Assembly: GCF_003334765.1 (NCBI RefSeq)
Contig: NZ_QOWT01000002.1
DNA length: 64,000 nucleotides
From: Escherichia coli
GTDB taxonomy: Bacteria > Pseudomonadota > Gammaproteobacteria > Enterobacterales > Enterobacteriaceae
Direction: 5' to 3' (one strand)
Shown: in pieces, positions 1 through 64,000 of the stretch
Layout: each line of letters opens with the position of its first letter
How positions within the stretch are numbered: the first letter of the stretch is position 1
Notes under the pieces: generated by a model
What the model was told of the DNA's origin: nothing
Databases searched by the model: none
What the model saw: only the letters and a program-made list of their open reading frames with translations
Translations under genes and position numbers: made by a program

Positions 1-870
1 ATTGATGTCGATACCTTTCGTGGCACCCGTGAAGGCGTGCCGCGTCTGCTGGAAATCTTGAGTAAGCATAATATTCAGGCCAGCATTTTTTTCAGCGTCG
101 GCCCGGACAATATGGGCCGCCATCTCTGGCGACTGGTGAAGCCACAGTTTTTGTGGAAGATGCTGCGCTCAAACGCGGCATCGCTTTATGGCTGGGATAT
201 TTTACTGGCAGGTACGGCCTGGCCAGGTAAAGAGATTGGTCATGCCAATGCCGATATCATTCGTGAAGCGGCTAAACATCACGAAGTCGGCCTGCACGCC
301 TGGGATCACCATGCCTGGCAAGCCCGTAGCGGTAACTGGGATCGGCAAACAATGATCGACGATATTGCACGCGGTCTTCGCACTCTGGAAGAGATTATCG
401 GTCAACCGGTAACCTGTTCTGCCGCTGCGGGCTGGCGTGCCGACCAGAAGGTGATCGAAGCAAAAGAAGCGTTCCATTTGCGCTACAACAGCGATTGTCG
501 TGGGGCCATGCCGTTCCGTCCATTGCTCGAATCAGGAAACCCTGGCACTGCGCAAATTCCGGTGACCTTACCCACCTGGGATGAAGTGATTGGTCGGGAT
601 GTGAAAGCAGAAGATTTTAACGGTTGGTTACTCAACCGCATCCTGCGAGATAAAGGCACGCCGGTTTATACCATTCATGCAGAAGTTGAAGGCTGCGCTT
701 ATCAGCATAATTTTGTGGATCTCCTCAAACGCGCAGCTCAGGAAGGCGTGACATTTTGCCCTTTAAGCGAACTGTTATCAGAGACGTTGCCGCTCGGACA
801 AGTTGTTCGCGGAAATATTGCCGGACGTGAAGGCTGGCTGGGTTGCCAACAAATTGCGGGTAGTCGCTGA
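1..870 (+). CDS. arnD: ArnD, 4-deoxy-4-formamido-L-arabinose-phosphoundecaprenol deformylase (5'-truncated by window edge)
   Basis: Frame open from position 1 with no start codon in window; translated sequence recognised as ArnD C-terminal ~290 aa; stop TGA overlaps arnT ATG at 868-872. Confidence 0.9.
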
Positions 871-2522
871 TGAAATCGGTACGTTACCTTATCGGCCTCT
901 TCGCGTTTATTGCCTGCTATTACCTGTTACCGATCAGCACGCGTCTGCTCTGGCAACCCGATGAAACGCGTTATGCGGAAATCAGTCGAGAAATGCTGGC
1001 ATCCGGCGACTGGATTGTGCCCCATCTGTTAGGGCTACGTTATTTCGAAAAACCCATTGCCGGATACTGGATTAACAGCATTGGGCAATGGCTATTTGGC
1101 GCGAATAACTTTGGTGTGCGGGCAGGCGTTATCTTTGCGACCCTGTTAACTGCCGCGCTGGTGACCTGGTTTACTCTGCGCTTATGGCGCGATAAACGTC
1201 TGGCTCTACTCGCCACAGTAATTTATCTCTCATTGTTTATTGTCTATGCCATCGGCACTTATGCCGTGCTCGATCCGTTTATTGCATTCTGGCTGGTGGC
1301 GGGAATGTGCAGCTTCTGGCTGGCAATGCAGGCACAGACGTGGAAAGGCAAAAGCGCAGGATTTTTACTGCTGGGAATCACCTGCGGCATGGGGGTGATG
1401 ACCAAAGGTTTTCTCGCCCTTGCCGTGCCGGTATTAAGCGTGCTGCCATGGGTAGCGACGCAAAAACGCTGGAAAGATCTCTTTATTTACGGCTGGCTGG
1501 CGGTTATCAGTTGCGTACTGACGGTTCTCCCTTGGGGACTGGCGATAGCGCAGCGGGAGCCTAACTTCTGGCACTATTTTTTCTGGGTTGAGCATATTCA
1601 ACGCTTTGCACTGGATGATGCCCAACATAGAGCTCCGTTCTGGTACTACGTGCCGGTCATCATTGCCGGTAGCCTGCCGTGGCTGGGATTACTCCCCGGT
1701 GCACTGTACACAGGCTGGAAAAACCGCAAGCATTCCGCAACCGTCTATTTGTTGAGCTGGACGATAATGCCGCTGCTGTTTTTCTCCGTCGCTAAAGGTA
1801 AATTGCCCACCTATATTCTTTCCTGCTTTGCATCTCTGGCAATGCTGATGGCGCATTACGCTTTGCTGGCAGCAAAAAATAATCCTCTGGCGCTGCGGAT
1901 TAATGGCTGGATTAACATCGCTTTTGGCGTCACTGGCATTATTGCCACATTTGTGGTCTCCCCGTGGGGACCAATGAACACGCCGGTGTGGCAAACCTTC
2001 GAGAGCTATAAAGTCTTTTGTGCCTGGTCGATTTTTTCGCTATGGGCATTTTTCGGCTGGTACACCTTAACAAACGTCGAAAAGACCTGGCCTTTTGCCG
2101 CGCTTTGCCCGCTGGGGCTGGCGTTGCTGGTAGGATTTTCAATTCCTGACAGAGTTATGGAAGGAAAACATCCGCAATTTTTTGTCGAGATGACACAAGA
2201 ATCACTTCAGCCAAGCCGCTATATTCTTACTGATAGCGTCGGTGTTGCCGCAGGTCTGGCATGGAGCCTGCAACGCGATGACATCATCATGTATCGCCAG
2301 ACAGGTGAGTTGAAATACGGCCTTAATTATCCGGATGCGAAAGGGAGATTTGTCAGCGGTGATGAGTTCGCAAACTGGCTTAATCAACATCGTCAGGAGG
2401 GGATTATTACTCTCGTGCTTTCGGTTGACCGCGATGAAGATATCAACAGTCTCGCCATTCCGCCCGCAGATGCCATCGATCGTCAGGAGCGTCTGGTGCT
2501 GATTCAGTATCGTCCCAAATGA
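870..2522 (+). CDS. arnT: ArnT, undecaprenyl-phosphate 4-amino-4-deoxy-L-arabinose transferase (lipid A modification)
   Basis: 550-aa ORF, strongly hydrophobic multi-pass membrane protein; start overlaps arnD stop; operon context. Confidence 0.95.
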
Positions 2523-2854
2523 TCTGGCTAACATTAGTCTTTGCCAGCTTGCTTAGCGTTGCCGGGCAGTTGTGTCAGAAACAGGCAACCTGCTTTGTGG
2601 CGATAAACAAACGGCGCAAACATATCGTGCTGTGGCTGGGACTGGCGCTGGCTTGTCTTGGTCTTGCCATGGTGCTCTGGCTGCTGGTCTTGCAGAACGT
2701 ACCGGTAGGCATTGCTTACCCGATGTTAAGTCTGAATTTTGTCTGGGTGACGCTGGCTGCAGTAAAACTGTGGCACGAACCGGTATCGCCGCGTCACTGG
2801 TGTGGGGTGGCGTTCATTATTGGCGGCATTGTGATCCTCGGGAGTACGGTGTAA
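2519..2854 (+). CDS. arnE: ArnE, small membrane flippase subunit for undecaprenyl-phosphate-L-Ara4N
   Basis: 111-aa hydrophobic ORF; ATG overlaps arnT stop (ATGA at 2519-2522). Confidence 0.92.
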
Positions 2855-3240
2855 TGGGCCTGATGTGGGGATTATTCAGCGTCATTATTGCCTCAGTTGC
2901 GCAATTAAGCCTGGGTTTTGCGGCGAGTCATCTGCCGCCGATGACGCACTTATGGGATTTTATCGCGGCTCTGTTAGCTTTTGGCCTGGATGCCCGGATA
3001 CTGTTACTCGGGCTGCTGGGTTATCTGCTTTCCGTTTTTTGTTGGTATAAAACGCTTCATAAACTTGCGCTAAGCAAAGCCTATGCCTTGCTCAGTATGA
3101 GTTATGTGCTGGTATGGATTGCTTCAATGGTACTTCCCGGCTGGGAAGGGACTTTTTCGCTGAAAGCACTACTGGGAGTAGCCTGTATTATGAGCGGGTT
3201 GATGCTGATTTTCCTGCCCACGACAAAACAACGTTACTGA
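2854..3240 (+). CDS. arnF: ArnF, small membrane flippase subunit
   Basis: 128-aa hydrophobic protein starting MGLMWGLF at the ATG overlapping arnE stop (TAATG at 2852-2856); the ORF track shows a longer same-frame ORF from 2572 that I reject. Confidence 0.88.
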
Positions 3241-3500
3241 GTTTTCCCTGCCACTTTACACTGCCGTTCCCACTCATCGGGGCTATAACTGCTTGCCGAG
3301 AGGACTTTCACCGTATGCAGCTTTTCACGATTAATACAATAAAGCGCATTCTGCAAAGGCGAGAGTAAATCCCCCACTTTCACGGCGAAGTCACTCTTCA
3401 CTTCGGCGATCATTTTTATCGCGCCGCCAGCATCGCAGAGCATAAGTACATGTCTGTTATCTTGTTTATTGCAGCACGATTTTTTGACCAGCCATTCCAT
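3234..3500 (-). CDS. pmrD: PmrD, connector protein linking PhoPQ to PmrAB (BasRS) signalling
   Basis: 88-aa product starting MEWLVKK recognised as PmrD; ORF track allows a 10-codon upstream extension to 3530; stop overlaps arnF stop tail-to-tail. Confidence 0.85.
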
Positions 3501-3609
3501 TGCATTATCCTGTTTGCTAAGAGTTTTCACATCAATTTACAGATTAACAGATAAACTCTTTATCAACGGCAATGGAATGGCAGAAATGAGAAGTGAAACG
3601 GAGGGTTAA

Positions 3610-4965
3610 TTATTGCTGACGTTGCACCCACTCTTTTAGCGCCTGACGTGAAATTTTAATACCGCCGTTTTTCAGCTCCGGCGGCAGAGTTAGCCAGCGC
3701 ACCGGTTGTTGAAAACGGGCCAGCTTATCTTTCACCCATTCACTAAGATCAACGCTCTCGTGGTCATACTCCATCACCGCCACCGGTCGATGACCAAACT
3801 CCTTGTCGGCAACGGGGACGATAAACACCTGCAAAACCGCAGGATGTGCAGCAATTACGCGCTCGACTTCTTCCGGCTGAATACCCTCTCCGCCACTGAA
3901 GAATAGATTGTCTAAACGTCCGACAATGGTCAGCTTGCCATTATGCATCTCACCGCGATCGCGCGTAGCGTACCAGCCTTCGTCATTAACCAGTGAAACC
4001 AGTTGCCCGTTACGCCAGTAACCTTCTGCCATACTGGCAGCCCGCAGCCACACTTCATTATTAACGATTTTCACTTCCCGACCCGGCAGCGGCGAACCAA
4101 CGTCTGCCAGGCCGTCGGCTTCTTTCGCACACACCGTGGAGGCAAACTCGGTCAGACCATAGCCGCAAAAGCAACGAATCCCCTGCTCGCGCGCCTGTTC
4201 CGTCAACTCGACCGGGATAGCCGCGCCGCCAAGTAACACCGCTTTCAGGGAAACGGAACTACGGTTAACCAGCAAACGCCAGAGTTGTGTTGGCACCAGT
4301 GAAGCGTGAGTACAGCCTGCCAGCATTTGCTCCAATGGCTGTTTATCACGTACCGTCATCCGCGCACCAGCGTATAACCAGCGCCACATAATTCCCTGAC
4401 CGGAGACGTGAAACAGCGGTAAAGAGAGCAACCAATCATCGTGATCGCCAAACGGAATCAGCGATAACACACCTTGCGCACTGGCAAGATGGGCCTGATA
4501 AGTATGGACAGCGGCTTTCGGCAAACCGGTAGAACCCGAGGTCAACGTCATTGAGCACAGACGCGTCGGCTGCCACGTAGCGGCATGTGCGCCTTCAACC
4601 AGCTGAATGTGCAGCGACGTTAATGCCGGAAACGTGTTTTCCCCATCCGGCACCAGAGCAAATTGCAGCGTCAGATTGGGCAGCAATTCTTCAAGCAACG
4701 GTTGCGGCAGCTGAGGGTTCACGGGCAACACCCGCGCCCCGCATTGCAGTAACGCCAGCCAGGCGAGCAGCGTTTGCGGCGTATTCCACGCCCGCAACAT
4801 CACGCCGCTGCCCTCAACCACCCCCTGCACCGCAAATCCGGAGGCTAATTCATCGACGCGAGCACAAAGCTCGCGCCAGTTGAGTTGCTCGTCATTAAGA
4901 CGTAAGGCGATGGTTTCTCCCCGCACTTGCCGCCAGTGACGCCACGGCCAGTCAGAGAAGATCAT
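3610..4965 (-). CDS. menE: MenE, o-succinylbenzoate-CoA ligase
   Basis: 451-aa ORF with AMP-binding motif [10 protein letters not shown]; start overlaps menC stop; men operon context. Confidence 0.95.
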
Positions 4966-5924
4966 AACAACCGCTCCAGTGCATCAACTTCCACGACAGG
5001 CAGCGTGCTACCCGGCCAGCGACGTACCTGCTGCGCCTGCATCAGATCCAGCGTGTCCAGCCCTGGAATGGTGTCCGGCGTTAACCAGGCGGCAATCCGC
5101 GCCAGTTGCGTTAAGCCTAAGCTCGATTCAATGGAAGAACTGATCACCGCCGTCAGCCCCAGCGCGTGCGCCGCCTGTACCTGCTCGCGTACTTTTTCCA
5201 GACTGCCCGTGAGCGTGGGTTTGATAACTACCGCGCGCACGCCCTCTTCAGCCACAAAGGCAAAATCCGGCTCGCGCAGGCTTTCATCCCAGGCAATGGC
5301 AATGCCGGTTTCACGGGCAAACGCTCGCGAATCATCGCGGGTTTTGCACGGCTCTTCGAGAAACGCGATGCGGTCGCGATAATCCGGGTTAACGTATTTG
5401 GCAAACTGCTGACCTTTCAGCGGTGTCCAGGCGCGATTTGCGTCAAGACGCAAATGCAGATCCGGAATTGCCTCCAGCAACAGATTCACCACCATGCCGT
5501 CGCGCACCGCTTCGTACAATCCCACTTTGACCTTCGCCACTTTCTCGCCTGGCATATCTGCAAGTTTGAGGATCAGATCGTCCGGATCGCCATTACACAG
5601 CGGTGCCGCACGGTAGTTGGCTGCTTGCGGCAACGTATCTGTCAGTTCTGCCAATGCACAGCTTACGCCAAAGGCCACGGAAGGCATCTGCGGTAGCTCG
5701 CAATCGCCTGCCAGCCAGTTATTTACCCAGGCAAGCAGCACACTTTGCGCCTCTTCCCAGGTTTCCTGACTGAAGCCCGGCAGTGGGGAGATCTCCCCCC
5801 ACCCTTCGCGCTCGCCTTCACGCAGGCAAACATACAGCCCGTCGCGGGTTTTTAACCGCCTGTCGCGCAGAACCACCCCCGCGTCCATGGGGATCTGCCA
5901 GCGGTATACCTGCGCGCTACGCAT
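4962..5924 (-). CDS. menC: MenC, o-succinylbenzoate synthase (enolase superfamily)
   Basis: 320-aa ORF recognised as MenC; overlaps menE (4 nt) and menB (1 nt). Confidence 0.95.
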
Positions 5925-6781
5925 TACGGATTCCGTTTGAATTTGCTGAAGTCAGGCTGACGTTTCTGGTTGAAGGCGTTGCGACCTTCCTGACCTTCTT
6001 CCGTCATGTAGAACAGCATGGTGGCGTTGCCCGCCAGCTCCTGCAGCCCCGCCTGCCCGTCACAGTCGGCGTTCAGTGCAGCTTTCAGGCAGCGCAGCGC
6101 CATCGGGCTGTTTTGCAGCATTTCGCGGCACCAACGGACGGTTTCTTTTTCCAGATCCGCCAGCGGTACCACGGTGTTCACAAGGCCCATATCCAGCGCC
6201 TGTTTTGCGTCGTACTGACGGCACAGGAACCAGATTTCACGCGCTTTTTTCTGCCCGACGATGCGAGCCATGTAGGAAGCGCCCCAGCCGCCGTCGAAGG
6301 AACCGACTTTCGGGCCAGTCTGACCGAAGATGGCATTATCTGCCGCGATAGTCAGGTCGCACATCATGTGCAGAACGTGACCGCCGCCGATGGAGTAGCC
6401 AGCCACCATCGCGACAACCGGTTTCGGACAGGTACGGATCTGACGCTGGAAGTCCAGCACATTCAGGTGATGTACGCCGGAATCATCTTTATAGCCGCCG
6501 TAATCACCACGCACTTTCTGGTCACCACCGGAGCAGAACGCTTTATCGCCTGCACCAGTCAGAATGATCACGCCGATGTTGTCGTCATAACGCGCATCTG
6601 CCAGCGCCTGGATCATCTCTTTTACCGTCAGAGGACGGAAGGCATTGCGCACCTGCGGACGATTAATGGTGATTTTTGCGATACCGTCGGTGGATTTTTC
6701 ATAACGAATGTCCTCGAAACCTTCGGAGCAGTCGTGCCATTCAACCGGTGCGTAAAGCATTGCTTCATCAGGATAAATCAT
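5924..6781 (-). CDS. menB: MenB, 1,4-dihydroxy-2-naphthoyl-CoA synthase (crotonase fold)
   Basis: 285-aa ORF recognised as MenB; operon context. Confidence 0.95.
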
Positions 6782-6795
6782 ATTGTGTCCTTTAG

Positions 6796-7554
6796 TCAGA
6801 AACGCAAGATCTGCGCCAGACTTGCGATTACGCCAGCGGGATTTTCCCGATGCGCGTTATGTCCGGCGCGAGGAATGACATGGCAGTCGGCAGCCAGTTC
6901 CGCCGCCAGGGCGCGGAATTTGCTGTCACGTTCACCACATAAATAATAAAACGCAAATGTGCGGGCGCTAAGGTTAGCACGTAAATCAGGCTGGACGGCG
7001 AGAGAAGTCGCCTCCAGCATGGCGGCAAGCGTTGCGCCATTATTGTTGCTGCGCAGCGCCACCAGCTCCCGGCGTTGATCGTCATTGAGTGAGGCAAAAA
7101 CAGGCTGTTGATACCAGTCGGCAAATACCGCCGTTAACGGTTCTGTGAGAAAACGCTGCACCCATTGGCGATCGGAACGCTGACGTTCCGCACGTTGTTC
7201 AGCATTTTGCAGCCCCGGATGCCCGCCTTCGACAATAACCCCACAAAGCCCCGCCAGCCCCTGGCAAGCCGCCATCATCGCCACCCGTCCACCAAGCGAG
7301 TACCCCACCAGCCAGAAGTCAAGGATGTTGTAACTAACCAAGGTTTTACGCAGTAAGTCGGTGACATCATCAAATCCATCGACGCTAATCGCCGCCGAAC
7401 CACCGTGACCTGGGAGATCAACATACAACCGTGAGTAGTCGGCAAACGCCTCGCCCACTTCTTGCCATTCGTGGCAATCGCCGGAAAAACCGTGCAAAAA
7501 CACCAGCCAGGGTAAACCTGGTTTTCCGTGTTTTGCCTGCGCGTGCAGGATCAT
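6796..7554 (-). CDS. menH: MenH, SHCHC synthase (alpha/beta hydrolase)
   Basis: 252-aa ORF with hydrolase nucleophile motif GYSLGG; start overlaps menD stop by 4 nt. Confidence 0.93.
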
Positions 7555-9221
7555 AAATGGCTTACCTGCGCCAGAAGTTGCTGGAGCGTTTGCGCACCAT
7601 CGGTGTCGTTAACCACCATTTCAATCACCGTGGTGGTTGGCGTGCGCCAGGCGTCGGCAAATGCCGTTTCAAGTTCCTGCCAGTTTTGCGGACGATGATA
7701 TTTCAGCTCGAACATCGCGGCGGCGTGCTCAAAATGGACGTTTTGCGGCATCAGATAGAAACGCTCACGCTCGCTTTGCGGCGTTGGCAACAGCGAGAAA
7801 ATTTGCCCGCCGTTGTTGTTCACCACAATTAATACCAGCGGCGCAGAAACCTGACGCAATAACGCCAGCGCGTTGAGATCGTAAAGTGCGGAGAGATCGC
7901 CCACAATCGCCAGCGTCGGTTTGCCGCTTGCCCGCTGAACGCCGGCGGCGGTCGAAAGCAGCCCGTCGATACCGCTGGCCCCACGGTTGCTGTACACCGG
8001 GTAACCTGCCGGAAGTTGCGAAAGCGCATCAATCAGACGTACCACCAGGCTGTTACCAACAAACAATTGCCCCTGTTCAGGCAGATAGTCGCAGATGCGA
8101 TGCGCCAGTTGCGCTTCGCCAAACGCATCACGGCGGGCAATAACCGCCTGCATTGCCTGTTCCGCCAGGCGCGGGATTTCAACGCACCAGGGCTGGCGTT
8201 TTTCTGCCGGATGCAGCTCCAGCCAGTCGGCAATATTGGCAATTAAGCGACGTCCGCGATGGTGTGCCGGATCAAGTCGCCCTTCAATGTCATCAACAAT
8301 CCAGTACTCTTCTGGTTCACAGCTTGCCTGCCATTGCAGGAGCCGTTTCCCCGTCAGGCTGCTTCCCAGTTGCACCACAATTTGCGCCTGCTGCAGCTCG
8401 CTGGTCGCTTTGGCATTGCCTAACCAAAGATCGGCACACGGCAGCGGCTGCCCGGTTTGTGACAGCACATCGCCAATCAGCGGCCAGCCAAGAGTTTGCG
8501 CCCACAGGGCAACTTTTTTGCCCTCTTCCGCACTCATGCGCCCGGCAACCACCACGCCGCGCTTTTGTCGCCAGAAGAACCAGTCGCGCTGTTTTTCACT
8601 TTCCAGACGAGGCGCTTCACGCAGCCACGGTTTGTCGTCCTGCCACCAGTCACCCAGACGCTGTTGCCAGCTAAGCCCGGTATCGTCCATTTCGCCATAC
8701 AGCGGTTCAGCAAACGGGCAGTTGATATGGACTCCCCCCGCATGAAGCGTACCGAGAGCGTGGTCGATGGTAGAAACCAGCCAACGTGCGGGGATATCCT
8801 GGGTCGGGCGCGGCAATGAAATACTGTGCGTGGGGTGAGAGGCGAACATTCCCGGCTGGCGAATTGCCTGATTCGCGCCGCAGTCAATTAGCTCCGGCGG
8901 GCGATCGGCGGTTAAGAGAATCAGTTTTTCTCCGGTTAACCCGGCTTCAATCAGTGCTGGATAGAGATTTGCCACCGCCGTGCCGGAGGTCACAATCACC
9001 GCCACCGGCTGCTTGCTGACTTTCGCCAGCCCCAGCGCCAGATGCCCCAACCCACGCTCATCGAAATGGGTGTGGTGAATGAATGCGGAATTCTCCGCCG
9101 CCGCTAACGTTAACGGTGTAGAACGCGAGCCTGGGGCGATACAGATGTGTCTGACGCCGTGACGCGTTAATGCTTCCAGAATGACCGCCGCCCAGCGTCG
9201 GTTAAATGCGCTTACTGACAT
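7551..9221 (-). CDS. menD: MenD, SEPHCHC synthase (ThDP-dependent)
   Basis: 556-aa protein starting [10 protein letters not shown]; ThDP motif [12 protein letters not shown]...NNNGG present; the ORF track extends the frame 117 codons further upstream (to 9572), which I treat as non-coding. Confidence 0.9.
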
Positions 9222-9309
9222 GAGTTTGTCCGGTATCAATATTGCGGCTAAGTATAAGGAGCTACAAAAATAGATTATTGATATGAATCGGTAATGATGC
9301 GACTCATTA

Positions 9310-10605
9310 CTATTCCATTTGTAATAAAGTACGCAGCCCTGCCGCTTTGTTGTCGATTTCCTGCCACTCTTGCTCGGGGTCGGAACCACGGACAATGCCC
9401 GCGCCAGCATATAATCGCACGACATTGCCGCTAATTTTTGCTGAGCGCAGGGAAACGCAGAATTCGCTTTGTTGTAATGAGAGATAGCCCGCAGAACCGG
9501 CGTACCATTCTCGGGTGAACGGTTCGTGACGGGCGATAAACTGTCGCGCCAGATCGCGCGGTAAGCCAGCAACTGCTGCCGTTGGCTGCAACTGATGTAA
9601 ACAGATCACATCATCCGCTTTGTTGAGTGAAGTCCAGATACAGCGGCGAAGATGCTGCACTTTACGCAGACGCAGTACCTGCGGCGGTAAAACATCCAGC
9701 GTCTGGGTATCGGCCTGTAATCGTTGACAGATATCTTCCACCACCAGCATGTTCTCGCGCTGGTTTTTATCATCCGCCATCAGCCACTCTCCTAACTGCT
9801 GCGCCTGCTTATCATCAGGATTATTTGCTACTGTTCCCGCCAGCGCTTCAGTACGCAGCGCTTTGTCACGCCGCCGCCATAACCGTTCCGGTGAAGAGCC
9901 AAGAAAAGCATTTTCGCCATCAAAGGCCATGTAAAAATGGTAGCAATTCAGATTCAGTCGACGACTGGCAGCCATCATCGCCGCCGCGTTGACCGGACTT
10001 GCGAAATGCAGGTCAGTTGCCCGAGCGAGCACCACTTTGTCGAGCTCACCTTCGGCGATGGTTTTCGTTGCCAGTTCGATTAATTGCGTCCAGCCCGTTT
10101 TGTCCGGCCAGTGTTGTTCTCGCGTGGTGGTTAAATGTAACCCAGGCAAGGGCTTGATACTCACCAGTGTGGCGATAAATTCTTTTGCCTGAATCGCATC
10201 GTGCTGAAGGGAGCTTTCGCTGAATAGCGTCAGCCGCAGCGTGGCTTTACCGCCACAGCGTCGCCATTCCAGGCGGGGTAAAAGTAAATTGCCCTGCGAC
10301 GGGTCAAAAGCATTCAGCCCCCAAATGCGTAAGTCGGCGTGTTCCGGGTGCTGGCGAAGAAAACGTTGTGCCTGGTCCAACGACGTAAAACGGGTAATCG
10401 CGCCCAGGACGACAGCTTCTTCATCACCATTACGTTGTTGCCAGTAGAATTGCGGGTATGTTTGCTGACTGGCCAGCCAGCTCAAGGCATCAAAAGCGTC
10501 TTTGAGAGGGAAAGGAATATCGATAACCCGAATGCCGGGTGTCGCCGGAATCTCTTGCGACAAATGGCGCAGTAGATTTTCCAGCGCCGTAGTAAGTGAT
10601 TGCAC
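9310..10605 (-). CDS. menF: MenF, isochorismate synthase (menaquinone-specific)
   Basis: 431-aa chorismate-binding enzyme; GTG start codon; first gene of the men cluster. Confidence 0.93.
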
Positions 10606-10683
10606 GCGGACCTCTCCCTGTTAAAAGCCTCACATTATACGGGGTACTACAAAAAAAATGCAGTACCCCGGTGTAGGGAGGTT

Positions 10684-10989
10684 TTAACGGCGTGCCAGCA
10701 ACAGTCCTAGTACCAGCCCAACGGCCGCGCCCACACCAATTCCTTGCCAGGGTTTTTCGTGGACGTAGTCATCAGCACGATAAACTGCCTGCTTCGCCCG
10801 ATAGTAATAACTGTCTGAAGCCTGGCTAACCCGTTTTTTCACATCATCCAGCGCTTTTTCTGCACGCGCTTTCAGCTCAACATATTTCTGATCGGCGGGA
10901 TCGCCAGAGGAGCGGAGCACCTCTTCCAGTGTTTCACTAAGCAGCGTCAGGTCGTCATCGATACGTGTATCACCAAACTGATTAGACAT
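10684..10989 (-). CDS. elaB: ElaB, small tail-anchored membrane protein (DUF883 family)
   Basis: 101-aa ORF with C-terminal hydrophobic anchor GAAVGLVLGLLLA; recognised as ElaB. Confidence 0.9.
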   Translation of the reverse strand: MSNQFGDTRIDDDLTLLSETLEEVLRSSGDPADQKYVELKARAEKALDDVKKRVSQASDSYYYRAKQAVYRADDYVHEKPWQGIGVGAAVGLVLGLLLARR

Positions 10990-11043
10990 TCTCGTTCTCC
11001 ATTTGCGTAAAACCTGTCACTAACTATAGACAAGGGTTGTTGA

Positions 11044-11505
11044 TTACGCCTGAATTACCTCGCGTGCCATCCCAATGTGTGGGATACCATCTTCTTCATA
11101 GACCTCCGTCACAGGGATAAAACCGAAACTCTGGTAGAAGTTTTGCAGATGCGCCTGCGCCCCGAGGTAAACAGGCTTATCAGGCCAGTGATGCGTACAT
11201 GTTTCGAGTGTTTTACTCATCAGCTGCTGCCCCACTTTTTCGCCACGCAACGCTTCACTGACAATCACCCGACCTATAACGACCGGCTCAAGATCATCAT
11301 CACTTTTCAGAATCCTCGCATACGCCACCAGTTCATCATTTTTCCAACCGAGAATATGGCGATTATCCCCCGTCAAATCATCACCATCGATATCCTGATA
11401 AGGGCAATTCTGCTCGACAACAAACACCGCGCAACGCAGTTGTAATAAGGCATAAAGCTGGGAAACCGATAATTCAGAGTGATGCAGATCTTGCCATTCA
11501 ATCAT
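11044..11505 (-). CDS. elaA: ElaA, GNAT-family N-acetyltransferase
   Basis: 153-aa ORF recognised as ElaA; divergent from rbn. Confidence 0.9.
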   Translation of the reverse strand: MIEWQDLHHSELSVSQLYALLQLRCAVFVVEQNCPYQDIDGDDLTGDNRHILGWKNDELVAYARILKSDDDLEPVVIGRVIVSEALRGEKVGQQLMSKTLETCTHHWPDKPVYLGAQAHLQNFYQSFGFIPVTEVYEEDGIPHIGMAREVIQA

Positions 11506-11569
11506 AATGCTCTCCTTTTAGATGTATGCCTTATACTAGCCGGAATATTTTTTGAAACGTGATGAACTC

Positions 11570-12487
11570 ATGGAATTAATTTTTTTAGGTACTTCAGCCG
11601 GTGTGCCAACCCGCACGCGCAATGTCACGGCAATATTGCTTAACCTGCAACATCCGACCCAGAGCGGACTTTGGTTGTTTGACTGCGGTGAAGGCACCCA
11701 GCATCAGCTACTGCATACCGCCTTTAACCCTGGAAAACTGGACAAGATTTTTATCAGTCACCTTCATGGCGATCATCTTTTTGGTTTACCCGGCTTGCTG
11801 TGCAGTCGTTCTATGTCAGGCATTATCCAACCCTTAACGATTTATGGTCCGCAAGGTATCCGTGAATTTGTGGAAACCGCGCTGCGGATTAGCGGCTCAT
11901 GGACCGATTATCCGCTGGAAATTGTCGAAATTGGCGCTGGCGAAATTCTCGATGATGGCCTGCGCAAAGTAACCGCTTATCCGCTGGAACACCCACTGGA
12001 ATGTTATGGCTATCGTATTGAAGAACATGATAAACCGGGTGCATTAAATGCCCAGGCATTAAAAGCTGCTGGCGTGCCGCCTGGCCCACTGTTTCAGGAA
12101 TTAAAAGCGGGCAAAACAATCACGCTGGAAGATGGAAGGCAGATTAACGGCGCAGATTACTTAGCTGCTCCAGTGCCAGGTAAAGCGCTCGCTATTTTCG
12201 GCGATACCGGCCCCTGCGATGCCGCACTTGACCTGGCTAAAGGTGTCGATGTCATGGTGCACGAAGCGACGCTGGATATAACCATGGAAGCCAAAGCCAA
12301 TAGTCGCGGCCATAGCTCTACACGCCAGGCTGCGACACTAGCCCGTGAGGCTGGAGTCGGCAAGCTAATCATTACCCACGTCAGCTCGCGCTATGATGAC
12401 AAAGGTTGTCAGCACCTGTTACGTGAATGCAGGTCAATTTTCCCGGCGACTGAACTGGCGAATGATTTCACCGTGTTTAACGTTTAA
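11570..12487 (+). CDS. rbn: RNase BN / RNase Z (metallo-beta-lactamase fold tRNA 3' processing nuclease)
   Basis: 305-aa protein starting [11 protein letters not shown] with HLHGDH zinc motif; ORF track starts at an upstream TTG (11552), ATG at 11570 preferred. Confidence 0.9.
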
Positions 12488-12504
12488 CTCTGCTTATTAT
12501 TAAA

Positions 12505-23003: not shown

Positions 23004-23090
23004 GGCGATCTTTATTCCTTGTAAAAGTCCCGTCAGGACCGGATTTTCAACGAATTCTCACGACAGAAAATTCTCTTCGGACTGGGGGTA

Positions 23091-23129
23091 GTGTCGGATG
23101 CACCGCGAAGGCGGCTTATCCGACCTACG
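23091..23129. repeat. REP (repetitive extragenic palindromic) element in the nuoM-nuoL intergenic gap
   Basis: Imperfect palindrome GTGTCGGATGCACCGCGAAGGCGGCTTATCCGACCTACG resembling the E. coli REP consensus. Confidence 0.7.
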
Positions 23130-23166
23130 TTCTTATATGCCCAGGGGCAATCCCACAATCCTTAAC

Positions 23167-25008
23167 TCAACGCAGTACCATCAACAGTGCCAGCACCACG
23201 ACCGCACCGATGCTCATGGATGCCACATACCAGCGCAGATAGCCGTTCTCACTTAACAGCAGACCTTTACCTGCAAAGCGGGAAAGGACAGCCGGGATGT
23301 TCATCATTGAGTTCAGCGGATCGCGTTTCAGCAACCAGGCAATACCCAGGAACGGCTTGACGAACACTTTGTCATACAGCCAGTCAAATCCCCAGGCGTT
23401 GTACCACCAGGTGCCCAGCAGACGGCCCGGCGCACTGTTGGCGATGGAGGTCACCAGAGTACGTTTACCCAGCCACAGCCAGGCTGCCAGCAGAATGCCG
23501 ACCACCGCGACCACGCCAGAGGTAATTTCCAGGGTCAACATGCTGCCGTGCGCCAGTTCCGTCGTTTGCGGAAGCACGCCCTGCAGCGGCGGTACAATCA
23601 GTGCGCCAACGAAGGTGGAAAGGATCAGCAGCACAATCAGCGGCAGGCTGTGAGTTACCCCTTTCACGGCGTGAGCGTGAATTTGTTCTTTTCCGTGGAA
23701 GACGATGAAAATCATACGGAAGGTGTAGAGCGAGGTCATAAACGCACCGACCAGACCTGCCACCATCAGATTGATATGACCATTCGCCATCGCACCCGCG
23801 AGGATCTCATCCTTACTGAAGAAGCCCGCAGTGACCAGCGGTAGTGCCGACAGTGCTGCGCCGCCCACCAGGAAGCAGAGATAAACCAGCGGAATAGATT
23901 TACGCAGACCGCCCATCTTGAAGATGTTCTGTTCGTGATGGCAGGCCAGAATGACGGAACCGGATGCCAGGAACAGCAGCGCTTTAAAGAACGCGTGGGT
24001 CATCAAGTGGAAAATCGCCGCATCCCATGCCTGCACGCCAAGCGCGAGGAACATGTAGCCAATCTGGCTCATGGTAGAGTAAGCGAGAACACGTTTGATG
24101 TCGGTCTGTACCAGCGCGGCAAAACCGGCCAGCAGCAGCGTAACCGCCCCGACAATACCCACCAGATGCAGAACTTCCGGCGTCATCAGGAACAGGCCGT
24201 GGGTACGGGCGATCAGGTAGACACCCGCGGTTACCATGGTTGCGGCGTGGATCAGCGCGGAGACAGGCGTCGGGCCCGCCATCGCGTCGGCAAGCCATGT
24301 CTGCAACGGCAACTGCGCAGATTTACCGACCGCACCGCCCAGCAGCATCAGCGTCGCCCACATCAGCATGTTATTGCCGTCAGCAAAGTGCGCTGGTGCC
24401 AGTTCCACCATTTCGCGGAAGTTCAGGGTGCCCAGTTCGTTGTAAAGAATGAACAGTGCGAAAGCGAGGAACACGTCACCCACACGGGTCACGACGAACG
24501 CTTTCATTGCCGCTGCGCCATTCTTCGGATCGGTGTAATAGAACCCGATCAGCAGATAGGAGCACAGGCCCACGCCTTCCCAGCCGAGGTACATCAGCAG
24601 CAGGTTGTCGGCAAGCACCAGAACCACCATGCTGGCGATGAACAGGTTGGTGTAAGCGAAGAAGCGAGAGTAGCCCTCTTCACCGCGCATATACCAGGAG
24701 GCGTACATGTGAATAAGGAAACCCACACCAGTGACCACCGAGAGCATGGTCAGCGACAGGCCGTCCAGCACCAGGTTAAAACCGATGTTAAAGTCGCCTA
24801 CCGACATCCACGTCCACAGCGGCTGGCTGTATGTCTGCTCGCCGTTAGCGAAGAAATCAACGCCGATAAAGGCGGTTACCAGCGCCGCCAGGCCCACAGA
24901 GCCTACGCCGACGATCGCCGAGACGTTTTCAGACCAGCGCCCACGGGAGAATGCCAGCAGGACGAAGCCAATCAATGGCAAAATAATGGTTAAGGCAAGC
25001 ATGTTCAT
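23167..25008 (-). CDS. nuoL: NADH:quinone oxidoreductase subunit L (antiporter-like)
   Basis: 613-aa membrane protein; start overlaps nuoK stop by 4 nt. Confidence 0.96.
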
Positions 25009-25307
25009 CCGCGCATCTCACTTACTGAATCGATGTTCAGGTTCTGGCGACGACGGTGAAGTTGCAGCAGCAGCGCAAGGCCGATACTCGCTTCTGCCGC
25101 CGCGAGGCTGATGGCGAGAATGTACATCACCTGACCGTCGGTCTGGCCCCAGTAGCTTCCGGCGACCACGAAGGCCAGCGCGGAGGCGTTAATCATGATT
25201 TCCAGACCAATCAACATAAACAGCAGATTGCGACGGATAACCAGACCGGTTAAGCCAAGAACGAATAAGATTGCCGCGAGGATCAGTCCATGTTGTAAGG
25301 GGATCAT
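25005..25307 (-). CDS. nuoK: NADH:quinone oxidoreductase subunit K
   Basis: 100-aa membrane protein; overlaps nuoL and nuoJ by 4 nt each. Confidence 0.95.
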
Positions 25308-25858
25308 GCGTGCTCCTCCGTTTTTCTTTTCGCGCTGTCGTCTTTACGATTGCTCAGCACTTCACCCGCACGCTCTTCACGACCGACGTGGAAGGCCACA
25401 ACCAGACCTGCGAGCAGCAGCATAGAAGCCAGTTCCACCGCCAGTACGTAAGGCCCGAACAGCGTAATACCCACTGCTTTAGCACTGATTGGCGTACCGT
25501 CGATACCCTGATCGTTAACACCGAGGATGGCGTAAACAATCACCACCAGCATGATGGCCGACAAAATTGCCGGACCAATCCACACCTGCGGTTTCAGCCA
25601 CTGGCGTTCCTGTTCGATTTCTGAACCGCCCAGGTTGAGCATCATCACCACGAACACGAACAGCACCATAATGGCACCCGCGTAGACGATAATTTCCAGC
25701 GCACCGGCGAAGTAAGCGCCCAGTGAGAAGAACACCCCGGAAATCGCCAGCAGCGAAATAATCAGGTACAGCAGTGCGTGTACCGGATTGGTATGGGTGA
25801 TCACTCGCAAGGTCGCAAGTATGGCTATCAGGCCACAGATATAAAAAGCGAACTCCAT
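25304..25858 (-). CDS. nuoJ: NADH:quinone oxidoreductase subunit J
   Basis: 184-aa membrane protein; operon context. Confidence 0.95.
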
Positions 25859-25869
25859 TGCCCCTCTCC

Positions 25870-26412
25870 TTACGGTAACAGGCTCTTGACGTCGATAGGC
25901 TTGGCTTCGTTCTCTGCTTCGCCCTTATCTTTGCCGTCGATTGCCATACCTGCCATCCGGTAGAAGTTATATTCCGGGTATTTGCCCGGACCGGAGATCA
26001 GCAGATCCTCTTTCTCGTAAACCAGATCCTGGCGCTTGTATTCCCCCATTTCGAAATCCGGGGTTAACTGAATCGCCGTGGTCGGACAGGCTTCTTCGCA
26101 CAGACCACAGAAAATGCAGCGTGAGAAGTTGATGCGGAAAAATTCCGGGTACCAGCGACCGTCTTTGGTTTCTGCTTTTTGCAGCGAGATACAGCCGACC
26201 GGGCAGGCTACCGCGCAGAGGTTACAGGCTACGCAACGCTCTTCGCCGTCCGGGTCGCGGGTCAGAACGATACGACCACGATAACGGGGCGGCAGATAGA
26301 CCGGCTCTTCCGGGTACATTCGCGTTTCGCGTTTGGCGAACGCGTGCAGGCCGATCATCCAGATACTACGAACCTGGGTGCCGAAACCTACTAACAATTC
26401 TTTTAAGGTCAT
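25870..26412 (-). CDS. nuoI: NADH:quinone oxidoreductase subunit I (2x[4Fe-4S] ferredoxin)
   Basis: 180-aa ORF with two Cys clusters CxxCxxCxxxCP ([12 protein letters not shown] and [12 protein letters not shown]). Confidence 0.96.
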
Positions 26413-26426
26413 GGTCTTATTGCCCC

Positions 26427-27404
26427 TTATTGCGCCTGCCAGAGAATGACAGCCGCCGTTACCAGCAAGTTGATCAGCGTCAGCGGCAGGCAGATTTTCC
26501 AGCCGAAGGACATTACCTGGTCATAACGCGGACGCGGTAACGACGCACGAATCAAAATGAACATCATCATAAAGAACGCGGTTTTCAGCGCGAACCAGAT
26601 GAATGGCGGTAACAACGGGCCTTGCCAGCCACCGAAGAACAGCGTCACCATCAATGCAGAGATGGTCACAATCCCGATGTACTCACCCACGAAGAACAGA
26701 CCGAACTTCATACCGGAATATTCAATGTGGTAACCATCCGCCAGTTCCTGCTCGGCTTCCGGCTGGTCAAACGGGTGACGGTGACATACCGCCACGCCCG
26801 CGATGGCAAAGGTAATAAAACCAAAGAATTGCGGGATAACGTTCCACACATGCGCCTGGCTGTTGACGATGTCGGTCATGTTGAATGAACCGGCCTGCGC
26901 CACCACGCCCATCAAGGAAAGCCCGAGGAACACTTCGTAGCTCAGGGTCTGCGCAGAAGCACGCATCGCACCCAGCAACGAGTATTTGTTGTTACTTGAC
27001 CAGCCCGCAAACAGCACCGCGTAAACCGCCAGACCTGCCATCATCAGGAAGAACAAAATCCCGATGTTCAGGTCGGCAACCACCCAACCCGGACTGACTG
27101 GCACAATCGCAAAGGCCAGCAGCAGCGAGGTAAAGGCAATCATCGGTGCCAGGGTAAAGATGACGCGATCCGAGAATTTCGGGATCCAGTCTTCTTTAAA
27201 GAACATTTTGATCATGTCCGCAACCAGCTGGAGCGAACCGCCCCAGCCAACACGGTTAGGTCCGTAACGGTTCTGGAACAGACCCAGCAGGCGACGTTCG
27301 CCAAAGCTCATGAATGCCCCGCAGGTGACAACCACCAGCAGGATCACCACCGCTTTGAGGATGGTCAGCAGGATCTCAATCAGTTCCGGTGATATCCAAC
27401 TCAT
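26427..27404 (-). CDS. nuoH: NADH:quinone oxidoreductase subunit H
   Basis: 325-aa membrane protein; start overlaps nuoG stop by 4 nt. Confidence 0.96.
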
Positions 27405-30127
27405 TGTTGTGCCTCCTTGAGATCCTCAAGATGCGCGCCAGCCAGCACCGGAGCAATGCCGGACATACCCATCGGCAAGCCCACCTGCCCTGCCGTCAGT
27501 CCTTCGGCGATTTCAACCGGCAGCGTGACCGTGTTGCCATCGTAACTAAAGGAGACGCGTGTACCTGCGTTCACACCCAACTTCGCGGCATCCGCTGGGT
27601 TGAGTTTGATGTACGGCTGCGGCATACGGCTCTGGAAGACCGGAGCACGCTGTGACAATTCATCGCTGCCAAACAGGTGGTAATACGGCGCGATACGCCA
27701 TTTCCCGTCCTGCGGCTGGAAGCGTGCCGGTACGCTGGTGAAGTAATCCAGACCATTTTCGCTGGTTTCAAACAGACGCACGCCCGGATCGCCAAAGCGC
27801 AGTTTGCCGCCCACTTCGTCCTGGAATTTGTTCCACGCCTGCGGGGAGTTCCAGCCCGGCGCCCAGGCAAACGGCACTTGCGAACGGTGCGCAGTCGGCT
27901 GGTTGTTACCTTCCATCGAGAAGGTGAACATGGTGTCAATATCCTGCGGCTGACGCGGCTCATGAACGCTGATATTGGCGCGCATGGCGGTACGACCGCT
28001 GTAACGGTGCGGTTCACGGGCCAGTTTCTGCCCACGAATACGGAATGTCGCATCCGGCGCAGCATCTTTGATACCTGCCAGTTCCGGGATTTTCGCCACA
28101 ACAGCGTCAATCACATGGTCGAGCTGCGTCCAGTCCACTTCACGGCTCAGCAGGGTGCTGTGCAGCGAGTGTAACCAGCGCCAGCTTTCCAGCATGACAG
28201 TTTTGCTGTCGTAATAAGCAGGATCGTAAACCTGGAAGAAACGTTGGGCGCGGCCTTCGTTGTTGATCACCGTACCGTCGCTTTCAGCAAAGCTGGCAGC
28301 AGAAAGTACCAGATGGGCGTTTTCCATAATCGCTGTGCGTTGATGATCAACCACCATCACCAGCGGTGCTTTAGCCAGCGCAGCATTCACGCGGATAGCA
28401 GAAGCGTGACGATGCAGATCGTTTTCCAACACCACCACCGCGTCGGCGCGTCCGGTTTCCAGTTCGGTTAACGCTTCTTCAAGCGAACCGCCACCCATAA
28501 TGCCCAGCCCCATGCTGTTGACGGAACGGGCAATCATGGTGATACCGACGTCAGCGCCGCGACCTTTCAGGGCTTTCGCGACGTTAGCCGCCGCCTGAAT
28601 CACCTCTAAGCTACCGGCGTTCGTCCCGGAGATAATCAACGGTTTCTTCGCACCTGCCAGTGCCTGCACGATGACGTCGATTTTGCTTTGCAGCTCAGGT
28701 TCGATACCGTCAACCGCTGGTGCAGAGTTATCCAGCGCATGGGCGATGGCAAAACCTAAACGCGCCTGATCTTCAACCGGTGCGCGGTAAGTCCACGCCG
28801 CGATATCATCCAGACGGGTGTCATCAACGTTGGTAACAAACAGCGGATGCTTCGCACGTTGACCGATGTTGAGGATTGCCGCAATCTGCCAGTCAGCCAC
28901 TTTCTGTGCTGCCGCCATTTCGCGCGCTTTACCTTTCACAGCCTGACGCACTGCCAGCGCGACGCGCGCGCCGGTCTGGGTAACGTCTTCGCCCAGCACC
29001 AGTACCGCATCGTAAGATTCGATTTCGCGCAGAGCCGGAGTATAAATGCCGCCTTCACGCAGCACTTTCAGCGCCAGTTGCAGACGTTCCTGCTCACCGT
29101 GAGCGATACCGGTGTAGAAGTTTTCTTCGCCCACCAGTTCACGCAGCGCAAAGTTGCTTTCCACGCTGGCACGCGGAGAACCAATACCGATCACTTTCTT
29201 CGACTGACGCAGAATATCTGCCGCGCCCTGCATTGCCTGTTCGGCGTTGAGGGTAATGAAATCATCGCCACGACGCTGTACTGGCTGACGCGGACGATCC
29301 TTCAGGTTGACGTAACCGTAACCGAAACGACCACGGTCGCAGAGGAAGTAGTGGTTTACCGTACCGTTGTAACGGTTTTCGATACGACGCAGTTCGCCGT
29401 AACGTTCACCGGGGCTGATGTTACAGCCGATGGAACATTGCTGGCAGATGCTCGGCGCAAACTGCATATCCCATTTACGGTTGTAACGCTCGGAGTGCGT
29501 TTTGTCGGTAAATACGCCGGTCGGGCAAATTTCGACCAGGTTACCGGAAAATTCGCTTTCCAGCGTGCCGTCTTCCGGGCGACCGAAGTAGACGTTGTCG
29601 TGCGCACCGTAAACGCCCAGATCTGTACCGTCAGCGTAATCTTTGTAGTAACGCACACAGCGGTAGCAGGCGATGCAGCGGTTCATTTCGTGAGAGATGA
29701 ATGGCCCCAAATCCTGATTACGGTGGGTACGTTTGGTGAAACGGTAGCGACGGAAGCTGTGTCCGGTCATCACAGTCATATCCTGAAGATGGCAGTTACC
29801 GCCCTCTTCACATACCGGACAGTCGTGCGGGTGGTTGGTCATCAACCACTCGACCACGCTTTCACGGAACTGTTTCGCTTCTTCGTCGTCAATGGAAATA
29901 AAGGTGCCATCGGAAGCCGGTGTCATACAGGACATCACCAGGCGACCACGCGTGTCTTCCGCGTTTTGGTATTGCTTCACCGCACACTGGCGGCAAGCAC
30001 CGACACTTCCCAGCGCCGGATGCCAGCAAAAGTAAGGAATATCAAGGCCCAGAGACAGACAAGCTTCCAGCAGGTTGTCCGCTCCGTTGACCTCGTATTC
30101 TTTGCCGTCTACATGAATTGTAGCCAT
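27401..30127 (-). CDS. nuoG: NADH:quinone oxidoreductase subunit G (Fe-S, molybdopterin-like fold)
   Basis: 908-aa protein starting MATIHVDG with N-terminal 2Fe-2S Cys cluster; ORF track has two extra N-terminal codons (start 30133). Confidence 0.95.
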
Positions 30128-30179
30128 TAGCATGCTTCCAGTTTTCTCAGTCAGAGACTGAGCGTTAATCGAAATTCGG

Positions 30180-31517
30180 TTACCAGCGCTCTTTCAGCAG
30201 GTTCGGCTGAATCCCATTAATCAAATGGGTATTGCTGAACGGCTGTTTGATTCCCGCCTCAAATTCTTCGCGGAAATATTTGATGGCGCTCTGTAACGGC
30301 TCCACTGCACCAGGTGCGTGGGCACAGAAAGTTTTACCCGGGCCTAAGAATCGACACAGTTGCTCAAGTGTTTCGATATCGCCCGGCTGACCTTCACCAC
30401 GCTCCAGCGCACGCAGAATTTTCACGCTCCACGGCAGACCGTCGCGGCACGGCGTACACCAGCCGCAGGACTCACGGGCGAAAAACTCTTCCAGGTTACG
30501 CACCAGCGACACCATGTTGATCTCATGGTCAACCGCCATCGCCAGCGCCGTACCCAGACGGCTGCCCGCTTTACCGATACTTTCGAATTCCATCGGCAGA
30601 TCAAGGTGCGCTTCGGTCAGGAAGTCAGTCCCCGCGCCGCCTGGCTGCCAGGCTTTAAATTTCAGACCATCACGCATACCACCGGCGTAATCTTCGAGGA
30701 TCTCGCGTGCGGTGGTGCCGAACGGCAGTTCCCACAGTCCCGGATTTTTCACCCGACCGGAGAAGCCCATCAGCTTGGTGCCAGCATCTTTACTTTTCGA
30801 GATGTTCTGATACCACTCCACGCCGTTAGCGAGGATCGCCGGAACGTTACACAGGGTTTCGACGTTGTTGACACAGGTCGGTTTACCCCATGCGCCGGAG
30901 GTTGCCGGGAAGGGTGGCTTCGAGCGTGGGTTAGCACGACGTCCTTCCAGGGAGTTGATTAACGCTGTTTCTTCCCCGCAGATGTAGCGCCCTGCCCCGG
31001 TATGGACGAACAGTTCGAAATCGAAACCTGTTCCCATAATGTTTTTGCCAAGCAGACCCGCTTCGGTGGCTTCGGCAATGGCACGGCGCAGATTAACTGC
31101 CGCTTCGATATATTCGCCACGCAGGAAGATGTAGCCACGGTAAGCTTTCAGCGCAAACGCGGAGATGAGCATACCTTCCACCAGCAGGTGCGGCAGTTGC
31201 TCCATCAACAGGCGGTCTTTATAGGTGCCCGGCTCCATTTCATCGGCATTACACAGCAGGTAACGGATGTTCATGGATTCGTCTTTCGGCATCAGGCTCC
31301 ATTTCAGGCCAGTCGAGAAGCCCGCGCCGCCGCGCCCTTTCAGACCAGCGTCTTTTACCTGATTAACGATTTCGTCCGGAGACAGCCCGGTCAGCGCCTT
31401 ACGCGCGCCTTCGTAACCGTTTTTGCTGCGGTATTCGTCCAGCCACACTGGCTGTTTGTCATCGCGCAGACGCCAGGTCAGCGGATGCGTTTCGGGAGTA
31501 CGGATAATGTTTTTCAT
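30180..31517 (-). CDS. nuoF: NADH:quinone oxidoreductase subunit F (NADH/FMN binding, 4Fe-4S)
   Basis: 445-aa ORF with nucleotide-binding motif [19 protein letters not shown] and C-terminal Cys cluster; overlaps nuoE start by 4 nt. Confidence 0.96.
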
Positions 31518-32014
31518 TTATACCGCTCCAGCAGTTCAGGGATCGCTTCCGGGGTCAGATGCGCGTGAGTGTCCTCATCGATCATCATGTTTGGCCCTTT
31601 ATCACAGTTCCCCAGGCAGCAAGTTGGCAGCAGCGTAAAGCGGCCATCAAATGTCGTTTGCCCTGGTTTGATGTTCAGCTTTTTCTCGAGCGCCGCCTGA
31701 ATACCCTGATAACCGTTGATATGACAGACCACGCTGTCACAATAACGGATCACATGGCGACCAACCGGCTGGCGGAAGATCTGACTGTAGAACGTTGCCA
31801 CACCTTCGACGTCGCTTGCCGGAATACCCAGCACATCGGCGATCGCGTGGATCGCACCATCCGGCACCCAGCCACGCTGCTTCTGAACGATTTTCAGCGC
31901 TTCAATGGACGCCGCACGCGGGTCTTCGTAGTGGTGCATCTCGTGCTCGATCGCTTCACGCTCTGCCGCACTCAGCTCAAAAGCCTCGGTTTGTGGTTGT
32001 TGATTCTCGTGCAT
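31514..32014 (-). CDS. nuoE: NADH:quinone oxidoreductase subunit E (2Fe-2S)
   Basis: 166-aa ORF with Cys motif CDSVVC...[10 protein letters not shown]. Confidence 0.96.
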
Positions 32015-32016
32015 AA

Positions 32017-33819
32017 TTAGCGGTCCACATCTGACATAACAAAATCGATACTGCCCAGATAAACAATCAGGTCAGACACCAGGCTGCCGCGGATCGCCGC
32101 CGGAATTTGCTGCAAATGCGCAAAGCTCGGGGTACGAACACGGGTGCGGTAACTCATGGTGCTGCCGTCGCTGGTCAGGTAGTAACTGTTGATCCCTTTG
32201 GTCGCCTCAATCATCTGGAAAGATTCATTGGCAGGCATCACCGGACCCCACGACACTTGCAGGAAGTGGGTGATCAGGGTTTCGATATGTTGCAGCGTGC
32301 GCTCTTTCGGCGGCGGCGTGGTCAGCGGGTGATCCGCTTTGAACGGGCCTTCCGGCATGTTGTTGAGGCACTGCTCAAGAATGCGCAGACTCTGGCGCAG
32401 CTCTTCCACTTTAAGCATTACGCGGGTGTAGCAGTCAGAAACGCCACCACCCACCGGGATTTCAAAGTCGAAGTTTTCATAGCCAGAATAAGGACGCGCC
32501 TTACGCACGTCGAAGTCGATCCCGGTAGCACGCAGGCCCGCGCCAGTGGTGCCCCACTCCAGCGCCTCTTTCGCGCCATAGGCGGCAACGCCCTGGGAAC
32601 GACCTTTCAGAATGGTGTTTTGCAGCGCCGCTTTCTCGTAAGACGCCAGACGTTTCGGCATCCAGTCGAGGAACTCACGCAGCAGGCGATCCCAGCCGCG
32701 CGGCAGGTCGTGCGCTACGCCGCCAATACGGAACCACGCCGGGTGCATACGGAAACCAGTGATTGCTTCCACCAGATCGTAAATTTTCTGACGATCGGTA
32801 AAGGCGAAGAACACTGGCGTCATTGCGCCGACGTCCTGAATAAAGGTCGAGATATACAGCAGGTGACTGTTGATGCGGAACAGTTCGGAGAGCATAACGC
32901 GAATGACGTTAACGCGATCCGGCACGGTGATCCCGGCCAGTTTCTCTACCGCCAGCACGTAAGGCATTTCGTTAACGCAGCCGCCGAGGTATTCGATACG
33001 GTCAGTATACGGAATGTAGCTGTGCCAGGACTGGCGTTCGCCCATTTTCTCCGCACCACGGTGGTGGTAACCGATGTCTGGTACGCAGTCGACAATCTCT
33101 TCGCCATCGAGTTGCAAAACGATACGGAAAGCCCCGTGCGCCGACGGGTGGTTCGGACCGAGGTTGAGGAACATGAAGTCCTCGTTTTCGGTGCCGCGCT
33201 TCATCCCCCACTCTTCCGGTTTGAAGGTCAGGGCTTCCATCTCCAGATCCTGTTTGGCTTTGGTCAGCTCAAACGGCGAGAATTCGGTAGCGCGCGCCGG
33301 ATAATCTTTACGCAGCGGGTGACCTTTCCAGGTTTGCGGCATCATGATGCGTCGCAGGTTCGGGTGACCGTCGAAAGTAATGCCAAACAGATCCCAGGTT
33401 TCACGCTCATACCAGTTAGCGTTCGGGAACAGTTTGGTGAAGGTCGGTACGTGCAGGTCGTTTTCTGCCAGCGCCACCTTCAGCATGATGTCGCGGTTAC
33501 GATCGATAGAAATCAGATGGTAGAAAACGGAAAAATCCGCGGCAGGTAACCCTTCGCGGTGTGTGCGCAGACGTTCGTCCATGCCGTGTAAGTCAAACAG
33601 CATGACGTAAGGTTTCGGCAGTTTCTTTAAGAAATCGCCAACTTCCAGTAATTGTTCACGCTTGATCCACACAACGGGAACCCCGGTGCGAGTCGCCTGA
33701 ACAGTAAAGGCATCCGGCCCAAAACGGTTGCGCAGTTCGCCAATCACCGGATCATCAAGATGATCGCGGGTCTGCCAGGCGGGTTCTTGCGCGGTTAAGT
33801 CGGTCATATTGTTCACCAT
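32017..33819 (-). CDS. nuoC: NADH:quinone oxidoreductase fused subunit C/D
   Basis: 600-aa maximal ORF spanning both NuoC-like and NuoD-like halves; annotated start may be the ATG four codons downstream (33807). Confidence 0.93.
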
Positions 33820-33912
33820 TGCAAATGGTCCGTGGTGACTGTCGGCGCAGTAAGCTTCGCGAAATAGATTTAGGAATAAGCGAAGAAAAATCCCTTTGCC
33901 GACAGGCGCAAA

Positions 33913-34575
33913 TTAAATCTCGTCAGGTGTACGCAGGTTAGTTACGGCAATGCGTTCACCGCGCTTGCGTTCGCGCTCTGATTGCATATTGGCGCGATAA
34001 ACGCCCTGATCGCCAACCACCCAGGAGAGCGGACGACGTTCTTTGCCGATAGATTCCTGCAACAGCATCAGTGCCTGCATGTACGCTTCAGGACGCGGCG
34101 GGCAGCCCGGGATATACACATCAACCGGGATGAATTTATCGACGCCCTGCACAACGGAATAAATATCGTACATACCACCAGAGTTGGCACAGGCACCCAT
34201 TGAGATAACCCATTTTGGTTCCAGCATCTGGTCATACAGACGCTGAATAACCGGTGCCATTTTGGTAAAGCAGGTTCCTGCAACCACCATCAGGTCAGCC
34301 TGACGCGGCGAAGCACGCAATACTTCTGCGCCAAAACGCGCCACGTCATGCACCGCGGTAAACGAAGTCACCATCTCAACGTAACAGCAGGAAAGACCGA
34401 AGTTATACGGCCAAATTGAGTTTTTACGACCCCAGTTAACCATGTCATTGAGCTTGCCCATAAACACGTTTTTGTTAACTTCTTGCTCCAGAGGGTCGGT
34501 TACGATCTCCTGCTTTTGCAGGGGGTAACGGTCGTTCTCACCGTTGGGATCTATGCGGGTGAGCGTATAATCCAT
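33913..34575 (-). CDS. nuoB: NADH:quinone oxidoreductase subunit B (4Fe-4S N2)
   Basis: 220-aa ORF with CCYVEM and GCPP motifs. Confidence 0.96.
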
Positions 34576-34590
34576 CTTAATGCCTCGCGG

Positions 34591-35034
34591 TTAGCGTTGA
34601 CGATTAGCGATACTGTTCGTTTCCGGGTTCATACGCTCGCGGCGTGAACGCGCGGGCGTCCAGTCCAGCGCGCCAATACGCACCAGATAAACCAGACCTG
34701 CCAGTAACACAAAAATAAAAATTGCAGCTTCCACAAAGCCTACCCAGCCGCTTTCGCGGATAGAGGTTGACCATGCGAACAGATACAGCGCTTCAACGTC
34801 GAAGATAACGAAGAACATGGCCACCAGATAAAACTTGGCGGACAGGCGTAAGCGGGCGGAGCCGACCGAGTCGATACCGGATTCAAACGGCACGTTTTTC
34901 GACCTCGCGCGTGCGCGACCGCCTAAAAACCAACCGCCTACCAGCATCAGGCAACACAGGCCAATGGCAACGATAAGAAAGATAGCGAATGCCCAGTGAT
35001 GAGCGATGACTTCAGTGGATGTTGACATACTCAT
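34591..35034 (-). CDS. nuoA: NADH:quinone oxidoreductase subunit A
   Basis: 147-aa membrane protein; first gene of the operon, preceded by a 630-bp intergenic region. Confidence 0.95.
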
Positions 35035-35580
35035 TGCTTACTCATCAAAAGTAGCGCCAGATTCACTGCTCTTCACGGCAGATGGACGCCACATCGATTC
35101 ATGGGGAGGAATAAAAAAAACCTTACAATCACTGTAGAAATTCTTTTATACAGCTAATTGATGTGGTTTTTTACTCCTTTCTATAACCTTTTGTCAACTT
35201 TAACAAAAGTTTCTTCACATTAGTTTACATAATATCAACACCATTAGCATTTAATGCCCTTTCACCCCAGATCCTTGACGACTCCAGGATAATTAGATGT
35301 TGTTGAATCGTGTCCGTTGTGAAGCAATGGAAAAAATACGGGTCTATTTTGACAGGAATTTGTGTCGATTCCTCCCCCCAAAAGAGAGTATTTTCTTGAT
35401 CTGTGACACGCTTTTGTCATTCCATAACAAAAACGCAGCAACAAATTTACGTATTTTTTAACATCATTGTAGCAGGTGATTTTTTTCAGGCGATTATTTG
35501 TGCGTTCGGGACGTGAATCTCTGGTGGTTGAAAAATGAACAGTTTTGTACGTTCTGCACTATGCGATGAAGGATTTTTAC
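35035..35580 (-). promoter_or_regulatory. nuo operon promoter/leader region
   Basis: AT-rich intergenic region upstream of nuoA; individual sites not resolved by eye (a weak TTGACA-like -35 near 35192-35197 on the minus strand). Confidence 0.45.
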
Positions 35581-35581
35581 T

Positions 35582-35628
35582 AAAAAAAAGCCGCTGGGGT
35601 TTAAAACACCCCCAGCGGCTCGTTTTTT
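35582..35628. terminator. Bidirectional intrinsic terminator downstream of lrhA
   Basis: 11-bp stem AGCCGCTGGGG/CCCCAGCGGCT flanked by A8 upstream and T6 downstream, so it is U-tailed on both strands. Confidence 0.75.
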
Positions 35629-35664
35629 ACACTATTGTCTCAGGAATTATCTATCGTCCGTCGA

Positions 35665-36606
<942 letters not shown>

Positions 36607-37522
36607 TTATCACTTACTGGCGGCTCATACTGAGCTGGTTAATGCTGTGCACACACAAACAAGCAATTCCATTTGTAATGTGCCTCCCTGGCAGTTTCAT
36701 CCGGAACCCGGACGAAAGTAAAAATGCATATGAGTTGCACTAAAAAAGCGACTCACATTGTTCCGTTATAATGCCTGAAGTAGATCACAGAATATATCTT
36801 CAGGGATCGCATATCTATTAAGTTACTCACTCTTTTCTATTTATGACATGCGCGTGTTTGTATAAATGTAAATGTGAGTCCTTGTTCCACTCTCGTGCAG
36901 CATCGCTGGTCATACGCGAACACGTACCAACAGCAATGGTGAGGCGGCATCAAGAGCAGGGATCCGTCATTTATCCGAGCATTTTACCCCAAAAACCTTT
37001 TATTTATAAGGGTCATTGCGAATTATCTGATGCAAAGTTATGTTATGTTAGGCAAAGTAATCTTCTATTATTAATAAGCACATCAAAACCTTTTTGAATA
37101 TTAAATAATAATTAATTAGCATCATCCTCATTCATTAATTCCGCTTAACAATAGTTTCACACCTTGCCCCCATTGCGACACCTCGGAAATCATCACGCAG
37201 TTAAACTCTCCGTAATGAGGAAATATCATCATCGCGTTTCATTAGTGAATTCTTAAATGAGGCATTTTCACACAATTATCTTACAGATAAAAAAACCAGA
37301 CTTACAATTAAGAATCAGAACAATTCACTATATAACATTGCATGTAAAGCATATACACCTCATTATTTTGTCATTATTAAGTTATTAACAGCACAATCGA
37401 GCCTTCCCCTCTGGCAAAATCTTATTCTGCAGACCTTCAAAACACCGTCCTGGGGGAGTACATTGTTCTAAGCTGACTTCCACGGCAGGGAGTGGCGATA
37501 ACAGCAAAAAAGGTCAAGATTC

Positions 37523-38740
37523 ATGTCCCCCATTGAAAAATCCAGCAAATTAGAGAATGTCTGTTATGACATCCGTGGTCCGGTGCTGAAAGAAGCAAAA
37601 CGCCTGGAAGAAGAAGGTAACAAGGTACTGAAACTGAACATCGGCAACCCAGCCCCGTTCGGTTTTGACGCGCCAGATGAAATCCTCGTTGACGTGATAC
37701 GCAACCTGCCTACCGCTCAAGGGTATTGCGATTCCAAAGGTCTTTACTCCGCGCGTAAAGCCATCATGCAGCACTACCAGGCTCGTGGCATGCGTGATGT
37801 TACCGTGGAAGATATTTACATCGGCAATGGTGTATCGGAGCTTATCGTTCAGGCAATGCAGGCATTGCTGAACAGCGGGGACGAAATGTTGGTTCCTGCA
37901 CCAGATTACCCACTCTGGACCGCGGCGGTTTCGCTTTCCAGCGGTAAAGCGGTGCATTATCTTTGCGATGAATCCTCTGACTGGTTCCCGGACCTCGATG
38001 ATATTCGCGCTAAAATTACGCCTCGTACGCGTGGGATCGTTATTATCAACCCAAATAACCCAACCGGCGCGGTATATTCCAAAGAGCTTTTAATGGAGAT
38101 TGTGGAGATTGCACGTCAGCATAATCTCATTATCTTCGCCGATGAAATTTATGACAAAATTCTCTACGACGACGCTGAGCATCACTCAATTGCGCCGCTG
38201 GCACCTGACCTGCTGACCATTACCTTTAACGGACTGTCGAAAACGTACCGCGTTGCAGGCTTCCGTCAGGGGTGGATGGTGTTGAACGGGCCGAAAAAAC
38301 ACGCCAAAGGCTACATCGAAGGTCTGGAAATGCTGGCTTCAATGCGCCTGTGTGCTAACGTTCCTGCGCAACACGCCATTCAGACCGCGCTAGGTGGTTA
38401 TCAGAGCATCAGTGAATTTATTACCCCTGGCGGTCGTCTTTATGAGCAGCGTAACCGCGCGTGGGAACTGATCAACGATATTCCGGGCGTTTCCTGCGTG
38501 AAACCTCGTGGTGCGCTGTATATGTTCCCGAAAATCGACGCCAAACGCTTTAACATTCACGACGATCAGAAAATGGTGCTGGATTTCCTGTTGCAGGAAA
38601 AAGTTCTGTTGGTGCAAGGGACGGCATTCAACTGGCCGTGGCCGGATCACTTCCGCATTGTCACGCTACCGCGTGTCGATGATATCGAGCTGTCTTTGAG
38701 CAAGTTCGCGCGTTTCCTTTCTGGTTATCATCAGCTGTAA
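37523..38740 (+). CDS. alaA: AlaA (YfbQ), glutamate-pyruvate aminotransferase
   Basis: 405-aa class-I aminotransferase with PLP-lysine motif LSKTYRVAG. Confidence 0.94.
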   Translation: MSPIEKSSKLENVCYDIRGPVLKEAKRLEEEGNKVLKLNIGNPAPFGFDAPDEILVDVIRNLPTAQGYCDSKGLYSARKAIMQHYQARGMRDVTVEDIYIGNGVSELIVQAMQALLNSGDEMLVPAPDYPLWTAAVSLSSGKAVHYLCDESSDWFPDLDDIRAKITPRTRGIVIINPNNPTGAVYSKELLMEIVEIARQHNLIIFADEIYDKILYDDAEHHSIAPLAPDLLTITFNGLSKTYRVAGFRQGWMVLNGPKKHAKGYIEGLEMLASMRLCANVPAQHAIQTALGGYQSISEFITPGGRLYEQRNRAWELINDIPGVSCVKPRGALYMFPKIDAKRFNIHDDQKMVLDFLLQEKVLLVQGTAFNWPWPDHFRIVTLPRVDDIELSLSKFARFLSGYHQL

Positions 38741-38823
38741 TCTTAATTTCACTGCCGGAGATTGCATCCGGCAGCGTTATCCCGCCACAATGACCTGATG
38801 ATGTCATCATACGTAAGGTCACT

Positions 38824-39423
38824 ATGAAACAGAGCCATTTTTTTGCCCATCTCTCCCGCCTGAAACTCATTAACCGCTGGCCGCTCATGCGCAACGTGCG
38901 GACGGAAAATGTGTCCGAACACAGTTTGCAGGTAGCGATGGTCGCCCATGCGCTGGCAGCTATCAAAAATCGAAAATTTGGCGGTAATGTCAACGCCGAA
39001 CGTATCGCTTTACTGGCGATGTACCACGATGCCTCAGAAGTGCTCACCGGCGATCTCCCTACTCCGGTGAAATACTTCAATTCGCAAATCGCTCAGGAGT
39101 ACAAGGCTATTGAAAAAATCGCTCAGCAAAAACTGGTCGATATGGTTCCGGAAGAGCTGCGGGATATCTTTGCGCCGTTAATTGACGAGCATGCATATAG
39201 CGATGAAGAAAAATCGCTGGTGAAACAGGCAGATGCACTGTGTGCATATCTGAAATGTCTGGAAGAACTCGCGGCCGGAAATAATGAATTCTTGCTGGCA
39301 AAAACGCGACTGGAAGCGACGCTTGAAGCGCGTCGCAGCCAGGAGATGGACTACTTCATGGAAATATTTGTTCCCAGCTTCCATCTTTCGCTCGATGAGA
39401 TTAGCCAGGATTCACCGCTGTAA
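38824..39423 (+). CDS. yfbR: YfbR, HD-domain 5'-deoxynucleotidase
   Basis: 199-aa ORF with HD motif (MYHDASEV). Confidence 0.93.
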
Positions 39424-39435
39424 GCAGCCGGAGTC

Positions 39436-39476
39436 TGCGTCGCATCAGGCAATAAGCGCCGGATGCGACATCAGGC
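39436..39476. repeat. REP-like palindromic element between yfbR and yfbS
   Basis: GCGTCGCATCAGGC...GCCGGATGCGACATCAGGC inverted repeat of the REP type between convergent genes. Confidence 0.65.
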
Positions 39477-39481
39477 TCTTG

Positions 39482-41314
39482 TCAAAACGGAAACAGCATC
39501 GGGATCATCACCACACAAACCGCCATCACGATAATGGTGAACGGTACCCCCAACTTCACAAAGTCACTGAAGCTGTAATTTCCCGGACCTAAAACCAGTG
39601 TGTTAACAGGTGAAGAAACCGGTGTCATAAAGGCGGCGGATGCTGCCATCGCCACGACCATCGCGAATGGATAAGGCGACACCCCCATCGTTTTGGCAGC
39701 AGCCAGCGCAATCGGAGCCATCAACACCGCCGTCGCGGTATTAGAGATAAATAGCCCAATAACCGCCGACAAGACAAACAAACACCCCAGCATCATATGT
39801 GGCCCGTAACCACCGCCAATGTCCATCAGCCCTTTCACCGCCAGCGCGACACCTCCCGTTTTCTGTAATGCCACAGCAAACGGCATCATCCCAACGATCA
39901 AAATAATGCTTGGCCAGTGAATGGATTTATAGGCGCTTTCAGCATCTATACAGCGGAATTTCCCCATCAGCAGGCAGGCGATGATAGCGGCAACAGGATT
40001 AGGAATTTCATCTGTCAGCATTAACGCCACCATTAGCACCAGACAGAAAATGGCATGGGGTGCCTGGCTGTGCGCGGGTGATGCTTCACTCACCTCTTCC
40101 GGTAAGTTCAGCGCTACGAAGTCGCGGCCCTGTTTGGCCAGCATACCGATCAGTTTCCAGTTACCCACAACCAGGATGATATCGCCCAGCAGCAGAGGCT
40201 CATCCGCCAGCGAACCTTCCAGCGCCACGCCATTGCGCTTTAGCCCCACCACATTCAGTCCGTAGCGGGTACGAAAACCAATTTCGCGCACCGATTTACC
40301 AATCAGTTCTGACTCAGGAATTAATGAAATCTCTGCCATGCCCACATCAAGGGCCTGGTCAGAAAAATACTCGCCGCGCAGTACCATCGGCTCCAGCAAT
40401 TGCTCACTACAAAATTGCCGGAGATCGACATCAGCCGCAGACATATCAATAAGCAAAACGTCACGCGCGCGAAATTCAGAAACCCCATTAACGTTCACGA
40501 TAACGCGACGAAAACGCCGCCAGCGTTCAACACCGATGACGTTAGCGCCATAACGCTCACGTAATTTGAGATCATCCAGCCGTTGACCAATCATTGGCGA
40601 TCCGGGGCGAATAGCCAGACGTCGCGCACGCCCGGTCAGTCGATATTCACGGATAAGATCGCGAAAGGTTCGACGCGTCCAGCCTTCGCGCTGCGGGGTC
40701 TGGGTATCCCCTTTCAGCATGAAACGCATCACTAACATATACAAAATACCCAGCACCAGCACGACCAGGCCAATAGGTGTTACGCTAAAGAAACTGAAGC
40801 CGTGATAGCCTTCACGCAGCAATTCACTGTTGACTACCAGGTTCGGCGGCGTCGCCACCAGCGTCATCATGCCGCTAATCAGCCCGGCAAAACTTAACGG
40901 CATCATCAGACGTGACGGCGACGTTTGCATACGCATGGCAACGCTTAACACCACGGGAATAAAGATAGCGACAACGCCGGTTGAACTCATAAACGCGCCA
41001 AGCCCCGCGACGGTCAGCATCAACAAAACCAACATTTTGATTTCACTATTGCCCGCAACTTTGACCAGCCATGTTCCCATTACGGTGGCAACACCGGTAC
41101 GGACCAAACCATCGCCAATAATAAACAAGGCGGCAATCAGGACAACGTTAGGATCAGAAAAGCCGGAAAATACTTCTGGGACTGTCAGCGTTCCGCTTAA
41201 TGCAAACGCGACAATAACAAACAAAGCGACCGCATCCATACGCACTCTGCCCGTCGCAAACAAGACGATGGCAACGGCCAGTAATGAAAGAACCCAAATC
41301 AATTCACCGTTCAC
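39482..41314 (-). CDS. yfbS: YfbS, predicted transporter with tandem cytoplasmic TrkA-C (RCK_C) domains
   Basis: 610-aa ORF, GTG start; hydrophobic N- and C-terminal halves flanking a soluble central region. Confidence 0.92.
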
Positions 41315-41356
41315 AACTTATCCTTGTTAATTGAGGGGGATGACTTGATTCTGCCA

Positions 41357-41382
41357 TAAAAAAGCCCCGACGAGACGGGGCT
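41357..41382 (-). terminator. Intrinsic terminator after hxpA (yfbT)
   Basis: Minus strand AGCCCCG-loop-CGGGGCT followed by UUUUUUAU, 19 nt after the hxpA stop. Confidence 0.7.
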
Positions 41383-41400
41383 AAATCATGATCAGGTGTT

Positions 41401-42051
41401 TCACTGAATAATAACATCGCCATTTGGCTGTTTGGTCACAGTAATTTGCTCCAGACTGTGGAGGACCAAATCGACCTCATTCAGGCGCGGGGTATCTGCC
41501 GGAGCGTTAACCGCAATGACATGACAACCCGCCGCCAGGCCAGAAAGCACGCCAGCGGGAGCATCTTCCACCACCACACACTCCTGCGGCGCAAGCCCCA
41601 GCAGCTGCGCGCCTAACAGATACGCATCAGGTTCTGGTTTTCCGCGCTTCACTCGCTCAGCGGTTACAAACACCTCTGGTGCGGGAAGCCCAGCTATTTT
41701 ATGGCGCGCTCGCGCTACCGGCATGGAGCCAGAAGTCACAATGGCCCACGGAATACCTGCTTTATTCAAATGACTGAGTAAGGCGATTGCCCCCGGAAGC
41801 GCGGTAATACCTTCGGTTTCCGTGGCCTCGATGTGCTCCAGACGCGTAAACTCGGCGGCAATATCAGCCTCGGATTTGCCCGCCATAAAATGGCGCAGAG
41901 AGGTGATCGCCTGTTTACCGTGAATGAAAGCCAGCACCTCTTCCGGCGCTAACCCATGACGTCTGGCCCAGTTGCTCCACGCCCGTTCTACCGCAGGCAG
42001 GGAATCCACCAGCGTTCCATCAAGATCAAACAGAAAACCTTTGCACCGCAC
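41401..42051 (-). CDS. hxpA: HxpA (YfbT), HAD-family sugar-phosphate phosphatase
   Basis: 216-aa protein from GTG at 42049-42051 with HAD motif I FDLDGTLVDS; ORF track extends 6 codons upstream to 42069, overlapping the yfbU stop. Confidence 0.88.
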   Translation of the reverse strand: MRCKGFLFDLDGTLVDSLPAVERAWSNWARRHGLAPEEVLAFIHGKQAITSLRHFMAGKSEADIAAEFTRLEHIEATETEGITALPGAIALLSHLNKAGIPWAIVTSGSMPVARARHKIAGLPAPEVFVTAERVKRGKPEPDAYLLGAQLLGLAPQECVVVEDAPAGVLSGLAAGCHVIAVNAPADTPRLNEVDLVLHSLEQITVTKQPNGDVIIQ

Positions 42052-42061
42052 GCGGGCCTCC

Positions 42062-42634
<573 letters not shown>

Positions 42635-42638
42635 TCAA

Positions 42639-43094
42639 TTACAAATCATCAAGGAAAGTTTTATCCAGTTGTTTGAAGGCGCGCTTAAGCGTGTCAGCTA
42701 ATGCCTGGTAATCAGGCTTGCCTTCAACGGGTGCCAACACCTGTCCAGACTCCTGCAATTTACCGCGAACTTCATAAAACCAGTTAAGGATTGCAGGGGG
42801 TAATGGCGTGACAGAACGCTTGCCCAGCCACCACAATCCCTGCATGGGTAAACTTAAGGCGAACAGGGCAGTGGCAACTGCCGGCCCAAGCTGACCGCCC
42901 AGGGCAATCTGCCAGCAGAGAGTAAATACGGCGATCGGCGGCATAAAACGGATCGCATAACGCGTCATCTTGATAACGCGATTTTCGACAAAGACCGGGG
43001 CAAGGCGTTTTTCCAGCGGCCACGTCTTTGAGTAATGCTGTCCCCGGCGAAACAAGCTAAAAAAATTAACAGAACGATTATCCGGCGTTGACAT
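42639..43094 (-). CDS. yfbV: YfbV, UPF0208-family inner membrane protein
   Basis: 151-aa ORF with two hydrophobic segments. Confidence 0.9.
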
Positions 43095-43431
43095 GCTTCA
43101 CCTCAACTTCACATATAAAGATTCAAAAATTTGTGCAAATTCACAACTCAGCGGGACAACGTTCAAAACATTTTGTCTTCCATACCCACTATCAGGTATC
43201 CTTTAGCAGCCTGAAGGCCTAAGTAGTACATATTCATTGAGTCGTCAAATTCATATACATTATGCCATTGGCTGAAAATTACGCAAAATGGCATAGACTC
43301 AAGATATTTCTTCCATCATGCAAAAAAAATTTGCAGTGCATGATGTTAATCATAAATGTCGGTGTCATCATGCGCTACGCTCTATGGCTCCCTGACGTTT
43401 TTTTAGCCACGTATCAATTATAGGTACTTCC
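43095..43431 (+). promoter_or_regulatory. ackA promoter/leader region
   Basis: 337-bp AT-rich region upstream of ackA; individual sites not resolved. Confidence 0.4.
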
Positions 43432-44634
43432 ATGTCGAGTAAGTTAGTACTGGTTCTGAACTGCGGTAGTTCTTCACTGAAATTTGCCATCATCGATGCA
43501 GTAAATGGTGAAGAGTACCTTTCTGGTTTAGCCGAATGTTTCCACCTGCCCGAAGCACGTATCAAATGGAAAATGGACGGCAATAAACAGGAAGCGGCTT
43601 TAGGTGCAGGCGCCGCTCACAGCGAAGCGCTCAACTTTATCGTTAATACTATTCTGGCACAAAAACCAGAACTGTCTGCGCAGCTGACTGCTATCGGTCA
43701 CCGTATCGTACACGGCGGCGAAAAGTATACCAGCTCCGTAGTGATCGATGAGTCTGTTATTCAGGGTATCAAAGATGCAGCTTCTTTTGCACCGCTGCAC
43801 AACCCGGCTCACCTGATCGGTATCGAAGAAGCTCTGAAATCTTTCCCACAGCTGAAAGACAAAAACGTTGCTGTATTTGACACCGCGTTCCACCAGACTA
43901 TGCCGGAAGAGTCTTACCTCTACGCCCTGCCTTACAACCTGTACAAAGAGCACGGCATCCGTCGTTACGGCGCGCACGGCACCAGCCACTTCTATGTAAC
44001 CCAGGAAGCGGCAAAAATGCTGAACAAACCGGTAGAAGAACTGAACATCATCACCTGCCACCTGGGCAACGGTGGTTCCGTTTCTGCTATCCGCAACGGT
44101 AAATGCGTTGACACCTCTATGGGCCTGACCCCGCTGGAAGGTCTGGTCATGGGTACCCGTTCTGGTGATATCGATCCGGCGATCATCTTCCACCTGCACG
44201 ACACCCTGGGCATGAGCGTTGACGCAATCAACAAACTGCTGACCAAAGAGTCTGGCCTGCTGGGTCTGACCGAAGTGACCAGCGACTGCCGCTATGTTGA
44301 AGACAACTACGCGACGAAAGAAGACGCGAAGCGCGCAATGGACGTTTACTGCCACCGCCTGGCGAAATACATCGGTGCCTACACTGCGCTGATGGATGGT
44401 CGTCTGGACGCTGTTGTATTCACTGGTGGTATCGGTGAAAATGCCGCAATGGTTCGTGAACTGTCTCTGGGCAAACTGGGCGTGCTGGGCTTTGAAGTTG
44501 ATCATGAACGCAACCTGGCTGCACGTTTCGGCAAATCTGGTTTCATCAACAAAGAAGGTACCCGTCCTGCGGTGGTTATCCCAACCAACGAAGAACTGGT
44601 TATCGCGCAAGACGCGAGCCGCCTGACTGCCTGA
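43432..44634 (+). CDS. ackA: Acetate kinase
   Basis: 400-aa ORF recognised as AckA (starts [20 protein letters not shown]); followed by hairpin and pta. Confidence 0.97.
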
Positions 44635-44639
44635 TTTCA

Positions 44640-44669
44640 CACCGCCAGCTCAGCTGGCGGTGCTGTTTT
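44640..44669 (+). terminator. Hairpin in the ackA-pta intergenic region (partial terminator/attenuator)
   Basis: 10-bp stem CACCGCCAGC/GCTGGCGGTG followed by CTGTTTTG, 6 nt after the ackA stop. Confidence 0.6.
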
Positions 44670-44708
44670 GTAACCCGCCAAATCGGCGGTAACGAAAGAG
44701 GATAAACC

Positions 44709-46853
44709 GTGTCCCGTATTATTATGCTGATCCCTACCGGAACCAGCGTCGGTCTGACCAGCGTCAGCCTTGGCGTGATCCGTGCAATGGAACGCAAAGG
44801 CGTTCGTCTGAGCGTTTTCAAACCTATCGCTCAGCCGCGTACCGGTGGCGATGCGCCCGATCAGACTACGACTATCGTGCGTGCGAACTCTTCCACCACG
44901 ACGGCCGCTGAACCGCTGAAAATGAGCTACGTTGAAGGTCTGCTTTCCAGCAATCAGAAAGATGTGCTGATGGAAGAGATCGTCGCAAACTACCACGCTA
45001 ACACCAAAGACGCTGAAGTCGTTCTGGTTGAAGGTCTGGTCCCGACACGTAAGCACCAGTTTGCCCAGTCTCTGAACTACGAAATCGCTAAAACGCTGAA
45101 TGCGGAAATCGTCTTCGTTATGTCTCAGGGCACTGACACCCCGGAACAGCTGAAAGAGCGTATCGAACTGACCCGCAACAGCTTCGGCGGTGCCAAAAAC
45201 ACCAACATCACCGGCGTTATCGTTAACAAACTGAACGCACCGGTTGATGAACAGGGTCGTACTCGCCCGGATCTGTCCGAGATTTTCGACGACTCTTCCA
45301 AAGCTAAAGTAAACAATGTTGATCCGGCGAAGCTGCAAGAATCCAGCCCGCTGCCGGTTCTCGGCGCTGTGCCGTGGAGCTTTGACCTGATCGCGACTCG
45401 TGCGATCGATATGGCTCGCCACCTGAATGCGACCATCATCAACGAAGGCGACATCAATACTCGCCGCGTTAAATCCGTCACTTTCTGCGCACGCAGCATT
45501 CCGCACATGCTGGAGCACTTCCGTGCCGGTTCTCTGCTGGTGACTTCCGCAGACCGTCCTGACGTGCTGGTGGCCGCTTGCCTGGCAGCCATGAACGGCG
45601 TAGAAATCGGTGCCCTGCTGCTGACTGGCGGTTACGAAATGGACGCGCGCATTTCTAAACTGTGCGAACGTGCTTTCGCTACCGGCCTGCCGGTATTTAT
45701 GGTGAACACCAACACCTGGCAGACCTCTCTGAGCCTGCAGAGCTTCAACCTGGAAGTTCCGGTTGACGATCACGAACGTATCGAGAAAGTTCAGGAATAC
45801 GTTGCTAACTACATCAACGCTGACTGGATCGAATCTCTGACTGCCACTTCTGAGCGCAGCCGTCGTCTGTCTCCGCCTGCGTTCCGTTATCAGCTGACTG
45901 AACTTGCGCGCAAAGCGGGCAAACGTATCGTACTGCCGGAAGGTGACGAACCGCGTACCGTTAAAGCAGCCGCTATCTGTGCTGAACGTGGTATCGCAAC
46001 TTGCGTACTGCTGGGTAATCCGGCAGAGATCAACCGTGTTGCAGCGTCTCAGGGTGTAGAACTGGGTGCAGGGATTGAAATCGTTGATCCAGAAGTGGTT
46101 CGCGAAAGCTATGTTGGTCGTCTGGTCGAACTGCGTAAGAACAAAGGCATGACCGAAACCGTTGCCCGCGAACAGCTGGAAGACAACGTGGTGCTCGGTA
46201 CGCTGATGCTGGAACAGGATGAAGTTGATGGTCTGGTTTCCGGTGCTGTTCACACTACCGCAAACACCATCCGTCCGCCGCTGCAGCTGATCAAAACTGC
46301 ACCGGGCAGCTCCCTGGTATCTTCCGTGTTCTTCATGCTGCTGCCGGAACAGGTTTACGTTTACGGTGACTGTGCGATCAACCCGGATCCGACCGCTGAA
46401 CAGCTGGCAGAAATCGCGATTCAGTCCGCTGATTCCGCTGCGGCCTTCGGTATCGAACCGCGCGTTGCTATGCTCTCCTACTCCACCGGTACTTCTGGTG
46501 CAGGTAGCGACGTAGAAAAAGTTCGCGAAGCAACTCGTCTGGCGCAGGAAAAACGTCCTGACCTGATGATCGACGGTCCGCTGCAGTACGACGCTGCGGT
46601 AATGGCTGACGTTGCGAAATCCAAAGCGCCGAACTCTCCGGTTGCAGGTCGCGCTACCGTGTTCATCTTCCCGGATCTGAACACCGGTAACACCACCTAC
46701 AAAGCGGTACAGCGTTCTGCCGACCTGATCTCCATCGGGCCGATGCTGCAGGGTATGCGCAAGCCGGTTAACGACCTGTCCCGTGGCGCACTGGTTGACG
46801 ATATCGTCTACACCATCGCGCTGACTGCGATTCAGTCTGCACAGCAGCAGTAA
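44709..46853 (+). CDS. pta: Phosphate acetyltransferase
   Basis: 714-aa ORF, GTG start preceded by AAGAGG RBS; recognised as Pta; strong terminator downstream. Confidence 0.97.
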
Positions 46854-46863
46854 TCTCGTCATC

Positions 46864-46925
46864 ATCCGCAGCTTTGCGCTGCGGATATCTGAACCGGAAA
46901 TAATCACTATTTCCGGTTTTTTATT
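46864..46925 (+). terminator. pta terminator (tandem hairpins, second U-tailed)
   Basis: ATCCGCAGC-TTTG-GCTGCGGAT then CCGGAAATA-loop-TATTTCCGG followed by TTTTTT. Confidence 0.8.
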
Positions 46926-47042
46926 CTCTTAATTTGCATTAATCCTTTCTGATTATCTTGCTTAACTGCGCTGCATCAATGAATTGCGCCATCCCACTTT
47001 GCATACTTACCACTTTGTTTTGTGCAAGGGAATATTTGCGCT

Positions 47043-48563
47043 ATGTCCGCAATCACTGAATCCAAACCAACAAGAAGATGGGCAATGCCCGATACGTTGG
47101 TGATTATCTTTTTTGTTGCTATTTTAACCAGCCTTGCCACCTGGGTAGTTCCGGTGGGGATGTTTGACAGTCAGGAAGTGCAGTATCAGGTTGATGGTCA
47201 AACAAAAACACGCAAAGTCGTAGATCCACACTCATTTCGCATTCTGACTAACGAAGCAGGCGAACCTGAGTATCACCGCGTACAGCTGTTCACGACGGGC
47301 GATGAACGCCCGGGCCTGATGAACTTCCCGTTTGAAGGATTAACCTCAGGATCGAAATACGGGACAGCCGTTGGCATCATCATGTTTATGCTGGTGATTG
47401 GCGGCGCGTTTGGCATTGTGATGCGTACAGGAACCATTGATAACGGTATCCTGGCGCTTATTCGCCATACCCGCGGGAATGAAATTCTCTTTATTCCTGC
47501 GCTGTTTATTCTGTTTTCACTTGGCGGCGCGGTATTTGGTATGGGAGAAGAGGCCGTCGCCTTTGCCATTATCATCGCACCGCTAATGGTCCGGCTGGGC
47601 TATGACAGTATTACCACCGTCCTGGTGACCTATATTGCCACGCAAATCGGTTTTGCCAGTTCGTGGATGAACCCGTTTTGTGTGGTCGTTGCTCAGGGGA
47701 TTGCCGGCGTTCCGGTGCTTTCTGGCTCCGGGTTGCGCATCGTGGTGTGGGTTATCGCCACTCTGATTGGCCTGATCTTTACCATGGTGTACGCCTCACG
47801 AGTGAAAAAGAATCCTCTTCTGTCACGCGTGCATGAGTCCGACCGCTTCTTTCGTGAAAAGCAGGCTGATGTTGAACAACGTCCGTTTACCTTTGGTGAC
47901 TGGCTGGTATTGATTGTCCTGACCGCCGTAATGGTCTGGGTGATTTGGGGCGTGATCGTTAATGCCTGGTTTATTCCAGAAATTGCCAGCCAGTTCTTCA
48001 CCATGGGTCTGGTGATTGGCATCATCGGCGTTGTTTTCCGCCTTAACGGCATGACGGTTAATACCATGGCTTCATCCTTTACCGAAGGGGCGCGAATGAT
48101 GATCGCCCCTGCCCTGCTGGTGGGTTTCGCCAAAGGGATTTTGCTGCTGGTCGGTAATGGTGAAGCGGGTGATGCCAGCGTGTTAAATACCATCCTCAAC
48201 AGCATTGCCAATGCCATTAGCGGTCTGGACAACGCGGTCGCGGCCTGGTTTATGTTGCTCTTCCAGGCGGTATTTAATTTCTTCGTGACGTCCGGTTCTG
48301 GTCAGGCGGCGTTAACCATGCCGTTACTGGCACCGCTTGGCGATCTGGTCGGTGTTAACCGTCAGGTTACCGTGCTGGCGTTCCAGTTTGGTGATGGCTT
48401 CAGTCACATCATTTACCCAACCTCAGCGTCGTTAATGGCAACGCTCGGTGTGTGCAGGGTGGACTTCCGTAACTGGCTGAAGGTGGGCGCGACCCTACTT
48501 GGACTGCTGTTTATTATGTCCAGCGTCGTAGTGATCGGCGCTCAGTTGATGGGCTACCACTAA
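47043..48563 (+). CDS. yfcC: YfcC, predicted inner-membrane transporter
   Basis: 506-aa polytopic membrane protein starting MSAITESKP; ORF track begins 7 codons upstream. Confidence 0.88.
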   Translation: MSAITESKPTRRWAMPDTLVIIFFVAILTSLATWVVPVGMFDSQEVQYQVDGQTKTRKVVDPHSFRILTNEAGEPEYHRVQLFTTGDERPGLMNFPFEGLTSGSKYGTAVGIIMFMLVIGGAFGIVMRTGTIDNGILALIRHTRGNEILFIPALFILFSLGGAVFGMGEEAVAFAIIIAPLMVRLGYDSITTVLVTYIATQIGFASSWMNPFCVVVAQGIAGVPVLSGSGLRIVVWVIATLIGLIFTMVYASRVKKNPLLSRVHESDRFFREKQADVEQRPFTFGDWLVLIVLTAVMVWVIWGVIVNAWFIPEIASQFFTMGLVIGIIGVVFRLNGMTVNTMASSFTEGARMMIAPALLVGFAKGILLLVGNGEAGDASVLNTILNSIANAISGLDNAVAAWFMLLFQAVFNFFVTSGSGQAALTMPLLAPLGDLVGVNRQVTVLAFQFGDGFSHIIYPTSASLMATLGVCRVDFRNWLKVGATLLGLLFIMSSVVVIGAQLMGYH

Positions 48564-48572
48564 AAATGTTAA

Positions 48573-48598
48573 GAGCCGCAATTGCGGCTCTTTTTTCA
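48573..48598. terminator. Bidirectional terminator shared by convergent yfcC and yfcD
   Basis: GAGCCGCA-AT-TGCGGCTC stem followed by TTTTTT; the yfcD stop codon lies in the T-tract. Confidence 0.8.
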
Positions 48599-49138
48599 TT
48601 CTGCCGTTTCAGTCTCTACGGCTTCATTTTTGGCATTGCGCTTCATCCACAACGCTAGCGCTTTCAGCGAGTCTGGAGTGAACTCATCGCAGCGTGCGGT
48701 GATTTCTTCCGGCGTCAGCCAGCAAACTTCACTGACTTCATCTTCCTGTAGTGCGAAGGGACCGTGAGAGACGCAGCTGAACAATGCGCCCCAGACACGG
48801 CAATTTTTATCTTCGAAATAGAACTGCCCGTGCTCGGCAAAGGGGACACCGGCAATGCCCAACTCTTCTTCCGCTTCGCGACGCGCGGATTCCAGCAGTT
48901 GCTCATCGGCCTGGACTACACCGCCTGCGGTCGCATCTAACATGCCGGGTAAAAAGTCTTTTGTCTCGGTACGACGCTGGACCAGAATTTTGCCCATGCC
49001 ATCATGCACGACGATGTAAGTTGCACGATGACGCAGACACTGTGCCCGCATTTGTTCCCGGCTGGCTTGTGCAATGACTTCGTTCTCTTCATTGACAATA
49101 TCCACCCATTCAGTACTTGCCAAACGACGCTGTTCCAT
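48596..49138 (-). CDS. yfcD: YfcD, Nudix hydrolase
   Basis: 180-aa ORF with Nudix-box-like REAEEELGI; stop codon sits inside the yfcC terminator T-tract. Confidence 0.9.
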
Positions 49139-49195
49139 TATCAGGAAACCTTCTTTTTCTGGCGCTCTTACGGCGCATTTTGAGTTGTGGGTAAA

Positions 49196-49750
49196 TTACG
49201 GATTAATCGCGACCTGCGCAATGATACTTTGATCATTGAGTGCGATTACACTAAGTACGTCATTATCCAGCATGCCATAACTCGCCGGATTACCGCCTTT
49301 CGGAATACTCACCGAGCCGGGGTTGAAGTGGAAAATCTCCCCCCGCTGTTCTGCCACTGGCAGATGGGTATGACCGTACACCAGCACATCGTTCTGGTTT
49401 AAAGCAGGCAGATTTTCCGGGCCAAAAAGATGACCATGCGTCAAAAACAGACGTTGTTTTTCCAGTAATACCTGTTGCCACGGCGCGGTTATCGGGAAAT
49501 GCAGCAGCATTTGATCCACTTCGCTGTCGCAGTTGCCGCGCACAGCGATAACCTTATGTGCCACTTCATTAAGCCGTTCAGCGACTTTGGCTGGCGCGTA
49601 ACCCTCCGGTAAAGCATTACGCGGGCCGTGATTCAACACGTCGCCAAGGATCACCAGCCACTGGGCACCGCTTTGGGCAAACAACTCCAGAACACGTTCC
49701 GTCGCCGGTAACGACCCATGAATGTCCGATGCAAACATCAGTTTCATCAC
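49196..49750 (-). CDS. yfcE: YfcE, Mn-dependent metallophosphoesterase (phosphodiesterase)
   Basis: 184-aa ORF with DIHGS and GNCD motifs. Confidence 0.92.
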   Translation of the reverse strand: MMKLMFASDIHGSLPATERVLELFAQSGAQWLVILGDVLNHGPRNALPEGYAPAKVAERLNEVAHKVIAVRGNCDSEVDQMLLHFPITAPWQQVLLEKQRLFLTHGHLFGPENLPALNQNDVLVYGHTHLPVAEQRGEIFHFNPGSVSIPKGGNPASYGMLDNDVLSVIALNDQSIIAQVAINP

Positions 49751-49753
49751 TCA

Positions 49754-51230
<1,477 letters not shown>

Positions 51231-51286
51231 CAGAAACAGGTTCTCGTGTATTATTTCATCCTAAGTAAAACAACGGAGAACCTGCA

Positions 51287-51649
51287 ATGGCACAACCTGC
51301 CGCTATTATTCGTATAAAGAACCTTCGTTTGCGTACGTTTATCGGAATTAAGGAAGAAGAAATTAACAACCGTCAGGATATTGTTATCAATGTGACGATC
51401 CACTACCCCGCCGATAAAGCGCGCACTAGCGAAGATATCAACGATGCGCTGAATTATCGCACCGTAACGAAAAACATTATTCAGCATGTAGAGAATAACC
51501 GTTTCTCTTTGCTGGAAAAATTAACTCAGGATGTGCTCGATATCGCACGTGAACATCACTGGGTGACGTATGCTGAAGTGGAGATCGATAAACTGCACGC
51601 GCTGCGCTACGCCGATTCGGTATCCATGACCTTAAGCTGGCAGCGTTAA
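51287..51649 (+). CDS. folX: FolX, dihydroneopterin triphosphate 2'-epimerase
   Basis: 120-aa ORF recognised as FolX. Confidence 0.93.
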
Positions 51650-51669
51650 TCGCCATATCGGGAGGCTGC

Positions 51670-52563
51670 ATGAACATAGTGATCACCGGAGGGACAGGAT
51701 TAATTGGTCGCCATTTGATTCCGCGTTTGCTGGAGCTGGGCCATCAAATTACGGTAGTGACGCGTAACCCGCAGAAAGCCAGTTCCGTTCTCGGCCCTCG
51801 GGTGACACTATGGCAAGGGCTTGCCGATCAAAGCAACCTCAACGGCGTTGATGCGGTAATCAACCTGGCCGGAGAACCGATTGCTGATAAACGCTGGACT
51901 CACGAGCAAAAAGAGCGTCTCTGCCAAAGCCGCTGGAATATCACGCAAAAACTGGTCGATTTGATTAATGCCAGCGACACGCCACCGTCGGTACTCATTT
52001 CCGGCTCGGCAACGGGCTATTATGGTGACTTAGGTGAAGTGGTGGTTACCGAAGAGGAACCGCCGCATAACGAATTTACCCATAAACTCTGCGCTCGCTG
52101 GGAAGAAATTGCCTGCCGGGCGCAAAGTGACAAAACGCGAGTGTGCCTGCTGCGTACCGGTGTAGTGCTGGCACCGGATGGCGGTATTCTCGGTAAAATG
52201 CTGCCGCCGTTTCGTCTTGGCCTGGGCGGGCCGATTGGCTCTGGTCGGCAGTATCTGGCCTGGATTCATATTGATGATATGGTCAACGGTATTCTCTGGC
52301 TGCTGGATAACGAGCTGCGCGGGCCATTTAATATGGTTTCGCCCTACCCGGTACGCAATGAACAATTTGCCCATGCGCTCGGTCATGCGCTGCATCGCCC
52401 GGCCATTTTGCGCGTCCCCGCGACCGCCATTCGACTGTTAATGGGCGAATCTTCAGTACTGGTATTAGGTGGACAACGCGCGCTGCCTAAACGGCTGGAA
52501 GAAGCGGGTTTTGCGTTTCGCTGGTACGATTTAGAAGAGGCGCTGGCGGATGTCGTTCGCTGA
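51670..52563 (+). CDS. yfcH: YfcH, NAD-dependent epimerase/dehydratase-family protein
   Basis: 297-aa ORF with N-terminal Rossmann motif ITGGTGLIG. Confidence 0.9.
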
Positions 52564-52610
52564 TGTGGTTTACAGCAAACATCCGCCAGTTAACTCCCGG
52601 TGTTACAGGA

Positions 52611-53501
52611 TTAGTGGCTTTGCGCGATAAGATCGTCTGGTGAAAGTCGGGTCACCATCATAACTAACTCTCTGTCTAAACCTCTATCCAGCATCTCCTG
52701 AGCAATACGCAGGGCTTCTTCGTGTTTGCCCTGCATTGCGCCTTCTTCACGTAATCTGTCAGCAATGGTCATCAGTTTCTCCTTTTCTTGTGGTGCGCGT
52801 TCCGCTATCTCACCAATAAATGCACGAAAACGCTGGGCATCCCCTGTTTGTAATACGTAATTAAACAGGGCTTTTAGCTGTCTGTCATTAGTGTTCCCTG
52901 TAACTAGCAGCGAAACAATTTGGTCGACTAATCCCAACAGATCGCGCTGACGAATATGTTTCTGAATTAACTCCAACAGCGCCATTTTGCGGTGTTGCAT
53001 AATCTCGTCATCCGGCACCACGGTAATATCCACCAACGGAAAAGCCGATGAATATATTTTGCGGGCTATAGCAGGCTCGGCAAATTCATCAAGCCAGCAG
53101 AGTGAATAAGGATAAGGACTTCTGCAACCATGATAAAACAGCATCGGGAGCACCAATGGAAGCTCTTTATAGCCCGCATCAAGATGGTTTTGCATTGCCG
53201 CAATGGAATAACGCATCATGCGAAAAGCCATTAATTCTTCCGGCTTACTTTGGTGCTCTATCACTACATAAATATAACCCACTCCCTCCTGCGTTTTCAC
53301 AGACCACAAGAGGTCGGAATAATATTGCCGCAGGTCTTCATCAATAAAACTGTTTGGTTCCAGTTTAAGCGTCGTTAAATCACACAGTTTGCGCAGCGGC
53401 GCGGGAAGATGAATATCAATAAAATCCCGCGCGGTGTCTGGATGGCGTAAAAAAGATTTAAATACCGCATCATGCGGCGTGGAAGTTGTCGATATTGTCA
53501 T
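52611..53501 (-). CDS. rpnB: RpnB (YfcI), recombination-promoting nuclease of the transposase_31/PD-(D/E)xK family
   Basis: 296-aa ORF recognised as YfcI/RpnB; solitary, no terminal inverted repeats seen. Confidence 0.88.
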
Positions 53502-53667
53502 GGCGTTCCGTCACCCCTCAAATTTAAGATGACGCGACAATAACCACGATTAACACCCAATGCAGCAGGCAGTTTTTATCTTTGGACAGCGAATTCAGAA
53601 GTATTTTTAGCGGACTGTAACTTTTACATTTCAGCGGAAGCTGACTCGCAAATTCCCCATGAAAATA

Positions 53668-53691
53668 CTCCGGCAGCGTTAGCCACCGGAG
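53668..53691 (-). terminator. Hairpin just downstream of hisP (candidate operon terminator)
   Basis: CTCCGG...CCGGAG 6-bp stem with long loop, followed on the minus strand by UAUUUUC. Confidence 0.4.
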
Positions 53692-53697
53692 AGGAAA

Positions 53698-54471
53698 TTA
53701 TTTCAGCGATCCCTTAAGGAACCGTTGCAGACGAGGGCTTTGCGGGTTGCCAAATAACTGCTCCGGCGCGCCCTCTTCTTCTATTTTCCCCTGATGGAGG
53801 AAAATGACATGAGTAGAAACATGGCGAGCAAAGCCCATTTCGTGAGTCACTACCACCATGGTTTTCCCCTCTTCTGCCAGTTGCTGCATAATACGCAACA
53901 CTTCGCCTACCAGTTCAGGATCGAGCGCCGAGGTAGGTTCATCAAACAGTAAAACTTCCGGTTCCATCGCCAGCGCCCGCGCGATAGAAACACGCTGTTG
54001 CTGACCGCCGGAAAGATGCACCGGATATTTCCCCTGCGCACGTTCGTCTATCCCGACTTTTGCCAGATACTTCACCGCCCGCTCGCGCGCTTCCTGCTTG
54101 CTCAGGCCCAACACCTGAATCGGCGCTTCCATGACGTTTTCCAGCACCGTCATATGGCTCCAGAGATTGAAGTGCTGGAATACCATCGTCAGGCGTGTGC
54201 GCAGTAAGCGCAGTTGATTTTTATCGGCGACTTTGAGTTGACCGTCTTTGTCGCGCACCAGATTGATCGTCTGGCCATTGACCACGATCGACCCTTCACT
54301 CGGTTTTTCGAGGAAGTTAATGCAGCGCAGAAAGGTACTTTTCCCCGATCCCGACGATCCGATGATGCTTATTACATCTCCGGCATTCGCTTGCAGTGAT
54401 ACCCCTTTCAGCACTTCATGTTCGCCGTAGCGTTTGTGCAAATCGATAACGTTTAATTTATTCTCGGACAT
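53698..54471 (-). CDS. hisP: HisP, histidine/lysine-arginine-ornithine ABC transporter ATPase
   Basis: 257-aa ORF with Walker [10 protein letters not shown], signature LSGGQQQR, Walker [12 protein letters not shown]. Confidence 0.97.
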
Positions 54472-54478
54472 CGTATTC

Positions 54479-55195
54479 TCAGTGCGTTGAAGAAGGTTTC
54501 ACATGCTGCAACCAGCGTTTTTCCGCTCTGCGAAAGAGGCTGATCAGGACATAAGAGATGATTAAATAGAGCACCGCGGCAATGCCGAAGGCGGTAAAAG
54601 GTTGATACGTGGCGGCGTTAATATCGCGGGCTATTTTCAGCAGATCCGGCACCGTGGCAGTAAATGCCAACGCAGTAGAGTGCAGCATCAGGATCACTTC
54701 GTTGCTGTATGCCGGTAACGCAATACGCAGCGCAGAAGGCAAAATAATGCAGCGATACATTTTAAAAGTCGAGAAGCCATAGGCTCTGGCGGCTTCAATT
54801 TCCCCATGCGGAACCGAACGGATTGCCCCAGCAAAAATCTCGGTAGTGTAAGCGCAGGTGTTAAGCGTCAGCGCCAGCACGGTACAGTTCAGGCCACTGC
54901 GGAAGAAAGCGTTAAGGAATTCGGTTCCCTTAACAATCTCAAGCGTGTACATGCCGGAATAGAACACCAGCAACTGAACATACAGCGGCGTACCGCGAAA
55001 AATATAGGTAAATAACCAGATTGGAAACTGGATGTATTTATTACTGGAGACACGACCAATCGCCAGAAACAGCGCCAGGACTCCGCCTATCACTACCGAC
55101 AAAATAAGCAGCCACAGAGTGATCGCCACACCAGTAAAGCGATAACCGTCGGTCCACAGCAGCGGTTTCCAGTATTCATGTAAGATTTCGATCAC
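54479..55195 (-). CDS. hisM: HisM, ABC transporter permease
   Basis: 238-aa membrane protein; start overlaps hisQ stop by 4 nt. Confidence 0.95.
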
Positions 55196-55878
55196 AGGTC
55201 AGCCCTCTTCACACCCACGGAGTAGCGGCGCTCAAGGAACAGCAGCACACCATTGGAAACAGTGGTGAAAACCAGGTAAATCACGCCACAGACGATGGCG
55301 AAATAGAACGGTTCCCAGGTACTTTTGCCTGCCAGTTGGGTGGCTTTGACCACATCTTCCAGGCCGAGTAACGAAACCAGTGCGGTAGATTTGAGGATCA
55401 CCTGCCAGTTGTTGCCAATGCCTGGCAGGGCGTAACGCATCATCGACGGAAACATGATCCGCCGAAACACTTGCCCACGAGTAAAACCGAACGCCGTCGC
55501 CGCCTCTATATGTCCTTTCGGCACTGCCATAAAAGCACCACGGAACGTTTCGGTAAAATAAGCACCGTAGATAAAACCGAGAGTGATAATACCAGCGACC
55601 ATCGGATCGATATCAATCTGCCCGACGCCCATCGCCTCCGTCACCGTGTTTAGCGCAATCTGCAAACCGTAGAAAATCAGCAGCATCAACACTAAGTCCG
55701 GCACGCCACGAATCAGCGTGGTGTACCCTTCGAAAATCAGCCCCGAAAGCCGATTTTGCGAGAGCTTACCGCCAGCGCCAATTAAACCGATGATTACAGC
55801 GAGCACTACAGAGCTGATAGCCAGCTCCAGCGTGACGAGCGCACCCTGTAAAATAACACCTGAAAACCCATACAACAT
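55192..55878 (-). CDS. hisQ: HisQ, ABC transporter permease
   Basis: 228-aa membrane protein; operon context. Confidence 0.95.
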   Translation of the reverse strand: MLYGFSGVILQGALVTLELAISSVVLAVIIGLIGAGGKLSQNRLSGLIFEGYTTLIRGVPDLVLMLLIFYGLQIALNTVTEAMGVGQIDIDPMVAGIITLGFIYGAYFTETFRGAFMAVPKGHIEAATAFGFTRGQVFRRIMFPSMMRYALPGIGNNWQVILKSTALVSLLGLEDVVKATQLAGKSTWEPFYFAIVCGVIYLVFTTVSNGVLLFLERRYSVGVKRADL

Positions 55879-55967
55879 GCTGCCTGTCCTGTCGTGTGTG
55901 GTGAATTACCGCCTCTTGTCTCCCTCCGGTTACCCGAAGGGAGCGGGCTTTCTTTCACCGATGGCGA

Positions 55968-56750
55968 TTAGCCACCATAAACATCAAAATCGAAGTACTT
56001 TTTCGCTAATTTCTCGTAAGTACCGTCAGCGCGCATTTCGGCAAAGGCTTTGTTCAGTGCTTCGCGCAGTTCGTTATCTTCTTTACGCAGGCCCATGCCG
56101 GTCCCTACGCCAAACAGTTTTTCATCTTTAACAGACGGGCCACCGAATTTGTAATCTTTACCGACAGGTTGTTTGAGGAAACCTTCGCTGGCAGCGACCT
56201 CATCCTGGAACGCGGCATCAATACGTCCGGCAGTCAGGTCAGAATAAATGTTGTCCTGCCCCTGATACGAGACGATTTCAATGCCTTTTGGTGCCCAATG
56301 TTCATTACCGAACGTCTCCTGGGTGGTGCCCTGCAATACGCCTACCCGTTTGCCTTTCAGCGACTCGACTGTCGGCTGAATGTCAGAATTTTTCGCCACC
56401 ACCAAACGAGAATCGGCAGCGTACAGTTTGTCGGTGAAGGCTATTTCTTGCTGACGTTTTTCCGTAATGGAAAGCGATGACATGATGGCGTCAATCTTCT
56501 TCGCTTTTAAGGACGGGATTAACGCATCCAGCGGATTTTCGACAAACGTACATTGCGTATTGATGCGTTTGCATAATTCCTTTGCCAGATCGATATCGAA
56601 GCCAACCAGTTCGCCTTGTGAATTTTTTGATTCAAATGGCGCATAGGTCGGGTCGGTACCGATGCGGATGTTTTGCGGAATCGCAGCAAACGCCGCAGTT
56701 GCGCTGGAGAAGGCCAGAACCAGAGAGAGCGATAGCACCAGTTTTTTCAT
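55968..56750 (-). CDS. hisJ: HisJ, periplasmic histidine-binding protein
   Basis: 260-aa ORF with signal peptide; paralogous to adjacent argT. Confidence 0.95.
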
Positions 56751-56970
56751 AATGTCCTCAACTGACAGTCTTTTTATAGGGAATATTTACAGGTTTGTTA
56801 CACTTATCGTGCCATAAAATTGACCATCAAGGCAAAATATCCCGCCCCGTTAGACGTATTATTTTTCATTAAAAATGCTTAAGTATGCATTTCAATGCAC
56901 CACGATAGTGCAACAAACCTGGCGTGCACCATGATGATCATTCCATCAGGTACAGCTTCCCAGCGACGTA

Positions 56971-57753
56971 TCAGTCACCGTAGACATTAAAGTCGAAATA
57001 CTTTTTCGCCATCTTGTCGTAGGTGCCGTCCTGACGCAGCTCGCCAAGCGCCTTATTGAAGGCAGCCGTCAGTTCAGCATCATCTTTACGTAGCCCTACA
57101 CCGGTGCCATCACCGAAGTATTTTTTGTCTTTTACTGATGAGCCAGCAAAGGCGAAATCTTTACCAGCAGGTTGCTTGAGGAATCCTTCGCTGGCAGCAA
57201 CTTCATCTTGTAACGCAGCATCCAGACGTCCTGCAGCCAGATCGGAATAGACCAAATCCTGGTTGGCATAGGCCACCACATCCACGCCTTTACTACGCCA
57301 GGTCTCGTTAGCGTAAGCTTCCTGGGTTGATCCCTGCAGCACACCAACATGTTTACCTTTCAGTGAATCCAGCGTTGGCTGAATCGGTGAACCTTTGGCC
57401 GCAATCAAACGAGAATCTGCGGCGTACAGCTTGTCGGAGAAGGCAATCTCCTGCTGACGTTTATCGGTAATGGAAAGCGACGAAATAATAGCGTCGATTT
57501 TTTTCGCTTTCAGTGAGGGGATCAGCGCGTCAAAGTCACTGGCAACCCAGGTACATTTCACCTGCATCCGTTTGCACATCTCGTTACCGAGATCGATATC
57601 AAAGCCAACAAAATCACCTTTAGCATCTTTCGATGAGAACGGTGCGTAGGTGGTATCGGTTCCGATACGTACCGTCTCCGGTAGCGCCGCATAGCTGGAA
57701 GCCGCTGTGGAGAGACCGACTAACAAAGACAGAGCGAGAATCGACTTCTTCAT
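56971..57753 (-). CDS. argT: ArgT, periplasmic lysine/arginine/ornithine-binding protein
   Basis: 260-aa ORF with signal peptide; about 70% identical to HisJ by eye. Confidence 0.95.
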
Positions 57754-57821
57754 ACATAACCCTCAAGTGAAAATGGCTTTTTTATGTTGTGTATTGTGTT
57801 GTGTGTTTGCAGGCTCTTTCA

Positions 57822-57837
57822 TGCAGGTCTTATGCCA
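57822..57837 (-). promoter_or_regulatory. Candidate sigma-54 (-24/-12) promoter of argT
   Basis: Minus strand reads TGGCATAAGACCTGCA (GG-N10-GC spacing of the TGGCAC-N5-TTGCA consensus), about 70 bp upstream of the argT ATG. Confidence 0.6.
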
Positions 57838-57987
57838 TCTTGACGACAACAGTAACATTCAACGTTAAATATGTTAATAAGACGTTGCATTATTGTCCTG
57901 AAGTTGAAGATAGCAGGTATAGCGGTTGAATCGCAGCGTTTCGATTGAATGGCAGAAACAAAATGTCGAGGATTTGATCGCGGTTGC

Positions 57988-58010
57988 AAAATTGCCCTGA
58001 AACAGGGCAA
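57988..58010 (-). terminator. Hairpin downstream of ubiX (candidate terminator of cvpA-purF-ubiX)
   Basis: TTGCCCTG-AAA-CAGGGCAA stem followed on the minus strand by UUUUGCAA, 9 nt after the ubiX stop. Confidence 0.55.
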
Positions 58011-58018
58011 CAGCGGAG

Positions 58019-58588
58019 TTATGCGCCCTGCCAGCGGGCAAAGAGATCTTCAGGAAGGGTTATCGCAAACTGGTCAAGAACACGATTAACCGTCTGATTT
58101 ATCACATCATCAAGGGATTGCGGGCGATGATAAAACGCCGGAACGGGAGGCATAATCACCGCACCGATTTCTGCCGCCTGAGTCATTAAACGCAGATGGC
58201 CTAAGTGCAATGGTGTTTCACGCACGCAGAGCACCAACGGGCGACGCTCTTTCAGCACCACATCTGCCGCACGGGTCAGTAAGCCATCAGTATAGCTATG
58301 GACAATGCCGGAAAGGGTTTTGATTGAACAGGGTAAAATCACCATCCCCAGCGTCTGGAAAGAACCGGAAGAGATGCTGGCGGCAATATCGCGCGCATCG
58401 TGCGTGACATCGGCTAATGCCTGCACTTCGCGCAGAGAAAAATCCGTTTCGAGGGATAAGGTCTGGCGCGCTGCCTGGCTCATCACCAGATGCGTTTCGA
58501 TATCTGTGACATCGCGCAGAACCTGTAATAAGCGCACGCCATAAATCGCGCCGCTGGCACCGCTGATGCCTACAATGAGTCGTTTCAT
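58019..58588 (-). CDS. ubiX: UbiX, flavin prenyltransferase
   Basis: 189-aa flavoprotein-fold ORF starting MKRLIVGISGASGA; last gene of the cvpA-purF-ubiX unit. Confidence 0.95.
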   Translation of the reverse strand: MKRLIVGISGASGAIYGVRLLQVLRDVTDIETHLVMSQAARQTLSLETDFSLREVQALADVTHDARDIAASISSGSFQTLGMVILPCSIKTLSGIVHSYTDGLLTRAADVVLKERRPLVLCVRETPLHLGHLRLMTQAAEIGAVIMPPVPAFYHRPQSLDDVINQTVNRVLDQFAITLPEDLFARWQGA

Positions 58589-58682
58589 AAATAGTTGCCC
58601 TGTCAGACTTGCAGGCAGACTTTGCAGGATTTCGGCGGGAGTTGCAAGTCAGGGTGCCAGACCGGCACCCTCAGCGAAGGCA

Positions 58683-60200
58683 TCATCCTTCGTTATGCAT
58701 TTCGAGATTTTCCACTTCGTTCTGACGTTGCACTGCTTTGGCGTCATCATTACGTAACGTATCGAGGAAATCGAGGTAGCCCTGATCAACATCTTTGGTG
58801 ACGTAGACGCCGTTGAACACCGAGCATTCAAACTGCTGGATATCCGGATTTTCAGCGCGAACGGCGTCGATCAGATCGTTCAGATCCTGGAAAATCAACC
58901 CGTCAGCACCGATGATCTGGCGAATTTCATCAACTTCGCGACCGTGAGCGATCAGTTCCGTGGCGCTCGGCATATCAATACCATAAACGTTCGGGAAGCG
59001 AATTTCCGGTGCCGCAGAAGCGAGGTACACTTTCTTCGCTCCGGCTTCGCGTGCCATCTCGATAATCTGCTCAGAAGTGGTGCCACGGACGATGGAGTCG
59101 TCGACCAGCAGGACGTTTTTATCGCGGAACTCGGCGCGGTTGGCATTCAGTTTACGGCGCACGGACTTACGACGCAGCTGCTGGCCCGGCATGATAAAGG
59201 TGCGGCCAACATAGCGGTTTTTAACGAAGCCCTGGCGGTACGGTTTGCCCAGAATACGAGCAATTTCCAGCGCGATATCACACGAGGTTTCTGGGATCGG
59301 GATCACCACGTCGATATCCAGATCTTCCCATTCGCGGGCAATTTTCTCGCCCAGTTTCGTGCCCATATTCACACGCGCGCTGTAAACGGAAATTTTGTCG
59401 ATAAACGAGTCCGGGCGGGCAAAGTATACATACTCAAACAGGCACGGATTGCTGACCGGATTGTCAGCACATTGACGGGTAAACAACTGCCCTTCTTCAG
59501 TGATGTAAATCGCTTCGCCCGGCGCGACGTCACGCAGGAAATCAAAGCCCAGCGTATCGAGCGCTACGCTTTCGGAAGCGACCATATATTCTGTACGGTT
59601 CTCGTCAATATCACGTTTTCCCAGTACCAGCGGACGAATCCCGTTTGGATCGCGGAAAGCAACCATACCGTGGCCGATAATCATCGCCACACAGGCATAC
59701 GCGCCGCGGATTAAGCGGTTTGTGGCAGCAATGGCAGCGAAAATATTGTCGGCTTCCAGCGGGTAGTGGCGGAAGTTGTCCAGCTCGCTGGCGAAGATAT
59801 TAAGCAGAATTTCCGAGTCGGAAGTGGTGTTGATGTGGCGGCGTTTTTCTTCAAACAGTTTTTTACGCAACTCGTGAGCGTTGGTCAGATTGCCGTTGTG
59901 GGCAAGCGTAATGCCATACGGGGAGTTAACGTAAAACGGCTGCGCTTCAGAGGCGCTGGAGCTGCCAGCCGTGGGGTAACGCACATGACCAATGCCCATA
60001 TTGCCCTGCAAACGCTGCATATGGCGAGCTTCAAATACATCGCTCACCAGCCCGTTCGCTTTACGCAAACGGAAGCAGTTATTGGCATCTATGGTGATGA
60101 TGCCGGCGGCATCCTGACCGCGATGCTGAAGCACCGTTAAGGCATCATAAATCGACTGGTTAACCGGCATAACACCGGCGATACCGACAATACCGCACAT
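58683..60200 (-). CDS. purF: PurF, amidophosphoribosyltransferase
   Basis: 505-aa ORF with N-terminal catalytic Cys (MCGIVGI) and PRPP-binding motif [13 protein letters not shown]. Confidence 0.97.
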
Positions 60201-60236
60201 ACGTCTTTTTCCTCGTTAAGCCACATCTCAGAGCAC

Positions 60237-60725
60237 TTACGCTCTGGGCAAGAAACTTGACGAGCTTTGCAGATAATCAAAAAACCATCTGATGATAAAA
60301 CTGAATTGCGGGATCAGCTGTGATTTGCTCCAGTCTTCGCTTTTCGACACCCCGGTAAAGGAGTCGAGAAAGAAGAGAATGGCAGCAACAATCAACACAC
60401 CGCGCAACGCACCGAAACAGACGCCCAGCACCCGATCGGTGCCTGACAACCCCGTTTTCTCCACCAACTGGCCTATCACGAAGTTCACGATAGCACCAAC
60501 GATCAGGGTAGCGATAAACAGTACCGCGATGGCAATCCCATTTCGAACCAGTTCGTCTTCAAAGCCCGTAAACCAGACTGACAGGTAAGTGTAGTAATGA
60601 CTGGCAACAAAGAAAGCACAACCCCATGTCACCAGCGATAACGCTTCACGAACAAAGCCGCGGATCAGGCTAACCAGAGAGGAAAAAGCAATCACCGCGA
60701 TTATGGCGTAATCAATCCAGACCAT
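60237..60725 (-). CDS. cvpA: CvpA, colicin V production membrane protein
   Basis: 162-aa membrane protein; PurR operator about 60 bp upstream. Confidence 0.94.
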   Translation of the reverse strand: MVWIDYAIIAVIAFSSLVSLIRGFVREALSLVTWGCAFFVASHYYTYLSVWFTGFEDELVRNGIAIAVLFIATLIVGAIVNFVIGQLVEKTGLSGTDRVLGVCFGALRGVLIVAAILFFLDSFTGVSKSEDWSKSQLIPQFSFIIRWFFDYLQSSSSFLPRA

Positions 60726-60781
60726 ATGTGTCCCACGATTTTACGCCCTGTCATCCTGTTCGGGGCGCATTCTAACAGAAA

Positions 60782-60797
60782 AAGAAAACGTTTGCGT
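60782..60797 (-). promoter_or_regulatory. PurR operator (pur box) in the cvpA-purF-ubiX promoter
   Basis: Minus strand reads ACGCAAACGTTTTCTT, a perfect match to the 16-bp PurR box, about 57-72 bp upstream of the cvpA start. Confidence 0.85.
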
Positions 60798-60890
60798 AGG
60801 GATTTCCTTCCCGCGCATCAATAAAAATGGCGCTGAAAAAATATTCAACGCCATCGACTTTTTATGCCTTTGCGGCATCGGGCAATGCGT

Positions 60891-60974
60891 GTCGGATGCG
60901 GCGTAAACGCCTTATCCGACCTACGGTTCTACCCCTGCGTAGGCCTGATAAGACGCGCCAGCGTCGCATCAGGC
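60891..60974. repeat. BIME (two inverted REP elements) between cvpA and dedD
   Basis: GTCGGATGCGGCGTAAACGCCTTATCCGACCTACG followed by GTAGGCCTGATAAGACGCGCCAGCGTCGCATCAGGC. Confidence 0.8.
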
Positions 60975-60983
60975 AAGACCGTA

Positions 60984-64000: not shown

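Follow-up and report, generated by a model that had tools for sequence, protein, structure and literature searches.

A one-unit BIME-2, a conserved terminator-like hairpin and the classical purF operator in the dedD-cvpA spacer of a K-12-like Escherichia coli

The PurR operator of purF is among the founding examples of the pur regulon in Escherichia coli, and binding of PurR to this site is established by published experiments. A ChIP-chip study (Cho et al. 2011; PMC3159470) refers back to Makaroff & Zalkin 1985 and Rolfes & Zalkin 1988 for this PurR site, which it terms 'previously characterized', and detected the cvpA-purF-ubiX peak only when adenine was added; according to the same study, PurR sites lie mostly between -35 and -10. 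A cvpA-purF fragment was shifted by PurR in EMSA (PMC5829826), and cvpA and purF are both members of the Pur-1 iModulon.

The second described system that matters for the locus is the BIME-2 family of repeats (Bachellier, Gilson, Hofnung; Ton-Hoang et al. 2012). A BIME-2 is defined by a z2 and a y REP in inverted orientation, joined by an S linker, and its tandem copy number varies between strains (PMC3333891). Polymorphism of BIME-2 elements and their targeting by IS1397, which inserts into the palindromic units of BIMEs (references in PMC3333891), are already well documented. The roles reported for REPs and BIMEs comprise mRNA stabilisation, transcription attenuation, topological insulation and the binding of gyrase, IHF and Pol I, and for the BIME-2 family binding as well as cleavage by gyrase has been described (PMC3333891). 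In addition, REPs located 15 nt or less from a stop codon are reported to make terminating ribosomes stall and to reduce translation (Liang et al. 2015, summarised in PMC12306157).

The DNA analysed here is a stretch of 64,000 nucleotides (in the following: the window) from a K-12-like E. coli chromosome, which showed one mismatch to MG1655 over 8,001 bases (NC_000913.3, 2426000-2434000); window positions are obtained by subtracting 2,370,038 from the MG1655 position. The region was matched in all 5,426 complete E. coli genomes. ubiX, purF, cvpA, dedD and folC, followed by accD, are all encoded on the minus strand (Table 1). The identities of cvpA, dedD, folC, purF and ubiX are those of the RefSeq annotation. 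We focused on the spacer of 258 bp between cvpA and dedD (60726-60983), which is the same as the MG1655 spacer base for base.

It is very probable that this spacer combines a BIME-2 in the dedD 3' UTR with a conserved terminator and the PurR-controlled promoter of cvpA-purF(-ubiX). According to this explanation, the BIME-2 would be a mobile, recombinogenic and strain-variable single unit that is dispensable for the architecture of the locus, the Rho-independent terminator would end folC-dedD transcription just before the next promoter, and this promoter would use the extended -10 TGTTAGAAT, with the PurR operator covering the -35 and spacer region. With an ample supply of hypoxanthine or guanine, a PurR-corepressor dimer would occupy the operator, RNA polymerase would be blocked and purF would be switched off, and with it the first step of de novo purine synthesis. 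An earlier note on this DNA had pointed out the PurR box and the two-REP BIME; the observation was correct, the elements as such are already known, and a mild by-product of following it up is a series of zero to seven BIME units beside an invariant terminator and promoter.

Table 1. Genes and sequence elements between ubiX and folC, with positions in the 64,000-nt window.
Feature	Position	Strand	Basis
ubiX	58019-58588	-	RefSeq annotation
purF	58683-60200	-	RefSeq annotation
cvpA, first gene of the PurR-controlled unit	60237-60725	-	RefSeq annotation
Discriminator GCGCCCC, G+C-rich, between -10 and putative start	60762-60768	-	near-invariant
Putative extended -10 TGTTAGAAT of the cvpA promoter (TG-extended)	60769-60777	-	conservation
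PurR operator (PUR box) ACGCAAACGTTTTCTT, the classical purF operator	60782-60797	-	sequence, PWM, ChIP-chip listing, conservation
Conserved GGGAAGGAAATCCCT with inverted repeat GGGA..TCCC, directly upstream of the operator	60798-60812	-	conservation
Intrinsic-terminator-like hairpin GATGGCGTTGAA-TATTTT-TTCAGCGCCATT, then TTTTTATT	60820-60855	-	terminator scan, folding, conservation
Small hairpin ATGCC-GCAAA-GGCAT, then A-run; dedD 3' UTR	60864-60878	-	persists in zero-BIME allele
y-type REP: GTAG + GTCGGAT-AA-GGCG-TTTA-CGCC-GC-ATCCGAC	60891-60924	-	sequence; class definitions PMC3333891
S-type short linker GGTTCTACCCCTGC, 14 nt, joining the REPs tail to tail	60925-60938		sequence; PMC3333891
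z2-type REP GTAGGCCTGATAAGACGCGCCAGCGTCGCATCAGGC	60939-60974	+	sequence; stem starts 9 nt past the stop on the dedD mRNA
dedD CDS (stop codon 60984-60986)	60984-61646	-	RefSeq annotation
folC	61636-62904	-	RefSeq annotation

Re-inspection of the minus strand from 60797 to 60782 confirmed the sequence ACGCAAACGTTTTCTT, an imperfect palindrome of 16 bp around a central CG, in agreement with the PurR motif. Its plus-strand reading is AAGAAAACGTTTGCGT, the motif listed for cvpA-purF-ubiX in Table 1 of the ChIP-chip study (PMC3159470). For a PWM scan, as the earlier note had proposed, we built a matrix from the 27 other ChIP-chip motif sites in that table, leaving the cvpA box out (Cho et al. 2011). 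The box ranked first in the window with 21.7 bits, compared with 13.5 bits for the runner-up and a median of 20.0 for the training sites. Whether the box is called perfect, as it had been, depends on which consensus is chosen. It has no mismatch to ACGCAAACGTTTTCNT, which we take to be the PurR consensus of the older literature. For this string the claimed identity holds, whereas the box has one mismatch to ACGNAAACGTTTGCNT (consensus of Cho 2011), one to the SwissRegulon string ACGCAAACGTTTTCCT and two to the perfect palindrome ACGCAAACGTTTGCGT of RegPrecise. Sequence, gene context and genomic position of the E. coli purF operator all equal those of the window box, without any difference. The box is thus the long-known classical purF operator and nothing new, its value as a discovery is small, and the suggested comparison with the published footprint of the purF operator would be circular, since the site in the window is the purF operator itself.

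To follow the box and its surroundings across species, we used the cvpA loci of 80 species representatives from about 25 Enterobacteriaceae genera. dedD lies upstream of cvpA in 77 of the 77 loci for which the flank was available, with DedD identities of 64% to 98%. The 16-mer is unchanged in 76 of 77 other enterobacterial species, and the remaining one shows a single A-to-T change. The box is always found 55-59 nt from the ATG (77 loci; 56 nt in the window), with TTTCTGTTAGAAT coming next. A column profile of 78 sequences revealed a near-invariant block at about 60810-60757, which consists of GGAAATCCCT, the box, a T-rich spacer, TGTTAGAAT and GCGCCCC. GGAAATCCCT is at least 95% conserved in the 78 sequences, and the same level is reached by every position of TGTTAGAAT, which reads TATTAT in one species. 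A scan of the spacer for sigma-70 consensus promoters gave no match because the -35 is poor, and the cvpA promoter was placed by conservation and by the TG-extended -10. The operator lies 7 nt upstream of this conserved element. The start site, and with it the position of the operator, is a prediction: with a +1 near 60760-60762, the operator would extend from about -35 to -20 and thereby cover the -35 region together with some of the spacer, an arrangement common for PurR, which acts by repressing initiation. The overlap with the -35 is suggested by the conserved -10 together with the general statement on PurR sites in Cho 2011.

The G+C-rich discriminator may be a candidate for a role in stringent control. 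As a separate observation, the constraint on GGGAAGGAAATCCCT and GCGCCCC exceeds what the operator and the -10 alone account for; a site for a second regulator, or a stringent-control discriminator, would be possible explanations. The supplement of PMC6131387 holds no entries for cvpA or dedD. In a sigma-70 in vitro run-off microarray, a probe set over the dedD-cvpA spacer gave a signal in the direction opposite to cvpA (PMC3141248), which may simply reflect cross-hybridisation of REP-containing transcripts.

Between the BIME and the promoter, the terminator scan detected a hairpin followed by a T-run as the only terminator-like site of the spacer. It folds with -18 kcal/mol (z = -5.3), and a hairpin of -10 kcal/mol or lower that ends at a T-run at this position is present in 78 of 78 sequences (median -17). 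In two lineages (L065 and L070), the sequence has been swapped for a different hairpin with a T-run of its own, which suggests that structure and U-run are what is kept. The element thus shows a stable G+C-containing hairpin and a U-run, downstream of a gene and on the same strand. Like Rho-independent terminators in general it has a G+C-containing stem (12 bp), a loop (6 nt) and a U-run, and it follows a stop codon and precedes the next promoter; it departs from the typical form through G-U pairs within the stem and an interrupted U-run (UUUUUAUU). This hairpin is most likely the folC-dedD terminator and a likely barrier upstream of the cvpA promoter, its efficiency being a predicted one.

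Two other readings of these conserved elements were considered. If up to three mismatches are tolerated, about 0.8 PurR boxes (0.79) are expected by chance in the window, so that such a search is uninformative alone, and a functionless chance match would be conceivable on this count. However, ACGCAAACGTTTTCTT was the sole match in the window even at this tolerance, the exact 16-mer has an expectation of only about 3e-5 per 64 kb, the hit sits at a promoter, the box is invariant in about 25 genera and PurR binds it in vivo as well as in vitro. Published binding, exactness and conservation together refute the chance reading, to which we give practically no probability. The hairpin with its T-run, in turn, might not terminate transcription but serve the cvpA promoter from upstream, either as an UP-like A/T-rich tract or as a palindrome bound by a protein. 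It is located only some 20 nt upstream of the operator, its sequence as well as its structure is highly conserved, and the available part of the Term-seq tables of Adams 2021 calls no 3' ends in the spacer, neither at the hairpin nor at the REPs. On the other hand, read on the strand of the upstream gene, it displays all features of an intrinsic terminator, the loci L065 and L070 replace the sequence and yet retain hairpin and T-run, and the T-run would be located at about -58 to -67 from the putative start, upstream of the usual position of UP elements. We regard a role as promoter element as very improbable and keep the reading of the hairpin as the folC-dedD terminator.

The earlier note had further claimed that PurR represses at the cvpA promoter and that this repression reaches purF and ubiX. 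Action at the promoter and control of purF are borne out by ChIP-chip and earlier genetics (PMC3159470), by EMSA (PMC5829826) and by the invariance of the box across species, whereas the extension to ubiX is less certain. The annotation gives cvpA-purF-ubiX as one transcription unit, whose three genes show similar behaviour in an in vitro run-off array. In the part available, the Term-seq data of Adams 2021 place a purF 3' end of the class 'primary' about 36 nt past the purF stop, at window position ~58647 in the purF-ubiX spacer (58589-58682). This end lies 5 nt beyond a GC hairpin, GGGUGCC-GGUCU-GGCACCC, that is not followed by a U-run; a search of the purF-ubiX spacer found this hairpin and no canonical terminator or promoter. 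ubiX is not listed together with cvpA-purF in the Pur-1 iModulon, and in an expression meta-analysis it is one of the up-regulated genes, in contrast to the down-regulated cvpA and purF. That ubiX is coupled to the operator is plausible, but less certain than for purF; the coupling is probably partial, and the inclusion of ubiX in PurR control is weaker than the name of the operon suggests.

The second element of the earlier note, a two-REP BIME at 60891-60974, was verified with exact coordinates: two inverted REPs are arranged tail to tail. Each REP carries GTAG 5' of the foot of its hairpin (60939-60942 on the plus strand, 60924-60921 on the minus strand), and both stems contain a 2-nt AA/GC mismatch. 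The z2 REP has the form GCCTGAT..ATCAGGC and the y REP the form GTCGGAT..ATCCGAC with an inner stem GGCG..CGCC. Assignment of the REPs to these classes leans partly on y and z2 consensus sequences that we take to be those of the family. Both hairpins fold stably in the transcript, and neither is followed by a U-run. The orientation of the REP pair, GTAG with the stem mismatch, the S linker with variable tandem copies and the membership in a dispersed family are all found here, and the repeat is a one-unit BIME-2 (z2 + y, S linker). It resembles the described family in the inverted z2 and y REPs, the S linker, GTAG and the 2-nt mismatch, and likewise in a copy number that varies by strain and in the targeting of a REP loop by IS1397; unlike the typically tandem BIME-2, the copies in the window and in K-12 are single units.

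In megablast, a 1.5-kb query that contained the BIME matched E. coli genomes at a median of 15 places each, compared with one place for the flanks without the BIME, which identifies the BIME as the repeated part. An Rfam search of the spacer returned only naRNA4, a REP-derived family, at a sub-threshold 38 bits (gathering score 59.5), and detected no riboswitch or leader families. A z2-style pattern and blastn revealed no second complete BIME in the 64-kb window. Elsewhere in the window, a solitary y-like REP, GTGTCGGATGCACCGCGAAGGCGGCTTATCCGACCTAC, is located at 23097-23128, and degenerate head-to-head REP remnants lie at 39435-39475 between two convergent ORFs.

For the variation among strains we took 60 E. 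coli genomes in even steps down the match ranking, deduced the insert sizes from the match spans and verified them on fetched alleles. The number of BIME units at the locus ranges from 0 to 7 with a period of 91 bp. One unit was present in 40 of the 60 genomes, three of which also carry a 12-bp in-frame deletion in dedD. The others have a shortened, truncated unit (2/60), one unit plus a partial unit (2/60), two (1/60), three (5/60), four (6/60, O157:H7 among them), five (1/60) or seven units (1/60), no unit at all (1/60, strain 4069) or a BIME disrupted by IS1397 (1/60, strain JNE25-003). The zero-unit allele of strain 4069 results from an exact 91-bp loss between the direct repeats TTGCCYGATGC. 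In JNE25-003 (L088, 4776-6124), IS1397, a member of the IS3 family, has inserted into the loop of a z2 REP within a multi-unit BIME and is flanked by a short TGGC-like duplication. Operator, promoter and terminator hairpin show no change in any of the fetched alleles. All sampled Escherichia species have at least one unit, and the first REP stem begins 9 nt past the dedD stop in every Escherichia allele seen. With its invariant terminator and promoter, the locus represents a compact natural allelic series for probing the roles of BIMEs. As a minor observation on the neighbouring gene, dedD has 651 instead of 663 nt in E. coli S1-IND-02-A and HCP5S3_I2 (L086, L087), a difference in length of 12 bp that leaves the reading frame intact.

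Among the genera compared, the slot that separates the dedD stop from the conserved hairpin varies from 23 nt without any repeat in Trabulsiella and Yokenella up to 674 nt in Escherichia sp. E1V33, which has seven units. Citrobacter carries related REPs in this slot, and Enterobacter, Kosakonia and Phytobacter an unrelated palindrome family, CCCTCTCCC..GGGAGAGGG. Given the range of 0-7 units and the absence in other genera, the BIME is not required for the locus. We also noted that a different family of palindromic repeats, CCCTCACCCTAACCCTCTCCCC...GGGGAGAGGGTTAGGGTGAGGG, some of them tandemly arranged, fills the slot of the Escherichia BIME in Enterobacter, Phytobacter, Pseudenterobacter and relatives (L011, L019, L022, L025, L037, L055, L058, L061 and L069). 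It is conceivable, but unlikely, that the slot is a convergent landing pad for unrelated palindromes across the Enterobacteriaceae and that the number of BIME-2 units acts as a strain-variable dial of DedD output or of the topological isolation of the PurR promoter.

What the BIME does at this locus can be read in several ways. The earlier note held that it insulates the cvpA unit from dedD/folC read-through, and in its strongest form this would make the BIME the main device that keeps folC-dedD transcription or supercoiling off the cvpA promoter. Termination or attenuation of transcription as well as topological insulation have indeed been reported for BIMEs and REPs, gyrase targets BIME-2 (PMC3333891), and the two REP hairpins are stable in the transcript. 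However, a canonical terminator that the note had missed follows the BIME in the direction of transcription and is retained by 78 of 78 sequences, the BIME is absent in E. coli 4069, Trabulsiella and Yokenella and otherwise occurs in variable numbers, and its hairpins lack a U-run. The insulation claim is weak in this light: a main role of the BIME is quite improbable, a minor contribution may be made, and the barrier between folC-dedD and cvpA-purF is most likely the conserved intrinsic terminator and not the BIME. A local effect is more likely to concern dedD than cvpA, because the BIME is part of the dedD 3' UTR and its stem begins 9 nt past the stop. This distance is within the 15-nt limit for REPs that are reported to lower translation by way of ribosome stalling and tmRNA, as in nrdAB (Liang, Rudd & Deutscher 2015, summarised in PMC12306157). 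The most likely local effects that we infer are a barrier to 3' exonucleases on the dedD message and possibly less translation of DedD. Alternatively, the BIME may have no selected function here and be a repeat, selfish or neutral, that has come to lie in a permissive 3' UTR and is resized by recombination or by RAYT (TnpA-REP). The copy numbers of 0-7, internal deletions and the IS1397 insertion are in line with this, as are the exact loss of 91 bp between direct repeats, the occupation of the slot by unrelated palindrome families in other genera and the cleavage of BIMEs by TnpA-REP (PMC3333891). Against it speak the retention of at least one unit, exactly 9 nt from the stop, in all sampled Escherichia species, the lowered translation reported for REPs near a stop (summarised in PMC12306157) and the reported stabilisation of upstream mRNA by REPs. 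We give a BIME without selected function a substantial chance, somewhat short of even. It overlaps with our preferred explanation of the spacer as BIME-2, terminator and PurR-controlled promoter, and the sole difference is whether the effect on dedD matters.

Some minor observations concern cvpA itself. The sole base in 8 kb that differs from MG1655 is window position 60285, which lies in cvpA and outside the spacer. Codon 147 of cvpA is TGG (Trp) in the window, in E. albertii and in other Escherichia spp., and TGT (Cys) in MG1655; CvpA of E. albertii and of other Escherichia species is 100% identical to the CvpA of the window, and the MG1655 allele looks derived. Moreover, the available part of the Term-seq supplement of Adams 2021 lists two strong ORF-internal 3' ends within cvpA, one at window position 60568 on the minus strand (MG1655 2430606), which is 157 nt past the start codon, and one at about 60256 (MG1655 2430294). 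These ends could reflect premature termination or processing upstream of purF.
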